Source of the DNA: a virus
Reading direction: 5' to 3' (one strand)
DNA length: 64,000 nt
IMG/VR virus record: IMGVR_UViG_3300011115_000949
Coordinates: 1-64,000 of that record
Made by a program: the position numbers and the translations under genes. The notes beneath the pieces were generated by a model, which had not been told where the DNA came from, did no database searches, and was given only the letters and a program-made list of their open reading frames with translations. This document shows, in pieces, positions 1-64,000 of this stretch. How positions within the stretch are numbered: the stretch's first letter is position 1; every line of letters begins with the position of its first letter.

Positions 1-749
1 ATATAATTAAGAGCCGTTTTATAATTAGATTCTATTGCTTCTTTTCTTGATTCATATATTGCTGAAGAGAGGTTATTTGACAAATAAATTAAGTCATCAA
101 CATTTCCAAATTTAAAAAAACCAGGCTCAAAAAAATAATCGTATATATTTGAACATCCCCAATAAATTGGAATAGTTTTCATTAAAAAACAATCTAATAT
201 TTTTTCACTAAAATATCCTCTGTGTGAAAAATTCTCAATTACTATTCCAAACATTGAATTACCAAATACTATTTCTTTACCAACACGAGCATCATCTTCA
301 TTATGTCTATCTCCTATGGTGTGATGAAAATTAATAGGGCATTTAAACTCAGATTGTCGTGCTAAAATTTCATGTCTCATTGAATGTCCATAACTTTTAT
401 TTAAAATACCACACAAATGAGCTACTTCAAACTTTTTACTATGTTCTTTTTCGTATTGTTCTGGTTTAAACCATGTTTGTCCAAATGGAAGAAATGTTGA
501 ATTAGGACAGTTATTTAATACTTTATCATCCCAAGTTAATATAGCTGAGAATAATTTTTGGTTTTGTATAGCCCAATCATGTAGCCCAAAATATTCATTT
601 GGTTCTGCTAATACTAAAATATTAATAGAAGATAATTCTTCTTGATTTTGGGGTAATTCATCTACAAATAAAGAAAAATCTAAATGTTTTAAATTAGGTA
701 ATTTTTCTTCAAATATTTTTGGGTTAAAAAATTTACTAAATGTTTTCAT
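1..749 (-). CDS. Glycosyltransferase, GT10 (fucosyltransferase)-like; runs off the window edge
   Basis: Not in ORF track; read manually. ATG at 749 overlaps upstream TGA (ATGA). MKTFSKFF...FGIVIENFSHRGYFSEKILDCFLMKTIPIYWG matches the GT10 EN..GY.SEK..D...PIY.G motif. Confidence 0.75.
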   Translation of the reverse strand, partial: MKTFSKFFNPKIFEEKLPNLKHLDFSLFVDELPQNQEELSSINILVLAEPNEYFGLHDWAIQNQKLFSAILTWDDKVLNNCPNSTFLPFGQTWFKPEQYEKEHSKKFEVAHLCGILNKSYGHSMRHEILARQSEFKCPINFHHTIGDRHNEDDARVGKEIVFGNSMFGIVIENFSHRGYFSEKILDCFLMKTIPIYWGCSNIYDYFFEPGFFKFGNVDDLIYLSNNLSSAIYESRKEAIESNYKTALNY

Positions 750-1303
750 TCTTCTTCAGTAAAATAGGACCAACATCCTTCAGTTTCATAAATTGTTTTT
801 CCTTTAAAAAATTCGTTAACTGCTTTTTGAACATCAGCACACCACGTATAATCATGACCTGCTATTACCCCTCCTTTTTTTACTTTAGGAAACCATGCAT
901 TGATATCTTTTTTTACAGATTCATAATCATGAGCAGCATCAATAAAAACAAAATCTAGTGAATTGTCTTTATAAAACTCAGCTCCATCCCAAGATAACGC
1001 TTTGATAGGATTAATCTGATGTTTTACAGGTTTTATATTTTGTAAAAATATTTCATATAAATTATCAAACATGTGTAAAGGTATTTCTGTTTGTGAAGGA
1101 ACAAAATCCCAAGTATCTATACAATCAAATTTAATGTTTTTTCCTGAATTGATTATTTCTACAGCCATGTACGCTGCGCTCATTCCTTTCCATGTTCCTA
1201 CTTCAACAAAGTGGGAATCAGTTGGAAATTTATTTACCATGTAAGTATAGAGTTCAGGGTATGTAAACCATTCTTCTCCTAAATTTTTATAAAAATGTTC
1301 CAT
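746..1303 (-). CDS. Class I SAM-dependent methyltransferase (Methyltransf_24-like)
   Basis: VEVGTWKGMS motif I; LDFVFIDAAHDY; GGVIAGHDY. Confidence 0.85.
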   Translation of the reverse strand: MEHFYKNLGEEWFTYPELYTYMVNKFPTDSHFVEVGTWKGMSAAYMAVEIINSGKNIKFDCIDTWDFVPSQTEIPLHMFDNLYEIFLQNIKPVKHQINPIKALSWDGAEFYKDNSLDFVFIDAAHDYESVKKDINAWFPKVKKGGVIAGHDYTWCADVQKAVNEFFKGKTIYETEGCWSYFTEEE

Positions 1304-1309
1304 ATTATT

Positions 1310-1831
1310 TTATTTCCAAGCTAATACGTTTAAACTCATTAATATTCCGTTTTCTTTATCCATGTGGGGTAAATAGGCTTTACTAAAATCATCAAACTCA
1401 TAGTACTCAGTATCCCATCCAGTCACTCTAGAATACCCTATATTTTTTAAATCATTAGTCAATGTAGTAAAGTCAAAAGTAATATAATGATAATTTTCAT
1501 CATAATCTTGTCCCCCGTAAAGTAAGCCAATTAATGATTTTAAATCATTAGTCTTATTATAATACTTACAGATAGCTTCAAAATTAGGTACCGCTAAACG
1601 AATATACCCTCCTGGTTTTAATATTTCAAACCAACGTTTAAGTACTTCTTTATATTCCCATCTACCAAAGTGTTCTAAAACATGACATGCATAAATTTCA
1701 TCTACTGAGTTTTCTTTATAGTTTCATAAAAAACGAATATTATTTACTTCATCTACTCCGGGTAAATATCTAATGTCAATATTAGTATATCCCTCAAGAT
1801 GTTTTGTTCCACAACCTAAATGTAATTTCAT
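1310..1831 (-). pseudogene. SAM-dependent methyltransferase interrupted by one in-frame TGA at codon 36
   Basis: Manual translation MKLHLGCGTKHLEGYTNIDI...IRFL*NYKENSVDEIYACHVLEHF...LKPGGYIRLAVP...LAWK; TGA at 1726-1724; frame otherwise open to TAA at 1312-1310; ATGA-coupled start. Confidence 0.75.
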
Positions 1832-2451
1832 AATGTATTATAATAATTATTTTGTTTTTCTTGACGTTTAATATCTTTAATATGCTCTAAACTCCATTCT
1901 GGTTCTATAGGTAAATGAGTGTATACTGCAAACCCATCTAAACGTTCATGAACTTTATTTATCCATTTTATTTTAGGAGAATTTTTATAAATTCGCCATT
2001 GTAAATCAGGCCAATTAATTCTATTCTTTTCATCTACTACCCACCCCCATTTGTTTATATGTTCTTGAGTAAGACCAGTAACATAATTTTCTCTTGGTGC
2101 TAGTAAAACATCTATTTCAGGATTCTCTTCTAGTAAGATAGGAAGATTTTCAATTAAAAATTTATTAGGAATTTCATCGGCATCAATCTGAAAGACATAA
2201 TCGCCATTGCATAAACTGGTTAGTTTATTTTTCCAATCAGCGAAATGCCTTTCAAATTTAGCTGCGTGCCACGTAAATTCCCCATTGATGGAATGGGATC
2301 GCAGGAACGCTTCGACTTCGGGATCACCATTTGCTTCATCGTATAGCACCACAATCTGATCTTCATGCCGTTTGTTTTGAAGCAAAAAGTATATCAAACG
2401 TTGAATTTCAATGAATTCATTGCAGACTGTAATTGCGTAACTAATTTTCAT
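1828..2451 (-). CDS. Glycosyltransferase family 2
   Basis: ISYAITVCNE start, FQIDADE DxD motif, KVHE motif. Confidence 0.85.
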   Translation of the reverse strand: MKISYAITVCNEFIEIQRLIYFLLQNKRHEDQIVVLYDEANGDPEVEAFLRSHSINGEFTWHAAKFERHFADWKNKLTSLCNGDYVFQIDADEIPNKFLIENLPILLEENPEIDVLLAPRENYVTGLTQEHINKWGWVVDEKNRINWPDLQWRIYKNSPKIKWINKVHERLDGFAVYTHLPIEPEWSLEHIKDIKRQEKQNNYYNTL

Positions 2452-2467
2452 AACCTAAATGTAAATT

Positions 2468-2923
2468 TTATTCTGGGAGGGCTCCAATGTAAGTTAAAGC
2501 ATCCATGAATTCTTTCATTTCATATGGTTTCATAGTTGACATGTCCATTCTGAATTCGTAGTATTTACCGGGTTGTCCTTTAATTGGGTATTTTTCTTTT
2601 TCTTCTTCTTTAACTTTAACGGCTTTTACAGCTGCCCATTTAGCATTGTCTTTACTTGTACCATTATAAAACACCATACCCTGAGTAGGGATGTTGATCA
2701 TTGTAGGCATCCACATTAATCCGTCCTCGTCTTTAAACATTACGTCTTTATGAAGATCGGGAAGTATTTCTAATTGTTGATTATAAAATTCTTCTCCTTC
2801 TTTCATTAAGGAATTAGTTGTAAATCCACAACCAAAACAAGAGTATGTTTTAATTACTGAGTTGTTTTCTAAAGCATAGCAAGCATCTGAGCCGCAATGT
2901 TTACATATTATTAAATTGTCCAT
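2468..2923 (-). CDS. Hypothetical protein with N-terminal zinc ribbon
   Basis: CKHC and CFGC pairs. Confidence 0.6.
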   Translation of the reverse strand: MDNLIICKHCGSDACYALENNSVIKTYSCFGCGFTTNSLMKEGEEFYNQQLEILPDLHKDVMFKDEDGLMWMPTMINIPTQGMVFYNGTSKDNAKWAAVKAVKVKEEEKEKYPIKGQPGKYYEFRMDMSTMKPYEMKEFMDALTYIGALPE

Positions 2924-4227
2924 TACACTTTGTTTAATTTAGGTAATTCTATTTTTTTAAGCTGAGGTAATTTTAATTGAATTTGTTTAGGAAATTCAGG
3001 AATTTTAACTAATTGTTCTTTAATTACTTCCTTCATAGCATTAAAGCTAAATTTTTCTTTATTATACTCTCCTTGCTTACGAGCTCCAGGGAGATATTTG
3101 TCATAGTTTTTATAAACATCAGTTAGTGCTTCTCCTACCTCAGGTGGGTTAACACTAAACCAAGCACTTTCTTTAAGTAAAAATTGATTTGCTATTGATG
3201 GGTGAACTTGAGTTAAATTTCCTCCTAATAATACATTGTTTTTAACATGTAAAAAATCTATATGCCCACTCCAGTTAGATGCAATGATTGGTTTTTTAGT
3301 TAAACTAAATTCAAGTAGTGGGCGTCCAAATCCTTCACCCTTAGTCAAAGAAACCATTGCTTTTACTTTTGAATGATTATATAATTCATTCATTTCAATA
3401 TCTGTAAATTCACCATGAAGTAAATAGATGTTTGGTAAATTTGTACTATTTACTGTTTTTTTAATGCTATCAATATTTTTTAAAACAGCATCTCTATCCA
3501 TATAAGAACTAACAGCTCCTGACGTTTTTAAAATTAAAGCAGGTTTATTTTGTTTATTTTTAAATGTTTCATAAAAAGCTTTAATTAACAATGTAATGTT
3601 TTTTCTATCTTCGTTCATTGGAGAATTTAAATTAATCCAATGTCCTACAAACAAATATGCAAAGTCTTCTTTAACTGTGTCTAAATCAAATTTAACTTCT
3701 GTTTTATCTAAGGCTTTATACACATTAAGATTAGCTCCTTCAAATATTATTTCCATAGGTTTTTCTAATTGAAGAATTCCTAATGCCCTACCTTGTTGAT
3801 CTTTCTTTTCAAATTTAGTATCTTCAAATACTTTTTTAGAATGTTTAGAAGAAACCCAAGTAGTGCTCATTCGATTAACACCTTCTAGCCAGTCAGCAGG
3901 CACAATTGTTGTTTCAATACCTGCAGTAACTCCTATATTGTATTTTCCTACGGGTTGAAATTCATTTGGAACGGTGTGTTGTATCCAAATTTCAGGTTGA
4001 GCGGGAAGTTGAGGAAACAAAAACAAATATCTATTTAAAAATGACCATTCTTCAGAATGATCATTAATAAATCCCCAACTACATTCACCCCAACGTTGAG
4101 GTAAAATTTTAATATCCCATTCGTCCTTTTTTAATTCAATAATAGCTTTAACTAAATCACGAGCACGAGCTCCATAACCTGAATAAGTGTCTATAGGACA
4201 ACTTATTACACAAAGTGGTTTGTTCAT
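2923..4227 (-). CDS. GT-B fold glycosyltransferase (GT4-like)
   Basis: SGYG N-terminal motif; KGEGFGRPLLEF donor-binding motif. Confidence 0.85.
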   Translation of the reverse strand: MNKPLCVISCPIDTYSGYGARARDLVKAIIELKKDEWDIKILPQRWGECSWGFINDHSEEWSFLNRYLFLFPQLPAQPEIWIQHTVPNEFQPVGKYNIGVTAGIETTIVPADWLEGVNRMSTTWVSSKHSKKVFEDTKFEKKDQQGRALGILQLEKPMEIIFEGANLNVYKALDKTEVKFDLDTVKEDFAYLFVGHWINLNSPMNEDRKNITLLIKAFYETFKNKQNKPALILKTSGAVSSYMDRDAVLKNIDSIKKTVNSTNLPNIYLLHGEFTDIEMNELYNHSKVKAMVSLTKGEGFGRPLLEFSLTKKPIIASNWSGHIDFLHVKNNVLLGGNLTQVHPSIANQFLLKESAWFSVNPPEVGEALTDVYKNYDKYLPGARKQGEYNKEKFSFNAMKEVIKEQLVKIPEFPKQIQLKLPQLKKIELPKLNKV

Positions 4228-4237
4228 AGATTTTATT

Positions 4238-5689
4238 TTAATATATTAATTTATGTTTACGTGTTAAATCTGGTTTATGTGTATTGGTGTTGATAAGTTC
4301 GTATTTTTCTCTTGGTTTCCAAGTTGTAAATAAAGTACTGATGCTTTCAATAACACGTTTAGCTTGAGCTTGACTTGTAAATCCTGCTTCTTCACTTAAT
4401 GCCCATTCTCTACCTTTTAAACCATTTTGCTTTCTTATTTCGATATCTGTAGAGTATAATTTCATCATTTGAGCCGCAGCATCTTCAGGACTACACCTGT
4501 CAGATGAAATATATGGTGTTTGAGGTGATCCTTGAATTGAAATGTTTGATGGAAATACTGGGTATGCCCATATTCCATGTTTAGTATATTTACCTTTATG
4601 GTTGGTAGGAAAATCTAAACTAAAATCAATCCACTTTCCGCTTTCATCTTCAAAACGCATTTGGTCTTGCATCCCACCCTGTACATTAGCAATAATTGGC
4701 TTTCCGGCTAAAATAGCTTCAGTTAAGCTTAATCCCCAACCTTCATTATCTGTTAATAATACTTGACCATCTGAACAATTATATAGCCAATTCATTTGTT
4801 CTACTCCAACACTGTTAGGGTGGAATATAATAGCATTTGGATATTCATCAAATAAATAATCTTTAACAGCTATTAAATCAGTACCATGATCACTTATTAA
4901 CTCAGTATGAAGAAGTAAAGCACATTTATCTGCTTCTTCTTTAGGTAATTCATCTAAAAACATCCTAAATGCTAACATAGTATCTGGGATTTGTTTACGA
5001 CGAATATTTCTTGAGTTAAAGAATAAAACAAAATTATAATCTTTATCACCTAATGTTTGTTTTTTAAATTCTAAAAATTCTTTATATCGAGAATATTCAG
5101 GGGTAATAGGAAAATAATTTTCAGGGTTTAATCCGTGGGGAACATATTTTAATATTTTATTTTTAGCTTTATCACCTAAAACAACTTCATTTATGTTTTT
5201 AGTTTGTTTTGAAATAGCTAATAATAAATCACACGATTCATAAAATGGTTTATTCCATAAAGGATAAGGATATGGACTATCCCAAATGTTTAAATAAATA
5301 ATAGGAATGTTTTTACGAATTTCATTTTCAATATTAAATAACCAAGTAAAATACCTTGGGTCAGTAATCAAAAACAATGCATCTGGTTTTTCCATTTGAA
5401 TAAGACTTCTAAGAAACATTGTATCCCCATATCCGTTTATTGGATAAAGTATAACAGAAGAATCATTAAGCCCCATTATGTTATTTGTTTCTCCTGATAA
5501 ATCTAATTTTTTACCTTGATCAGGATGTTGAAGCGCTCCCGCAACATTAACCCAATTAAAATGTTGGGCTGTGTGCATTACTATTTCTTTAGCTACAGTA
5601 GCTACACCACTGTGTGCTCGAATGTCATCACATATTAGTAAAATTTTCTTCCTCTGATTTTGAGGTAAATAAGCAAAACTTGAATTCAT
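4238..5689 (-). CDS. GT-B fold glycosyltransferase (GT4-like)
   Basis: SGVATVA; RNIRRKQ; NEGWGLSLTEA motif. Confidence 0.85.
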   Translation of the reverse strand: MNSSFAYLPQNQRKKILLICDDIRAHSGVATVAKEIVMHTAQHFNWVNVAGALQHPDQGKKLDLSGETNNIMGLNDSSVILYPINGYGDTMFLRSLIQMEKPDALFLITDPRYFTWLFNIENEIRKNIPIIYLNIWDSPYPYPLWNKPFYESCDLLLAISKQTKNINEVVLGDKAKNKILKYVPHGLNPENYFPITPEYSRYKEFLEFKKQTLGDKDYNFVLFFNSRNIRRKQIPDTMLAFRMFLDELPKEEADKCALLLHTELISDHGTDLIAVKDYLFDEYPNAIIFHPNSVGVEQMNWLYNCSDGQVLLTDNEGWGLSLTEAILAGKPIIANVQGGMQDQMRFEDESGKWIDFSLDFPTNHKGKYTKHGIWAYPVFPSNISIQGSPQTPYISSDRCSPEDAAAQMMKLYSTDIEIRKQNGLKGREWALSEEAGFTSQAQAKRVIESISTLFTTWKPREKYELINTNTHKPDLTRKHKLIY

Positions 5690-5695
5690 AAATTT

Positions 5696-5884
5696 TTATT
5701 CCGTAATTTTTAAATTGTAATTAGTAACTTGTTTTCTAAAACTTTCATCTTTAAGATATAAATCCATTGCTCGATTGACAAGTTTATTTAAAGAAAATTT
5801 TCGTCTAACGCATTCTACTTTAAATTCATCAAACAAATCTTTGTCTACTTTAACGGATGTTAATTGTGTTGTTGCATTTTCCAT
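5696..5884 (-). CDS. Small ribbon-helix-helix-like DNA-binding protein
   Basis: 62 aa; beta strand TSVKVD followed by two amphipathic helices (Arc/CopG pattern). Confidence 0.6.
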   Translation of the reverse strand: MENATTQLTSVKVDKDLFDEFKVECVRRKFSLNKLVNRAMDLYLKDESFRKQVTNYNLKITE

Positions 5885-5916
5885 AACATTATATTTGTAT
5901 ATAAATATATTTAAGA

Positions 5917-6864
5917 TTAAGAAAGCATTGCCTTATCACAAAGTTCTTTTTTAGAAGAATAAGGACAATACTTACATGTATATTTGTCGGGAGTTGGTTG
6001 GTGGTCTGTGGTATTATATGTGCCGTCTAAATTAAAAACAGCGCTTATAAATGCGGATAATGATTCGTTTGCCTTATTCATTTTCCCTTTACCATTCGCT
6101 GGTTTAAATTCCTGTATGCGTTTTTGCACAAATTCACTTTCCTCCCATATTTTACGTTTTACTATAAAAAATTCAACATCTATTTTATCTAATGGTACTC
6201 CAAACTGTTCACTAAAGAATTGTTTGTATAATAAAATTTGTTGTATTTTGGTTTCGTCTTTTTTCTCTCTATCACCCCAACCACGAGTGCTTGTTTTAAT
6301 GTCATAGATAGTAAACGAATCTAAGTTTTCATTGTACATTACTAAGTCTATAAATCCATTAAACAATATGTTGTTGTGGGTTTTATTTGGGGCAAGTACA
6401 ATAGGAATTTCAACTCCAACCAACCAATTGTTTCTAATACTAAAGTATTCGCCTCGTTTTTTCTTTAAAAATGTTAGGATAGCAACTCCATCATCATAAA
6501 ACTCCCTCATTTCAACTGGGTCGCTGAAGTGTGTTTTGTTATTGGATTGATATTCTCTCAAATAAGATTCCCTAAAACGTTCTTCAAAGTATTCCTCTAA
6601 ATTAATTTTATCAGCTGCTGCTCCACTTTCATTATAAATTGTGTTTATATAATGTTGAATTGTTTCGTGAATAGCAGTTCCAAATACTGTGTTAATGCTT
6701 GAAGTAAATACTTTATGTCCGTCCCTATATTGCAACGCCCATTTTTTAGGACAGGAAGAATACATTGACAATTGAGAATAAGAAATACTCTTTTGAAATG
6801 CATAATTGATTTCTTGAGTCTTATACTCTTGAATTTGTTTTATTAATTTAGGTGTTTTGGACAT
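5917..6864 (-). CDS. Cas4/AddB-like PD-(D/E)XK exonuclease
   Basis: SYSQL..Y..CP, GTAIHE, GFIDL, DIKT, Q...Y, and C-terminal CKYCPY...C (four Cys, Fe-S staple pattern). Confidence 0.85.
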   Translation of the reverse strand: MSKTPKLIKQIQEYKTQEINYAFQKSISYSQLSMYSSCPKKWALQYRDGHKVFTSSINTVFGTAIHETIQHYINTIYNESGAAADKINLEEYFEERFRESYLREYQSNNKTHFSDPVEMREFYDDGVAILTFLKKKRGEYFSIRNNWLVGVEIPIVLAPNKTHNNILFNGFIDLVMYNENLDSFTIYDIKTSTRGWGDREKKDETKIQQILLYKQFFSEQFGVPLDKIDVEFFIVKRKIWEESEFVQKRIQEFKPANGKGKMNKANESLSAFISAVFNLDGTYNTTDHQPTPDKYTCKYCPYSSKKELCDKAMLS

Positions 6865-6865
6865 T

Positions 6866-7213
6866 TTATTTTTTCCACATTCCTTTTTCTACCAACTGAG
6901 CTATAATCCCATAATTGGTAATGTCTTGATATGTGTCTGTTAGTGCTTCGTTTTTGGTTTGTTGTTTAGTAATGATAATGTTTTTCCAACGGTTAACTTT
7001 ATCTGATAAACGGTACCACAATCCAGTTAATGCGAATTGTTTTTCTTCATCATTTGCTAATTGCGTACCAGCAGAGATGTTTGACATTCCATAGTCTAAA
7101 TGTTTTTTAGCAAACAATATGTATTGTTCTTTCATTATTTGCTTGTACCCTTGAGCAATTGTGGGGTATTCTTTTTCTAGTTGTTCAATTACAGACATTT
7201 CTTCTTTAGCCAT
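6866..7213 (-). CDS. DUF1599/Nmad1-like nucleotide-modification-associated protein
   Basis: KKHLDYG, RLSDKVNR, E.LTDTYQDITNYGII pattern. Confidence 0.7.
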   Translation of the reverse strand: MAKEEMSVIEQLEKEYPTIAQGYKQIMKEQYILFAKKHLDYGMSNISAGTQLANDEEKQFALTGLWYRLSDKVNRWKNIIITKQQTKNEALTDTYQDITNYGIIAQLVEKGMWKK

Positions 7214-7661
7214 TTTTTAATAGTTTTTTAGTTTCTTTTTCATTAAGACCCATTTTGTTCAAAATAACTTCTATATCTTGTTTTTCAAGAAACGAAACAT
7301 ATTCTTCTGCTTCGTTTAAGGAACATTCAAAATATTTTGAGATATGTTGCGCTACTTCGGGTTGTGATGTTTTGTTAGTTGATTTAATATATGGTGAATA
7401 TACATTCTTAGATTTTGGAAGCAAACCACAATATACTTCATATAAACGTTTACTGTCTTTAATGTTTAAACCCTGAACATAGTTCACCACATCAATGTAG
7501 TTTCTATTCATGCTTAGGAATTTATTAACCATGTATCCATTGAATTGCTTCTGTTGGTCAGGAGTAAACGATTCCCATTTAGGCTTAGTCTCAACTAGCG
7601 CTTTGATAAAATCAAATATTGAAAATTGTTTTGGTTTAGAGGTTTTTGTTGTACTCCTCAT
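7206..7661 (-). CDS. Clamp loader small subunit (T4 gp62-like)
   Basis: YMVNKFLSM and ISKYFECSLNEAEEY patterns; next to the clamp loader ATPase. Confidence 0.65.
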   Translation of the reverse strand: MRSTTKTSKPKQFSIFDFIKALVETKPKWESFTPDQQKQFNGYMVNKFLSMNRNYIDVVNYVQGLNIKDSKRLYEVYCGLLPKSKNVYSPYIKSTNKTSQPEVAQHISKYFECSLNEAEEYVSFLEKQDIEVILNKMGLNEKETKKLLKNG

Positions 7662-7881
7662 ATTCTGTTCTTAGTTCTTTAGGAAGCATTTCAAGTAGTA
7701 TCTTTCCGGTTTTGATATCAATAAACACAGGAATAGGAATAATTCCATCTTCACTTGTACCAGTTAAAAATTTACTTACTTTCCTTAAAATTGTTGCTTC
7801 CTGAAATACTTGGTTTCCGTCTTCAGATTTGATAGGTGTAGACTGTGTAATGTCTACTTTCATTTGTGATTGGTTGTTCAT
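7636..7881 (-). CDS. Hypothetical protein
   Basis: 81-aa ORF coupled to neighbours. Confidence 0.6.
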   Translation of the reverse strand: MNNQSQMKVDITQSTPIKSEDGNQVFQEATILRKVSKFLTGTSEDGIIPIPVFIDIKTGKILLEMLPKELRTEYEEYNKNL

Positions 7882-8813
7882 ATTACTTTTTTAGTTGTTA
7901 TTGTTTCTAATATTTTAGAGATACAAGCCATAACATTGATCTCTTTATCTAACCTAAATGTAGCGTGGTACATATATTCTTCTAAATAACATACAATCAC
8001 ACCTTCATTACCTTTAGCATAATCACTTAGTTTTTCATATAAAAACGCATATAATGATTCGTAGTCATCTGTTTCTGCGTTTGCTATAATTTGTCTAATA
8101 ATGTTAAATGATTTGTTAGACGGTTTTTTAAGTTCATCTACTACTTGTTCTTTATAATTGTCTGATGCTTCGATTGAAGTGTCAAGTTTTAAAACGTTAT
8201 CAACAGTATATTTTTGACAGTTGTTGATAATTTTACGAAAATCAGGATAGAATTTTTTAACAATCGTAGCTACATCTTCAATTGTGTGTTCAATATTTTC
8301 TTTATTCAAGATGTTAACAATGTGTTGTGCTACAACTTTTTTAGATGGTGGTTGCAAATCAAATTCTTGACAACGACTTCTAAGTGGTTCAATTAATCGT
8401 TCTGGGTAGTTACCTGTAAGTATAAAACGAGTAGTTAAACTATATGTTTCCATCATGTTTAACAATATAACCTGTGATGCTTGAAGTATATGAGTTGCTT
8501 CATCTAAAATCACTATTTTAAGTGGCTTAAATGAACCCGCAGCAGCAAATGCTCCTACTTTATCTCTCATAACATCTATTGAACGTTCATCTGTAGCATT
8601 GATATACAAATAATCGCAGTCAATATTTTTAACTAATATTTTAGCAATTGTTGTTTTACCAGCACCTGGTTTACCTGCAAATAATAGATGAGGAATATCT
8701 TGTTGTTTGATAAATTCCTCAAATTTAGTTTTAATATCGTCTTGACAAATATAACCTTCTAGGGTATCAGGACGATACTTTTCGTTTAATATTGTGTGTA
8801 ACCTTTTTGACAT
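7878..8813 (-). CDS. Clamp loader ATPase (T4 gp44/RFC-like)
   Basis: EKYRP, Walker A GKPGAGKTT, Walker B ILDEA, LRSRC arginine finger. Confidence 0.95.
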   Translation of the reverse strand: MSKRLHTILNEKYRPDTLEGYICQDDIKTKFEEFIKQQDIPHLLFAGKPGAGKTTIAKILVKNIDCDYLYINATDERSIDVMRDKVGAFAAAGSFKPLKIVILDEATHILQASQVILLNMMETYSLTTRFILTGNYPERLIEPLRSRCQEFDLQPPSKKVVAQHIVNILNKENIEHTIEDVATIVKKFYPDFRKIINNCQKYTVDNVLKLDTSIEASDNYKEQVVDELKKPSNKSFNIIRQIIANAETDDYESLYAFLYEKLSDYAKGNEGVIVCYLEEYMYHATFRLDKEINVMACISKILETITTKKVI

Positions 8814-8827
8814 AACTTTTATTTGTT

Positions 8828-9073
8828 TTAGTAATCACCGTATAAATTAAATTTCTTAGGAGGTGGAGGTGCCACTTCTTCAGTATTGATAACGTACAAT
8901 TCTCCTTTTAAAGGAGCTAGTTTAAAATCACAAGGTTGTTGTACTTTTTGATAAAATGCTTCTAAAGCATCTGTTAATGAGTTGTGAACTACTCGTTTGT
9001 TGTCATCATTGAGCAACCAGCGATCTCCTGGGGGAACGCGAGTTGCTATTAGGCTATAAGTTTCTTGTATCAT
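8828..9073 (-). CDS. Hypothetical protein
   Basis: 81-aa ORF in operon context. Confidence 0.6.
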   Translation of the reverse strand: MIQETYSLIATRVPPGDRWLLNDDNKRVVHNSLTDALEAFYQKVQQPCDFKLAPLKGELYVINTEEVAPPPPKKFNLYGDY

Positions 9074-9074
9074 A

Positions 9075-10995
<1,921 letters not shown>

Positions 10996-11006
10996 AATTT
11001 TTATTT

Positions 11007-11038
11007 TTAATATAATAATAATTTATAAACAAAACAAA
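11007..11038 (-). promoter_or_regulatory. Bacteroidota-type promoter for groES-groEL
   Basis: Sense TTTG-N20-TATATTAA. Confidence 0.55.
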
Positions 11039-11553
11039 CTTTAGGGCGATTTTTTTACTTAATTTTCAAAAGCAAGGGTTTAGCAGCATCAGCATATGGT
11101 ATACTGAGCTTTAATAAACCGTTTTTCATTTCAGCTTCTGCTTTTGATAGGTCGTATTTTGAAGCGATTTTATAACCTAAACTAAACGAACGTCTAGCTA
11201 TTCCTTTATGAATGTAAGTATATTCTGTAATACTTTCATTATCGGTTTTATTGTATGAGATTTTTAAGACATCACCTTCAATACTGATGTTAATATCAGA
11301 TTTTTCTAGTCCAGTGCATGCAATCTCAAAATGCAAGCCTTTTTTATTTTCGTAGATGTCTACTGGGTGGTTGATTTTGGCTTCTATAGCCGGTGCGAAT
11401 TGTGCGTTTGATTCGTAAAGATTCCTGAATAGGATGTCAAACGGATGTAGTTGTTTTTCTAAAAATAGTGTACTCATATCACTTTTACTTTGTGTTGGCC
11501 TAAGCTCAACGGGTTAAACATAAAACAAAACTTGCCCTAAAGTCTGCTTTGTT
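11028..11553 (-). repeat. 20-nt complementary arms flanking hsp20 (11028-11047 and 11534-11553)
   Basis: Sense AACAAAGCAGACTTTAGGGC (5'UTR) pairs with GCCCTAAAGTTTGTTTTGTT (3'UTR): 18 Watson-Crick + 2 G.U pairs. Confidence 0.8.
11055..11477 (-). CDS. Small heat-shock protein (Hsp20)
   Basis: PVDIYE, YIHKGIARRSF, AEMKNGLLKLSIP alpha-crystallin motifs. Confidence 0.93.
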   Translation of the reverse strand: MSTLFLEKQLHPFDILFRNLYESNAQFAPAIEAKINHPVDIYENKKGLHFEIACTGLEKSDINISIEGDVLKISYNKTDNESITEYTYIHKGIARRSFSLGYKIASKYDLSKAEAEMKNGLLKLSIPYADAAKPLLLKIK

Positions 11554-11564
11554 GATTATAAATA

Positions 11565-11750
11565 TCATACAAGTTGAACTTCTTCAACTTTTTCTAAAAA
11601 ATATAGTATTCCTTCTTTTCGTAATACCATATCTGCATTTAAATGTTCTTTCCATTCATCTACGATTGGGCGGTGTTCTTCCTTAACGGTGCGTAATACC
11701 TTATACATTACACCACTATACTCTAAATATACTTTTGAAATAGCAAACAT
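11565..11750 (-). CDS. Hypothetical protein
   Basis: 61-aa ORF coupled to the clamp gene (TAATG overlap). Confidence 0.6.
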   Translation of the reverse strand: MFAISKVYLEYSGVMYKVLRTVKEEHRPIVDEWKEHLNADMVLRKEGILYFLEKVEEVQLV

Positions 11751-12493
11751 TAAATATCTTTTTTAACAATATAATATGTGCTTTTAATTCCCTCACTGGT
11801 TAAAAACTCTAATTTCATTAGACCTTCTAAGTTAAGGGACATTTTAGTTTTAACTGAGTTGCGGTTTACTGTAAGTATTTCCTTAAGCAATTCAGAGCTA
11901 AACCCTAATCTAAAATCAGTTGATACATTATTTTGTTCAAAATTAGTTAAACAATAAGATACTTTATTTGCATATTCAATATCGCCACCAAACACTAATT
12001 CAACCTGAAAATCATTGTCTAAACTAAATGATTGTTGAAATATAACTATAGTACTTTCAGGTAACGCTGATTTTGCTTTAATAAGTGCTGTAATATGTTC
12101 TTCAGTTAATTCTGTTACTAAATTAAATTCGTCCGGGCCAGTATATGAACCTGCTTTAGGTATAGTTAAAATGTCTGCTAAAGCATAATCCACAGTGAAT
12201 TGTGTATCGGATATAATTAATTTAACAAATTGTTTATTGTTTTTAACATAACTAAGGAGCAATTCACTGCTGGTGATCCCTATTAATTTAAGTAATTGAG
12301 TTGTATTACTGATGCCTATTGCTGAGTCCTCTAATTTAAAATTGTCGCAACTAACTTCACCAATCATTTCGCGGGTGGGTGATGTAAATTTGATAGTTAG
12401 TGTTTTGTCCTTGATTTCCCATTTAACAGTTTCGTTTAAACCATTTAAATAGTACTTGTTAATAATAGACTGTAGGTCTAATTTTGGTATCAT
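11750..12493 (-). CDS. Sliding clamp (T4 gp45-like), putative
   Basis: 247 aa, alternating beta/alpha pattern, EGLMKLEF...STYYIV C-terminus; located between PolB and clamp loader. Confidence 0.65.
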   Translation of the reverse strand: MIPKLDLQSIINKYYLNGLNETVKWEIKDKTLTIKFTSPTREMIGEVSCDNFKLEDSAIGISNTTQLLKLIGITSSELLLSYVKNNKQFVKLIISDTQFTVDYALADILTIPKAGSYTGPDEFNLVTELTEEHITALIKAKSALPESTIVIFQQSFSLDNDFQVELVFGGDIEYANKVSYCLTNFEQNNVSTDFRLGFSSELLKEILTVNRNSVKTKMSLNLEGLMKLEFLTSEGIKSTYYIVKKDI

Positions 12494-12508
12494 AACTTTA
12501 ATTTATTT

Positions 12509-12543
12509 TAAATATAATAAAAAAAGCTTGGTATTCCAAGCTC
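12509..12543 (-). terminator. Intrinsic terminator overlapping the clamp-gene promoter
   Basis: Sense AGCTTGG-AATA-CCAAGCT then T-tract; TTG-N20-TATATTTA overlaps it. Confidence 0.75.
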
Positions 12544-12579
12544 TTTATTTAAAAATTTATTTTATTTTAGTAAGGTACT

Positions 12580-12837
12580 TTATTTATACTCTGTTCCTAA
12601 TAGTTTTCTTAAAACATCCGTAGGAGTTGTATTCTTATAACCGCTTGGAATTGTACCACTTCCAGAATACCTATCACCAAATTGCTCTCCGTCTAAATAC
12701 ACTGAGTATAATTTATTACCAGCATCATCTGTTATATATCGTATCTCATATGTACCGGTTTTAGCTATATTATTTTCATTGTTAATAGCTTCTCGCACTT
12801 CTTCGCGGATTAGTTGTCTTAATTCTGATATTTTCAT
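12580..12837 (-). CDS. Hypothetical protein with MKxSxLxQxIxEE N-terminus (possible internal head protein)
   Basis: N-terminus shared with 27162..28055; late-type motif at 12855-12862. Confidence 0.6.
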   Translation of the reverse strand: MKISELRQLIREEVREAINNENNIAKTGTYEIRYITDDAGNKLYSVYLDGEQFGDRYSGSGTIPSGYKNTTPTDVLRKLLGTEYK

Positions 12838-12871
12838 TTTTATTAAGTTTTGTTATAAATATGTATTTTTT

Positions 12872-15457
12872 TTAGAAAGCAAAGAACTTTTTAACATTTG
12901 CATTAAGAGGCGGAAATTCCCATTTAAGATCAACATATAAGTTTTTTAATTTATTTGCTAGCAACGATTCGAATATTTCCTCAATATCGATATATGTTTT
13001 AACAAATTCCTCGATTTCTGGTGGTGTTTTGGCGTTTGGTATTCCTATTGTGTCTATGTGGAATGGGTTTTGTTTTAGGTTAATTATAAACAATTTATCG
13101 CCCTCTATAATTGATTCGTATTTTTTATCTAGTTTTTTAAATTTAAGTAAGTCGTTATAACGAACAGCCGCTTTAGTGTTGCTAGGTGCTTTTAGTCTAA
13201 ATGAACTAAATATCTCTCCAGCACGAGCAGGTATGTGATATGCTTCTATTTGTTTAACTCCTGTAGGTTTACCTAATAACCTAAAATCTAATGTTTTAAG
13301 TGATTGATAAAAGTCAGTAATTGAATTGTCTATTTCTTCTTTTGATTTACCAAACAATACATTTTTGATTAGGTCTTCACCAAACTTTTTAAATAATTTA
13401 TTCATGTTGGACTTCATTAGTTCAAGTCCCTTCATGTCTAATTCTTCAACAGCAACACCTTCTTTGTTAGTAACATACATTGCATAGCGGCGTTTTCCGG
13501 TCGTAAGCACACCTGCACAAATTACCTCTTGTTTTAATTGGAAGTAGTGAGAACCAGGAGCAATGTTGAATAAACGTTTACTTAAACTGTCTAAATATTG
13601 GTTTGAGTATGTTTGTATTTCGTTTGCTATTTCAAGTATTTTATTGTTTTTATCGTCAGCAGACAATTTAGGATATCTATGTTTAATTAAATCCCCTAAA
13701 ACAATGTACATTGAATCTGTATCTGAAATGCAAATATATTGGTTGTCCGTTTGTAATTCGGTGTTAATGGTTTTATTTACGTTAACAATTGATTCCTGAG
13801 TTAGGCGTTGTCCTGTATTTGTAATAGCAGCACTACAAATCAAATGACCATCAGTATACCTCCACCCATTAATAGCATAAGTACCATACATTGCGTTCTG
13901 TAAGATCTTAAATGCATGTTGAAACAAATCGTATAATTTATAGTTGGTCCAATCCTCTGCTTTACCTGCTTTCTTCTTTAAACCACGATAGTGCTCTCGT
14001 TTTTCAAACCAGCCCTGTAATATTTTAGAACAAACACTTTGTTCATCCGTTTTAAACATAGCACCTGAAGCTGATATAGTAAAATTATTTTGTTCAACTA
14101 TGTTGATTAGGTCTTTAATTTTAACCTTAGCTGCTTTAAGTGTATAATTAGTTTTGTCTAGTTTTTCAACAATAACTTGTTCTTCAGGATCACGTTCTTT
14201 AAGTTTTTCTAATGAATGGTTTTGTTCATAAGTAGCATTGTGTTCTACTTTAATTCGACCAACCAATGTTTCAATACCTAAATTAAGTGATTTAATAATA
14301 CTAGGGTATAGTGAGGTAAAATCTAAATCAATTACGTCAAAATATAAACCAGGTATAGGTTCTAATAAATAACCACCAGCATAACTTTCCTTTATGTTTT
14401 TAAGTGGTGGGTTGTGTGTTGTGGGTTTGTTTGGTGAAACAATACCTTCACGTTTAAGGTACTTTAAAATAGCACCCTCATTCATTACTGTATTGTAGTA
14501 GATACTTTCGTATGGAATGTTACAAATGTGAGATATCATTATTGTTAATTCGATGAATTTAAGTTTTTCCTCTAATTTTTCAATAATTTCAACGTCACGT
14601 AAGTTATAGTCTATAAATCTGTTAATATCGCTTTTAAACAGTGTGTTTAAATTACCTTCATATTCTATCTTACCTAATTTAACATATTTCTCTCCAATGT
14701 CACCTAATTTATAGGACGGCTCTTCCTTCATAATATATTTTTTATGAAGCAACATATAATCTAAATGGTTAACTCCTCCTATAGTAAGCTGTACTTCACC
14801 AGCAAATTCTCTATAGTTAATTTTCTTGATTGGGGATAAACGTAATACTTCACTTTCACCCAATATTTGTTTAATTCTAAAGTATAGGTAAGGTATATCG
14901 AAGTATTCTGAGTTGTAACCACAAATGATTGTTGGGTCTAATTCTTCTAATTTATCAAGAAACCGTTTTGCTAATTCTTTTTCCGAACCACAAGGGATAA
15001 TATGTTTACCGTCTTGGTTTGTTTCTTTAATTTCCTTGCTTTTATCTATAATAAAACAAAAATATTGTTTTGTGGTCATATCCCTCATAGCAATTGAGGT
15101 AAGAGGCATAGGAGCTGATTTAATGTATTCTGGTGTTAGTGCTCCACCCATTTCAATCTCGATATCGAGATAAATTATGTTGTGCCACTCTGGTACTACA
15201 TCGTCATATTTGTAATATAATTCTCGTAATACAAGTAGTTCTTTAGATATATCCTTTTCTAATAAATTAGTATCGTCTTTATTAAATTTTTTAGTTGGTA
15301 CAGCCCAACCACCAGTTAGTATGGGTTGTGCTTTTTCACTCCATTCATCAACACGTTTCCAAAATGTAGGTTGGTATTGAAATTTATTCCAACCAGTTTT
15401 GTCATCACGTAGATAATAGGTGTGTTCTGAGAAATCGTAATAGATGCTTTGATACAT
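12872..15457 (-). CDS. Family B DNA polymerase (T4 gp43-like)
   Basis: Exo I DIEIE, Exo II YNSEYFD, Exo III YNLRDV; DFTSLYPSII, KILQNAMYG, SDTDS. Confidence 0.97.
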   Translation of the reverse strand: MYQSIYYDFSEHTYYLRDDKTGWNKFQYQPTFWKRVDEWSEKAQPILTGGWAVPTKKFNKDDTNLLEKDISKELLVLRELYYKYDDVVPEWHNIIYLDIEIEMGGALTPEYIKSAPMPLTSIAMRDMTTKQYFCFIIDKSKEIKETNQDGKHIIPCGSEKELAKRFLDKLEELDPTIICGYNSEYFDIPYLYFRIKQILGESEVLRLSPIKKINYREFAGEVQLTIGGVNHLDYMLLHKKYIMKEEPSYKLGDIGEKYVKLGKIEYEGNLNTLFKSDINRFIDYNLRDVEIIEKLEEKLKFIELTIMISHICNIPYESIYYNTVMNEGAILKYLKREGIVSPNKPTTHNPPLKNIKESYAGGYLLEPIPGLYFDVIDLDFTSLYPSIIKSLNLGIETLVGRIKVEHNATYEQNHSLEKLKERDPEEQVIVEKLDKTNYTLKAAKVKIKDLINIVEQNNFTISASGAMFKTDEQSVCSKILQGWFEKREHYRGLKKKAGKAEDWTNYKLYDLFQHAFKILQNAMYGTYAINGWRYTDGHLICSAAITNTGQRLTQESIVNVNKTINTELQTDNQYICISDTDSMYIVLGDLIKHRYPKLSADDKNNKILEIANEIQTYSNQYLDSLSKRLFNIAPGSHYFQLKQEVICAGVLTTGKRRYAMYVTNKEGVAVEELDMKGLELMKSNMNKLFKKFGEDLIKNVLFGKSKEEIDNSITDFYQSLKTLDFRLLGKPTGVKQIEAYHIPARAGEIFSSFRLKAPSNTKAAVRYNDLLKFKKLDKKYESIIEGDKLFIINLKQNPFHIDTIGIPNAKTPPEIEEFVKTYIDIEEIFESLLANKLKNLYVDLKWEFPPLNANVKKFFAF

Positions 15458-15460
15458 AAC

Positions 15461-16093
15461 TTATTTCCAATTCATTTTTTGTGCGTGTATTCCAAAATGA
15501 CCATTACTGTCTAATAATGTTTCTTGAGGAAAGTGAGCAAAATTAATTTGTTTTTTAATTAACCATTCTGTTAAACCAAATGGTCCAACAGGTTCTAGTT
15601 TGTGGGGTATTAGTTCCTTTGTTTTGTGATAATGTTCACCGTCGTTTTTTAAATCGGTTCGGTTTAAACAATATTCAATACAATCTTTAAACATGTTAGG
15701 TTTACTAATGATGAATGGATCGTCCATTAAAGGACCAATTCCACTTTCATATACATAACTGTTTGACACTGATGTTAAGATAATATCTTTTTGGGGGAAG
15801 CCAAAGTCATACATTATCTTTTGAAAACGAACTTTCCACGTTATGTCAAAGTCAGTGTATATTCCTCCAAATTTATCTAATATAAGGTACTTTAAAAAAT
15901 TACACTTGTTTATAAATGTAAGTTTAGACCATTGCTCTACTAAATTGTAGTGCTCAAGTAGTTGTAAACAATCTTTATTTTTCCAAACTAAACAGTTAAA
16001 ATTTGAATTTAACCGAGCACATTTCTGATAATTAAGAACATAAGGTTGAGGGACTACTTCGTTATTTCCTATCCAAATAAAATGGACTGTCAC
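15461..16093 (-). CDS. DxD sugar-binding glycosyltransferase (GT32-like)
   Basis: VHFIWIG, FGGIYTDFD, VGP motif. Confidence 0.8.
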   Translation of the reverse strand: MTVHFIWIGNNEVVPQPYVLNYQKCARLNSNFNCLVWKNKDCLQLLEHYNLVEQWSKLTFINKCNFLKYLILDKFGGIYTDFDITWKVRFQKIMYDFGFPQKDIILTSVSNSYVYESGIGPLMDDPFIISKPNMFKDCIEYCLNRTDLKNDGEHYHKTKELIPHKLEPVGPFGLTEWLIKKQINFAHFPQETLLDSNGHFGIHAQKMNWK

Positions 16094-16572
16094 TCAAAAA
16101 ACTGTTTTAGGTTTGGTTTAAAGTAATTTATGTTCTTCATTACCTTACGATCCCTAGTTCTGTATACAATCCAGTAGTCGCCTATTTTTTCATAATGACA
16201 AGGTTCACCTTGTTCTTTACTTCGAACTTCCACAGTTTGTATAGCTTCTTCTTCAGTTGAACAAGCTTTAGACATGTTTGATGCTTGAACCTCTTGATAT
16301 GCTGGCCATATCTTATCTTTAAGGCCATGTAGCATAGCACCGTTCCCAAGGGAAACATAAGTAATATCACAAAGAGCATCCAAAACCTCCACGATGTTTC
16401 CTGTTTCGCAAGCGTGTTTATATTCCTCAAGTTCTTCAAGGATAAAATTGTATACAAACATCCATTCTTTTTCATTAGGAATGGTAGGTGTGTAGTTGTT
16501 TGGTTTGCCCATTGTGGCATTGAATGTCTCTACTTCGGAGACAAACGGTACGTAATTTTCTTTGTTTTCCAT
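16090..16572 (-). CDS. MazG-like NTP pyrophosphohydrolase
   Basis: EELEEY...EVLDALCD and EVQASNMSK motifs. Confidence 0.85.
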   Translation of the reverse strand: MENKENYVPFVSEVETFNATMGKPNNYTPTIPNEKEWMFVYNFILEELEEYKHACETGNIVEVLDALCDITYVSLGNGAMLHGLKDKIWPAYQEVQASNMSKACSTEEEAIQTVEVRSKEQGEPCHYEKIGDYWIVYRTRDRKVMKNINYFKPNLKQFFE

Positions 16573-16575
16573 AAC

Positions 16576-16881
16576 TCATATATATTGTAATAATAAATAA
16601 GATAATTTATAACCTGTGAATGCTCCAAATGCTGATGCAAATGGAAATACCACTAGTTTACCTAGGTCAGTAACGTATTTAGGTCTATTAACTATCTTTC
16701 CCATAAACGAATAATAGATAATATAACCTAAAAAAACTGCTAAGTCCATTTTAGTTGCTATAAAAACAACTAAGATTGCTCCTAAAAACCCAAATATAAA
16801 ATTGTCCCTAATTCCTTCCCATACTTCTTGGGGAGTGGCTTCATTCCATTCTTTAATTATTTTTTTATACCTTTGGGACAT
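16576..16881 (-). CDS. Small multi-pass membrane protein
   Basis: About three hydrophobic segments; overlaps the phosphoesterase stop. Confidence 0.65.
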   Translation of the reverse strand: MSQRYKKIIKEWNEATPQEVWEGIRDNFIFGFLGAILVVFIATKMDLAVFLGYIIYYSFMGKIVNRPKYVTDLGKLVVFPFASAFGAFTGYKLSYLLLQYI

Positions 16882-17563
16882 ATTGATGTAATGTTAAGTA
16901 TTTTTTATATATAATGTAACTATTGTTTTCTATCCAATCTCCACAATTAACATAATGTATACCATCTATGGTTTTCATTTCTGGGTGGTGGATATGACCA
17001 CAAATAACTCCTTTACAATTGCGTTTACGAGCTTGATATGCTAATTGTACTTCAAAATCTGTAATAAACTTAACAGCGTTTTTCACTTTTGACTTAGCCC
17101 ATTTACTTAATGATCGCTTGTAACCAAGACGTTTCATAAAACGGTCTATGTTAATTGCTAATTCGTACCCTACAGACCCTAACATGCCTAACCACCTTAA
17201 CTGTACAACTCCGTCATATAAATCTCCATGTGTAATGAAATAATCATTCCAAATATATTCATCACAAATGGTAATATTTTCTCCAAATTCACTAGGAGAG
17301 TAGTGTCTTAAAAATTCATCGTGATTTCCAGTAATGTAAACTACTTTAGTTCCTTTTTTAGTGTATGAAAGTACTTTACGAAGTACGTTAGTAAAATCTT
17401 GATTCCAGTAATGTCTTTTCTTTAATAGCCATCCATCAATAAAATCACCAACTATAAAAAGTGTTTCGGGGTTGTGGTTTTTTAGTACTTCCAACAAGTG
17501 TTTTGCATTGGAACCTCTACTCCCTAAATGCACATCTGAGATGAATAATGCTTCTACTTTCAT
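16865..17563 (-). CDS. Metallophosphoesterase of the PlcP/LpxH-like family
   Basis: FISDVHLG, VGDFIDGW, GNHD, HGD, GHIH, N.GDWIE. Confidence 0.85.
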   Translation of the reverse strand: MKVEALFISDVHLGSRGSNAKHLLEVLKNHNPETLFIVGDFIDGWLLKKRHYWNQDFTNVLRKVLSYTKKGTKVVYITGNHDEFLRHYSPSEFGENITICDEYIWNDYFITHGDLYDGVVQLRWLGMLGSVGYELAINIDRFMKRLGYKRSLSKWAKSKVKNAVKFITDFEVQLAYQARKRNCKGVICGHIHHPEMKTIDGIHYVNCGDWIENNSYIIYKKYLTLHQYVPKV

Positions 17564-18276
17564 GACCAGTAATTAAAATCTTTTCTAAAATGGTTTATGT
17601 TATTTCTGTTAATGTAGTTAAGCAACAGAAATTTTAAAAATCCAAAGTAGCCCATTTTTTTAAATCTTCGGTTGTCTTGTCCTGCATACATATTCATTAC
17701 TCTAAATTGGCGTCTTTTGTATTTACGACTAAGTAGGTAGTCTTCGCTTTGCGTCACAGTCTCGTCAAATCCACCTAATTCATTAAATGTTTCTTTTGTA
17801 GTAAAGAAATATACTCCTGTGGAAAATGGTTTAATAAAAAAGAATTTTTGTAATACATTAAAACTACTAAAAAATAGTTTAGACATAAAGTCGTTGGATG
17901 TACTTTTAAGTTTACAAGTAATTAATCTATCACCACTTAACCCGTACCAAGCACTATAACTTAAAGTCATAGGATTGTCTAACGTAGTGTCAGCATCCAT
18001 AAATAATATAAATGGAGTAGTTGCTAATTTGGCCCCATTGTTTCGACCAACAGCTACAGGGCCACCAGGAATAATCTCTAAGTTTAAATTAAAATCTTGT
18101 TTTGCTTGGTTTATTTTTTCAACAGTTTTATCTGTTGAGTTAGCATCTGCTACATAAATTTTAACAGTGTTGATTTCAACATTCACTTGTTTTGAAATGG
18201 ATTCTAAAGTATTGTAAATATACTTTTCTTCATTCCTGCAAGGAATAATTATTGTAAGCCAATTATTCTTTTTCAT
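17560..18276 (-). CDS. Glycosyltransferase family 2 (start revised to MKKNNW at 18276)
   Basis: IIIPCRNEE, DANSTD, FMDAD, GGFDE...EDY; the ORF-track extension overlaps a separate small gene. Confidence 0.85.
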   Translation of the reverse strand: MKKNNWLTIIIPCRNEEKYIYNTLESISKQVNVEINTVKIYVADANSTDKTVEKINQAKQDFNLNLEIIPGGPVAVGRNNGAKLATTPFILFMDADTTLDNPMTLSYSAWYGLSGDRLITCKLKSTSNDFMSKLFFSSFNVLQKFFFIKPFSTGVYFFTTKETFNELGGFDETVTQSEDYLLSRKYKRRQFRVMNMYAGQDNRRFKKMGYFGFLKFLLLNYINRNNINHFRKDFNYWS

Positions 18277-18406
18277 TTTTGCTTTCACCAAATAAGTCTT
18301 CACCCTCATACTCAGAGTATTCTTCATGTGCTTCAGCTATTAAATTAGCCCATACTAAAGAAATTAGACTTGCAAGGACCACTGCCATTATTATTGCTGC
18401 TATCAT
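18263..18406 (-). CDS. 47-aa membrane peptide
   Basis: Not in track; MIAAIIMAVVLASLISLVWANLIAEAHEEYSEYEGEDLFGESKNEKE fills the gap exactly. Confidence 0.6.
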   Translation of the reverse strand: MIAAIIMAVVLASLISLVWANLIAEAHEEYSEYEGEDLFGESKNEKE

Positions 18407-18408
18407 AG

Positions 18409-18690
18409 TTATTGTGTTTTAGTTGTATCTATTATTTGTTTTGTTTCTTCTATTTTAATGGGTTCTACAGTAGATTGTACTGAGGCGATTTTAATTTTTT
18501 TAGATTTAGGTTTTTCTATAAACACTGTATCTCTAATAACTGTAGGTTGTTTTATTTCTATAGGTTCAGTGTATGTAGGTGTTTCGTTTAATTTATGTTT
18601 TACATACATTGTAATTATTATTGATATAATCACTATAAACACAGCTACAATAGCCATTCCTGTATAATATAATTTATCAAACTTGCTCAC
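18409..18690 (-). CDS. Membrane-anchored hypothetical protein
   Basis: N-terminal TM helix. Confidence 0.6.
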   Translation of the reverse strand: MSKFDKLYYTGMAIVAVFIVIISIIITMYVKHKLNETPTYTEPIEIKQPTVIRDTVFIEKPKSKKIKIASVQSTVEPIKIEETKQIIDTTKTQ

Positions 18691-19096
18691 GACGTATAGT
18701 TTTAAAAATGTTAGACAATGAATGCTTTACATTAGAACGTATTTCGTTTTCCATTGCTTCCCTACGTTTTTCTACTTCTACATCAAACATTTTAGTAAGA
18801 CGTTCCATGGGTTTACCCCATAAATCAATATGATAACTGTACTGGTGATTTACAATTGTGATTTGATTGTGTTCTATAATTATAAATAGTTGTTTATCGT
18901 CGCTTTCAATATAACGTTTGCCTGAGATAGGTGACATTAGCATAATGCTATTTTCCTGTCTAATTAGTGCTCTACAAATTGAAAAACATTCCCTTTCGTA
19001 TTCATGGGATGTTTTTACTTTACCAGTATAATTTGTCCAATAAATGCTTTTTAAAGCTACTCTTTGTAGAAATCGTTTGATTCTATGTTTGTTCAC
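18677..19096 (-). CDS. Hypothetical protein
   Basis: 139 aa, GTG start downstream of a promoter-like element. Confidence 0.6.
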   Translation of the reverse strand: MNKHRIKRFLQRVALKSIYWTNYTGKVKTSHEYERECFSICRALIRQENSIMLMSPISGKRYIESDDKQLFIIIEHNQITIVNHQYSYHIDLWGKPMERLTKMFDVEVEKRREAMENEIRSNVKHSLSNIFKTIRREQV

Positions 19097-19114
19097 AACT
19101 TTTATTTTATAATA

Positions 19115-19146
19115 TAAATATAAATTAAGAGGCTTTGAAAGCCAAA
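19115..19146 (-). promoter_or_regulatory. Bacteroidota-type promoter
   Basis: Sense TTTG-N20-TATATTTA. Confidence 0.65.
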
Positions 19147-19165
19147 TTTTATTTAATTTTTATAA

Positions 19166-19426
19166 CTATCTTGGAAGTGTTAACATTAATGTATCTCCTG
19201 AACTATATCTTCCAGTAGTATCAATAATTCGTAATCCACCACGTACCCTACTACCTTCAATTCCTTTTAACCAATAAGTACATTCACCATTATCTGAAGC
19301 TGCTGAGTATTTTATTACAAGTTTAAGTTGTTTTTTTCCATTAGTTGTAATGTATAATGGTCTTTTGTTTGGAAATGCAAGACAAGAAACTAATCCAATT
19401 GTAATTAGTGGTAGTAATTTTTTCAT
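19166..19426 (-). CDS. Putative lipoprotein/exported protein
   Basis: MKK + hydrophobic stretch + LVSC lipobox-like. Confidence 0.5.
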   Translation of the reverse strand: MKKLLPLITIGLVSCLAFPNKRPLYITTNGKKQLKLVIKYSAASDNGECTYWLKGIEGSRVRGGLRIIDTTGRYSSGDTLMLTLPR

Positions 19427-19429
19427 AAC

Positions 19430-20545
19430 TTAATTTGATAAAGGTGCTTTAATTGTTGGGTGTGATTGATAGTTTTCTAATGTAAATTGTTCAATATTAT
19501 ATTCAGAAATATCATCCATGTCTCCAATATAATGGTTTGTTTCATCAAAAATATCAATAATTAATTTAGGTAGTTCAAATGGTGTTCGTTCAATTTGTTC
19601 TTTAGCTTGTTCAATATGATTTGAATATAAATGTACATCACCTAAGTTCCCTATTAATTGGTCAGGAACCATGTTAACTTCTTTAGCAATGATTTCAAGT
19701 AGTAAACCATAAGAAGCAATATTAAATGGTAAACCTAAAAATGTATCTACTGAGCGTTGATTCCACATTAAAGAGATTGCTCTGGTTGGGATATTTAATT
19801 CGGTGAAATATTGATGTATATTAGGGACTTTAATATCAAGAGGAACCATAGTAGAGTCTAATCTTTCAATATACATCACATACCTTTCTTCAAAACTCAA
19901 CTCTCTTGTATAAACTTGAAATCCATAATGACAAGGTGGAAGAACCATTTGGTCTAATTCACCTACATTCCAAGCTGAAACCATTAATCTTCTACTATCG
20001 GGATTTGTTTTGAGTTCGTTGATTAGGTTTTGGATTTGGTCTATGTGACCATAGTAACTATATAAAGTTTCTTTTTTTCCTTGATACGCGTAATCTTCTC
20101 TTTTAATTGATTCCCATTTTCTCCATTGTTTACCGTATATCGGTCCTAATTCACCCCACTTCTTTGCAAACTCATCATCTGTTTTGATTTTGTTGATGAA
20201 TTCTTCTTTTGTTTTTGGTAAGTCAATTGCTGGAATAAGTTGTAAATTATTCGCAATTATTTTTTTTGAGTAGTTAGCCCAAGCATCACCATTCCAAATA
20301 TGACAACCATTATCAACTAAATACTTAATGTTAGTATCACCTCTTAAGAACCAAAGTAATTCAGTAACCATTGTTTTCCAAGCCATTTTTTTAGTTGTGA
20401 GTAATGGAAACCCATCTTTCATGTTATGACGGATTTGTCTTCCAAATACTGAAATAGTACCAGTACCAGTGCGGTCTTGTTTTGTAACTCCATTATCTAA
20501 AATGTCTTGTAGTAGTGCTTGATATTGTTTATCTAGGTTGTTCAT
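19430..20545 (-). CDS. thyA: Thymidylate synthase
   Basis: DRTGTGT, FPLLTTKK, LPPCH, QRSVDTFLGLPFN (Asn = dUMP-specific). Confidence 0.97.
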   Translation of the reverse strand: MNNLDKQYQALLQDILDNGVTKQDRTGTGTISVFGRQIRHNMKDGFPLLTTKKMAWKTMVTELLWFLRGDTNIKYLVDNGCHIWNGDAWANYSKKIIANNLQLIPAIDLPKTKEEFINKIKTDDEFAKKWGELGPIYGKQWRKWESIKREDYAYQGKKETLYSYYGHIDQIQNLINELKTNPDSRRLMVSAWNVGELDQMVLPPCHYGFQVYTRELSFEERYVMYIERLDSTMVPLDIKVPNIHQYFTELNIPTRAISLMWNQRSVDTFLGLPFNIASYGLLLEIIAKEVNMVPDQLIGNLGDVHLYSNHIEQAKEQIERTPFELPKLIIDIFDETNHYIGDMDDISEYNIEQFTLENYQSHPTIKAPLSN

Positions 20546-20547
20546 AT

Positions 20548-21024
20548 TTATTTTTTAGGTCGTCCTCTTTTACGACCAAGTTGTACATGTATTCTTTTAT
20601 AAAAATTTAATTTACAATAATTGTATAAATCCTCCAATGTACCTGTACATTTGTCTACAGCTTCATCATAATCCATATCGCCCATAATAAATTCATTTAT
20701 AAATGCTTGTTTAATAGCATTAAGGCGAGCGGTTTCGTCTTTTACAAAATCATCCCTTAAACGTTTTCTTCTTTCTACGTGTATTGTAGCATCATCTCCT
20801 TTTTTATAAATTTCATTCAGTTCCATTTCACAATGCTGCAACTGCCAGAAATAATGAGAAAAATCAAAGTCACCGTTTCGGATTTTGTCCCACAGTGGAT
20901 CGTCTTTATGAAGTGGTTTATTAATTAAATCCCATTTCCTCCACCAAAAAAACTGATTGTATTTTAGTGGTTTGAGCTTCAACATGTTCTGCTCTATGAT
21001 TTCTTTTGGATGTGTTTTTATCAT
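20548..21024 (-). CDS. Hypothetical protein with C-terminal AT-hook-like motif
   Basis: Ends RKRGRPKK. Confidence 0.6.
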   Translation of the reverse strand: MIKTHPKEIIEQNMLKLKPLKYNQFFWWRKWDLINKPLHKDDPLWDKIRNGDFDFSHYFWQLQHCEMELNEIYKKGDDATIHVERRKRLRDDFVKDETARLNAIKQAFINEFIMGDMDYDEAVDKCTGTLEDLYNYCKLNFYKRIHVQLGRKRGRPKK

Positions 21025-21039
21025 AACCTTTATTTACTA

Positions 21040-21074
21040 TAAATGTACGAAAAAGAGTTTTGAACTCAAAACTC
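21040..21074 (-). terminator. Terminator after folE overlapping a Bacteroidota-type promoter
   Basis: Sense GAGTTTTG-AGTT-CAAAACTC-TTTTT; TTTG-N19-TACATTTA. Confidence 0.7.
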
Positions 21075-21701
21075 CTTTCCATTCTTTGCTATAGCATGTA
21101 AAAATTCTTCTCTAATCATGTTGTTAGGTTCCATAAACACACCACTAAATTTATTAGTAGTCATAGTTGATGTAGGGTGTTTAATACCACGATTTGAACA
21201 ACACATATGTTTAGATGCAATACTAACCGCTACTGATCCACATTCTAATTTTCTTGCTAGAAAATCATGTATTTGTTGTGTAAGTGATTCTTGCATCTGA
21301 GGACGACGAGCAAACCAATCTACAACACGATTTAATTTGGATAATCCTACTACTTTATCTTTAGGTACGTATGCTACTGAGGCATAACCTGTAAATGGTA
21401 AGTTGTGGTGAGCACAAAGTGATACCACAGGGATACCTGTTTGAATAACTACACCTGTATAATTTTCTTCATTTGGAAATACAGTCATAGATGGTTCATC
21501 AGATATAGATCCTATAACCAAATCTTTTAACCATGCTTTTGCTACACGGCGGGGTGTATCAATTGTTTGAGGATCCTGTGTATAATCGAATCCCATTGAC
21601 TTTAAAAAATTACCGTAATGTTTAGATGCGGTTTTAATCATCTTTTCTACCTCTTTAGGTGTGCGAGGTTGGTTTTCGTTTGCTTTGTTTATGTAATTCA
21701 T
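21066..21701 (-). CDS. folE: GTP cyclohydrolase I
   Basis: TPRRVAK, SLCAHHNLPF, GLSKLNR, RRPQMQE, HMC..RG. Confidence 0.95.
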   Translation of the reverse strand: MNYINKANENQPRTPKEVEKMIKTASKHYGNFLKSMGFDYTQDPQTIDTPRRVAKAWLKDLVIGSISDEPSMTVFPNEENYTGVVIQTGIPVVSLCAHHNLPFTGYASVAYVPKDKVVGLSKLNRVVDWFARRPQMQESLTQQIHDFLARKLECGSVAVSIASKHMCCSNRGIKHPTSTMTTNKFSGVFMEPNNMIREEFLHAIAKNGKEF

Positions 21702-21705
21702 ACTG

Positions 21706-21736
21706 TAAATGTAAAATTGTTTTTTCTATTCTTCAA
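21706..21736 (-). promoter_or_regulatory. Bacteroidota-type promoter for folE
   Basis: Sense TTG-N20-TACATTTA, 4 nt before the ATG. Confidence 0.6.
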
Positions 21737-22205
21737 GTGTAAATGGTAAATTTCGATTAAAGCCTTTAGAGTCATCTAAACCATAACCATATACAAAACT
21801 ACCCTCAGCTAATTCAATACCATAAATCAAATCGGGGTGATCTGATCCGATGCGTTTGAATAGTGCTACAGGAATAACTTTTTTAGGTTCATGTTTAGAT
21901 AAATGTTTGATTAGGTATTTTAATGTTTTACCTGAATCGTAAATATCATCTATTAGATATACTATTTTGTCTTTGATATCTATTTCAATATCTTTTGTTA
22001 ATTTAAGTTTACCCTGTCTAATTCCGTTATAGGATTTTACTCTGATAAAGTCTATTTTAGCTTCAACACAATCTATGTTTTTAATTAAGTCTGAAAAGAA
22101 CATAAATGCCCCATTCAATACACAAATAAAAACTGCGTGTTGTTGAAAACCTATTTCCTTAGAAATGTTTTTAATACTCTGTCCAAGCTGCTCCTGAGTC
22201 GTCAT
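21726..22205 (-). CDS. hpt: Hypoxanthine/guanine phosphoribosyltransferase-like protein
   Basis: VLNGAFMF, KSY loop, PRPP loop LIDDIYDSGKTL, FVYGYGLD...RNLP. Confidence 0.88.
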   Translation of the reverse strand: MTTQEQLGQSIKNISKEIGFQQHAVFICVLNGAFMFFSDLIKNIDCVEAKIDFIRVKSYNGIRQGKLKLTKDIEIDIKDKIVYLIDDIYDSGKTLKYLIKHLSKHEPKKVIPVALFKRIGSDHPDLIYGIELAEGSFVYGYGLDDSKGFNRNLPFTLEE

Positions 22206-22446
22206 TGTCGTTTATGTATTCTTCTATTGATCTTCCACCAGATAATTTTTCTAGTATTTCTTCGTTTTCACCTACTATAATCATTGTGGGTAAAAATTCA
22301 ATATCTAATTTATCAAAAATGTCACTGTTTTCTTCATTGTCTTCCATCCAAATAACGTTGTTAGTTTTTTCAAAACGTTTAATTAATGGTTTTATTTGTT
22401 GACATGCACCACAATGGCTACCATAAAAAAATATAAAGTTTTTCAT
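22171..22446 (-). CDS. Thioredoxin-like protein (start revised to MKNF at 22446)
   Basis: HCGAC active site, LPT cis-Pro motif. Confidence 0.8.
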   Translation of the reverse strand: MKNFIFFYGSHCGACQQIKPLIKRFEKTNNVIWMEDNEENSDIFDKLDIEFLPTMIIVGENEEILEKLSGGRSIEEYINDNDDSGAAWTEY

Positions 22447-22447
22447 A

Positions 22448-23230
22448 TTATACTCCTCGTTTAGTATCAAATGCGATTATGTGTTCACGACCTGTAAAAT
22501 TGTATCCGTTTTCAGTACAAAAATCAATTACCATAGGATAAACTCGAACTAATTCATCTCTGTTATCTCCTGGAGGCATGATCCATGTTTTGTTTTTAGG
22601 GATATTCATTTCAATTCTAAATGCTTCTATTTCATCCCATATTTCGGGCATTTCAATAGGGTTACAAACAGGTTTAAAATGGTAGTCTTTGTGGTATGCT
22701 AAAGATTGTTTGATTGCTTCTTTATTTAAACGAAGTTTTTCGTGTTGAAGAATCATATCTTCACCTACAACAGAACCCTTAGGTGTAAGTATACCTAATT
22801 CAGGAATTGAATTTGAAAATTTAGGAGATAAAGATATTAAATCAATAGGATAATCTGTTTCAATAAAATGACTACCCTCAGTTTCAATTGTAATTACAAT
22901 GCCTCGTTCGTGAGCAAAGTGTGTTAATTCGTTTACTAGGTTAGGGTGCATTGTTGGACTACCACCTGTTAACATCATTTCTTTAATATCAGGTCTTTCA
23001 TCATACATTTTAATAATGTCATTAAATGAAAATCCTCCCTTTTCAGGGTGTATACTTGTGTACCAAGAATCACACCATCCACCTTCACCAAACCAGCACC
23101 TGTGAGTACAACCAGTTGTACGAATAGCTACTGTTGGGAATCCGTTACGAGATCCTTCACTCTGAACACAATAGTAGAGTTCTACAATTGGTAATTTTTT
23201 GTCGTAATCAGTTAGACGATTTGGTTTCAT
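22448..23230 (-). CDS. queE: 7-carboxy-7-deazaguanine synthase (radical SAM)
   Basis: VQSEG..G.P...IRT.GC, WCDS, LTGGSP, IETEG, SLSPK; que-cluster context. Confidence 0.9.
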   Translation of the reverse strand: MKPNRLTDYDKKLPIVELYYCVQSEGSRNGFPTVAIRTTGCTHRCWFGEGGWCDSWYTSIHPEKGGFSFNDIIKMYDERPDIKEMMLTGGSPTMHPNLVNELTHFAHERGIVITIETEGSHFIETDYPIDLISLSPKFSNSIPELGILTPKGSVVGEDMILQHEKLRLNKEAIKQSLAYHKDYHFKPVCNPIEMPEIWDEIEAFRIEMNIPKNKTWIMPPGDNRDELVRVYPMVIDFCTENGYNFTGREHIIAFDTKRGV

Positions 23231-23280
23231 AACAATAATTTATTTTAATATTTCCGAATGTGGTAGTGTATGTCCAATAA

Positions 23281-23742
23281 TTATTCTCCATAGCTAGCAC
23301 TATTTCTTTCATGTTCATATACTTCTACTTTAGTAGCTTTAACTCTACCTTCAGTTTCTACTTTTAAAAAGTCATTAATAATTTTATACAAGTATTGAGC
23401 AAAACGTTCACACCCTGTAGCATCTAAAATTCGTAATTGAATTATACCATCTTCATCCATTTGTTTAAAGTGAGGTAAATATGGATCATCTTGAGCAACA
23501 ATTGTAGTATGATCTAAAAGATATGTAAAATAGTCTTTTGGGGACATACCTGCAATTTGAGTTTTAGCACGTTTCATACCTCCAAAATCCCAAACCCAAT
23601 TACGTTCATCAAGTTCACCTTCAAACCATACTCTAAATGATACAGCATAACCATGTAAAAACTTACAATGAGTACTTTCTGCTTTCCATTGACGGAAACA
23701 TGTACTGAATCCGTCAAATAATTTTGTTGATTGAAATTTCAT
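23281..23742 (-). CDS. queD: 6-carboxytetrahydropterin synthase-like (start revised to MKFQ at 23742)
   Basis: HCKFLHGY, WVWDFG, LDH, GCERFA, VYEHERNSA; ATGA-coupled to upstream small ORF. Confidence 0.85.
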   Translation of the reverse strand: MKFQSTKLFDGFSTCFRQWKAESTHCKFLHGYAVSFRVWFEGELDERNWVWDFGGMKRAKTQIAGMSPKDYFTYLLDHTTIVAQDDPYLPHFKQMDEDGIIQLRILDATGCERFAQYLYKIINDFLKVETEGRVKATKVEVYEHERNSASYGE

Positions 23743-23894
23743 ACTAATTCTTCTAATATTCCTATTGATTCGCTTAATGCAAGAACTATAACTGCTCCCC
23801 ATATGTTAAATGGTAACAATATATATCCCATAATACGAATTCCAGATTTAATTAAACTAACAATTAAATGTTTTTTGGGATCTGGGTGTTGCAT
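23739..23894 (-). CDS. 51-aa hydrophobic protein inside the que cluster
   Basis: Not in track; MQHPDPKKHLIVSLIKSGIRIMGYILLPFNIWGAVIVLALSESIGILEELV; stop overlaps queD ATG. Confidence 0.7.
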   Translation of the reverse strand: MQHPDPKKHLIVSLIKSGIRIMGYILLPFNIWGAVIVLALSESIGILEELV

Positions 23895-23895
23895 A

Positions 23896-24147
23896 TTATC
23901 CTATTATTAATTCTTTAACTTTATTTTCAGGTTGAGAACCTACTAAACGTTTAATTTCGTTTCCGTTTTCTAATACAATTAAAGTGGGAACACTTTTAAC
24001 ATTGTATTGTTCTACTAAACTAACGTCATAATCAGTGTCAATATTTGCTAATTTAACACCAACTTGTTTGGATACAGATTCAACAACCGGTTTAAACGAT
24101 TGACATGCTGTACACCACTTTGCAGTAAAAAAGATTACTTGTTTCAT
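23896..24147 (-). CDS. Thioredoxin
   Basis: FTAKWCTAC, VKSVPT, KRLVG. Confidence 0.9.
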   Translation of the reverse strand: MKQVIFFTAKWCTACQSFKPVVESVSKQVGVKLANIDTDYDVSLVEQYNVKSVPTLIVLENGNEIKRLVGSQPENKVKELIIG

Positions 24148-24148
24148 A

Positions 24149-25051
24149 TTATTTATTTTTATGTTGTTCTAATATTCTATTTGTATGTTCTACTACTATT
24201 TCCCAACTAACGGGTCCTGTTTCGTTTGCATATTCTACTGGATCAGGACGACCTAGTTTTATAAATGCTTCTATACGTTCTACTGATGATGCTGATTTGT
24301 AATCTGAGTACCATTTGTAGTATCCTTGATTTATTAGTCCAACATTCTTTATTGTACCTCCATCATTAGGACCTACTTCAATACAAATTGGTTTGTATGA
24401 TGTGTTAGTACGTTTGTATACTTCATCAAAATCAACACCTAATGTTTCACAACATTTTAAACCATCTTCTAAAATAGAAAATTTATTTCCTTCCATATAT
24501 GGAGCATAAAAATCTACCTTTTCACTATTCCAATTTCCAATTTTAAAAGCATGTAAATCTGCTTGTCTAAATTCTTCAGTTGTGTCGGGGTAAATAGTAT
24601 GGTCACCACTATGCAGACCTAAAGCTATAATACATTCAGTATTCTTTTGTTCAGCAATTGATAAAGCTACTGCTTGAATAATAGAACTAAATATTTTATT
24701 ACGATTAGGTACTACTGTAGCTTTCATATTTTCTTCAGCGTAGTGACCTTCAGGAACTTCATCCCCACCTGTTACAAGTGCTGAATTAAGTAATTGGCTC
24801 AATCCATCAAGTTTAATTACTTGGTAAGTGATTGGGAAATATTTACCAAATTCATCCCCTCTGTGATTTGATTCACTATAATTACTATTCAAATAATTAA
24901 CTAATTCTTTAGCACGTTCTAATTCTACATTATGTTTTTGACCATAATCAAATGATAATGCTGTAACTTCATAGCCGTTGGCAAGTAGATGAAGCAATAA
25001 TGTGGAGCTGTCCATTCCTCCACTTAATGATAATACTGCTTGTTTGTTCAT
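24149..25051 (-). CDS. queC: 7-cyano-7-deazaguanine synthase, lacking the zinc cysteines
   Basis: SGGMDS PP-loop, FDYGQKH, TVVPNRN, GDH.IYPD. Confidence 0.92.
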   Translation of the reverse strand: MNKQAVLSLSGGMDSSTLLLHLLANGYEVTALSFDYGQKHNVELERAKELVNYLNSNYSESNHRGDEFGKYFPITYQVIKLDGLSQLLNSALVTGGDEVPEGHYAEENMKATVVPNRNKIFSSIIQAVALSIAEQKNTECIIALGLHSGDHTIYPDTTEEFRQADLHAFKIGNWNSEKVDFYAPYMEGNKFSILEDGLKCCETLGVDFDEVYKRTNTSYKPICIEVGPNDGGTIKNVGLINQGYYKWYSDYKSASSVERIEAFIKLGRPDPVEYANETGPVSWEIVVEHTNRILEQHKNK

Positions 25052-25052
25052 A

Positions 25053-25268
25053 TTATAATGGAAAATTGTCTATTGGTAATGAATTAAAATATTCCTGTAG
25101 GAATGATTTTTTATACAGGATAACTTTACCTGTATATTTTCGATTTGAGATATCTCTCAATTGGTACGGTTGGCTTCGAAGCTTACATGCTTCAAATACT
25201 TCTTTACCTAGGGTTGTACCTGCGGGTTTTCCTAGGTAGTCAAATAGTGATAAAAATTCTTCGTTCAT
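25053..25268 (-). CDS. Hypothetical protein (start revised to MNEEF at 25268)
   Basis: ATG lies 4 nt after a TTG-N20-TACATTTA promoter (25273-25303). Confidence 0.6.
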   Translation of the reverse strand: MNEEFLSLFDYLGKPAGTTLGKEVFEACKLRSQPYQLRDISNRKYTGKVILYKKSFLQEYFNSLPIDNFPL

Positions 25269-25281
25269 ATTGTAAATGTAA

Positions 25282-26097
25282 TTAATTTTCTTTTGGAGGC
25301 CAATTTTCATGTAAAAAGGCGTGGTTTATTTGTCTAAATTTTAAAATATTGTTGCTTAATCTTCCTTCTGTAAGATATTCTTTATGCATTACCTCGTCTA
25401 TTTTTACTGTAGGTTTATGTTTTAAACCATACATGTTGTAATGCGTTCCCTCAACTGTTGCCATGATTGGGTTAGACGTATCAATTGATTCAATGAAATG
25501 CATCCCATAATACCAGTTAAATTCTTGAGGTAAAGCACAACCTAATAAATGTACTCTATCAAATTTACTTATAATTCCTATGCTATGCATTTTGGTTATG
25601 GTTTGAATACGACCTAATGCTTTACCAAAATTAGGATTTGGATGAGGACATACGTCATTGTAATAAGATGCTCCATAACTGAATGCTATCTTTTTGTATC
25701 CTAAATCTTTGTATGTTTGATAACATTCTACTGCTTCATAGTAAGAAGCAGCTTGGACTACAGCTACTTTAGTTACTCCTTCAGGTAATTCTATTTTAGA
25801 CCATTCACGAGCATTTACTATTGATCTTGTTTTATCTTCCCAAACATCCGGGACAATAAATTCGTTTGGTTTTAATTCGTTAATCCAATACATCAAACGT
25901 TTAGTATCATAGGCGGTACCTAACTCGTGTAATGAGTTATCCATTATGATATAACGTCCTAATGCTTTAGATTTGTAGAAAAAATGTTTGTATTGTTCCT
26001 CTTTATCTAATAAATGAGGTAAACAATAATCGTAATCGTTAAATTCTATGCTTTTATTTAATAAAGCTAAAGGAACTTCATGTGAAACTTTTGTCAT
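25282..26097 (-). CDS. Divergent tRNA-guanine transglycosylase-fold protein (DpdA-like base-exchange enzyme)
   Basis: TGT-order motifs IMDNS, IVPD, VVQ, HLLG, SIDTS; heads the que cluster. Confidence 0.7.
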   Translation of the reverse strand: MTKVSHEVPLALLNKSIEFNDYDYCLPHLLDKEEQYKHFFYKSKALGRYIIMDNSLHELGTAYDTKRLMYWINELKPNEFIVPDVWEDKTRSIVNAREWSKIELPEGVTKVAVVQAASYYEAVECYQTYKDLGYKKIAFSYGASYYNDVCPHPNPNFGKALGRIQTITKMHSIGIISKFDRVHLLGCALPQEFNWYYGMHFIESIDTSNPIMATVEGTHYNMYGLKHKPTVKIDEVMHKEYLTEGRLSNNILKFRQINHAFLHENWPPKEN

Positions 26098-26111
26098 AAC
26101 TGTGTTTATAA

Positions 26112-26142
26112 TAAATATAATAACTTTGACTTGAAAGCCAAA
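26112..26142 (-). promoter_or_regulatory. Bacteroidota-type promoter heading the deazaguanine cluster
   Basis: Sense TTTG-N19-TATATTTA. Confidence 0.65.
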
Positions 26143-26144
26143 TT

Positions 26145-27155
26145 TTAGTTGTAAGTTATAGTATCATCATCTCTTTTTCTTCTAAAAATAGGAGGAACAA
26201 ATGAAAATGATTCTGTTGGGGGTGGGATAGGTTTTTCTTCTGGTTGACGAAGTGTAGTAACATCAGGAGGCAATGTTGGGTTTGGTCGTTCATTGTATAT
26301 AGGTTCTTCCTGAGGTACCACGTCAATAGGTTTTTCATTGTACATAGCTAGCTGCTCTGGTTTTCTGAGTTGAGCAAAAGCAAAGTTTGCTGCTATTACC
26401 AATGCAATAGCTAAAGGGTCAAATACAAATATAATGATTAATAAAAACCAATTAATAATTTTATCCATTGGATAACCAGTTAGTTTAGCAATGTATTTTA
26501 AAGGACCTAACTCGCCTGCTAATTCAGCGTTTGATTCTTTTTCTAATTTTTGTTCAGATAAAACAGCTATAGTAGAATCTAAAGTATTAATTTTGTTAGA
26601 TAATTTTTCTTCATCTTTAAGAGCATATTCAAGTTGTTTTTCATATGCTTTTCTATTTGCTGAAGACGTAGTGGTTAGGATATTTCCTTGTTTATCTTTA
26701 TATGTTTGGTTATTGTTTCCTAATGCTGAGCGAAGTTGAGATATACTTTGTTTTGTTTGTTGAAGTTGATCTGCTGTGAATGTTTTATCTTCAGTTTTAA
26801 GTTTAATTTTATTATCTATTAAAGCAATTTCTTTATCTACAACACCCGATTTATTTGCTGTATCTTGATAACCACTACTTAAGTAGCCATAAATACCTGC
26901 TGAGGTAATGACCATTAAAATTATAAGTGCTAGTGTTAGATAGAATCGTAATGCTATCCCTACTTTTTTCCAATATTGATAAAGTAAAGATGCTACTACT
27001 AGTTTAGCTACTTCAAGTGAAGATGCCATCCATATAACTGCTGTTTCTACACCTGCAAATAATTTTGCTAAACCAGTAACACTATAAAAGGCAGCTGCTG
27101 CACTAATAGACAGTGCAGACAGTGCTATAAATGTTGGTAATAAGTATTTTTTCAT
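26145..27155 (-). CDS. Membrane protein with coiled-coil region
   Basis: Three N-terminal TM helices, coiled coil, GPLKY, TM IFVFDPLAI, Pro-rich tail. Confidence 0.7.
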   Translation of the reverse strand: MKKYLLPTFIALSALSISAAAAFYSVTGLAKLFAGVETAVIWMASSLEVAKLVVASLLYQYWKKVGIALRFYLTLALIILMVITSAGIYGYLSSGYQDTANKSGVVDKEIALIDNKIKLKTEDKTFTADQLQQTKQSISQLRSALGNNNQTYKDKQGNILTTTSSANRKAYEKQLEYALKDEEKLSNKINTLDSTIAVLSEQKLEKESNAELAGELGPLKYIAKLTGYPMDKIINWFLLIIIFVFDPLAIALVIAANFAFAQLRKPEQLAMYNEKPIDVVPQEEPIYNERPNPTLPPDVTTLRQPEEKPIPPPTESFSFVPPIFRRKRDDDTITYN

Positions 27156-27161
27156 TTATTG

Positions 27162-28055
27162 TTAGGATAAAGCAGTTTTTACTGTATCTGTAAAATCTTT
27201 AAAGTCATCATCATCTGCTAACATAAATTTATATTTATCTGCTTCTTGTTTTGAGTATTTAAAATCCTCTCCTTCTTCACCATAATATACCCCATAAGTA
27301 AAATTAGTATATGGATCTTTATATTCACTTTCTTTTTCACCAGTTGATCCTTTAGAAACATATACTTTTAAATTGGAAAATATATCACGCATTGTTCCTC
27401 CATAAAACATTTTATCTGCATCAGCATCAAAATCCATATTAACACCCATGTCTTGCATTTTATTAGTATATTTGTCTCCTCCACTTTTAGTAGTTCTTTC
27501 AAAATCTTGCATACCTTGATATTCACTCCATAAAGCCCACATTAATTCAGGTTCAGTTTTTACACCTTCATCTAATCCCATGTCCCTTAATTGACTATTA
27601 CTTTGAACATAATAAATATTAAAAGGTAATATAACTGTATCTGGGTTATTTGATTTGGGTTGGTTAATTGGAGTTGATTTGCTTTCTATTACTTTAACAT
27701 CCCCGTCAGGAAGAAATGTGATAGTATATTCAAAATCATAATCTTTAGAAGGAGGAATAGTACTCCATTTATCTCTATTAGTAAAAAACCATTTTGAATA
27801 ATCAGGATCCATTTTTCCAAAATGTTTAACAAATATTTCAGATTGAAGAATTTGATTTTGTTCATCATTAATAGATTGAGGAATTTGATTCGTTTTAAAT
27901 TTAATTTTTCCTACAGGTTTATTATACACAGTTTGTTTAATAAAATTCGGAGCTATTTTAGAATCATCAGAATAAAAAGGACCTTTAGTTTGATTCTCAG
28001 TTAGTACCTTATTTATTTCCTCTTTAATAATTTGTTTGAGTTGAGATTTTTTCAT
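27162..28055 (-). CDS. Hypothetical protein with MKxSxLxQxIxEE N-terminus (possible internal head protein)
   Basis: MKKSQLKQIIKEEINKVLTE; late-type motif at 28067-28074. Confidence 0.65.
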   Translation of the reverse strand: MKKSQLKQIIKEEINKVLTENQTKGPFYSDDSKIAPNFIKQTVYNKPVGKIKFKTNQIPQSINDEQNQILQSEIFVKHFGKMDPDYSKWFFTNRDKWSTIPPSKDYDFEYTITFLPDGDVKVIESKSTPINQPKSNNPDTVILPFNIYYVQSNSQLRDMGLDEGVKTEPELMWALWSEYQGMQDFERTTKSGGDKYTNKMQDMGVNMDFDADADKMFYGGTMRDIFSNLKVYVSKGSTGEKESEYKDPYTNFTYGVYYGEEGEDFKYSKQEADKYKFMLADDDDFKDFTDTVKTALS

Positions 28056-28075
28056 GTTATTTTATGATAAATATA

Positions 28076-29797
28076 TTAACCCTCACATGAAATGCACTCT
28101 GATAAACGTTGCAAATTATCGCCACGCAATACACTTTCAGTACGAAGATAATATAATGTTTTAATACCTTGCTTCCATGCTTCCTTATGTACCTGACTAA
28201 TCCACTTTGGTGTGTCATTAGGGTCAAAACATAAGTTTAATGAAATTGCTTGGTCAACGTATTTTTGTCTGATACCATTTTGTTTTACAATTTCTAATTG
28301 ATTAATTTCTTTAAATGTTAAAAATACTTCTTTTTCTTCATCTGAAAGAATATAATTAGGTAATCCATAAACAGAACCTTGATCTTTTAAAATTTGTTCC
28401 CAAACGCTATCAATGTTGTATCCTTTTTTCTCAAGTAATTCTTCTAGTATTTTATTTCGTTTAATAAAAACACCTTTTGCTGTTTTTAAATTATAAACGT
28501 TTGCAGGAATAGGTTCGATTGAAGGCGATACACCACCTGAAATGTGAGCGTTTGATACTGTAGGTGCAGGTGCTAAATGGTGGGTATGTCTTAAACCTGT
28601 ACCTTTACACCATTCAGGTTCGCCGTATAATTCTGCTTGTGCTTTAGATGCTTTTAAAGTTTCTTTTTCAATAAATTCAAACATTAATCTTGTATAAGCA
28701 TTTGCTTGAATACCCACAAATGGGATTCCTTTTGATTGTAAAAACGTATGCCAACCTAAAACACCTAACCCAATTGCTCTACCTTTAATAGCTGAGCGAA
28801 CTGTGTTTTCCATGAATTTAATGTTTTTAGCTCTATCTATAAATTCTTGAAGTACACCTTCTAGGAACCAACATGATAATTCAGGTAATGTCATTCCATT
28901 TTCAAATTTATATTCTTTCCATTCATCCCAACGAGCTAAGTTAAGTGAAGATAAACAACAAATAAATGAATGTAATTCATCTGTGTACAAAGCAATTTCA
29001 GTACAAATGTTAGTCATTGATACATGTAAATTGTTGTTTTTGTATGCTTGAGGACTTGCATTGTTAACATTGTCTTCAAACATAATATAGGGTTCACCTG
29101 TTTCAAGACGTGTTTTTAATATTTCACCCCACAATTTTAATGCTTTAGGATCTTTTTCTTCAAGTTTATTCATGAAAACATCATCTACAACTACACACTG
29201 GTGTAAGTTAAGACATTGACGGTTAACATCTCCTTTAGGACGACGGATACCTAAAAATTCTTCAATATCAGGATGGTGAATGCTTAAATTAACTGAAGCT
29301 GCTCCTCTACGTACTGAACCTTGGTTAGTAGCTAAAATAGTTGAATCATATATTTTACACCAAGGAACTACACCTTCAGATACACCATTGTCTCTAATTG
29401 CTTTTCCTCTTCCACGAATACGAGATACACCAATTCCTACTCCACCACCTTGAGATGATAGACGCATTAGTTCTGAGTTTGCATCTGCGATGCCTTCAAT
29501 ACTATCACCTACATCAATTCCAAAACATGAAATAGGCATTCCACGTTCAGTTCCCATGTTTGATAAAACAGGAGAAGCTAAACATAACCAGTTTTTAACT
29601 ATTGCTTCATAGAAAAACGGTTGTAAATCTTTTCTTCTTAAGCGGCGAGCAGCAAATTTGCTTACTCGTTTATAAGCATCAAAAACATCTTCATCAGGTA
29701 GTAAATACCCTTTTGAAATCATACTTACTGCGATGTCATCCATCCATTCAGGATATGACTTTCCTTTAATCCAATTTGTTGTGTCTACTGTGCTCAT
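28076..29797 (-). CDS. nrdA: Class I ribonucleotide reductase alpha subunit, no ATP cone (start revised to 29797)
   Basis: SPVLSN, ISCF, GGGVG, TNICTEI, APTVS, KTLYY, C-terminal CISCEG; ATGA-coupled to nrdB. Confidence 0.95.
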   Translation of the reverse strand: MSTVDTTNWIKGKSYPEWMDDIAVSMISKGYLLPDEDVFDAYKRVSKFAARRLRRKDLQPFFYEAIVKNWLCLASPVLSNMGTERGMPISCFGIDVGDSIEGIADANSELMRLSSQGGGVGIGVSRIRGRGKAIRDNGVSEGVVPWCKIYDSTILATNQGSVRRGAASVNLSIHHPDIEEFLGIRRPKGDVNRQCLNLHQCVVVDDVFMNKLEEKDPKALKLWGEILKTRLETGEPYIMFEDNVNNASPQAYKNNNLHVSMTNICTEIALYTDELHSFICCLSSLNLARWDEWKEYKFENGMTLPELSCWFLEGVLQEFIDRAKNIKFMENTVRSAIKGRAIGLGVLGWHTFLQSKGIPFVGIQANAYTRLMFEFIEKETLKASKAQAELYGEPEWCKGTGLRHTHHLAPAPTVSNAHISGGVSPSIEPIPANVYNLKTAKGVFIKRNKILEELLEKKGYNIDSVWEQILKDQGSVYGLPNYILSDEEKEVFLTFKEINQLEIVKQNGIRQKYVDQAISLNLCFDPNDTPKWISQVHKEAWKQGIKTLYYLRTESVLRGDNLQRLSECISCEG

Positions 29798-30744
29798 AAA
29801 TCTGACCAATCTGCTGTTGATTTTGCATAACTTGTTACTCTACCTGCAAAGAAATCTTGATGTGTTTTACCACTTGTTAAATGACCAAACCATTCCATTT
29901 GCTTTAATAAATTAGGATCAATGTCATTATAAATTGCTTGATATCCTAATTCAACTAACTTTTCGTTTGCTCTTGCTTTAATAAATGCTTTTAATTGTTC
30001 TTTATTTAAACCATCAATATCACCCATTTCAAATGCTTTTTCAATAAAATCAAATTCTAATTTTACTGATAATTCACATGCTTCAACTATTTTAGTTCTT
30101 AATGTTGGGGTGTTTAATTCAGGTTGTTCTTCTAATAATTTTCTAAATAACCAACATCCTGCTTTTGAATGTAATGATTCATCACGTACACTCCACTCAA
30201 CAATCTGACCTGTACCTTTCATTAAATTACGCAATTGAAAACTCATTAATACAGCAAATGATGAAAATAAATTTACACCTTCAGTAAATGCTGAAAATAT
30301 AGCTAATGATAGTGCTTTTTCTTCTATTGTAGTGCCAGGTACTTCAATTAAACGTTCTATTTTATTTTTAGATGTTTCATCTTCCATAAAAGCAGCAAAA
30401 TCATCTAAACCTAATTCTTCATTTAAACGAGCATATGCTTCAGCATGTATTGATTCAAAATCAGCAAATACACGAGCCATTGCTTGTACTTCTGGTTTTG
30501 GAAACCATACTGATACTTTTGTTGACCAATAGTCGTTAACATGTACTTCTGTTTGAGCAAATGATTTTAATATGTTTCCAATTAAATTCTTTTCAGGTTC
30601 GCTTAATTTTAATTTCCAATCGTTTAAATCAGAAGCTAATGGTACTTCATCTGCTAACCAATGTGCTCTGTGTTGGTCTTTGTAAAAATTAAACGCGTCT
30701 TGATATTCAAACGGTTTATAATAAATTCGTGGTTCGGTTATCAT
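29794..30744 (-). CDS. nrdB: Class I ribonucleotide reductase beta subunit
   Basis: W...EV, ESIHAEAY, EGVNLFSSF, DESLH, DFF.GRVTSY. Confidence 0.95.
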   Translation of the reverse strand: MITEPRIYYKPFEYQDAFNFYKDQHRAHWLADEVPLASDLNDWKLKLSEPEKNLIGNILKSFAQTEVHVNDYWSTKVSVWFPKPEVQAMARVFADFESIHAEAYARLNEELGLDDFAAFMEDETSKNKIERLIEVPGTTIEEKALSLAIFSAFTEGVNLFSSFAVLMSFQLRNLMKGTGQIVEWSVRDESLHSKAGCWLFRKLLEEQPELNTPTLRTKIVEACELSVKLEFDFIEKAFEMGDIDGLNKEQLKAFIKARANEKLVELGYQAIYNDIDPNLLKQMEWFGHLTSGKTHQDFFAGRVTSYAKSTADWSDL

Positions 30745-30750
30745 AAATTA

Positions 30751-32124
30751 CTATTTATTCAGTGCAAAAAATTGTTTAGCTAAATATTCCTTGTCTAAGT
30801 TATCTAATCCTATCTCTGTTTTAGACTGTTTGGGTCTAACGTTTTGTGCGTCTTCTTCCTCTTCAGTCATTTCATTTAATATATCTATATGTCCTGTAGA
30901 TGTATCTACCTTAGCATTAAAGGTCATTCCATCCATTCCATATCGGTTCTTCATAATATGAAACCTTCCAGTTCCGTTAACTTTATCCTTTTTCTGTCTT
31001 GATAAAGACATTGCAAAATCCGCGATCATAATTTTATCGTAGGATCCTGCAGCTTTATCGCCTTCTATAATATTATCTTTTGCGCCAGCTCTATTAACCT
31101 GTGACACGCTCCATACTGGAAGCTTAAGTTCACGAGCTAATCCCTTGGTACTAGTATAAATATCATCTATTTCCTCTTTACGTTCACCATTTCTTCTTTT
31201 TGATGAAAGAAGGTCAACATAATCTATAATAACTAAATCTGGTTTGAAATCTAAATCTATACACTTTTTAATGTGAGATTCTATGGTAGACATCGATGCT
31301 TTTCCCATTGGGTATTCTTTTACAATAAGTTGACCGGGAAGATCAGATGTAGCGTCTACTACTTTTTCTTTATTTACTTTTAATTTATCTACGGATATAC
31401 GAGTAAAGAAAGCATCATATCGTTTTCCCACGTATCCTTCACTTAATTCTAAAGTATAATGTATTACGTTATATCCTAAACTAACAGCATGTGCTCCTAA
31501 TGCAATAAGTGTCCAAGATTTACCCCCACCCGGATTTCCGAATATTAATCCAAAATCACCTTCACCTAATCCACCTTGTAACATTTCGTTAAACATCGGC
31601 CAAGGTGTAGGTACTGGAGAGCGGTCTTCGTCTCTATAACGAGATTCAATGTCTTTGTTGTATTCGTGGCCTATATTTTTGTCTTGACCTGAACGTAAAG
31701 CGCTGTCAATTAATAGTCTAATAGAATCGTAGTTACCTGCTTTAAGTAAATCTACCGAATTTAAAAGCGCTTTTTTTAATTGTTGGTTTTTACAAAAATT
31801 AGTAAACTCTTCTTTTACATAAGTTAAGTCAGTTTCGTCAGATGCTTTATAAGCTTCTTTTAGTTGTTCTTTAATTGAAACCTGAAGTACATCGTTTTCG
31901 ACTTTCTTCATTTCGGTTTTAAGAACATCCATAGTAGGATTGGTGTGGTATTTTATATAGTATTTTAATACCTCATTTACAATCCATTTGTGGGCTGTAT
32001 TACTAAAATATTCGTCTATAAGAATATCATTTACGTTTTGTAAAAATGGTTTATCTGTTAGTAATGCAGAAATAACCTTTGTTTGGAAACCAATTCCATA
32101 ATTTTCAATACTCTGTAATGTCAT
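30751..32124 (-). CDS. Replicative DnaB-like helicase (T4 gp41-like)
   Basis: GNPGGGKS, TLEL, IIDYVD, SQVNR, KNRYG. Confidence 0.93.
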   Translation of the reverse strand: MTLQSIENYGIGFQTKVISALLTDKPFLQNVNDILIDEYFSNTAHKWIVNEVLKYYIKYHTNPTMDVLKTEMKKVENDVLQVSIKEQLKEAYKASDETDLTYVKEEFTNFCKNQQLKKALLNSVDLLKAGNYDSIRLLIDSALRSGQDKNIGHEYNKDIESRYRDEDRSPVPTPWPMFNEMLQGGLGEGDFGLIFGNPGGGKSWTLIALGAHAVSLGYNVIHYTLELSEGYVGKRYDAFFTRISVDKLKVNKEKVVDATSDLPGQLIVKEYPMGKASMSTIESHIKKCIDLDFKPDLVIIDYVDLLSSKRRNGERKEEIDDIYTSTKGLARELKLPVWSVSQVNRAGAKDNIIEGDKAAGSYDKIMIADFAMSLSRQKKDKVNGTGRFHIMKNRYGMDGMTFNAKVDTSTGHIDILNEMTEEEEDAQNVRPKQSKTEIGLDNLDKEYLAKQFFALNK

Positions 32125-32131
32125 AACTTAT

Positions 32132-33178
32132 TTATTTTGCTTTATTATATCTGTCTAATATTGTCCAATTGTTTCTAAGCCAAAATTCAATATCCTTTAA
32201 AATATTACCTAATCCATCTTCATGATACATTTTAACAAATGAAGGAATATCTAATTTGAATGGAGCTGCTTTCATATACTCTAATATATAAGCTTTTTCT
32301 GCTTCATCAAGCATAGGATTTTCTAAATCCATAACTTTTTTATTTCTTTCTATATTTTCAAAATCAAATATGATTCGAGAATATATAAGATGTTCTTTAT
32401 GTTTTGCTTCACAAATAGAAAATATCTTGTCTAATGTAATTTTTTCATCACCAAACAATTCAGGGAACATTTTAGGTAATTTTTTAGGACCTAAACCTTT
32501 TACCCCTGGTATTTTGTCTGATCCATCTCCAGTTAATGTTTTAAGCATTAAAAAATTGTATGGGTAAACACCATATTTGTCTTTAACTTTTTTAGGTGTA
32601 TAAAATTCTTTTTCTATAGCAGCATAAACAGTAATATTGTCGTCTACTAACTGTAGAAGATCTTTATCTGTAGATACAACGTATGCTTTTGTTTTGTTGT
32701 CTTTAGATATTTCCTTACTTAAAAATGCTATAATGTCGTCTGCTTCTACTTTATCTATAGATAAAACTTTAACTGGTAAGCATTGTAAGTAATGAATTAG
32801 TCTTCCTATTTGATCTGCTTTTGATTCGTTTTCTTCGTCTATGTCGTTAAATAACTCTTTAGTCATTTTAACAGCATTTCTACCTGATTTATATTCGGGG
32901 AGCAGGTTCTTCCTGTTTATGGTAGAACCCACTCCATCAAATATAACATGAATAGATGTTGGTTGTATTTGTTTAACCAGTGCACCTAACGATCTTAAAA
33001 ATCCACCTAAACCCCCAACATGCGTTCCTTGAGAATTTATATAATTTAAAACAGCAAAATTTCTAAAAAACAGATTTAATCCATCTATAAGCAAAATTCT
33101 ATTTTCTGCTTTAGGTGCAGTCTGTTTTCCATCCTCTTGAATGTTGTCAAGAAGTTTAAGTAGATCTTTATTGTTCAT
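32132..33178 (-). CDS. 5'-3' exonuclease/flap endonuclease (T4 RNase H-like)
   Basis: LIDGLN, FDG, EYKSGR, EADD, DKDLLQL, GDGSDKIPGVKGLGPK. Confidence 0.93.
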   Translation of the reverse strand: MNNKDLLKLLDNIQEDGKQTAPKAENRILLIDGLNLFFRNFAVLNYINSQGTHVGGLGGFLRSLGALVKQIQPTSIHVIFDGVGSTINRKNLLPEYKSGRNAVKMTKELFNDIDEENESKADQIGRLIHYLQCLPVKVLSIDKVEADDIIAFLSKEISKDNKTKAYVVSTDKDLLQLVDDNITVYAAIEKEFYTPKKVKDKYGVYPYNFLMLKTLTGDGSDKIPGVKGLGPKKLPKMFPELFGDEKITLDKIFSICEAKHKEHLIYSRIIFDFENIERNKKVMDLENPMLDEAEKAYILEYMKAAPFKLDIPSFVKMYHEDGLGNILKDIEFWLRNNWTILDRYNKAK

Positions 33179-34253
33179 CTTCTAGTAAAGGTATGTCTTT
33201 AACGTTTTCTTCCCAATCTGTATTGTCTTCTACTAAGTCAAAATCCGCTGATCCTAATATTTGAGACCATTCATTTGAGTGATCTTTCTTATAATTGTCA
33301 ACTGCTGATTTTTCATCAGGTATAAAACCATGAACTGTCATTGTAATAGTACCTTTAGTAGTAATACCTGTAACGTGGTTTTTATCGCATGATACTTTAG
33401 TACGTTTAGCGAATTCTACCTCTTTACCGTTTTTAGTTGCTTTGATTTTACTAGTACCACTATTTGTAATATTACCAAATGTTAATACAATTGTTGAGTC
33501 TAAAAACATTGTCTCACCGTTTTTCATTTTCATTTTAGGTTGAGACATAATTGTTTCAGCAGGTGCAACCCAAATTTTATTGATTGCAACCATTGTATTT
33601 GTGTACTGTGAACTTTCTTTACGTGATAGTGGAAAACGTTGGTTAATAAAATTACCAAACTGTTGAGACATAGCTCCTGCATTCCACATAGGATTGTTTT
33701 TATTTGCTTCTATACTCATTTTACAAGGTATAGAACCAATGCTATCCCATAGGAAACACAAGTCATAAGGTAAATTACCTTTACGCTGTTCATCTAATAG
33801 GTCAGCAATGAATTCAGCTACATCTTCAATTGTGTTTAGTGTTCCTCTATCTGCGTATAAGAAGAATCCCTTATAGTTAGTAACCTCGCCTGTTTCTTTA
33901 TCAACAACAGGTTCGATTTGAAACCCCATTTGTTGAGCATGGTTCCAACTCCACTTCATTTCCGTAATAATAAAAACAGGTAAAATTCCCATTTTCTGAG
34001 CGTTTACCGCTAGCTCTAACAACGCTGTTGTTTTACCAGTGTCGGAATGACCTCTAAGTAAGGAAATATGTCCTATAGGCGCTCCAGGGATACTAAGTAT
34101 TTCCTGGAGTGCTTTAGAGAACGGGATCCATTTCTGTTCCTTAAACTTAACGTTGTTGTTAAGTCCTTTCTTTTCCTTGAACTTATCTAATTCAAAACCT
34201 GACTTTAACTGGGTACTAACAGCGGCTGTCAACGAGGTTGATTTCTTTGCCAT
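33168..34253 (-). CDS. uvsX: RecA/UvsX-like recombinase
   Basis: Walker A GHSDTGKTT, WDSIGS, K...DKNH; adjacent to SSB. Confidence 0.85.
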   Translation of the reverse strand: MAKKSTSLTAAVSTQLKSGFELDKFKEKKGLNNNVKFKEQKWIPFSKALQEILSIPGAPIGHISLLRGHSDTGKTTALLELAVNAQKMGILPVFIITEMKWSWNHAQQMGFQIEPVVDKETGEVTNYKGFFLYADRGTLNTIEDVAEFIADLLDEQRKGNLPYDLCFLWDSIGSIPCKMSIEANKNNPMWNAGAMSQQFGNFINQRFPLSRKESSQYTNTMVAINKIWVAPAETIMSQPKMKMKNGETMFLDSTIVLTFGNITNSGTSKIKATKNGKEVEFAKRTKVSCDKNHVTGITTKGTITMTVHGFIPDEKSAVDNYKKDHSNEWSQILGSADFDLVEDNTDWEENVKDIPLLEDEQ

Positions 34254-34255
34254 AA

Positions 34256-35080
34256 TTAGTCTTCGTCTTCAAATAATTTATCAAATTTGTCTGCTTTAGA
34301 TTCTTTAGTTTTTAATTTATAATTAGTATCCTTTTTAGGTTCATCTATTACAAATGGTGCTTCTTCAGTCTCTTCTTCATCATCTACATCACTTGCATCT
34401 TCAGCATCTGGGTTTAACCAGTTTTGAAGTGTTTCTTTTAATTTGTCAAAAGACATTTTATATGTAGATTGAATTTCAAGAATGTTGGGTTGTTCTTCTA
34501 AAAATTTCTCTATATCCGCTTTGTTTGTACTGAGTGGAGATACTTTTGGTTTAATACGAATTGATGATTTTAAACCTTGACGACCACCAATATCACCTGT
34601 TATGGTTTCAACTGTAAAGTCACGACCATCTTGGATGTCTGTGTAGTCACCATAGTCTTCATCATCTGCAATACCTAATAATTGCATATAAATTTCTTTA
34701 CCAAATTCCCAAAGGCGTACACCTTTATCTTCTTCGCCACGTACAATAACGGGAGCGAATATACGCATTTTAGGTTCTAATTTTTTAGCTAACTTCCAGT
34801 TTTCTTTGTCGTTGCTTTGACGTAACTGTTTAGCAAATTCTACAATTGGATCTTTTTCACCCCAGTTAGTTAATGCATAAATAGGAAACTTAGAGAATCC
34901 ATAATGCAAAAATACTTCTTTAAACGGGTTGTTTTTGTCAAGTTTAGATGGAACGATCCTAATCTGATACTTGCCCTCTTGTTTTGGCTTCCAAAGGTAC
35001 TTACTGTAGTCTACCTTTTCTTTTTTCTGCCCTGATGTTTGTAAGGCGTTGAGTTTGTTTTTGATTGATTTTAAATCCAT
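34256..35080 (-). CDS. Single-stranded DNA-binding protein (T4 gp32-like)
   Basis: WKP...IRIVP, GVRLWEFGKEIY, GRDF, acidic C-terminal tail. Confidence 0.85.
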   Translation of the reverse strand: MDLKSIKNKLNALQTSGQKKEKVDYSKYLWKPKQEGKYQIRIVPSKLDKNNPFKEVFLHYGFSKFPIYALTNWGEKDPIVEFAKQLRQSNDKENWKLAKKLEPKMRIFAPVIVRGEEDKGVRLWEFGKEIYMQLLGIADDEDYGDYTDIQDGRDFTVETITGDIGGRQGLKSSIRIKPKVSPLSTNKADIEKFLEEQPNILEIQSTYKMSFDKLKETLQNWLNPDAEDASDVDDEEETEEAPFVIDEPKKDTNYKLKTKESKADKFDKLFEDED

Positions 35081-35109
35081 AAAATATAACTTTTAATTGT
35101 TTGTAACTA

Positions 35110-35140
35110 TAAATGTATAGAACCTTTACTTGGACGCCAA
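35110..35140 (-). promoter_or_regulatory. Bacteroidota-type promoter for the SSB-UvsX-helicase-nrd block
   Basis: Sense TTG-N20-TACATTTA; -33 element lies in palindrome ACTTGG-CGT-CCAAGT. Confidence 0.65.
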
Positions 35141-35141
35141 G

Positions 35142-35600
35142 TTAAAGCTCTACAATTTTATAAATTTTGGTATTTAACTGTTTCACTTCCCCGTGTTGAG
35201 TAAGTAATATACAATTTTTATAATGTTGCCAGTTAATTTTGTACGTTGGATCAACTACGCCCCCGTTTAGTTTTTTAATCAAATCGTTTAGGGCGTTGAT
35301 GGTATATAATGTATTTGATTCTTTTTTACGATGTACTAATATTGTGTTTGAAGGAATGCTGTCTACATTACCCTGTTCAACATTGTAAGTGATGACATAT
35401 TCATTAGTGCTCTTAACAAAAAGCACAAACATCTTATTGTACATTATACTATAAGTAGATGACAATGTCTTAATCAAGTCATCTAAATAGTTTTGCTGAG
35501 TGAAGGTAGCAAATAACCTGTTATTCATAGAATCAGTTTCGTTAATAAAATCGTACTGATTATAAATATTGGGTAGGGTTTCAAACGCGACGGGTTCCAT
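35142..35600 (-). CDS. Hypothetical protein; possible second start MNNRLF at 35528
   Basis: HRKKESNTLYTINALN block; an internal late-type motif (35562-35569) precedes the 35528 ATG. Confidence 0.65.
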   Translation of the reverse strand: MEPVAFETLPNIYNQYDFINETDSMNNRLFATFTQQNYLDDLIKTLSSTYSIMYNKMFVLFVKSTNEYVITYNVEQGNVDSIPSNTILVHRKKESNTLYTINALNDLIKKLNGGVVDPTYKINWQHYKNCILLTQHGEVKQLNTKIYKIVEL

Positions 35601-35602
35601 AA

Positions 35603-36886
35603 TTAGTTTAATGACTGCATAGAGCCATAATTTCTTCCAATTGTTAGTTTAACTTTTAAATTTTTATTATTAAATATGTGTTTTATCGAATCAATTAACT
35701 CTTCGTCTTCATCATAGTCGATTAAAATCGAATCATATGTGTAAAGTACGATTTGAGTTGACTTACCCTTCAAAAGCTTCATTATTTCCCATAATATAAG
35801 AACATTATTTGAGGTCTCCAAGTTTTGAAGCATATAATTAAAAAGCTTTTGAGGATTGATATCTTTTATATCTGTAGTGAATTTATGGCCCGAAATTGGA
35901 CATTCTATAAATCTATCGTTTGTGAACTTCGCCCACAACTCATTTACATAAGATTCAATTAATTCAAAAAATTCAATGTATTTGTATTCATTGTATATAC
36001 CTCCATACAACTGTTTAAACATTAATGTTTTAGCTTCTATTAAAGGAATATCTGCTTCACGAGCAAAGTATTGATACGGTGTTTCGTTTTTAAAATCGTA
36101 TCCAATTAGCTGAGCTGCTAATGTTGGGTGGTAAGCACTTACATCCAGTTCAATAAACTGTCCGTTTTTAGGCACAAATGCTGCTCTACATCCATTATCT
36201 TTAGTTAGCGCAGCAAAATTAATCCCATTAAAACTATTGGATGGTCTTCCAGTTGTGGTGTAGAGGTTATACTGAGTGTAAATCTTACTATTTTGTATAG
36301 AATATTGTTCATGGTTCAATTCGAAATATTTGTTAAAAATGCTCTCATTTAATTTAATGCCGTTTTTCTCAATGCCTAGGAAAACGTTAGTTAAACGGTT
36401 ATAATACTTGATATTCGCGGGTTTAATACAGTATTGTTTAATTTGGTTGTATATAAGTTCACAACGTTCATAATGTTTAACTAATGGTATGACTGTGTTG
36501 AGGTCTAATTGATCTCCAAATCGTTGATAAAAGAATTCATGTGTTGGGGTTGTTGGTTCAGGTAGTTCAGGAGATAAAAATGATACATCAATTATGTTTT
36601 TTAGTTGAAACGAATATAAAAACGATTTTCTATCTCTAACATATAATTCTTCAAATGAATTAAGTAATGAATTTACTGCTGTTTTATTAAGTGATAGTGC
36701 TTCGTTATGTTTAAGGCATAAAACATAACCTTTGTTATCGTCTGTGGGTTTAACATACAATAATGATAACTCATTTATTGCTGGGTGGGCATAGTCGTTG
36801 TAGTATATTGGTTCAACAAAAGCACGACTGTATCCGGTGTGGATAAATTCATTTAATTGTTCTGTTGTTTCAACAATATAAAACAT
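35603..36886 (-). CDS. Minimal family A DNA polymerase-like protein
   Basis: TTTGRPS...IN, motif A ELDVSAYHP, motif B AKTLMFKQLYG, motif C LYTYDSIL. Confidence 0.75.
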   Translation of the reverse strand: MFYIVETTEQLNEFIHTGYSRAFVEPIYYNDYAHPAINELSLLYVKPTDDNKGYVLCLKHNEALSLNKTAVNSLLNSFEELYVRDRKSFLYSFQLKNIIDVSFLSPELPEPTTPTHEFFYQRFGDQLDLNTVIPLVKHYERCELIYNQIKQYCIKPANIKYYNRLTNVFLGIEKNGIKLNESIFNKYFELNHEQYSIQNSKIYTQYNLYTTTGRPSNSFNGINFAALTKDNGCRAAFVPKNGQFIELDVSAYHPTLAAQLIGYDFKNETPYQYFAREADIPLIEAKTLMFKQLYGGIYNEYKYIEFFELIESYVNELWAKFTNDRFIECPISGHKFTTDIKDINPQKLFNYMLQNLETSNNVLILWEIMKLLKGKSTQIVLYTYDSILIDYDEDEELIDSIKHIFNNKNLKVKLTIGRNYGSMQSLN

Positions 36887-36897
36887 AACCTTTTACC

Positions 36898-36928
36898 TGA
36901 ATGTAATAACCTTAGTTAGGTTTCCAAA
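36898..36928 (-). promoter_or_regulatory. Bacteroidota-type promoter for the PolA-like gene
   Basis: Sense TTTG-N19-TACATTCA at the structural/replication boundary. Confidence 0.6.
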
Positions 36929-37604
36929 ATCTAAGATAATTTTCGTTAAGAAATTTATTTAAAAAAGGTAATTTAAAAGTATCCATCATGTGTTTTGTTA
37001 CATTTTTATTTATTTTAAATACTTCTTTTTCTTCTCCAGATATTATCCATTGGTATTTAATAGGAATAAATAATTCCCAAACATAAGAAGGATCTTTTTG
37101 GCTTAAACCATTATATGTATCTTTATTTATTTCTATATAATTAATTTCATTTGTTTTTTTACAAAAATATCTTGTAAATTCTCCTAATTTATAATCATCT
37201 GGGGTAGGTTTAGGGTTATAACTTGCAGGATATTTTTGTTTGGGTGGATTACTAATGTCAATATTTTTTAGTTGAAGATAATTAGATATTACTTTAACAT
37301 CTGATATATTATAATGGCCAAATGCTTCTCTATCTAAAGGGTTAGAAGCAATCGCTTCTACATCTGTTGGATAGTATGCTATTTCTACTTCATTTAAAGG
37401 AATACCATTGATAGGTGAGGATTGCTTATTAAATTTTATTAATTCTACACTAGTAGCATCTTGGGGTCCTTCCCCTGTAAAAAATTTACCGTCTGATGTA
37501 CTCCAATACTTACCAGCATACTGGTTTCCTGTTGATTTTATAATAAATTCTTGATCATTTATTGTAAACAGATTTATTTTTATTTGAGATAATGGATAAT
37601 ACAT
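36912..37604 (-). CDS. Hypothetical protein, baseplate region
   Basis: Last gene of the tail block. Confidence 0.6.
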   Translation of the reverse strand: MYYPLSQIKINLFTINDQEFIIKSTGNQYAGKYWSTSDGKFFTGEGPQDATSVELIKFNKQSSPINGIPLNEVEIAYYPTDVEAIASNPLDREAFGHYNISDVKVISNYLQLKNIDISNPPKQKYPASYNPKPTPDDYKLGEFTRYFCKKTNEINYIEINKDTYNGLSQKDPSYVWELFIPIKYQWIISGEEKEVFKINKNVTKHMMDTFKLPFLNKFLNENYLRFWKPN

Positions 37605-37606
37605 AT

Positions 37607-40600
37607 TTATTTTCTACCAACTCTTATTAATAATTTTACTAATTCTAATGTAGGCATAGAATCATTTTTAATATTTGCCCAACATCTATGAGTTATTATA
37701 CTAAGATTTTTTTCGTAATTTGGTTGTATAGGGAATACTCGTCTAAAAGTATTTTCTCCTTCCCATACAAAAGGTTTCATTCCATGTTTTTGAAACATTT
37801 CATGTATCCATGCTTCTAAAGCTTTAATTTGAGCAGGACTATATTCTTGAGCATAACCGGTTTCTCTACCCGCTGAGTCTTTACAATATGTTGAATTTTT
37901 GTAGTCTTTTCTATCACAAAGAGGCTTTAAATTCCAATCTGTCATAGCACTAATCCCATCTCCTAATGATACCATTCTGTTATTCCACCCTTTATTCATA
38001 AAATATTTTTTGGGCCCCTCAGCATCTTCTATATATTGACCTATTCCATAACTATAATGTTTAAAAACTCCTTTAACATTATCTCTTCTCAAAGCCCCAA
38101 CATTATCAATTTCAATTCCTATTCCAAATGCGTTTGCATCTCCTCCTGTAGTATTATATGAGGCTTTATCATTTGGCATTCTAAGTATTTCTCCTAACCC
38201 ATTTAAAACATATGGTGCGCCAGGAGCCCATCTAAAATTAGGTTTTCCATTTATTGGAGTTCCGTTTACAGCACACCACCCCCACCATCCCACTCCACCA
38301 AATTCACCAGAATATTGGGGAGAGTATTTAGCCCAACCTGCAGTATGATGAATTACTACTGAAGTTTTTTTATATTCTGAGGTGGTAAAAGATTTATTAG
38401 GTTGACAAATATCATAATTTGTTGCTTTTAACCAGCGTATGGGGGTACCTTGCGTATCTATTTCTGTAAACCCAGGAGATCTTTTAAGATATGATTTACA
38501 ATCAGTATTATTAACATATGTGTTTGCAGTATTAGTAGTGTTTCTACCTTGTGGTCTACTTTCTGCTGTGTTTGTTGATGGTGAAGGAGCTGTTTGAGTT
38601 GGAGTTGGGATACCAGTCGCAGTCACATTCCCCCTACCAACATCAGATGTAACATCTGTAGCTTCAATTTTTGGAACAGATACAGTTTCTATTGTAGTGT
38701 TCCATGTGTTATTTTCTATTTTATGAGTTACTCCTTTAATAATAAAATCTAAAACATCAGGATAATTTGATGGTAAAAATGAAGCATCTATTTTTAATTT
38801 TTGATATATTTTTACACCCGCTAATCCATCCATAGTTACAGATACATTTAATGGAAAAAATCCTTTACTACTAGTAGGGTTAACAGGTTTTTTCTTATTT
38901 TGTATTTCTTTTTGCAAGGTTTCATATTGTATAACTAATTGCAAATATTTTGAATACATCTCAGATGAAGAATCTCCTTCATTTAAATTATAATTATCAA
39001 AACTATCTTTCCACTTTACTTCTTCACTAAACCATTTAAAAAATCTATTTATTAAAGGTTCATTTTCTTTAAATAATGTATCTAAATCTTGTGGTTTGGG
39101 AGGAAAATCATTACTGTTTGTTTCAGTTGGATATTGTAGTTTTTCTTTAATTATAGGTTCTAAACCTTCATTCCATTTAGAAAATGCTGTAGCATCTTCT
39201 CCTACTATTGATCCATTTGCTGTTGCTCCTATAGTAATTAATGATGCTAATTGATTAGATATTTCTGTTTTTATAGATATATCTTTTATGAATCCAGCTT
39301 GAGTACCATTATCGTAATACCCCTGAACTAATAATGCTGGGGAATTATCATACTTATTTTCTTCATCAGGGTATACTCCTTTAGGAAGAGGAGTTTCATC
39401 TACAAATTGTAATTCATTAGTATTTTCAATTATATTAACACTTAAAGTGTTTATTCCTCCTAAAGCTGAGTTTATACTATCTAGTATAGTTTGAATTAAA
39501 TCAATTAATGTTAATTCATTTTTTTCATTTTTTAATTCACTCATTTTTTTTAAAACAAACCCCATATTTACATAAACATTATTTAAATTTCCTATAAGAG
39601 TTTTATTATCTTGAGCAAGATATTTAAATGAAGTTGTTGAATCATTAAGAAAAGGATAAATTTCAAGAGGTGCTTTATCTGGGTTAAGTTTATTATCAAA
39701 AAATGGATGTGGAGCTATATTAAATCCTCCTACTAGGCATATTCTTAAATCTCCTGATAATTGAGAATTATGAGTATACATAGGGATTGGTTCGTCTAAA
39801 TCTATTTTATTATCTTTATTAAATTTTACAATTTTTAAAACTGGTTCTCTAGTTTTTGAATCTATTGGGACTATGTTTTGGAGTAAAAATCTTAGCCACC
39901 CAAATTTAACGTAATATACTTGAGTTTGATCGGTTGAAAGGCTTAAATAACGCCCGGCTTTATTAAGTCTAAACCCATTATCTGTAATAAGACCTACAAT
40001 TGTTGCATATATAGTTTTTGTAAGTTGAAATCCATCTCCGTCATATCGACTTGAATTTGCTAAAAAATCAACGTTACCATCTAATTCTTGATAGTATTTA
40101 AAAAATTCATTCCCAATATAGTGACTATATCTATGTGCTGTTATCCATTCCCAATCATTATTTAATTCTTCTTCAGTAGATTTTGAAGTATCCTCAGTTG
40201 GATTTTCTTTTGTTCCAACTTTTACATTTGCTTTAAGAGATTCTACGACAGCTCCTATGCTTATTAATTTTAAATCAACATCATATGATCCATCTTTATT
40301 GTATGAAAAACTAAAGTTTTGAACTCTACCATACATTCCATCATAATTACCTCCAGATTCTTCTCTTTTTTTTTCTAATGCTTTTAATACATCATTATCT
40401 TTTTGATATGCTCTTTTTGAAAATTCTGAAGATATACTATAGTTAGGGTTTGCATTAACATTTCCAGATGAATCAATTACAATTGAATGTCCCCATTCAA
40501 GTAGCATAGGGAACCCTAATCTTAAATAAAGTATATCAATAATTTCTAATTGTTTTCTATTCCATACTTTAATATTTACACTACCATCTCTAATAGCACC

Positions 40601-41020
40601 TCTATTTCTAAATTTAGTTTCAGCAGAAGTAATACCGGGCATTGGTCTATATCCTTGTTCTAGTCCTCCTAATCCATATGCGTTTGTATTTAAAACACTG
40701 TCCCCTGTTGATAATCCTTCAAACATTTTTTTACCGTAAGTAGCAGAGTCTTGATACGTTCCTCCAAATAATACAAAACGAGAATTTAACCCATCTGCCC
40801 CTGTTAAACCGGGACCCGATATTCCTAATTTATTTAATCGTTTTTGACCTTCTGAATTTACTATTACTCCAGAAGTAAGTTTAACCCAACCTGTTTTAGA
40901 ATTTAAATAATTTAGTTGACTTTGAGTTCTATTAAACGAACCGTGAAGTTTTTGTCGGGCGGTTATTTGATTATATACATAATCATCAAATGGTTCTCCG
41001 ACTATATTTCCTTGTGCCAT
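37607..41020 (-). CDS. Baseplate hub-like protein with C-terminal amidase_2-like domain
   Basis: Hub-type N-terminus (LRLGFPMLLEWG; IIKGVTHKIENNTWNTTIE), Thr/Pro linker, then VVIHHTAG...IGIEI...IITH. Confidence 0.65.
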   Translation of the reverse strand: MAQGNIVGEPFDDYVYNQITARQKLHGSFNRTQSQLNYLNSKTGWVKLTSGVIVNSEGQKRLNKLGISGPGLTGADGLNSRFVLFGGTYQDSATYGKKMFEGLSTGDSVLNTNAYGLGGLEQGYRPMPGITSAETKFRNRGAIRDGSVNIKVWNRKQLEIIDILYLRLGFPMLLEWGHSIVIDSSGNVNANPNYSISSEFSKRAYQKDNDVLKALEKKREESGGNYDGMYGRVQNFSFSYNKDGSYDVDLKLISIGAVVESLKANVKVGTKENPTEDTSKSTEEELNNDWEWITAHRYSHYIGNEFFKYYQELDGNVDFLANSSRYDGDGFQLTKTIYATIVGLITDNGFRLNKAGRYLSLSTDQTQVYYVKFGWLRFLLQNIVPIDSKTREPVLKIVKFNKDNKIDLDEPIPMYTHNSQLSGDLRICLVGGFNIAPHPFFDNKLNPDKAPLEIYPFLNDSTTSFKYLAQDNKTLIGNLNNVYVNMGFVLKKMSELKNEKNELTLIDLIQTILDSINSALGGINTLSVNIIENTNELQFVDETPLPKGVYPDEENKYDNSPALLVQGYYDNGTQAGFIKDISIKTEISNQLASLITIGATANGSIVGEDATAFSKWNEGLEPIIKEKLQYPTETNSNDFPPKPQDLDTLFKENEPLINRFFKWFSEEVKWKDSFDNYNLNEGDSSSEMYSKYLQLVIQYETLQKEIQNKKKPVNPTSSKGFFPLNVSVTMDGLAGVKIYQKLKIDASFLPSNYPDVLDFIIKGVTHKIENNTWNTTIETVSVPKIEATDVTSDVGRGNVTATGIPTPTQTAPSPSTNTAESRPQGRNTTNTANTYVNNTDCKSYLKRSPGFTEIDTQGTPIRWLKATNYDICQPNKSFTTSEYKKTSVVIHHTAGWAKYSPQYSGEFGGVGWWGWCAVNGTPINGKPNFRWAPGAPYVLNGLGEILRMPNDKASYNTTGGDANAFGIGIEIDNVGALRRDNVKGVFKHYSYGIGQYIEDAEGPKKYFMNKGWNNRMVSLGDGISAMTDWNLKPLCDRKDYKNSTYCKDSAGRETGYAQEYSPAQIKALEAWIHEMFQKHGMKPFVWEGENTFRRVFPIQPNYEKNLSIITHRCWANIKNDSMPTLELVKLLIRVGRK

Positions 41021-41025
41021 AACAT

Positions 41026-41322
41026 TTATGAATTTAATTTATTAAAATTACTTACTATAATATTAGCATTATCAGGTATTCTAATTTGTATTCCTTCTGG
41101 TATTACTAATGAATTTTGGGGCAAAAAATTATTTGCTGTAGATATAATCCACCACAATGATTGATCTTGATAATATTGGTTTGCTAAAATATCAAATCTA
41201 TCTCCTTGAACTGTTGTAACATAAATATCATTCTCATTTAATGGAATTTCAGGATATTTAACTGTCCTATAAACAGGTTTATTATTTATTTTTATTGTTG
41301 GTATGTTTAAATAACGGTTCAC
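41026..41322 (-). CDS. LysM-like baseplate protein (gp53/P2 X-like)
   Basis: TVQGDRFDILANQYY...LWWII..AN...G.QIRIP. Confidence 0.8.
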   Translation of the reverse strand: MNRYLNIPTIKINNKPVYRTVKYPEIPLNENDIYVTTVQGDRFDILANQYYQDQSLWWIISTANNFLPQNSLVIPEGIQIRIPDNANIIVSNFNKLNS

Positions 41323-41329
41323 AATTTAA

Positions 41330-44300
41330 TTATTTTTTAGCTTTAATTTTAAATAATTCTTCTTTTTTAGGAATAATTGGAGTAACTCCAGGAATGCCTG
41401 TAAATGATTTTTGTGGGCCAAATTTATTATTTATTGCATTAAGTTCGGCTGTAGAAAGAGTTTTAGCATACGGACTTGATATATATGTTGTGCCTGTAGT
41501 TTTGTCTGTAACAATAACATTTGATCTATCTGATTGTAGAGGTTTTGGTAAAAAATCTTTATTATTTATTCCTTTAGGAACAGGTGTATCTTTAGGAGGA
41601 ACAGGTGTGTCTCTATCACCTCCATTGTTAGTTTCTATTGGAGGCCTTGGTGGTAGAGGTGGGTATGTGGGATCAATAACTTTAATTGTTGGTTTAATTG
41701 TTATTGGGTCGGGTGTTGAAGATTTAATTTTAATTGGGTCTATTTTTTCAAGTTTAGATTCTTCAGTTTGTACAATTGGATCACCACATGCTTCTGATGT
41801 TTGATCTTCTCCTTTAAAATTATCATATCCACTATATGCCCCATCTGTAAGACTAATAAATGGTGTGTTTTTTAAATTATTCCATTGAGCTTTTCTAGGA
41901 ACAAAATCATGAATTGGGGTAAAGCTAAATCCTGTAACTTTTATAATGTGGGCTAATTCTTTAACTGATTTATCTTTGTCTCCTTTTGCATCAATTCCTA
42001 TCTCCCAAGGAGTATTTTCATCCATTTCAAATGATAATCCAGTTATAAATCCAACTTGTTCATAAAAATATCCACCAATTGTTAGTGAAACTAAAGGACC
42101 TCGCATATAACCGTATCCACTATAATCCGGGGCTAAATTTGAAGCTAAATAATTTAGTTTTCTATACATTACCATTAATTCTTTTTTAGATTGAGCGGCT
42201 ACTGTAAACGATAATGAAACTTTTCTATCAAATCCCTTATAAGTATAAAAATTTTCACCTCTTCCCACATACTGCATAGAATCCCAATTTCCAGTGTAAT
42301 TATCTGTTATACTTCCTAAAAATGCTCTAAAATGCATATATACTTTATTACTACTTCCTCCACTATCAATAGCCGCTATTCTAAATTGAATTAAATCATT
42401 TGTAGGTTTATTTATATCGTCAGGACCACTACTGTTATATAATTCTAAAGCATTTATTTTATCATAAGAAGTAGAAGAAGCAGCTCCAGAACCATTATAA
42501 CCATAACTATAATTTTTTATATTTCTATCTGATGGATAAAATCCTGGGTCTCCTAAATTTACTCTCTTTTCAAGATAATATTCATCATAATCTGGGGAAG
42601 TTGAAAGTACGTTAAAAGCCGTTTTCTTTTGAATTGGATCATCTAATAATTTAGCTCTTGCTCTTATTTTACATCTAAAATCAAAAGGACGTACTCCATT
42701 ATATTTAGTAATAGGATTAAATTTTTCAAGTGAAAGTGTAGTTGTTTCATTTAAATCTTCTTGATACCAAGTATAAGCATTTCCTACTACAGCTATTGAA
42801 TCTCCTCCAACCCCTACTTCAAGTACTGTTCCCCATTTACTGCCAAAAGAATAAACCTTTGGTTGTTCATTTCCTTGATAATAATTGTTATAAGATGTAC
42901 TAAACAATGATGCTTTCCAGTTTACGTCTTTAATAGCGTTCATCATGTCTTCTACATCTAAATTTTTATTAGAGCCAAAGTAAGCAGCATATGTAGTTGT
43001 TAAATTAATAGGTAATACGCGGGATGGGTATACATTTCCTGTTATTTCATTATTTCTATGAAATACACCAGACTCTAATTTTATTTTATTAAATGTTTGT
43101 GATATAGCATTACCATTATCATCAAAAGAAGTAATTAATACACGAGGGTCAATATCATTAGAAGGTTGATGAAGTGGAGGTTGTTCTGGCAAAGTGTCAC
43201 CATCATCTATTACTCCTCTAAATAATAATCCTGTTCTACTTAAAAAAGTTTTTTTAGGATTTTTTCTAAATGAAGGAAGAAATCCTTCAGCCGGAGATCC
43301 GTTTTCATTTCTATAAACACTAGGGTTAAATTTGAATATAGTAGAAGAGTCTCCAGATAAATTATATCCATCTTCACCTTCAGGAAATAATAAATTAGGA
43401 TTACTGTCGTCAGATATTATTTTTGAATAAACACTACTTAATGTATTTCCATTTAATATTCTTCCACCTTCAAGAAATACAGATGGACGAGTAAAGGTAC
43501 TAAAATCTCCTACTCCTGATTCTTTAAAACCAGCATAATATAAAGGTAAACTAGGGTTATTAATTCCTGTTCTTAATGGAGCCGCTCCAAAACTGTCAGT
43601 AGCAAATTTAATTCGAGTTTGACCTATTCCTAAAATAGACCCAGGACCACCAGTATATGTAATAATATCTGGGGCCATTGATGTATTGTACTGTTTAAAA
43701 TACCAAAGATTAAGTAGTCTATTTGTAAATTTGCCTGGTACTTGAACAGTTGTTGGGGGTAAATACTGGGGTATTCCTTGCTCTTCTGGGGTTTGAGGAG
43801 GGTTAAAATTTATTGGATCATTTGTTACATCAAGTCCTTCTACTTTTCTAGTATATGTTTCTAAATTATAATTATCTACAGATTGCTGAGCACTTAAATA
43901 TGCAGGATTTACTTCTGGATAATTTACATATGAGTTAGGGAATTTATTGTTGTTATTAAAATTTAAAGGGGAGTTATATGTCCCCATTACTTCTTGATAT
44001 GTCTTTATAGAACCTCTTAAACCAGGAATTGGGTTTAATCCCTGTTTATTAAAATGAAAACCAAATGCATTAACACCTGCTTGAGCTAATGTAGATAGAG
44101 GTGTATAAACGCCTTCATTTAATATTTTACCACTAGCTTCTGTTCTTGGGGCTAATCTAGAAAGTAAATTTTGTTTTAATGTAAATGCTATTCCATTAAA
44201 AGACTTTACATCAGCAAAATACTTACCTAACCTAATTACATCTGTTACAGATGATATAGGAGCACCTACTACTCCACCACGTAGTAAAAAATCATTGCTT

Positions 44301-44449
44301 AAAAAATTTAAAGCTGGGGGTAAATTAACATTAAAGGGTTTTTTAATATAAGGTTGATTACTAGAACTTCCCCCTTCCCTGTCGTGTCCGTATTTTAAAC
44401 TTTTTAAGCCGGTATCAGGTAATATATCTCCTAATGATATAAAAGCCAT
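41330..44449 (-). CDS. Baseplate/tail-tube initiator-like structural protein
   Basis: FRAFL..ITD.Y...W....Y.GR.E.FYTY.GF.R.VSL.F tube-like domain; position after tape measure. Confidence 0.6.
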   Translation of the reverse strand: MAFISLGDILPDTGLKSLKYGHDREGGSSSNQPYIKKPFNVNLPPALNFLSNDFLLRGGVVGAPISSVTDVIRLGKYFADVKSFNGIAFTLKQNLLSRLAPRTEASGKILNEGVYTPLSTLAQAGVNAFGFHFNKQGLNPIPGLRGSIKTYQEVMGTYNSPLNFNNNNKFPNSYVNYPEVNPAYLSAQQSVDNYNLETYTRKVEGLDVTNDPINFNPPQTPEEQGIPQYLPPTTVQVPGKFTNRLLNLWYFKQYNTSMAPDIITYTGGPGSILGIGQTRIKFATDSFGAAPLRTGINNPSLPLYYAGFKESGVGDFSTFTRPSVFLEGGRILNGNTLSSVYSKIISDDSNPNLLFPEGEDGYNLSGDSSTIFKFNPSVYRNENGSPAEGFLPSFRKNPKKTFLSRTGLLFRGVIDDGDTLPEQPPLHQPSNDIDPRVLITSFDDNGNAISQTFNKIKLESGVFHRNNEITGNVYPSRVLPINLTTTYAAYFGSNKNLDVEDMMNAIKDVNWKASLFSTSYNNYYQGNEQPKVYSFGSKWGTVLEVGVGGDSIAVVGNAYTWYQEDLNETTTLSLEKFNPITKYNGVRPFDFRCKIRARAKLLDDPIQKKTAFNVLSTSPDYDEYYLEKRVNLGDPGFYPSDRNIKNYSYGYNGSGAASSTSYDKINALELYNSSGPDDINKPTNDLIQFRIAAIDSGGSSNKVYMHFRAFLGSITDNYTGNWDSMQYVGRGENFYTYKGFDRKVSLSFTVAAQSKKELMVMYRKLNYLASNLAPDYSGYGYMRGPLVSLTIGGYFYEQVGFITGLSFEMDENTPWEIGIDAKGDKDKSVKELAHIIKVTGFSFTPIHDFVPRKAQWNNLKNTPFISLTDGAYSGYDNFKGEDQTSEACGDPIVQTEESKLEKIDPIKIKSSTPDPITIKPTIKVIDPTYPPLPPRPPIETNNGGDRDTPVPPKDTPVPKGINNKDFLPKPLQSDRSNVIVTDKTTGTTYISSPYAKTLSTAELNAINNKFGPQKSFTGIPGVTPIIPKKEELFKIKAKK

Positions 44450-44703
44450 TATTGTGGCAAGTTATTAATATACTGTGTTGGAGTTAAACCATTCAAATCT
44501 AACTGTGATGGAGCAGGTAAAATATTAGCAGCTCCGTCAATATATTGCTGATATTGAGCGTTTACAGTTTGAGCATTAGCTCCATTAAGTGAATACTCTT
44601 GTAATTCAGATTGAGGAGTAGATAATGGATTTATTGCTACTGATCCACCATTTGCTATAGATAGTGTAGATCCTTGAAGTGTTAGTTTGTTTAATAATCC
44701 CAT
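44449..44703 (-). CDS. Small hypothetical virion-region protein
   Basis: Own late-type motif at 44729-44736. Confidence 0.6.
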   Translation of the reverse strand: MGLLNKLTLQGSTLSIANGGSVAINPLSTPQSELQEYSLNGANAQTVNAQYQQYIDGAANILPAPSQLDLNGLTPTQYINNLPQ

Positions 44704-44737
44704 AATATTATGTTTTTAATTGTTTGTTATAAATATA

Positions 44738-47700
44738 TTATAATTTAGAAGTATTTACCTTAGTACCAGTACCTATATCTGTAGCTTGGTTAGATACTGC
44801 TGTTACTACATTTTTAGCTAACACTTCTTTATTTAATTGAAGTGTGCTGTTTACTGTTAAAGGTGCGCCTTTAAGAGCGGTGGCCACTGCTGCTCCTATA
44901 GCATTGTAATCAATAGATATTGATGTTTTTTCGGTTTTAGATTTAATTGACCCGGCAGGTTTAATTTCCATAGCCTTTCCAGCCATTGATTTTACATCAT
45001 CTCCTTTTTTAAAGGATATATCATTTGTTGTAGCTACAACATTATCATTATTGTTTAATTCTATAGCACCTTCAGGTGCAAGTAAAGTACGTTTTCCATA
45101 TCCTCCTCCACCTTGTGCTGGCGAGAATACGTCATTACCTTTAAATTTATTATATAATGCCATACCTCCAGCAATTGCAGCTGCTGCTGCTCCAAACGCT
45201 AAAATAGGACCAATAATAGGAATACCTGCTACTGCACTTGCTGCTTTTAAAGCCCATTTACCTACATCTACTAACATTCCCGGAAGAGATTTTAATCTTG
45301 TTAATACAGATGCTTTTCCTACAGCCCCTTCAGCGGCTGCTGTTCTTAATTTTGCAGATGCTCTAAATTGTTCTGTGGCTAGTGATATTTTATCTTTAAC
45401 TGCTCCTAAAGCTTTTTGAGCATTTTCTTTTATAACATAACCTAATCCTTGTTTTTTAGCTAAGTTTTTTGCTTTTTCATTTACAATATAATCTTTTTGC
45501 AACATGTTATTAGCATATTGCGCTTTATTAGCTTGTTGATCTGTGATGAATCCTAATTTTTTAGATATATTAATTCTACCCTGAGTAGTAAATATAGAAA
45601 ACATACTCTTAAGTATCTTGCCCATACCTTTACCTATACTTCCCGTTAATAATTTCCATGTAACCATTAAACCAATTACTGGAGATAAAAAGTTAGATAA
45701 TCTACCTAAAAGACTAGCTATCATTCCAACAGGTTTTAATATAAGCATAAAAATGTCTAAAACTGGTAGTAAAGGTGTAACTAAAGAAACAAATACTTCT
45801 TTTAATTTTTCAATAGTTTGATTAAAACGCTCTTGAACACTTTGAGAATTCATCATGTCTTTAAGTTGACCTTTTCTTACTTCTTCTTGAGCTTTTTCTA
45901 AACCAACAGCTTTAACTCTAGCTTCAAAAGCACGTTTAGCTGCTTCAGATTGGTCTTTACCCATTGTTTTTAAAGCTTGTTCTTGAACTAAAGTAGCGGC
46001 TAATTCTTCTCTACTCATTCCAACTGATTTAGCTATAGCTTCTTGTTGAATACGGTTCATTTTAGAAAACTCATTTATATCACCATATTGTTTTCTAATT
46101 TCTTTTGCTAAAGTAACTTGATCATTATTTAATGCTGCTAAACGAGCTCTTTCTAAGTTTATATTTTTACCAGTTAATAATTCTGCTTCTAATTCAGCTC
46201 CTATTGAATCTTCAAATTGTAATAAATGACCTGCAACTTTGTCTAATTGCTCCATTGTCATACCTAATGCTTTAGCAGTAGCTACTGCTTCACCCAATTT
46301 ATTAGGCATACCAGCATACGATGCAAGTGTAGCTTTAGATAATTTAGATATATCATCTAAAACTTCTCGTTCATTTAACATTACCCCGAGTTGATTGCCA
46401 GTTATTTTAGCACTAGCCATCATAGTAGTTACATTTTTTTCTAAATTACCACCTGTAGCAGATGTTAATACTTGTAATTTGGATAATGTTTCTTGAGATA
46501 CTCCCGCTATGTCTCTAAATTTAGCCATCGCTACAGCATCTTTTTCATTAAGTATAGCGTTTGTACCTAATTGTTTACCTATAGCTTGATAAGATTCCAT
46601 TATGCCTTTAGTAGTAACACCTATTGTATTACTTTTATTAGCTATAATGTTTGCTTGATTAGCTATGCCTGCTGCTGCAGAATAACTCATGTTCATGTTT
46701 TTAGCAAATTCTCCTGTTTTAGCATCTATCATTTTAAATGCATCTACAATTCCTTTTACTAAAAACCCTATTATAAAAAGAGGATCTTTTAAATTTTTAA
46801 CTAAATTACCACCTAAATCTTTTACATATGTATTTAATACTTGAGTTCTTTGATTAATTAAAGATTGATTTTTAAGTGCTTCTTGAGATTGTTTTATTTG
46901 TTCTTTATTAAGATCTAATGATTTCTTCTGAGCCCCTATTGCTTCGTTTAATTTTTTTAATTTATCTTCCTCTAATTTAAGTTGTTCTTTTTCTTGGGCA
47001 TTTTGAGATTTTAAAAAATCTAATTTTAATTGTTGTCTTTTTAAGATATCTCCACCTTTGCCTTCTCTAATATCTTCAACACTTAAATTTTTAGTATTTA
47101 AATCTTTTATTTCTTTTTCAAGTTGTAATTCTTTTTGAAGTTGTTTTTCAATATCAGGAAAACTAGCTTTAATTTTACTAATAGCTTGTTCTGAGTCTAT
47201 TTGTTCTTTTAAATTTTTATTAATGTTTTCCTCTAGACTTAAATTTTGATCTGTTAAATCTTTTACAATTTTTTCATTTTTAATTTTATTTTGTAACAAT
47301 TCATCTGCTTTTTCTTGAGCAGCTTTTAATGCTTTATCTAAACCTAAAGTTTCTCCTAATCTTCCTAAACCTAAATTATTAAGTGTGGATTTAAGACCTT
47401 CAGCAGTTGCTCCAGTTAAACCCATTATTTTATCAAATTGTTTAGATTGGTTTACTGAGTTTTCTAGTGATTTGTTTAATTCTTTAAGAGATATATCTTG
47501 TTGAGTTAGTAGATTTTCTACTGTGCTGTATTTACTTGATAATCTATCAGTGCCAACTATTTGTTTTTCTAATTGTGCATTTATTTCTTTTAATGCATCT
47601 TTAGCTTGTTGGTTATTAGCATTAGATTTTAATTGTTGTTGTAAATTTCTTTGTTTTAGTTCTAGTTGTTTTTCTACAGCTTTTGAATATGCTATTTCTT

Positions 47701-48118
47701 CTTCTAATAATGCTTTAGCTCTAAATAATCTATCACTTTCTATTTTAGCCTTTACCTGTAGTTTTTCTATTTCTTGGGTAGACATTCTATTATACCCAGC
47801 TTGATGAGAAGATAATTGTTGAGCGATACTACTTAAATTTTTAAATGCTAAAGTAGTTTGTTGTGCTCCTGCACTAGTATTTTTGACTTCTCCAACTAAA
47901 CGTTGGAAATTACTAACTAAATAATCGGTTTCAGTACTAGCTGATCTAAGCCTATCACCAAATGTTTTAGAAAGAGCATTAATTGCATTTTGGTCCTCTT
48001 TAATAGGTTTAAGATGCCCCGCAATTTTATCAAAATCTTCACCTAATGAAGATAGAGTTTTTCTAAGTTCATCTAGTTGTTTTTTTAATTCATTTGCTTC
48101 TTCTGGGGTAGTTGCCAT
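44738..48118 (-). CDS. Tail tape measure protein
   Basis: 1126 aa, Ala/Lys/Leu-rich helical, hydrophobic segments near the C-terminus; downstream of tube and chaperone genes. Confidence 0.85.
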   Translation of the reverse strand: MATTPEEANELKKQLDELRKTLSSLGEDFDKIAGHLKPIKEDQNAINALSKTFGDRLRSASTETDYLVSNFQRLVGEVKNTSAGAQQTTLAFKNLSSIAQQLSSHQAGYNRMSTQEIEKLQVKAKIESDRLFRAKALLEEEIAYSKAVEKQLELKQRNLQQQLKSNANNQQAKDALKEINAQLEKQIVGTDRLSSKYSTVENLLTQQDISLKELNKSLENSVNQSKQFDKIMGLTGATAEGLKSTLNNLGLGRLGETLGLDKALKAAQEKADELLQNKIKNEKIVKDLTDQNLSLEENINKNLKEQIDSEQAISKIKASFPDIEKQLQKELQLEKEIKDLNTKNLSVEDIREGKGGDILKRQQLKLDFLKSQNAQEKEQLKLEEDKLKKLNEAIGAQKKSLDLNKEQIKQSQEALKNQSLINQRTQVLNTYVKDLGGNLVKNLKDPLFIIGFLVKGIVDAFKMIDAKTGEFAKNMNMSYSAAAGIANQANIIANKSNTIGVTTKGIMESYQAIGKQLGTNAILNEKDAVAMAKFRDIAGVSQETLSKLQVLTSATGGNLEKNVTTMMASAKITGNQLGVMLNEREVLDDISKLSKATLASYAGMPNKLGEAVATAKALGMTMEQLDKVAGHLLQFEDSIGAELEAELLTGKNINLERARLAALNNDQVTLAKEIRKQYGDINEFSKMNRIQQEAIAKSVGMSREELAATLVQEQALKTMGKDQSEAAKRAFEARVKAVGLEKAQEEVRKGQLKDMMNSQSVQERFNQTIEKLKEVFVSLVTPLLPVLDIFMLILKPVGMIASLLGRLSNFLSPVIGLMVTWKLLTGSIGKGMGKILKSMFSIFTTQGRINISKKLGFITDQQANKAQYANNMLQKDYIVNEKAKNLAKKQGLGYVIKENAQKALGAVKDKISLATEQFRASAKLRTAAAEGAVGKASVLTRLKSLPGMLVDVGKWALKAASAVAGIPIIGPILAFGAAAAAIAGGMALYNKFKGNDVFSPAQGGGGYGKRTLLAPEGAIELNNNDNVVATTNDISFKKGDDVKSMAGKAMEIKPAGSIKSKTEKTSISIDYNAIGAAVATALKGAPLTVNSTLQLNKEVLAKNVVTAVSNQATDIGTGTKVNTSKL

Positions 48119-48155
48119 CTAAATATTTTGTTATAAATATTAAAATTTTATAACT

Positions 48156-48518
48156 TTATTTATATTTTGCAGGTTTTTTAGGTAAAACACCAGGTTTAGA
48201 TGTTGGAGGAGTTGGTTGATTTTGAAATAGACTACGGTTTTTAACTAATCCATCAGTACCTATAGCTACATTTTCTTGATTGTTTGTGGATTTGTCATAT
48301 TCTTCACGTTCTTTATCATAATGTTCTTTAATTTGATTAAATGTAAATAATCTTAACCAAACTGGCATGTTATATATAGTATGCCAATCATATCCACCAT
48401 TACCGTGAAATACAATTTGATGTATTTGTGAAAATAAATTTAATCTAAATTCAGCTGCGTTAGATAGCGTCAGGCCAAAAAAAGTTAAGTCCAATTGGAA
48501 TGTCAACGGATTTTTCAC
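48156..48518 (-). CDS. Tail-assembly chaperone second frame (gp51/GT-like), likely reached by frameshift
   Basis: YDWHTIYNMPVWLR motif; overlaps 3' end of the upstream gene in the +1 frame; no early ATG. Confidence 0.65.
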   Translation of the reverse strand: MKNPLTFQLDLTFFGLTLSNAAEFRLNLFSQIHQIVFHGNGGYDWHTIYNMPVWLRLFTFNQIKEHYDKEREEYDKSTNNQENVAIGTDGLVKNRSLFQNQPTPPTSKPGVLPKKPAKYK

Positions 48519-49215
48519 TCCCGTCGGGAAAAAAAGTTAGATTAATATCTGGTTGTACTTTTCTAACATAATCTCGTAATGCTCGAGAATCCATAGCTAA
48601 TAAATTATTATCCACAAATTCCCTAATGGTTTTAACCATTCTGTCTCCGTTTACAGATGTTATAAGATATTTTAATCTTGTTGATATTTCAGGGGAAGCG
48701 TCTTTTTTAATTTTTTTCAAACCTTCTAATTCTTCTGATATTTTTCTTTCATCAGCGTGAGTTAAAATTTTAAATGTAATGTTTGTATTTGACGTAGGTA
48801 ATACGTATGTAAATTCATTTACATTAGGAGTAATCAAAGACATATCTAATGGTTTATTGTCTAATTTAGATAAATCTATTACTTCTTCTACTCCGTTATA
48901 AGTAAAACTATAATTAGCTCCATATCCTAATACACGAGCTGCTACCATGATTGCATTTTTATCTCCAACAATTAAATCATCATAATTAATAGGAGACACG
49001 ATTAATTCTTTCATTAATCTATCAAGTACTGTTCCTTTTTGAATATATGTTTGGTTTGATAAAATATCTTCATGAGCGGCGGTCATATAACGAATTTCAA
49101 CATAACCACTAGATAATGGATTTTCCTTAGGATAAAATAAACCCTTTGAAGGCAATTCAATTGTTTCTGTTGGAAAATTAAACTTTGGTGTTTCTTGATT
49201 TGCAACTTGTTCCAT
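48460..49215 (-). CDS. Tail/baseplate-hub assembly chaperone (T4 gp26-like)
   Basis: IELPSKG..YP, MTA.HEDIL, GDKNAIMVAAR, C-terminal NFFWP. Confidence 0.8.
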   Translation of the reverse strand: MEQVANQETPKFNFPTETIELPSKGLFYPKENPLSSGYVEIRYMTAAHEDILSNQTYIQKGTVLDRLMKELIVSPINYDDLIVGDKNAIMVAARVLGYGANYSFTYNGVEEVIDLSKLDNKPLDMSLITPNVNEFTYVLPTSNTNITFKILTHADERKISEELEGLKKIKKDASPEISTRLKYLITSVNGDRMVKTIREFVDNNLLAMDSRALRDYVRKVQPDINLTFFPDGSEKSVDIPIGLNFFWPDAI

Positions 49216-49290
49216 AATTTTTATTTAGTGTAACTTTTTGTTTATTATAAATATATAAAAATTTAAAAATTTATCAAGTTTAAATTAAAT

Positions 49291-49803
49291 TTATTGTAAA
49301 TAAGGTTGAATAGCTGATAAATATGTGTTTTCGTTATTAAACTGTCCATTAAATTTCATAGCAGCTTTTCCAGGTATTGTAGAAAATCCTGTAGTTGTTG
49401 GAGAAGAACCTTGTGAACTTGGAGGATAAATAGTAGGATCATTTACATCTTTATAATTAGAGCCAGCATCGGGGTCAGTATTATCTAAAGATGTAATACG
49501 TAGTATGCCTGGGGTTTCCGCGTTACTAGACAATAAACTGTGATTTACTAATCTCCCGTCTACATTATCTAAATAGGTGCTAGTTGGAGTATATCTAGGG
49601 ATAAAACGGATTGTTGGGCCCGGGTTTGCTCTTAATGTAGGAGTACCTGTAGTTGTTGCAGGGTACTGAGTTTGTAAATCTTTATTTGGACCACCTAATT
49701 TATTAGGGTTTTCTAAATCTAAGTCTGTTTTATCAAATGAATTAATTAATCCTCGTTTATCTGGAGGGAGGACAGGACTTAATGGATTAGGTTGAGCTGC
49801 CAT
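49291..49803 (-). CDS. Hypothetical late protein, Pro/Thr-rich with internal duplication
   Basis: Repeated units TDLD..YP..TYL and TSLD..YP..TYL; late-type motif 49813-49820. Confidence 0.6.
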   Translation of the reverse strand: MAAQPNPLSPVLPPDKRGLINSFDKTDLDLENPNKLGGPNKDLQTQYPATTTGTPTLRANPGPTIRFIPRYTPTSTYLDNVDGRLVNHSLLSSNAETPGILRITSLDNTDPDAGSNYKDVNDPTIYPPSSQGSSPTTTGFSTIPGKAAMKFNGQFNNENTYLSAIQPYLQ

Positions 49804-49827
49804 ATTTTGATTATAAATATTGTAAAC

Positions 49828-49855
49828 AAAAAAAGCTCGCCGTGTGGCAAGCTTT
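49828..49855 (-). terminator. Intrinsic terminator after tail tube gene
   Basis: Sense AAAGCTTGCC-ACAC-GGCGAGCTTT-TTTT. Confidence 0.8.
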
Positions 49856-49876
49856 AATTGTAAATTTAAATATTAA

Positions 49877-50365
49877 TTAGTAGTTTAGGATACAATAGTC
49901 CATACCAAGTGTTACTTGGATATTAATTGCTGCTGCTTCAGTATCCCAATTGTATTCACCAAAGTTTGCAGATTTAATAAATGCTCCTTTAATAATCCAT
50001 TCACTTACTATATCACCTACAGGACCCAATACGTTGATAGTTACATCTTTCTTATAGAAATCAGAATAACCATCACGGCCTGTTACTGATTCATGATGTA
50101 AACGTACCCATTCCATTACTGCTTGAGCACCAGAAGGAGTGATTGGATCAAATAAAGTCATTTGCATGTCTGCCCATTTAGCTTTACCTTTAATTTTACG
50201 GTAAACGTTAATGTGGTTCAATTGGATTTCTCCCATTTCTACACTTACAGCAGCAATTTGCTTAATAGTGTAAGAAGGAATTCCATCTACATACATTATA
50301 AACCTGTTTGCTACTTTAGGTTCAAATGCTGTAAAAAATATTTCGTTAGGTGATAATACTGCCAT
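49877..50365 (-). CDS. Tail tube protein (T4 gp19-like)
   Basis: FEPK..NRF, GK.KW, W....H...TG..GY..FYKK, W...GAF; follows sheath. Confidence 0.88.
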   Translation of the reverse strand: MAVLSPNEIFFTAFEPKVANRFIMYVDGIPSYTIKQIAAVSVEMGEIQLNHINVYRKIKGKAKWADMQMTLFDPITPSGAQAVMEWVRLHHESVTGRDGYSDFYKKDVTINVLGPVGDIVSEWIIKGAFIKSANFGEYNWDTEAAAINIQVTLGMDYCILNY

Positions 50366-50413
50366 TTTGTTTTTGTTTTAGTTTCTGTTGTTTATTATAC
50401 GTATTTTCATTTT

Positions 50414-50441
50414 AAAAAATCTTCCCCTTTTCAGGGGAAGA
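50414..50441 (-). terminator. Intrinsic terminator after sheath gene
   Basis: Sense TCTTCCCCT-GAAA-AGGGGAAGA-TTTTTT. Confidence 0.85.
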
Positions 50442-50451
50442 ATTTAAATTA

Positions 50452-52167
50452 TTATGCTGGGAAAGTTGCGCCAGTTGGAGTAACGATGAAATCTAAGTAA
50501 ATAAATTCAGCAGTTTTAGTAGGCTGAACATATATTTGACCTATTAATTGATTTCTATCAATTACGTCTGCTGTATTGTTTGTATCATCCATTACAACTT
50601 TAAATGCATACAAACCTTGTCTTTGTTGTACTGAAGATAAGTATGGATTAACTTGGCTTAAGAATATATTTCTTGTAGCAATTGTATTTTGTTCAAACAC
50701 TAATGTGTTAGCTACTTGAGAAATATATGATTTAAGAGCAATTAACAAACGACGAACATTTACACGATCAAGAGCAGATGGTTTTTGTTGTAAGGTTTTC
50801 TGACCATATACTACAATACCTTGACCAGGGAAAGTAGCTATTGGATTAACTTTACCATTGTAAAGAGTATCACGAGTTGATTGATTTAATTTTTGTTCAA
50901 CACGAATTACAGTTCCTAAACCACCACGATTAATACCTGCTGGTGCAAACCAAGGTTCAGCTACTGAGTCGTTATAAGCATATACACCTATAATCATAGT
51001 AGATGCTGGAACCCAAACGTTTTTACCAGTTCCTGGGTCAAGAATTTGACACCATGGCCAGTATTCAGCAGCATATGAAGTATCACGTGATGCTGCTTGG
51101 CTAACTACTGAAGTATAAGTTGATCCGTATCCTACTGGGTCAAGTACAAAAATACTATCACCACGTTGTAAAGTATTAGATATAATTGTAGATACTGTAC
51201 TAGTATGGTTAGCAAAAGCATCAATTAAACCTGGAGTTATTAGTATATTAAATCTGTAATCATCTTTATTAGATAACAAATTAACCATGTTAGAATAGTT
51301 AGCTGCTACTAAACCTTGAGTATTACCTGCGTTGTTGATATTATTCCAAAAATTAGCTCCACCTTTTACATCACCAGTAGCACCACTAAATGAACCGCTA
51401 GCTGCTGAAGGAATAGAAGAAGTATATTGGTTTTTAGCTACACCATTATTATCTAAATAATCTGGGGTTAATAAACCAACAGAATCAACATAAACATAAG
51501 ATGAGTTATTTCTAAAGCTACCAGTTAATTCAATTTGATTAGTACTAGGATTATAATTATAAACATAATCACCAATTACTTTAGATACGAAATTATTTGA
51601 TTTTGGGTCTAATGATAAACCTGTAAATTGTTCTAATACAATTTTACTGTTAGTTATATCATCACCTCTTCTAATTAATAAATCAAAAGTACCAGAAGAA
51701 GTACTTGGATTAACAATTTCCCAACGGATATTATTGCTTGAACCACTTACTAAAGCACCTGCAGAATCTAGTGCTCCAGAACTGTTCATAATAATACCTT
51801 TAGATATTGTTTTAAGAACAAAAGCAGGTTGAGAAGAAGCTTGAGTACTAGCGCTAATAGCAGTACTTGTAGCTGAGGTATATGAACCAGATACTACACG
51901 AGCTACTAATAACGAGTCTCCACCATTATTAAAATAGTTGTAAGCCGCTATTGAAGTGAAATACGAATAAGTATCACTACCACTAACTAATACATCACCA
52001 AATTTATTTACATAATCTGTGTATGATGATACTAATGTAGGTAATTCTACGGGACCTTTTACAGTAGGGCCTATAATTGCTGCGCCTACAGTTACTGGTT
52101 GAGCTGATACTTGTGAGCGGTCGATTTCTCTAGCAAGTACACCAGGGGATATTAAAGTTTCTGCCAT
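50452..52167 (-). CDS. Tail sheath protein (T4 gp18-like)
   Basis: SPGV..REID, PWFAPAG..RG, GQKT, RVNVRRL, FEQN, PTKTAEFI. Confidence 0.95.
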   Translation of the reverse strand: MAETLISPGVLAREIDRSQVSAQPVTVGAAIIGPTVKGPVELPTLVSSYTDYVNKFGDVLVSGSDTYSYFTSIAAYNYFNNGGDSLLVARVVSGSYTSATSTAISASTQASSQPAFVLKTISKGIIMNSSGALDSAGALVSGSSNNIRWEIVNPSTSSGTFDLLIRRGDDITNSKIVLEQFTGLSLDPKSNNFVSKVIGDYVYNYNPSTNQIELTGSFRNNSSYVYVDSVGLLTPDYLDNNGVAKNQYTSSIPSAASGSFSGATGDVKGGANFWNNINNAGNTQGLVAANYSNMVNLLSNKDDYRFNILITPGLIDAFANHTSTVSTIISNTLQRGDSIFVLDPVGYGSTYTSVVSQAASRDTSYAAEYWPWCQILDPGTGKNVWVPASTMIIGVYAYNDSVAEPWFAPAGINRGGLGTVIRVEQKLNQSTRDTLYNGKVNPIATFPGQGIVVYGQKTLQQKPSALDRVNVRRLLIALKSYISQVANTLVFEQNTIATRNIFLSQVNPYLSSVQQRQGLYAFKVVMDDTNNTADVIDRNQLIGQIYVQPTKTAEFIYLDFIVTPTGATFPA

Positions 52168-52225
52168 GTTTTTAGATATTTAATTTGTTTTTGTTGATTA
52201 TAAATATCCAAAAAGGGCTCAAAAA

Positions 52226-52549
52226 CTAGCCTAGCTGTGTAATTTCTCCTGTTTCTGTGTTGATGTTTACCGTTCCGTATTTACTTTTTATAGATTGAAG
52301 AAATTTTTCTTCTTCTATGCGTAACGTTTCAAATTCTTTAAGTAACTCTTGTTTATAAGTTTCTAAGATTTGTTTTTGGTATTCATTTTGGCCAAATTTA
52401 AAAATTAAATTTTGAGATGATGAACTAAGTGATTTTAAAATGTTCATTTCTTCTTGAGCCAAATATTTACTGTTTGGGTTTTGAGAAGAAGTCCCAGGAC
52501 CATATTGAGAAGTTTGGTTTTCTAATGATTTATTTTTTTCTACAAACAT
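52226..52549 (-). CDS. Small coiled-coil hypothetical protein
   Basis: KYG...IN..TGEI C-terminus; promoter TTG-N19-TATATTTA at 52562-52591. Confidence 0.6.
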   Translation of the reverse strand: MFVEKNKSLENQTSQYGPGTSSQNPNSKYLAQEEMNILKSLSSSSQNLIFKFGQNEYQKQILETYKQELLKEFETLRIEEEKFLQSIKSKYGTVNINTETGEITQLG

Positions 52550-52593
52550 AATTTTTATTTTTAAATATAATAAACTATTTTAATTATACAAGT

Positions 52594-53481
52594 TTAATTT
52601 GTATTTGTTTTATTAGGTAATTGATTAACGTTAGATACAACTTCTGTGGTAAATGTTACACTAGTAATATCTGGTAATTTTTTAACAGCGCTTACATCTT
52701 TTTGTATTGCATCCGGGATAATATATCCGTTTAGTTTAATGTTAAAATTACTTTTAACTGCTCGGTCTTTACCATCATCTACTTCTATAACAGTAGTAAA
52801 CGAATCAATTCTAGCATTAAATTTAAACCTTGCAGGATCACCCCAATATGAATCTGAGGCATAGTTAATTGCCTCAACAATTTTATTCATTTGTTCTATA
52901 TAATAAGTATAAATAACACAACTATAAGTTATTGTAACATAATCAGGTATTACTATAGCATGTTGTTCTCTTTCAGGTTTAATATTGTTTAGTACATCAA
53001 ATGGAGTATAAAAATTTCTTGAAGAATAATTTTTTACAAAAGTATTATATAAATTTGGATGATTTGCATCTAGCTTATTTCCTATATTTCTAACTTTAGC
53101 TAAATCGTCTCTTTTAAAAACTAAAAGTGGTGACATTATTTTACCACTTTTGTCTCTATAATAACCATCTTTTTGCAACATTTTCCATTTTTCAGGATTA
53201 CCATAAACTACGGGTACTGCTATTCGTTGGCCATTTTGTATAACAAATGGTCTTATTACTTCAGTAAAATAATAATAAATAGTTTCATCAATATCTTGGA
53301 TACCTAAAGTAAATGGTTTAGCTGTATCATTTTTAAGACTTAATTGTTCACCTCTATTAATTTCTCCATTATTGTTAGGATTTCCTACGGGTTGAAAACC
53401 CGGTCCTCCTTGTTGATAGGGTTCCTGTTGAGAAATGCTAATTTCTCTTTGGGTTTTAGGTGTAGGTTTTCTATTTGCCAT
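52594..53481 (-). CDS. Tail terminator/sheath stabiliser (gp15-like), putative
   Basis: VPVVYG.PEKW, P.YVTITY, LNGYIIP; synteny after neck genes. Confidence 0.65.
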   Translation of the reverse strand: MANRKPTPKTQREISISQQEPYQQGGPGFQPVGNPNNNGEINRGEQLSLKNDTAKPFTLGIQDIDETIYYYFTEVIRPFVIQNGQRIAVPVVYGNPEKWKMLQKDGYYRDKSGKIMSPLLVFKRDDLAKVRNIGNKLDANHPNLYNTFVKNYSSRNFYTPFDVLNNIKPEREQHAIVIPDYVTITYSCVIYTYYIEQMNKIVEAINYASDSYWGDPARFKFNARIDSFTTVIEVDDGKDRAVKSNFNIKLNGYIIPDAIQKDVSAVKKLPDITSVTFTTEVVSNVNQLPNKTNTN

Positions 53482-53990
53482 TACGGTCTTTCTTTAGTTA
53501 AGTTTACTTTATCTGCAGGTATGTAATGAGCCACACAATTTATAGATACGTTATATCCAAAATTTTCTAAGCCGGGGTTAAGTGGGTTAACAGCATATGG
53601 ATAATCTGGGTCTTTACCTACAAATAATTGGTTATTAAAAGATTGTTCTATTTCATAGTAATCTTCATAATACATAACTATATCTCCTAATTCTGGGTTA
53701 ACATTAGCTTCTACCAAATCATCTCTTAAAAACCCAAATGTAAGAGTTCTTACATAATCTCTACCTATGTCTGTATTTTGAAATGCTGGGTCTGTTCTTG
53801 TAATTCTACAATTTAAAATAGTAGGTTCAGTATAATATCTGTAACCTGTAGATTCACCATAAATGTTAGAGACTGTTTTTTCTAAATTAACTTTATAAAG
53901 CACGCATTGTTGAGACATTACGTTGCCTAACAGTTCTCTGTTAACTTTTCTTATTACAGAAACATCTCTAGATGATCCAAATAGTGCCAT
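53481..53990 (-). CDS. Neck/head-closure protein (gp14-like), putative
   Basis: NIYGES, PELGDIV..YYEI; synteny. Confidence 0.65.
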   Translation of the reverse strand: MALFGSSRDVSVIRKVNRELLGNVMSQQCVLYKVNLEKTVSNIYGESTGYRYYTEPTILNCRITRTDPAFQNTDIGRDYVRTLTFGFLRDDLVEANVNPELGDIVMYYEDYYEIEQSFNNQLFVGKDPDYPYAVNPLNPGLENFGYNVSINCVAHYIPADKVNLTKERP

Positions 53991-53991
53991 A

Positions 53992-55137
53992 TTATCCTAT
54001 ATAAATAGTCATTGGTGCTTGACCTAATTCACTTTGACGAGCTACAGTTTCAGCTTGTTTTCTTTCTAACATTTTTTGGTTTGATGTTTCATCTAAAAAT
54101 GTTCTTAATCTTTCAAGTAAAGCTGTTTTTTCAGCTGTAGCAGCAGATATTAAATCACTTTGGTTTAAAGTAACTTCAGCTCCTGGAATAGGTACTTGTG
54201 TGTATTTTCCACGAACGTATCCTAATATTTCTTTACATAATGATAAAGTGTATTCAAATATCCATTGACGACCAATAGAATTTATTCTTGAATAAACTGG
54301 GTTTTGGAAGCCGGCGTTTGATGGGTTTGTAACGACAGCAGCTGAACCTGTATTTACAATTGAGTCTAGTCTGTCTTGTAATTTTATATATTGAAAATAA
54401 ATATTAACTCCACTTTGATCTGGAATTGGAAATATTCTTAATTTATTGTTTATAAGTTCAAATGAGTATGCTGATTTTCTAATTGTATCATTAAATTCAA
54501 TTGCTTGAATTACCTGCATGTCATAATTTACAGGCATTAAAACAAAGTTAACAGATGGAGAATAGGCTCCAAAACCAAAACTGTCCATTAAGTTTTGAGC
54601 ACCTAAACCTGTACCAGCATATGGATCGTAAAAACGAGTTACTGCTGGGGGGCCGTAATGAAATATTCTTTTAACTTCAATTCCACCCGAAATGCTATTT
54701 GCTGTTGCCCATCCTGCTAAATCGTAATCTTGAATACTTGCTGTAGTGGCAAATGAACCACTATACCAAGTAACATTTCCACCCACACCTGCTTCAACTC
54801 CATATTGTTGAGACATTCTAACAATATTTGCTAAACTAGGAGTAATAAGAGCAGTATTAAGATTAGAAGATGTTGGAGTGTTTATAACGTTTATTAAATT
54901 ATCTCTTAATTGAAATGCATATAATTCATTTCCGTAAGTAGTAATTGCTTCTTCAAAAGCAGCATAAAAGTTGATATCTTGCAATTCAACTTCCATAATA
55001 GGATATCCTAAACGTCTAGCACAAAAAGTAGCAACTTTATCAGCATCTACTTGAAAGTCGTAATCGTTGTCATAAAATCCAAATGGAGTATTTCCAGGAA
55101 AAAATGAACTTGAACCAGGATATATAGGGATATTCAT
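53992..55137 (-). CDS. Neck/head-tail adaptor (gp13-like)
   Basis: RRLGYPIMEVEL, KEILGYVRGKY..VP.PG..VTLN; synteny. Confidence 0.8.
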   Translation of the reverse strand: MNIPIYPGSSSFFPGNTPFGFYDNDYDFQVDADKVATFCARRLGYPIMEVELQDINFYAAFEEAITTYGNELYAFQLRDNLINVINTPTSSNLNTALITPSLANIVRMSQQYGVEAGVGGNVTWYSGSFATTASIQDYDLAGWATANSISGGIEVKRIFHYGPPAVTRFYDPYAGTGLGAQNLMDSFGFGAYSPSVNFVLMPVNYDMQVIQAIEFNDTIRKSAYSFELINNKLRIFPIPDQSGVNIYFQYIKLQDRLDSIVNTGSAAVVTNPSNAGFQNPVYSRINSIGRQWIFEYTLSLCKEILGYVRGKYTQVPIPGAEVTLNQSDLISAATAEKTALLERLRTFLDETSNQKMLERKQAETVARQSELGQAPMTIYIG

Positions 55138-55160
55138 GTAATATTTTTATTATAAATATG

Positions 55161-58100
55161 TTAAGCTAGTAAACCTAACTGCCTTAGAGCCTTAACTACT
55201 TGAGCTATTGTATACCCGTCGTAAGTATCAGCATCGTTAAGAGCTACACCAGGGTTGCTAGTAAATGTTGAACTTGCACCAGCTGTTGTAGGTTGTGTAA
55301 CAGTTGTTGCTCCAAAAAATCCTATACTTTGATTATCTTTGCATTGAATCGTTTTAGCGGCTGATGAATTTTCAACTTGAAATGTTGTAGTTGCTGACGT
55401 AGATCCGGCTCCCATAACAATTAGTCTTGCAGCCGTAGAAGGGCCACCTACACCTACTTCTCCAGTATATGAAATAGTAAATCTTTCACGAGCTGCTGTA
55501 GTTTCATAGATACTAAGCTGACCATTATACATTTTGTATATTAACCAATTACTATTAACACCTGCACTAGTAGTACCAAGTGATATACCTGCATAAACAG
55601 GTTTTACAATAGCTATACCGTTTGTACCACCTAAATAACTGCTAGGAGAGGTAGTACCTATACCAACATCATTACTATTATTAACATATAGTAAATTTGA
55701 TCCAACTTGAAGTTGAGTAGCGTTTGAACTTGAAACTGTAAGTGAACCGGTAATTAAAACATTTTGATTAAGTGGGTTTACAAATGAAGCGGTTGAAGCA
55801 AATGAAGATGTAAGAGCAGTTGTTGCGTATGATGCTGTTCCTAAGAGTGAGCCTGTAAATGAACCAGTAAATGAACTACCTGTTATGCCTAAAGTAGTAT
55901 TTAACGAACCTGTTACTAAAACACTACCTGAAACGTTAAGTGAACCTGTAACAGTATGTACATCTGTAATAACGTTTCCTATTTTTACCCCTGTAGGTAA
56001 AACTTGAAATTCAATTGCACTACCAGTAAATACTGTAAACGAACCCGTAACTACAGAGCTACCTGATACTAAGAGTGAACCAGTTATTAAAGCACTACCT
56101 GTTATATCTAATTTAGCGTTTGGAGCTGATGATTTTCCAATAGCTAAACTAGAACTATTCATTATAATTCTTTGGTTTTGACCTAAATAAGCGTGAAATG
56201 CTTCATTGCCCGTAAGATTATCTTTCATTATAACTTCTCCACCACTAGGATCACCGTATCCTGAGTAGCCTACAAAGGTAAAATTATATCCACTATATGT
56301 TTTCCAACTTGTAGCAACTGAAGGGTTAAAAGTAAGAGAAGTATTTAAAGTATTAAAATTAATAGAATCATAGGCATCAATGTTTAATCCTGCTACCGCT
56401 CCTCCTGAATTTCCTGAGAATCTACCTATTCTGCCTCCATTGGTATGAAATAATTCCACTATACCTCCTACAGTAGAACTACCAGTAACTCTAAAATAAG
56501 TAGTGTTACCTACATTAGCCATTAAACTACCTGTACCTACATTAAATGTAGCATTTCCATTGTCTGCTATAGTTAAGATAGAGGTACCTGCACTATTTTC
56601 TACAAGCATAGTGTTTGTAGCAGATGTAGTACCTGAACCTTTAACTCTTAGTGAATTTGAAGCAGAGCCGGTTATTGTAACATTTTGGTTTAATGGGTTT
56701 ACAAATGAAGCGGTTGATGCGAATGAAGCTGTAAGAGCGGTTGTTGCATATGATGCTGTACCTGTTAAGGGACCAATGTGTGATCCTGAAAACGAGCTAG
56801 CAGTGATGTCTGATTTAAAATAAGCAGAACCACTAGCTGTAATTTTAGCTACTACTTCAGTACCTCCTGAGTTTTGCCATTCTGTAATGCTACCTGTGCC
56901 TGCTTGGCCTGAGGCTGCTCTAACCATTAAATTAACCCCAGTTGTATCTGGGTTTTTAATTAACATGGAGTAATTATTAGGGTATGCAGGTTGAGAACCT
57001 CCATACGGGTATGTATATATATTTACGTTAGATACAGTACCAGCAGCATTATATACCCCAAAGCATACATTATAATTTCCTCCATTTAAAAATAATGGTC
57101 CTCCATATGCTTGTATAATGTGAGAAGTACCACCAATAGCATTAAATTCTAATTTAGGAGAATAATAATCTGTTGGGGCCTTTAATATTATACCTGTACC
57201 TGCACCTGTAGCTTGATTTATAGTTAAAGAACCAGTGTTTACAGTTACATTACCATTATCTGCTACAGCAAATGTGTTTATATTACTACTATTTTCAAGA
57301 TAAAGAGTATTTGTAGCTGAAGTAGCTCCTGAGCCTTTGACCCTTAAAGAATTTGAAGCAGAGCCTGTAATTAAAACGTTTTGATTAAGCGGATTTACAT
57401 ACGATGCGGTTGATGCAAATGAAGAACTTACTGCATTTAAAACGTAAGATGCAGTATTTGCATTTGAGGCAGTTAATGCTTGAGTAGCATAGGATGCTGT
57501 ACCTAAAAATGAACCAGTTATACCTGCACTTACTTCTAATGACCCTGTAATAACTTGACTTCCTATAATATCTAAAGTAGCATTTAAAGAAGAAGATTTT
57601 GCTATACCAATTCTACCTGAACTAGAAATAAATAGTCTAGTAAGATTAGAGGCACCAGACTGAAGATAATGGTCTCCAGCTGATCGTAATAACATATATC
57701 CTCTACTGCTACCAAATTCTATCATATAGCCTGTATTAGCTATTTGCATAATATTTCCACTAGTTTGGTAACCTTGGAATGTTGTACTTGCTATTGTAAG
57801 AGTAGGATAATAATAGGTTGGTGGATATATAGGAAGATTTATTGAATTGTTTGGCCCATATACTATAAGCGAACCTGTGATTGTAGTATTACCATTTACA
57901 TGTAAAGTTGTACTTGGTGTTGTAGTATTTATACCTACTCTAGCATCATCTCTAACAACTAAAGAAGCAGTGTTTCCACTGTTTTCTATATAAAGAGTAT
58001 TTGTTGCTGACGTAGCTCCTGATCCTTTAACTCTTAATGAGTTTGAAGCTGATCCTGTTATTTCAACGTTTTGATTAAGTGGATTTACGTACGATGCAGT

Positions 58101-59849
58101 TGATGCAAATGAAGCACTTACTGCATTTAAAACGTAAGATGCTGTTTGAGCTGTAGCTACATAAGAAGCTGTTACAGCATAAGATGCAGTTGTAGCTGTT
58201 GCTGCATTTCCTGAAATAGAACCTGAGAAAAAGGATGAATTTTCCCATTTTAAGGCTGTTGAATCATATATTAAAGCCTGGCCATCAGTTGGTCCTGATA
58301 TGTTAACATCAGATAGACCGGATAAAGTTGTTGTTACAGTAGAACCTCCACCACCTGATCCTCCTACGCTTCTAAATAGACCTCCTGGGATTATTTTATA
58401 TGAGTTACTATCTGTAAAGGTAGCATTGTTTCTTAAAATCAAAGAGCCTAAGTAAAGTGCTTGAGCAGCTGTATTAGGAGCTTCAGTAAATGATTCTATA
58501 TTTATATTTGCTATAGCATCTAAATCAGTTGGATACTGATTATTACCATAGTAAACATAAATACCTTTTGTAACACTATTAGGAAACCAATACACCCTTT
58601 GAATTGACCATCCTCTAATAGCACCACTTCCTGTTACAGGAGTTAAAACACCATTATTTGAATATTGTGTTGGATCTATTGTTGGATACCCGGCACCCCC
58701 ATTAGTATCATATACCCAAGCTGCTGATCCGGATTGGCGGTATCTAAATATTTTAGATACTGTGGTTCCTGCATCTGTAATATAAGATGGATTATTTGGA
58801 TCAATTGTATAATTTCTACCATCCGACCAAGCAGTACCTGATGCTACTACTAAGCTACCAGTTGAAGAACCACTTGCAGATAAAGTAAATCCTGATAACT
58901 TTAATGGACCAAATGCTCTAATAAAATCAGAAGATCTTTGTTTCCAACCATAAGCAAGTGAAGCAAATGTTTGAGTACCATTGATTGTAGAACGGTTTTG
59001 ATGAACTACAACACCAATAGGAATTGTAGTATTAAACTGCCCATCATTATATGGAGTACCTTGAGTAAATATATTACTTGTATTATCAATTGCAACAAAT
59101 GTTTGATCATAAGATGCACTTAAAGGAGCAATACTGGCTGATAAATTAGGCCAGTTAAGATATTGTACTGTAGGATAAGGATTATCGTTAAACGATGCGT
59201 TTAAATTTACAATAACACCACTACCACTACTTACTTGATAAACAGTAGATGATTGAGTTGTAATTAAACCACCATTTAATAGCCCAGTATATAAATTACC
59301 TTCTATCCAACGAAGACGAGTTGTATTACTATATCCATTACCATTTTGAGAAAAGTATAAATCGTTTGTAGAACCACTTACATAAATGTAAGATGCTGAT
59401 ATTGTTGTATCTATGTTTGTAGTTACAGGATCAAATCTATGATAGCCAGATTGTCTTATATCTCCGTATATTTGAACTGAAGCAGTTGCAGCACCTGGGC
59501 TTGTAGATCCTGAAATTATAATACTGCCGGATAGCGTAGTATTTCCTAAAAGAGTATTGTTACCAACTTGTAAAGTAGAACCACTTACATTTAAGCTACC
59601 AGTTAATGTAGTAGAGCCTATTAATGTGTTTGAACCAGTAGTAAATAAACTGCCTGTTATTATTTGGTTGCCTACAAATGTATTTGAGCCAGTGGTTGCA
59701 AATACAGTACTGTCTTTACCATCTAATAAGTCTGCGTTTAAAGCATATGAAGCGGTTCCTAAAAGTGAACCTGTTACACCGGCGGTAACATTTAATGAGT
59801 TTAGACTGGCGTCAGAGCCAGATACTATGACTTTTTTCCAATTTGGCAT
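55161..59849 (-). CDS. Large Ser/Thr/Gly-rich fibre-like virion protein with repeated modules
   Basis: 1562 aa; many TGS/SGS and GTASYA repeats; VGIGTTSP-type fibre repeats. Confidence 0.75.
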   Translation of the reverse strand: MPNWKKVIVSGSDASLNSLNVTAGVTGSLLGTASYALNADLLDGKDSTVFATTGSNTFVGNQIITGSLFTTGSNTLIGSTTLTGSLNVSGSTLQVGNNTLLGNTTLSGSIIISGSTSPGAATASVQIYGDIRQSGYHRFDPVTTNIDTTISASYIYVSGSTNDLYFSQNGNGYSNTTRLRWIEGNLYTGLLNGGLITTQSSTVYQVSSGSGVIVNLNASFNDNPYPTVQYLNWPNLSASIAPLSASYDQTFVAIDNTSNIFTQGTPYNDGQFNTTIPIGVVVHQNRSTINGTQTFASLAYGWKQRSSDFIRAFGPLKLSGFTLSASGSSTGSLVVASGTAWSDGRNYTIDPNNPSYITDAGTTVSKIFRYRQSGSAAWVYDTNGGAGYPTIDPTQYSNNGVLTPVTGSGAIRGWSIQRVYWFPNSVTKGIYVYYGNNQYPTDLDAIANINIESFTEAPNTAAQALYLGSLILRNNATFTDSNSYKIIPGGLFRSVGGSGGGGSTVTTTLSGLSDVNISGPTDGQALIYDSTALKWENSSFFSGSISGNAATATTASYAVTASYVATAQTASYVLNAVSASFASTASYVNPLNQNVEITGSASNSLRVKGSGATSATNTLYIENSGNTASLVVRDDARVGINTTTPSTTLHVNGNTTITGSLIVYGPNNSINLPIYPPTYYYPTLTIASTTFQGYQTSGNIMQIANTGYMIEFGSSRGYMLLRSAGDHYLQSGASNLTRLFISSSGRIGIAKSSSLNATLDIIGSQVITGSLEVSAGITGSFLGTASYATQALTASNANTASYVLNAVSSSFASTASYVNPLNQNVLITGSASNSLRVKGSGATSATNTLYLENSSNINTFAVADNGNVTVNTGSLTINQATGAGTGIILKAPTDYYSPKLEFNAIGGTSHIIQAYGGPLFLNGGNYNVCFGVYNAAGTVSNVNIYTYPYGGSQPAYPNNYSMLIKNPDTTGVNLMVRAASGQAGTGSITEWQNSGGTEVVAKITASGSAYFKSDITASSFSGSHIGPLTGTASYATTALTASFASTASFVNPLNQNVTITGSASNSLRVKGSGTTSATNTMLVENSAGTSILTIADNGNATFNVGTGSLMANVGNTTYFRVTGSSTVGGIVELFHTNGGRIGRFSGNSGGAVAGLNIDAYDSINFNTLNTSLTFNPSVATSWKTYSGYNFTFVGYSGYGDPSGGEVIMKDNLTGNEAFHAYLGQNQRIIMNSSSLAIGKSSAPNAKLDITGSALITGSLLVSGSSVVTGSFTVFTGSAIEFQVLPTGVKIGNVITDVHTVTGSLNVSGSVLVTGSLNTTLGITGSSFTGSFTGSLLGTASYATTALTSSFASTASFVNPLNQNVLITGSLTVSSSNATQLQVGSNLLYVNNSNDVGIGTTSPSSYLGGTNGIAIVKPVYAGISLGTTSAGVNSNWLIYKMYNGQLSIYETTAARERFTISYTGEVGVGGPSTAARLIVMGAGSTSATTTFQVENSSAAKTIQCKDNQSIGFFGATTVTQPTTAGASSTFTSNPGVALNDADTYDGYTIAQVVKALRQLGLLA
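55751..58142 (-). repeat. Imperfect ~160-nt module repeats in the fibre gene (approx. 57982-58142, 57292-57452, 56596-56760; partial 55751-55840)
   Basis: Recurring FASTAS(Y/F)VNPLNQNV.ITGSASNSLRVKGSG.TSATNT...ENS; boundaries approximate. Confidence 0.85.
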
Positions 59850-59863
59850 CGTACATTTAGTTT

Positions 59864-59928
59864 ATATTGTGGTTAGATACATACACTATGCCGTGTATAT
59901 GCCTACTTCCTTTGCAGGCCAACAATAT
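59864..59928 (-). ncRNA. Putative cis-regulatory three-way-junction RNA in the fibre-gene 5' leader
   Basis: P1 ATATTG(T)TGG/CCACAATAT; P2 CCT-GCAA-AGG; P3 TAGG(C)ATATACAC-GGCATA-GTGTATGT(A)TCTA. Confidence 0.6.
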
Positions 59929-59955
59929 TCTATAATAAATATAGTAAAATAACTG

Positions 59956-60183
59956 TTATTTTTTAGCTTTTTTATCTTCTCTAGCTAATGTTTCTTGTAA
60001 TTCTTGTTGCTTTTTAGTTTCTTCTTGTTTAAGCATTTCTTGAATTTGTGCAAATTCCTGTTCTAATTTAACTTGTAAATTTGCTACAAATTTAGCATCT
60101 TTACCACTAATAGTAATAGTATCTAGTGATTGACGAAGACATTGAATTTCTCCAGGAGTTAAATCTATTGAAAAAATATTCAT
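59956..60183 (-). CDS. Small helical hypothetical protein
   Basis: LTPGEIQ.L...L....ISG.D pattern resembles the next ORF; lies between fibre genes. Confidence 0.6.
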   Translation of the reverse strand: MNIFSIDLTPGEIQCLRQSLDTITISGKDAKFVANLQVKLEQEFAQIQEMLKQEETKKQQELQETLAREDKKAKK

Positions 60184-60189
60184 AAACTT

Positions 60190-60408
60190 TTATTTTTTTA
60201 TTTGTTGTAACGTTTTATATTGGTTTTGTAATTTTAATGCTGTGTTATATATAATTTCTACGTGTTCGCCTTTAAAAGTGCTACTACGTATTAATTGTAA
60301 TATAAGTTGAATTTCTTCAAGTGTCAAGCTATTTTGATCACTTGACCCTACCTTTTCAGGTGTTTTATAATTTCCAGCATTAAGAGCCATAACTAATTTT
60401 TTAAACAT
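60190..60408 (-). CDS. Small helical hypothetical protein
   Basis: LTLEEIQLILQLI..STFKGE..KLQ; similar to 59956..60183. Confidence 0.6.
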   Translation of the reverse strand: MFKKLVMALNAGNYKTPEKVGSSDQNSLTLEEIQLILQLIRSSTFKGEHVEIIYNTALKLQNQYKTLQQIKK

Positions 60409-61730
60409 TACGAGTAGATGAATATATCTCCCGTACTACTATTTACATATATATTACCGTATCCGTTTGATGTACCACCCCAAGTTGGGTTTGTTGCAGG
60501 AGCACCAGCAGCCGTTTTAGCTGTTACTACAAATTCGTCTGCTGTTAAAGCTGTTACTGTACCTACAGCATCGTATGCTACTGCAAAACGACCATATGTT
60601 CCAGTTGAACCAGCTGAACCAGCTTCTAAATAAAATGCTGAACCTGAACCTGCTGTATTATATTGGGTAATCCAACCTGAGTCTGCTAATGCAGACGAAC
60701 CACTATTAATTAAGATAAACTTATCTCTAATAGTTAAGTTATCTACGTTTGTAAATGAAGCTGTACCTGCTACTGTTAAGTCACCAGTTACAGTTGCATT
60801 ACCAGTTACTGCTAATGTAGTACCGTCAAATGTTAAATTACTTTCACCGTTTATAGTTCCAGCACCTGTTGCAGTTAATATTCTATTATCTGTATTATTG
60901 GTAATAGCGTTTGTAATGTTATTTACGTTAGCAGCGTAAGATGAACTTACAGCTACTGAAGAACTTAAAGCATATGATGCTGTTGTAGCAAATGAAGAGC
61001 TTATAGAATTTAAAACATAAGATGCAGTTGAAGCAAAAGATGCACTTACACCTTGTAAAACATAAGATGCAGTTGAAGCAAATGAACTACTTAAAGCGTA
61101 AGATGCACTTACTGCAACAGACGAACTTAAAGCGTAAGATGAACTGTTAGCATTATTAGCATATGAAGCAGTTGCAGGTACATTAGCTGCGTATGAAGCT
61201 GTAGTAGCAAATGATGAACTAAGTGAATATGATGAACTTACAGCAACAGATGAACTTAAAGCGTAAGAAGCACTATTTGCTTGGGAAGCATAAGAAGCAG
61301 TACCAGTTAAAGTACCAACATGAGAACCAGTAAATGAAGCAGTAATTGAAGTAGCAGTAATAGAGGTAATACCTGTAATAGTAGAAGCTAAAGTTAAACT
61401 ATCACTTGACTCTACTGCTAAATTAGTACCAGCTAAATCTGTTAATAAGTCACCATATGTAATGTATTGGTTACTACTTTGGCTAACAAAGAATTTATCT
61501 GTACTAGTAATGTTGCTTACTTGGGAAGTAGGGAATATTGCAGTTGCAGTAACACCAGTTAAATTACTACCGTCACCTTTAAATGAACCAGTAAATGAAC
61601 CAGTTAAAAACGTTCCCGCTTGTGTTGTTGTTATTGATTGATTAGTACCTACTAATACGCCTAAACTAGAAGTTACTGCTGCTAATTCAGCTTGCGATCC
61701 CGATACTATGACTTTTTTCCAAGTTGCCAT
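60408..61730 (-). CDS. Ser/Ala-rich fibre-like virion protein
   Basis: WKKVIVSGS N-terminus shared with 55161..59849; tandem ASYA/SSFA repeats. Confidence 0.7.
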   Translation of the reverse strand: MATWKKVIVSGSQAELAAVTSSLGVLVGTNQSITTTQAGTFLTGSFTGSFKGDGSNLTGVTATAIFPTSQVSNITSTDKFFVSQSSNQYITYGDLLTDLAGTNLAVESSDSLTLASTITGITSITATSITASFTGSHVGTLTGTASYASQANSASYALSSSVAVSSSYSLSSSFATTASYAANVPATASYANNANSSSYALSSSVAVSASYALSSSFASTASYVLQGVSASFASTASYVLNSISSSFATTASYALSSSVAVSSSYAANVNNITNAITNNTDNRILTATGAGTINGESNLTFDGTTLAVTGNATVTGDLTVAGTASFTNVDNLTIRDKFILINSGSSALADSGWITQYNTAGSGSAFYLEAGSAGSTGTYGRFAVAYDAVGTVTALTADEFVVTAKTAAGAPATNPTWGGTSNGYGNIYVNSSTGDIFIYS

Positions 61731-61771
61731 TATGTTCTAAATTGAATTGTTGTTTATAAATATGTTAAGTT

Positions 61772-62365
61772 TTAATCTAGTCCTACAAAAAATGATGATG
61801 ATGTAAAGTAAATCCCACCATTTGGTGCAGAACCTGTTAGTAATGCTGACTGAGTTGCTACTACTATTATACCACTTTGGCTAACAGTAAATATAGGTAT
61901 ATTATTGTTTTTAATTAAAAATATGTCGTCAACTACAGTTACACTTCCTGACAACACTGTGGGTCCTACATTTATAAATGTGTTAGAGCCACTAACTACA
62001 AAACTACCTGTTATGTATAAATTTGCATTTGAATTCCAACTTCCACTACCTAAAAATGTAAACGGAGCTGATAAGCCACTTGCGCCTACAGGACCAGTTA
62101 AAACTTCTATAACTGTAGTAGACGGTTGAGTAACGAAAACCTCGTTTATAGCAGGATCTGCTGTTAAAACGTTTATTACATTTGGATTATTACCTAATGT
62201 TAATACGGAAACATCCTGAGTTATGTTTGTACTATTTGCAGTTTCTGTAGTTGAGGTAACCTGACTTTTGTCAGTGTTTTGAATTATAGTAATAGAGGTA
62301 CTACTCGGTTCAATAACCGTTACAATGTTTTCTTCAGTGGTTATGTTAACTGAGTTTTGGGCCAT
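61772..62365 (-). CDS. Putative structural protein
   Basis: Beta-rich, SGS repeats, GGIYFTSSSFFVG C-terminus; late block. Confidence 0.55.
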   Translation of the reverse strand: MAQNSVNITTEENIVTVIEPSSTSITIIQNTDKSQVTSTTETANSTNITQDVSVLTLGNNPNVINVLTADPAINEVFVTQPSTTVIEVLTGPVGASGLSAPFTFLGSGSWNSNANLYITGSFVVSGSNTFINVGPTVLSGSVTVVDDIFLIKNNNIPIFTVSQSGIIVVATQSALLTGSAPNGGIYFTSSSFFVGLD

Positions 62366-62380
62366 TTATAGTGAACCCAA

Positions 62381-62797
62381 TTATTGAGGGTTTACTCCTG
62401 TTACTTGTTTACTTAATTTTACTTGACCTTCTAGTAATCTAATTCTATCTGCTCCTGATGTTAATTCTAAATCATAATAAGCAGTATCTGTAAATGTTAA
62501 CGCGTCTGTTGATGCCCAACCTATATAAACACCTATACTACCTGAAACTAAAGAGGTAGTTAAATTACTTCCGGACATGCTTAAAAAAGCACTACCACTA
62601 GTTTTAGTATAAGTGTCTCCTATACTTGAAGTTAAAGTTAAATATGTTGTTCCACTTCCGCTATATGTTGAGCGAATTTGCATAGCTCCTTCGTAACCAC
62701 TTAAATCGATTGGAACTCCTGCTGCTGTTTTGTATTGGAGTTCGAAACTTAGTGTAGAGCCTTGTTCAATAGTGAATGAGTATTTTCCAGCTGCCAT
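62381..62797 (-). CDS. Putative beta-sandwich virion adaptor protein
   Basis: IEQGST, PIDLSGY...MQIR, YYDLEL...RLLEG.V pattern. Confidence 0.6.
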   Translation of the reverse strand: MAAGKYSFTIEQGSTLSFELQYKTAAGVPIDLSGYEGAMQIRSTYSGSGTTYLTLTSSIGDTYTKTSGSAFLSMSGSNLTTSLVSGSIGVYIGWASTDALTFTDTAYYDLELTSGADRIRLLEGQVKLSKQVTGVNPQ

Positions 62798-62824
62798 TTA
62801 TATTTTTATTATAAATATGAAGAG

Positions 62825-63508
62825 CTAGTGAATATCTCTAAATTCTGAGTATACTTTTAGTACTTCTTCTACAATTTCGTGGCGGTGATTAGTTTTTAAT
62901 GTTACAATTCGCACACCTTTTATTTGTTCTTCTAGTCTAGTGAAGAAACTAATACCAGAATCTTTTTTAGATTTTAAATCTACTTGAGTTAAATCGCCAC
63001 AAAATACCATTTTTCCACCTTTACCCAAACGACCTAACATCATTTCAGTTTGTTGGTGAGTAATGTTTTGACATTCGTCTACAATAACAAAACAATTAGG
63101 AAATGTTCTACCTCGCATAAATGCAAATGGTACAATTTCAATATTGTTTTCCGAAACCATTTTGTCTATTTTTTCTTTATCATAAAGTAAATATAAATTA
63201 GAATAAATAGGAGCTAACCAAGGATCCATTTTTTCTTTTAAATCGCCTGGTAAAAATCCTATATCTTCTTTAGCTACGGTTGGGCGAGTAATAATAATCT
63301 TCTCCATTTCTCGCTTAAATACCATATCTAAAGCTATTTGACAGGCAAGTAAGGTTTTACCACTACCAGCCATACCTTTAAGTAAAACAACAGGATTATC
63401 TAAAATTATTTGTTTTGCTTCTTTTTGCTCTTCATTTAAGGATAATTTAAACTTAATTTCACCTTTTGGTTTACGTTTTTCCTTAAAAACCTCTTCATTA
63501 TTTTCCAT
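62825..63508 (-). CDS. phoH: PhoH-like ATPase
   Basis: GMAGSGKT, TRP, GFLPG, FMRGRTF, DECQN, GDLTQVD. Confidence 0.95.
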   Translation of the reverse strand: MENNEEVFKEKRKPKGEIKFKLSLNEEQKEAKQIILDNPVVLLKGMAGSGKTLLACQIALDMVFKREMEKIIITRPTVAKEDIGFLPGDLKEKMDPWLAPIYSNLYLLYDKEKIDKMVSENNIEIVPFAFMRGRTFPNCFVIVDECQNITHQQTEMMLGRLGKGGKMVFCGDLTQVDLKSKKDSGISFFTRLEEQIKGVRIVTLKTNHRHEIVEEVLKVYSEFRDIH

Positions 63509-63530
63509 AGAACGTTTGTTGATAAATATG

Positions 63531-63571
63531 AAAAAAGAAGCCGAGCTTACGGGCTCGGCTTACTTTTATTG
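63531..63571 (-). terminator. Intrinsic terminator after major capsid gene
   Basis: Sense AAGCCGAGC-CCGTAA-GCTCGGCTT-CTTTTTT. Confidence 0.8.
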
Positions 63572-63584
63572 ATTAAAATTTATA

Positions 63585-64000
63585 TTAAAGGGTATTTAAA
63601 CCGCTAACATAAATCTTACCATAGAATTCAGGACGTAACATCTTCTTAGCGTAACGAGTCATTAAACCTTTACGTGGAGTGAAGGTATTTGGATCGTACA
63701 CTAGAGGAGTCATGATCAACGGAATATATGGAGCGAATACAGCACCAGATTCAAGGAACTGTTTACCGCGGAAGCCCATCAATATAACGTTTTCAGTCAT
63801 ATATGGATTCTTATAAACGGTATAACGGTTGTTGATAGTACCGGTTTTCTGAACACCAAAAGCATATTCCATGTTAGTTACATCACCGTTGCTGTTAGAA
63901 GCAAATCCTGGGATTGATTCAAGAACAGTAGCAACTGTTGGAGAACATACCAAGAAATTAGCTCCACCGCGAAGGGTTAACTGGTGGATTTTGTTAGATA
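63585..64000 (-). CDS. Major capsid protein (T4 gp23-like), C-terminal part; runs off the window edge
   Basis: TLRGGANFLVCSP.VA..LE, VYKNPY, APYIPL, DPNTFTPRKGLMTRYA. Confidence 0.92.
   Translation of the reverse strand, partial: SNKIHQLTLRGGANFLVCSPTVATVLESIPGFASNSNGDVTNMEYAFGVQKTGTINNRYTVYKNPYMTENVILMGFRGKQFLESGAVFAPYIPLIMTPLVYDPNTFTPRKGLMTRYAKKMLRPEFYGKIYVSGLNTL

Follow-up and report, generated by a model that had tools for sequence, protein, structure and literature searches.

A covarying helix between the flanks of a phage hsp20 gene and its possible role in closing the message end to end

Pairing between the 5' and 3' ends of a bacterial message is known from very few cases, namely hok-type toxins, hbs, icaR and yabJ-spoVG, which came to light one by one. 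In the hok mRNA of the hok/Sok system of plasmid R1, the partner of the tac element is fbi once the RNA is full-length, and the region directly downstream of tac while the RNA is nascent (PMC9841398). The hbs mRNA of Bacillus subtilis has a 14-bp pairing between its 5' and 3' UTRs, which restricts cleavage by RNase Y and protects the transcript; this was proven in vivo, as disruption of the pairing shortened the half-life and a compensatory change restored it (PMC5737220). In the icaR mRNA of Staphylococcus aureus, UCCCCUG in the 3' UTR pairs with UAGGGGG in the 5' UTR to form a duplex that is a substrate of RNase III (PMC3868564). The yabJ-spoVG mRNA of the same species, a proven bicistronic RNA, pairs its 5' UTR with the intercistronic spacer, and the downstream gene is repressed via RNase III (bioRxiv 10.64898/2026.09.18.752551). 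Here we describe a helix that encloses the hsp20 gene of an uncultured phage. The preliminary description of this locus knew of no described equivalent; these four systems are such analogues.

The window, by which we mean the whole stretch of 64,000 nucleotides that was analysed, belongs to the 99.8-kb record of an uncultured phage, and all 116 called genes of this record lie on the minus strand. Megablast against isolated phages returned only a 77% match to a GroEL segment, in Bacteroides phages, and an annotated close relative among isolated phages is therefore absent. In the direction of transcription, hsp20 is preceded by a family-B-type DNA polymerase-like ORF (12872-15457, named from its translation only), a small ORF, a 247-aa gene (11750-12493) and a 61-aa ORF (11565-11750); the 247-aa and 61-aa proteins are left unnamed because Pfam and PHROG gave no match to either. 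The hsp20 coding sequence (11055-11477, minus strand) specifies 140 aa and matches both Pfam HSP20 (E=1.3e-11) and PHROG 432 Hsp20 (E=2.4e-17). The next gene downstream, groES (Cpn10; 10711-10995, minus strand; Pfam Cpn10 E=1.5e-19), bounds the element but lies outside it, and is followed by a GroEL-like ORF (9075-10709), again named from its translation only.

The 5' arm of the helix, AACAAAGCAGACTTTAGGGC (11534-11553, minus strand), has an A-rich outer half and an inner half that contains the conserved core UAGGGC, while the 3' arm, GCCCTAAAGTTTGTTTTGTT (11028-11047, minus strand), lies in the spacer between hsp20 and groES, 32 nt before the groES ATG. Between 11553-11534 and 11047-11028 there are 20 contiguous pairs on the minus strand, 18 of them Watson-Crick and two G.U. 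Both G.U pairs exist on the mRNA (minus) strand only; in the DNA repeat they are mismatches, C versus T on the plus strand. The hsp20 stop codon, TAA, occupies 11057-11055 and the 3' arm begins after seven further bases. The 5' arm begins at the fourth base after the 9-mer ATATTTATA (11565-11557), and its inner end is 56 nt from the hsp20 ATG. Direct reading thus agrees with the preliminary description as to the coordinates of the duplex, its 4-nt and 7-nt spacings and the assignment of both deviations from a perfect repeat to G.U pairs on the mRNA strand.

Chance is a poor explanation for this repeat. With up to three mismatches allowed, the 20-mer has just two sites in the window, and two matches were obtained in 0 of 100 shuffles; of the 107 inverted repeats in the window, only one outranks this one. 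The best ungapped hsp20 helix reached a score of 45, whereas no score above 26 arose when the flanks were shuffled 200 times. When the duplex energy between 5' and 3' flanks was computed for the 116 genes of the genome, hsp20 was the sole outlier, at -36.4 kcal/mol versus a mean of -14.2 (sd 4.6); the isolated 20-bp duplex has an energy of about -29 kcal/mol. In folds of the whole transcript (11553-11022), the minimum free energy and centroid structures are both closed by the 20 pairs (z=-4.4). Rfam covariance models gave no match between 10500 and 12000, and a single sub-threshold chance match elsewhere.

Relatives were collected by scanning viral contigs with the Hsp20 protein, which yielded 80 loci of 51-92% protein identity. 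Among those loci with enough flank, all 57 distinct flank pairs have a duplex of 14-29 bp at the same place, bulges allowed, and its length clusters around 20 bp, or about two helical turns. In the relatives, some 53-56 nt separate the end of the 5' arm from the ATG, a distance that falls to about 30 nt in a short-leader subgroup; between the stop codon and the 3' arm there are 5-18 nt, or in rare cases about 33. More than 12 arm versions occur, differing on both sides, such as ACTTTAGGGCGT/ACGCCCTAAAGT, TGACCTAGGAGGCAG/TTGCCTCCTAGGTCA, GTGAAACCTTAGGG/TCCTAAGGTTTCAC and CTCCAGGGC/GCCCTGGAG. Duplexes between cognate arms have a mean energy of -28.8 kcal/mol (sd 2.8), compared with -16.0 kcal/mol (sd 5.3) when arms are swapped between loci (57 flank pairs). 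For covariation, we aligned 49 distinct transcripts, trimmed at fixed offsets from the AGG/CCU anchor and with both arms flush (alignment A3). This alignment and the cognate/non-cognate energies replace an earlier whole-transcript MAFFT alignment (A2), which misplaced the 3' arms and whose column counts for the two leader hairpins described below are unreliable.

Across the 15 pairs of the anchored alignment, standard pairs made up 81.0% of cells versus 66.3% in partner shuffles, the covariation score was 0.443 versus 0.186, and 137 cells versus 51 carried double changes, with 0 of 500 shuffles reaching the observed value in each case, although such shuffles ignore relatedness. Changes on both sides were seen in 12 of the 15 pairs. 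Sliding the partner by 1-3 columns reduced pairing to 29-51%, a control that favours the structure because the alignment is anchored on the helix itself. Relatedness was handled with a tree built from the hsp20 coding sequence alone, on which the fewest state changes were counted; the seven variable core positions require no fewer than 66 changes from one standard pair type to another (11, 15, 4, 13, 8, 11 and 4). A check of covariation in the hsp20 flanks of related phages, as the preliminary description had proposed, hence finds the pairing both conserved and covarying, and we are highly confident that the RNA helix exists and is under selection. Three pairs of the core, AGG/CCU (A-U, G-C, G-C), vary hardly or not at all in 60 of 62 loci. 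This near-invariance goes beyond what pairing explains and hints at a sequence-specific partner, which may be a protein, the ribosome or a nuclease.

The selection appears to act on RNA. Of 57 loci, 46 have a sense duplex of greater stability than its reverse complement, two show no difference and in nine the sense duplex is the less stable (Wilcoxon p=2e-7). The ungapped core has 29 G.U cells versus 12 A.C cells. Selection on the mRNA strand, which the preliminary description had read from the two G.U pairs, is therefore supported by the comparison of strands as well as by the covarying pairing. The bracket formed by the two arms accompanies hsp20 through at least three downstream gene families and more than eight upstream contexts. 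Among about 186,000 species genomes, this Hsp20 clade turned up on two MAG contigs only.

The 5' arm probably lies at the start of the transcript. The promoter-like motif ATATTTATA(A) (11557-11565, minus strand) overlaps the stop codon of the upstream 61-aa ORF. In the 99.8-kb genome there are 25 copies of ATATTTATA on the coding (minus) strand, 23 of them intergenic, and the distance to the next ATG is mostly 12-17 nt (range, 3-31). The bases after these copies share an A-rich start, for example AACAAAA, ATAAAA or ATCAACAAA. From this pattern we infer that the motif behaves as a phage promoter with very short leaders, to which the 79-nt hsp20 leader is an exception among the motif-bearing genes. 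The 5' arm starts at the position where the shortest-leader genes require transcription to have already begun, and its outer A-rich half matches the usual initial transcribed sequence after the motif. Related motifs, ATAT(G/T)TAT, precede the 5' arm in relatives, and in most loci the helix begins 0-10 nt after the equivalent motif; two relatives (L051 and L054) have a classical terminator ahead of the motif. Given the position of the motif, the short-leader genes, the spacing between helix and motif and the terminators of these two relatives, the hsp20 message most likely begins with the 5' arm. A start downstream of the 5' arm, which the preliminary description regarded as incompatible with its proposal, is not indicated, as the motif puts the probable start at or before the arm. 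A scan for sigma-70-type promoters was uninformative (19 found versus 22.5 expected). The overlap of the 3' arm with a -33 element of groES, also part of the preliminary description, went unconfirmed; what we see instead is a degenerate copy of the promoter motif (8/11) at 11022-11032 (minus strand), which overlaps the outer end of the 3' arm and is, as a sequence match, a possible groES promoter.

Evidence from RNA comes from contigs assembled from four freshwater or river metatranscriptomes; such contigs show no starts, ends or strand, and they may be composites of overlapping RNAs or of DNA. The RNA libraries do contain the hsp20-groES-groEL stretch. Contigs from three studies pass through the motif into the upstream ORF (to 11664, 11683 and 11760), and contigs in two runs span the 3' arm into groES. 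As contigs cross both the motif and the 3' arm, longer read-through RNAs in which neither arm is terminal may exist. Contig breaks near 11027-11039 (two runs) and an uncovered interval at 11814-12081 were considered as RNA ends, but breaks in contigs are not evidence of ends. No back-junction was present in the RNA contigs, which are poor evidence either way, and covalent circularization, one of the functions first suggested for the helix, is unsupported.

Most leaders, when folded alone, give two local hairpins. The first, HP1 (about 11553-11517 in the window), is formed between the A-rich outer portion of the 5' arm and the linker that directly follows this arm (11517-11533, minus strand), with the core enclosed; the hairpin is AU-rich and weak. 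HP1 and the long-range helix compete for the same bases. The energy of HP1 is -5.7 kcal/mol for cognate and -4.2 kcal/mol for non-cognate combinations (p=3e-5, with no phylogenetic correction), a modest level of support that is weaker than that for the main helix. The second hairpin, HP2, is the leader hairpin GTTG(A)GC-TTAG-GCCAAC of the preliminary description and is indeed present, at 11494-11510 (minus strand), with 4 bp, a bulged A, 2 bp and a tetraloop. It recurs in relatives, where pairing of the stem is kept through compensating versions (GTTG/CAAC, GCTG/CAGC, GAGT/ACTC, GAGC/GCTC and GAG/CTC); its tetraloop is UUAG in the window and UUCG, UUUG, GAAA or others in relatives. Both are small and AU-rich and, like the Shine-Dalgarno (SD) hairpins of short-leader relatives, are predicted to be heat-labile. 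The leader in the window also holds a 15-codon upstream ORF (11521-11474), whose terminal ATGA overlaps the hsp20 start; since several relatives (L004, L005, L016 and L028) have no ATG at that site, this ORF is a non-conserved feature.

We propose that transcription begins a few bases after the ATATTTATAA motif, which would make the 5' arm the 5' end of the message. During transcription, the 5' arm would be parked in the weaker local hairpin HP1, with the G+C-rich core UAGGGC on display. Once the 3' arm is made, this core would nucleate the far more stable end-to-end helix and HP1 would be displaced. The closed helix would loop out the leader and the whole hsp20 coding sequence and, by burying both ends of the message in one duplex, may set its lifetime, the 5' end being shielded from 5'-end-dependent decay and the 3' end from 3' exonucleases. 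Such a clamp would replace the ordinary terminator hairpin, which is absent from this hsp20 gene and present in cellular ones: no local terminator-like hairpin was detected between hsp20 and groES, while several of 31 Flavobacteriaceae hsp20 genes show ordinary terminator hairpins after the stop codon. The same 31 cellular loci are without the 5'/3' bracket (mean z, -0.06; one locus below -3), although they are a sample only. Our reading of the helix as a clamp on lifetime draws on hbs, where 5'/3' pairing protects a bacterial mRNA (PMC5737220). It is most likely that the helix sets either the lifetime of the hsp20 message or its cutting. For the whole account, that is, an end-to-end closure of about 20 bp, the order of folding and the protective clamp taken together, we would give even chances; the protective function specifically falls slightly short of that.

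A perfect duplex of about 20 bp is a textbook substrate of RNase III, and the helix may be made to be cut rather than to protect. Cutting could excise hsp20 from replication or chaperonin read-through RNA, shorten the life of the hsp20 message, or uncouple or repress the downstream cistron, groES. A helix length around 20 bp (14-29 bp) is in keeping with this possibility, as is the placement of the 3' arm in the intercistronic spacer, which in some relatives brings it to within 5-12 nt of the next ATG, and RNA-library contigs bridge both arms into the neighbouring genes. Uncoupling of hsp20 is plausible because a gene with a late-type motif sits among genes of another class; the common downstream neighbour of hsp20 (c0) matches PHROG 154, annotated as 'replication initiation protein' (E=3e-7). 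There are also precedents for processing in icaR (PMC3868564) and yabJ-spoVG (bioRxiv 10.64898/2026.09.18.752551). However, an internal processing stem need not start at a promoter, yet the start of the helix is tied to the motif in nearly all loci, and the bridging contigs cannot show ends. We see a role as an RNase III stem as possible, if on the unlikely side.

It is also conceivable that the helix reports completion of the gene. The 5' end, held in a weak hairpin, would have its invariant UAGGG core captured by the 3' arm after the gene is finished, and the clamp would then decide the fate of the transcript, which may be termination, release from chaperonin or replication read-through RNA, or the handing of AGG/CCU to a specific factor. 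We rate such a sensor as unlikely. If true, an ordinary, beneficial gene of a DNA phage would be using a programmed folding pathway in the style of hok.

A switch of Hsp20 translation, in which the nascent RNA with HP1 and the completed RNA with the end-to-end helix differ in that only one is translated, would follow hok more closely, as there too a 5'-terminal element has two alternative partners, the segment that directly follows it and the 3' end (PMC9841398). Six short-leader relatives also allow 10-12 bp between the 3' arm and the start region that bears the SD, contiguous in five of the six (-10.7 to -17.2 kcal/mol). However, the helix of the type seen in the window ends 56 nt ahead of the ATG, long-leader loci show weak complementarity of the 3' arm to the start region, and pairing of the freed linker with the start region is not cognate-specific (-4.5 versus -5.4 kcal/mol for non-cognate combinations; p about 1). 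Translational switching is, on this evidence, quite unlikely.

The helix might instead be an intrinsic terminator in two parts: the upstream half of the stem would come from the transcript's 5' end, and the G+C-rich core followed by a U-rich stretch would stop the polymerase after hsp20. The core does lie at the inner end, the 3' strand runs on U-rich (GUUUGUUUUGUUUAU in the window), and hsp20 has no local terminator after it while ordinary terminators occur elsewhere in this phage and its relatives. A terminator role is nevertheless doubtful because U-richness after the helix is found in the window and several relatives but not in others: the 10 nt that follow are inconsistently T-rich (mean, 4.5 T; 0-2 in some loci). 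In addition, RNA-library contigs cross the 3' arm into groES in two runs, and stem halves about 470 nt apart would have to pair within a polymerase pause, which is kinetically demanding. We regard split termination as very unlikely.

Small heat shock protein genes are often under the control of RNA thermometers, typically ROSE or fourU-like structures that cover the SD or AUG and melt at physiological temperatures, and a long-range thermosensor that opens on heat shock was among the initial suggestions for this helix. The predicted heat lability of HP1, HP2 and the SD hairpins of short-leader relatives is in its favour. The helix itself, however, is remote from the start region in the window, and the predicted mean probability of its 20 pairs is 0.99 at 10 C, 0.975 at 37 C and still 0.93 at 75 C; as predicted closure persists over this range, the helix is not an equilibrium thermosensor, and the suggestion is highly improbable. 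Equally improbable, and already largely refuted, is an inverted repeat acting at the DNA level, as the ends of a mobile hsp20 cassette, an invertible segment or paired protein-binding sites: hsp20 and its arms do occur in several gene contexts in cassette-like fashion, but the arm sequences co-vary rather than being conserved, their deviations are biased to G.U on the sense strand with the more stable duplex mostly on that strand, their position is tied to promoter and stop codon, and hsp20 is flanked by same-strand ORFs at short, near-constant gaps in nearly all 62 loci, with no inverted copy among the 62.

The proposed end-to-end clamp is best judged against the described closures. As in the mRNAs of hok and aapA-type type I toxins, an extreme 5' element (here placed at the 5' terminus by the promoter-like motif) closes with the 3' UTR. 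As in hok, this element may have a co-transcriptional alternative, pairing immediately downstream (here the predicted HP1, at -5.7 versus -4.2 kcal/mol, uncorrected), and as in hok the pairing was found or supported via covariation across a gene family. The phage helix differs in that it is longer and perfect and encloses the gene for an HSP20-family chaperone rather than a small membrane toxin, which in hok is countered by an antisense RNA; moreover, the freed segment masks the ribosome site in hok, whereas the energies of linker and start region (-4.5 versus -5.4 kcal/mol) do not support such masking here. With hbs, the phage gene shares complementary UTR segments around a short, presumably highly expressed gene. 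However, the 5' partner in hbs is internal to a structured leader, whereas here it is probably the transcript start; the 3' partner in hbs lies just upstream of a normal Rho-independent terminator, whereas there is no terminator hairpin here; and the host lineage and its set of RNases are different. icaR has a similar C-rich motif in its 3' UTR, the cores of the phage helix being GCCCUA and UAGGGC, but the 5' partner in icaR is the SD region; the phage 5' arm lies 56 nt upstream of the ATG, and the SD alternative is confined to the six short-leader relatives. In yabJ-spoVG, as here, pairing between the leading gene's 5' UTR and the spacer ahead of the following gene loops out the first cistron; the bicistronic RNA is proven there, whereas co-transcription of hsp20 and groES is only suggested by bridging contigs.

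In summary, the hsp20 element is a new and well-supported addition to the small class of bacterial 5'/3' mRNA closures. It brings to that class a helix that encloses a chaperone gene and has been preserved in dozens of uncultured phages through many independent compensating changes, and these loci form a natural, sequence-diverse test set in which end-to-end pairing can be related to mRNA stability, processing or termination. The element bears on the expression of phage late genes and on hosts, probably Bacteroidota, whose mRNA decay and translation signals are poorly known. An acquired chaperone gene appears to be regulated differently in these phages than in the sampled cellular hsp20 genes, which are clamp-free, and in a manner whose nearest counterparts are the closures of hok, hbs, icaR and yabJ-spoVG.

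The late-type motif ATATTTATAA, the promoter-like 9-mer just upstream of the 5' arm of the hsp20 helix, occurs 25 times in the 99.8-kb phage genome (for example, on the minus strand at 5900-5908, 12854-12862, 44728-44736 and 49812-49820); it is strand-specific, and 23 of the copies are intergenic. The distance from the motif to the ATG is usually 12-17 nt and in two cases just 3-5 nt, a proximity implying that the genes behind it would have leaders that are very short or absent. In many relatives (e.g., L003, L061 and L065), a conserved box, TTCGTATATTCACG, lies 0-18 nt past the helix, 3' of the 3' arm and ahead of the next gene. The genome to which the window belongs has a single copy of this box on its coding strand. 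The box is probably a second promoter class, with a GTATA core in common with the late-type motif.

A classical intrinsic terminator, an 11-bp stem followed by a T-run, was found on the minus strand at 12521-12546, after an 85-aa gene (12580-12837); ordinary terminators are therefore in use in this phage, though hsp20 is without one. A match to the Anti-Q RNA of Rfam (11851-11953, minus strand) falls inside a 247-aa gene and below threshold (29 bits against a gathering score of 45; E=0.044), and is most likely due to chance. The ORF adjoining hsp20 on its upstream side in the window (11565-11750, minus strand) encodes 61 aa, and versions of 61-66 aa often lie next to hsp20: the ORF is also upstream in L001 and L006, while in seven other relatives (L017-type loci) it is directly downstream, starting 23-28 nt past the hsp20 stop codon. 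Searches of Pfam and PHROG gave no match for this ORF.

Within the hsp20 leader, the small hairpin HP2 (11494-11510, minus strand) consists of 4 bp, a bulged A, 2 bp and a tetraloop. Its geometry is constant across relatives, with compensating changes in the stem, while the loop varies (UUAG, UUCG, UUUG, GAAA or CUAG). The fixed geometry suggests a putative protein-binding hairpin. A 15-codon upstream ORF (11474-11521, minus strand), whose TGA overlaps the hsp20 ATG (ATGA), is probably incidental because the corresponding ATG is absent from several relatives. The start context itself, (A/G)TGATATGAGTACA (11472-11482 in the window, minus strand), hardly varies among relatives; within it, a two-codon mini-frame (ATG/GTG ATA TGA) overlaps the hsp20 ATG.

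In a subgroup of six short-leader relatives (L017, L027, L030, L043, L044 and L047), the 3' arm (e.g., TCTCCTAAGGT) has two complementary partners, the 5' arm and an SD-like start region, ATCTTAGGAGA, directly 5' of the hsp20 ATG. The pairing between the 3' arm and the start region extends over 10-12 bp, is uninterrupted in five of these relatives and has predicted energies of -10.7 to -17.2 kcal/mol. Such dual complementarity would give a three-way competition in these short-leader loci, similar to the 3'-UTR/SD pairing of Staphylococcus aureus icaR with the addition of an anti-anti-SD.

Follow-up and report, generated by a model that had tools for sequence, protein, structure and literature searches.

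In the large myovirus represented by IMG/VR record IMGVR_UViG_3300011115_000949, the leader of the largest tail-fibre gene is, judged by comparison with its homologues, one copy of a widespread, uncatalogued and structured RNA located in cis. The RNA is a three-way junction that stands between a late-promoter motif and the start of fibre genes of one particular type, and copies of it occur in well over a hundred aquatic phages from lakes, rivers and the sea. Compensatory base changes in two sets of homologues, collected in different ways, carry this conclusion.

The fibre-gene leader and its fold

The window, that is, the whole stretch of 64,000 nucleotides analysed here, is part of a 99.8-kb record with 31.6% G+C; its genes lie on the minus strand throughout and encode a myovirus tail module (Table 1). 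By its sheath protein, the closest cultured relative is Flavobacterium phage vB_FspM_immuto (53% identity). A collection of cultured phages queried with the leader region (as nucleotides) and the fibre N-terminus (as protein) returned no matches, and phage immuto was found via its tail sheath and the covariance model described below. DNA nearly identical to window positions 57500-61500 occurs in lake, river and freshwater metagenomes from several studies, with parts of it in six RNA libraries, and the phage lineage of the window is widespread in fresh water. Two gaps elsewhere on the minus strand also attracted our attention. The 524-nt 'intergenic' gap at 1304-1827 resembles a stop-interrupted class-I methyltransferase (...LHLGCGTKHLEGY...VDEIYACHVLEHF...ILKPGG...) and may be a broken or recoded gene, and the 227-nt gap at 5690-5916 holds an uncalled ORF (MENATTQLTSVKVDKDLFDEFK..., about 62 aa) that is like a ribbon-helix-helix regulator.

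Most structural genes of the window have the word (T/C)ATATTTAT(A/T)A 10-30 nt before their ATG, as in the stretches 55138-55160, 61731-61771 and 62798-62824 ahead of minus-strand genes. Read on the opposite strand, TATTTATA becomes TATAAATA, the late word of T4. Ordinary late leaders in this phage measure 10-30 nt from motif to ATG and have 7-25% G+C. The leader of the fibre gene is the exception, with an intergenic region of 106 nt, 31% G+C and the motif 83 nt before the ATG; late genes of 3.1-3.4 kb elsewhere in the phage are without a comparable leader. The gene downstream of the fibre has a late motif of its own, in a gap of 23 nt. We found no terminator-like site and no U-tract between 59600 and 60250, and the tail that follows P1 reads AUAUAAACUAAAUG.

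A preliminary description of this DNA had drawn attention to a fibre-gene leader longer and more GC-rich than other late leaders and devoid of a U-tract, and had folded it into a three-way junction (P1, a GCAA-capped P2, P3 and an AAG/A junction) that starts 6 nt past the late motif and stops 14 nt before the ATG. The length, the composition, the missing U-tract and both distances were borne out, and every listed element of the fold is present in the sequence. P1 is formed by 59928-59919 with 59872-59864, giving 9 bp with one bulge, and P3 comprises 13 positions that include G.U pairs and one C.A. In the class to which the window copy belongs, the P3 stem is an (AU/GU)n repeat in which two registers, two bases apart, are possible. 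A C-G to U-A change in two homologous loci (L088 and L093) favours the unshifted register; in most other classes a 2-nt bulge (AA or UA) on the 3' strand of P3 fixes the register, and the window copy has G.U and C.A at that place. The folding energy of the leader was discarded as proof of structure, since its z-scores of -1.8 and -2.2 are uninformative and the minimum-energy fold draws P2 wrongly, replacing the tetraloop hairpin by another helix. Also set aside was a 6-codon upstream ORF within P3 (AUG UAU CUA ...), which is not conserved in class 2.

Table 1. Coordinates of the leader RNA, its parts and the surrounding genes in the window.
Feature	Position	Strand	Remark
Late-promoter motif TATATTTATTA, core TATTTAT at 59941-59935	59933-59943	-	Motif common to most window genes
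Whole three-way-junction RNA	59864-59928	-	Model match spans 59862-59930
P1 5' arm, AUAUUGU(U)GG; U59921 bulged; U59922, G59920 and G59919 invariant	59919-59928	-	Pair counts
P2 hairpin, CCU-GCAA-AGG	59909-59918	-	C-G to U-A in 3 homologues
Junction strand AAG; with U59905 gives the invariant AGU of the core	59906-59908	-	Invariant columns A24, G25, T26
P3 long arm, from base to tip: UAG/CUA, G.U and C.A, 8-bp upper stem	59874-59905	-	Covariation
P3 loop GGCAUA	59887-59892	-	GGCAU complementary to AUGCC, 59849-59845
Junction A; with A59874 gives the invariant AA facing AGU	59873	-	Invariant columns A57, A58
P1 3' arm, CCACAAUAU	59864-59872	-	Pair counts
A/U-rich spacer, 14 nt, from P1 to start codon	59850-59863	-	Family spacers 8-24 nt
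Downstream gene: 1562-aa tail-fibre protein, start MPNWKKVIVSGS, ~4.7 kb	55161-59849	-	Largest fibre gene
Small protein B, 75 aa	59956-60183	-	Gene end 12 nt before promoter motif
Small protein A, 72 aa, paralogue of B, helix hairpin	60190-60408	-	AlphaFold2 model
Paralogous fibre gene, MATWKK start	60408-61730	-	Short ordinary leader, RNA element absent
Tail sheath gene	50452-52167	-	Myovirus tail module
Tape measure gene	44738-48118	-	Myovirus tail module

Covariation, conserved core and distribution of the family

With the fibre N-terminus and the upstream paralogous fibre as queries, we collected 160 loci from viral contigs. All ORFs among them that start with MP(N/S)WK(K/R) carry a homologous leader, and 58 of these leaders are distinct; the MATWKK-start paralogue has short ordinary leaders only. 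When the leaders were aligned by MAFFT and a consensus was derived by RNAalifold, the three stems were recovered. In the 58-leader alignment 98.2% of the cells are paired, compared with 29-42% when the 3' partners were slid by 1-3 columns, and 114 cells are compensatory, compared with 20 at most in the slid controls; none of 500 shuffles equalled the observed pairing or covariation score. Compensatory changes were found in all three stems. In P1, column pair 8-80 is GC in 34 sequences and AU in 22, and columns 5-83 and 6-82 show such changes too; at the base of P3, column pair 39-74 is AU in 33 and GC in 23; and the upper-stem pairs of P3 covary as well. Two positions hold G.U-type pairs (U.G in 20 of 56 sequences and G.U in 44 of 56), and because these would read A.C on the opposite strand, the fold belongs to the mRNA-sense strand.

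A covariance model built from the homologous leaders (R1) gives the window copy 84.3 bits (E 5e-24), with the runner-up site in the window at 13.7 bits, and finds one copy in the 99.8-kb record. Because the first loci had been fetched through fibre proteins, we added a second set, collected on viral contigs by a degenerate RNA pattern with no protein query. R1 confirmed 73 of the 80 pattern matches that were fetched (E < 1e-7), the protein-fetched set having given 66 model hits at E < 1e-7. Pairing in the pattern set is 97.5%, compared with 27-47% after sliding, and 135 cells are compensatory. In all, we have 124 distinct homologues, each directly ahead of an MP(N/S)WKK-start ORF; pairing is retained in about 98% of the cells. 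The preliminary description had let its proposal hang on covariation in homologous leaders, and such covariation is present in both of the differently collected sets. We hold it to be almost certain that the leader-RNA family is real and functional.

Members of the family measure 56-74 nt. Their invariant core reads U.GGCC / GRAGU.G / C.AACC, and the window copy has every invariant column. Invariant or near-invariant are U9, G11, G12, C13 and (C14), then (G21), G22, A24, G25, U26 and G28, and on the 3' side C55, A57, A58, C59 and C60. These conserved bases cluster at the junction, where they make up the top two pairs of P1, the bottom two of P2 and the bottom three of P3, along with the AGU and AA that stay unpaired. 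The outer arms P2 and P3 vary freely in length and loop: P2 is capped by GAAA, GCAA, GUAA, UUCG or long inserts, and P3 ranges from 3+3 bp with a 3-nt loop up to 13 bp.

The family comes from large aquatic myoviruses related to immuto and is represented by one copy per genome. Phage immuto itself has a single R1 copy (48.3 bits, MW353176.1 137845-137904), which precedes immuto35A_218, a 'putative tail fiber-like protein' with an MPSWKK start; the pair G11-C60, invariant in the alignments, is A-U in this copy. Each of the 73 RNAs of the pattern set stands before an ORF starting with MP(N/S)W(K/R/N)(K/R), save a copy at a contig edge and those with endonuclease inserts. As the ORFs downstream range from about 150 to more than 2500 aa, the RNA goes with the conserved fibre N-terminal module and its locus and not with fibre size. 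In bacterial and archaeal genomes (596 Gb) the RNA pattern gave at least 120 exact matches, and R1 confirmed 0 of 80 among the matches listed; these cellular matches, from G+C-rich genomes, were rejected as chance.

The inserts are of two kinds. A gene for a 241-aa NUMOD1/GIY-YIG-like endonuclease lies between RNA and fibre ORF in loci L135 (2126-2851, plus strand) and L232, and an 81-aa HNH-type ORF that begins with the fibre's own MPN occupies the same place in locus L172 (1550-1795, minus strand). Two unrelated homing-endonuclease-type genes have been inserted exactly at the RNA/fibre boundary in different phages, and the leader now precedes the endonuclease. The conserved RNA and the sequence encoding the fibre N-terminus together resemble a hot spot for homing.

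Position in the transcript and possible pairing at the P3 tip

From the end of the core TATTTAT to the first pair of P1 there are 5-10 nt in most of the 66 homologues (mode 5; 6 in the window), and, given a start spacing like that of the T4 late promoters, the fold would lie at, or a few bases from, the 5' end of the late transcript. Leader and early coding region are spanned by contigs from RNA libraries of four freshwater or river metatranscriptome runs, and the leaders of relatives occur in RNA libraries as loose ends; since these contigs extend across the promoter as well and could derive from DNA, they give no start, strand or level.

The tip of P3 is complementary to the start region in many members. 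In the window copy, the loop GGCAU with AUGCC, the start codon and the next two bases, gives -8.0 kcal/mol (z -2.2 compared with shuffled loops). In class 1, whose loop is GGCAUAA (GGCAUA in the window), pairing with AUGCC amounts to 5-7 bp and -7 to -10 kcal/mol, at z-scores of about -2 to -5; the protein sequence dictates AUGCC, so that covariation is impossible for this pairing. Class 2, whose P3 stem is unrelated, carries the tips G-CAUAUU-C or G-CAUU-C, and immuto-type tips read GGCAA(A/U)CC. In total, the tip contains CAU in 73 and GCA in 77 of the 124 distinct members, in classes with unrelated P3 stems; the excess of GCAU could reflect common descent or a different contact. Independent support comes from a separate clade with the loop ACUCACU, in which AGUGAGU is retained 1-6 nt ahead of the AUG although flanks and spacing vary; its duplex reaches -10 to -12 kcal/mol with each member's own spacer but -0.6 with the spacers of other members. 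Two single loci fit the pairing as well, one with the loop GGCACC and GG before its AUG (L083) and one with a GUG start and an ACACA loop opposite GGUGUG (L157). Loop-to-start pairing is possible in about 60% of members. About 38%, GAAA-capped P3 arms included, lack such complementarity, so the pairing is not a universal mechanism, and the contact would be lineage-specific or optional.

If the start region must reach the tip of the arm, a longer P3 is expected to go with a longer spacer. Over sequences, P3 length and spacer length correlate with a Spearman coefficient of 0.76; the correlation is weaker once related sequences are pooled, at 0.44-0.49 over 16-31 clusters (p 0.01-0.05). Three other lines were abandoned. 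A duplex test of the whole aptamer against the start region came out about 1.9 kcal/mol better than shuffles, but was driven by shared words and the loop contact, and loop-only duplex tests were substituted for it. Some members, such as L118 and L007 with 12 bp, extend the class-1 pairing into the spacer, but this is not general across members. A bias in the second codon (CCA in 96 of 124) was dropped as a sign of pairing, as the MATWKK paralogue is equally A-ending (GCA), which indicates a general preference of the start region.

Known RNAs, rival readings and a possible function

The preliminary description had recognised no riboswitch or ribozyme consensus in the leader, and no Rfam 15 family matches the window at gathering score. 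With E allowed up to 10, all that the leader and the immuto copy attract is noise of the miRNA and snoRNA kind, at E 0.1-6. A full-text literature search found no description of this fibre-leader RNA, and hardly any structured leader RNA is known from a phage structural gene. The glutamine-I riboswitch (glnA RNA, RF01739; 5DDO/5DDP) is nevertheless built to a similar plan. It is likewise a three-way junction of ~60 nt in which P1 runs straight into the P2 hairpin, it shares the words UUGGCCC, where P1 turns into P2, and GGAAGUA(A)GG, which leads into P3, and it has in common a variable P2 loop, a site near the start codon and, at the foot of P3, an AGU facing AA, which in glutamine-I is the core of a bulged-G E-loop. 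Published constructs read CGUUGGCCCAG-GAAA-CUGGGUGGAAGUAAGGCCC...GGGCCUGAAGCAACG (PMC5393176); glutamine is contacted by C1-G59, G2-C58 and the G22 base triple, and glutamine riboswitches act translationally (PMC6698751). In the leader RNA, by contrast, the P1 pairs equivalent to these contacts covary freely (UA 53, CG 3; GC 34, AU 22), the G22 linker (a CG joining P2 to the GAAGUA strand) is missing, a covarying Watson-Crick pair (AU 33, GC 23) stands in place of the sheared A.G of the E-loop, and the junction has an additional invariant G-C pair. The context also differs, being phage tail fibre and not nitrogen metabolism, with all copies preceding a fibre ORF or an inserted endonuclease. 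Over the whole 99.8-kb record the best score of RF01739 is 13.1 bits, at a site other than the leader, which yields none; the gathering score is 35 bits. Because the glutamine-I model scores nothing at the leader, the glutamine-contacting bases are unconserved and a covarying Watson-Crick pair replaces the sheared A.G, sequence comparison places the leader RNA outside the glutamine-I family; despite the similar plan, it is not a glutamine riboswitch.

T4 has translational operators with known protein partners, namely the leader pseudoknot of gene 32, the hairpin of gene 43 and the RegA sites. These, too, are cis RNAs in phage mRNA leaders, beside the initiation region and with a one-gene output, and the window phage, which like T4 is a large myovirus, has a late-promoter word similar to that of T4. 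In structure and target, however, the two differ: hairpins, a pseudoknot or unstructured sites act on replication genes in T4, whereas the leader RNA is a three-way junction on a fibre gene. As in operators of this type, the element overlaps or abuts the initiation region, with P1 14 nt from the AUG and the loop complementary to AUGCC. In Escherichia coli, the rpsO/S15 and thrS operators are leader pseudoknots or anticodon-arm mimics that trap or exclude the ribosome, with S15 and ThrRS as partners. The leader RNA resembles them in being a structured leader with a hairpin loop at the start region, and the class-1 CAU is likewise complementary to AUG; but there is no homology, and its pairing, missing from those members without complementarity, is deduced from complementarity only.

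We propose, with about even confidence, that the leader RNA is a cis-acting translational operator, and it would most likely set how much of the MPNWKK fibre is made. Such an operator would form at or near the 5' end of the late transcript, and its folded body, ending 8-24 nt before the AUG, would lie within or beside the stretch that the 30S subunit must occupy. In many lineages the P3 tip would pair with the start-codon region (here GGCAU with AUGCC), giving a pseudoknot that would hinder initiation. The invariant E-loop-like junction would fix the geometry of the arms or dock a trans factor, whose recognition site it likely is, and binding of that factor would shift the balance and hence the amount or timing of the MPNWKK fibre compared with its MATWKK paralogue. 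The trans factor is more likely to be a protein, of phage or host, than a metabolite. The preliminary description had spoken of a new cis-regulatory motif; that the element is real, conserved, located in cis, outside all Rfam families and strictly tied to the MPNWKK-type fibre gene has been upheld, and the regulatory half of the claim is one that we infer.

The two small upstream paralogues had been suggested as its protein partners. The locus order of MATWKK fibre, A, often B, RNA and MPNWKK fibre holds across the family, and the gene for protein A lies just upstream in nearly every RNA locus. Protein B is absent from many loci that keep the RNA and is therefore not its universal partner. The AlphaFold2 model of A (mean pLDDT 77.7) is a plain helix hairpin with helices at residues 30-42 and 49-71, and A and B, both of them short helix hairpins, share the motif L-[ST]-x-x-E-[IL]-x-x-[LI]-L ... 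G ... Y ... K-L-Q (alignment A3). Neither matched a Pfam or PHROG family, nor any RNA-binding family. Profile comparison with the PDB returned designed helical-repeat proteins and weak EF-hand helices only; the type A profile aligned repeat after repeat with the designed toroids dTor_9x31L and dTor_12x31L (E 1e-27 to 1e-34), a likeness that is probably a generic helix-turn-helix resemblance. An Atlas search with A and B gave viral hypothetical proteins only. A and B may be fibre chaperones or RNA partners, the gene order being explained equally well if they are fibre assembly factors.

Other readings of the RNA have to be weighed against a translational operator. We consider it unlikely that the RNA is a riboswitch whose junction binds a small molecule and whose ligand-dependent folding opens or closes the start region in the manner of glutamine-I. 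The common layout (P1 into P2, the E-loop-like AGU:AA core at the base of P3, nearness to the AUG), the shared words UUGGCCC and GGAAGUA, the about 14 invariant junction bases and the translational action of glutamine riboswitches agree with it, and some papers mention glutamine riboswitches together with cyanophages. The RF01739 result and the want of a relevant Rfam match at E up to 10 argue the other way, as do the free covariation at the contact equivalents and the absent linker; in addition, only four unpaired junction bases leave little room for a pocket, and a structural target gene offers no metabolic logic. Just as doubtful is a structure that guards the 4.7-kb fibre mRNA from 5'-end-dependent decay or marks read-through RNA for cleavage. 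Protection by a 5' stem-loop is established in bacteria (the ompA leader), a P1 only 5-10 nt past the promoter core would leave few or no unpaired 5' bases, and read-through from the MATWKK operon is possible, there being no upstream terminator and the RNA-library contigs crossing the promoter. For protection, however, a plain hairpin is enough and an invariant junction with three arms is needless; message length is not the common factor, given the range of downstream ORFs, and other long late genes of this phage do without such a leader.

A role in transcription, in which the nascent RNA would modify or pause the late RNA polymerase, is very unlikely in our view. The put RNAs of HK022, two stem-loops that make RNA polymerase terminator-resistant, are small multi-stem cis RNAs right after a phage promoter, and the leader RNA, compact and multi-stemmed, would likewise be made first. 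But no terminator-like site exists in or beside the leader, the gene that follows the fibre is preceded by a late motif, and the close, length-matched spacing to the AUG points to translation. Least probable of all are a self-cleaving ribozyme and an independent small RNA, such as a decoy whose CAU loop resembles an anticodon. The hammerhead, too, is a three-way junction built round a conserved core, and the class-1 loop GGCAUAA ends like the anticodon loop of initiator tRNA, which contains CAUAA. Yet no ribozyme or tRNA-like family matches, the core words of the hammerhead are absent, about 40% of members lack the CAU loop, and the RNA has no terminator or 3' end of its own.

In summary, the leader RNA of MPNWKK-type fibre genes is a compact new RNA junction suited to structural study, 56 nt at its smallest and with strong covariation support. 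Because a copy exists in a cultured pair, Flavobacterium sp. LMO8 with phage immuto, direct testing is possible. The fibre gene behind the RNA has an enormously variable receptor-binding part, and the RNA is a defined handle on tail-fibre dosing in large phages. There is a small chance that it is a true sensor, either a new riboswitch class shaped distantly like glutamine-I or a protein-responsive switch, that doses the MPNWKK fibre against the MATWKK fibre via a pseudoknot at the P3 tip. If so, the composition of virion fibres, and perhaps host range, would be under control at the RNA level, and the sensing of a signal would make virion composition depend on the state of the infected cell.
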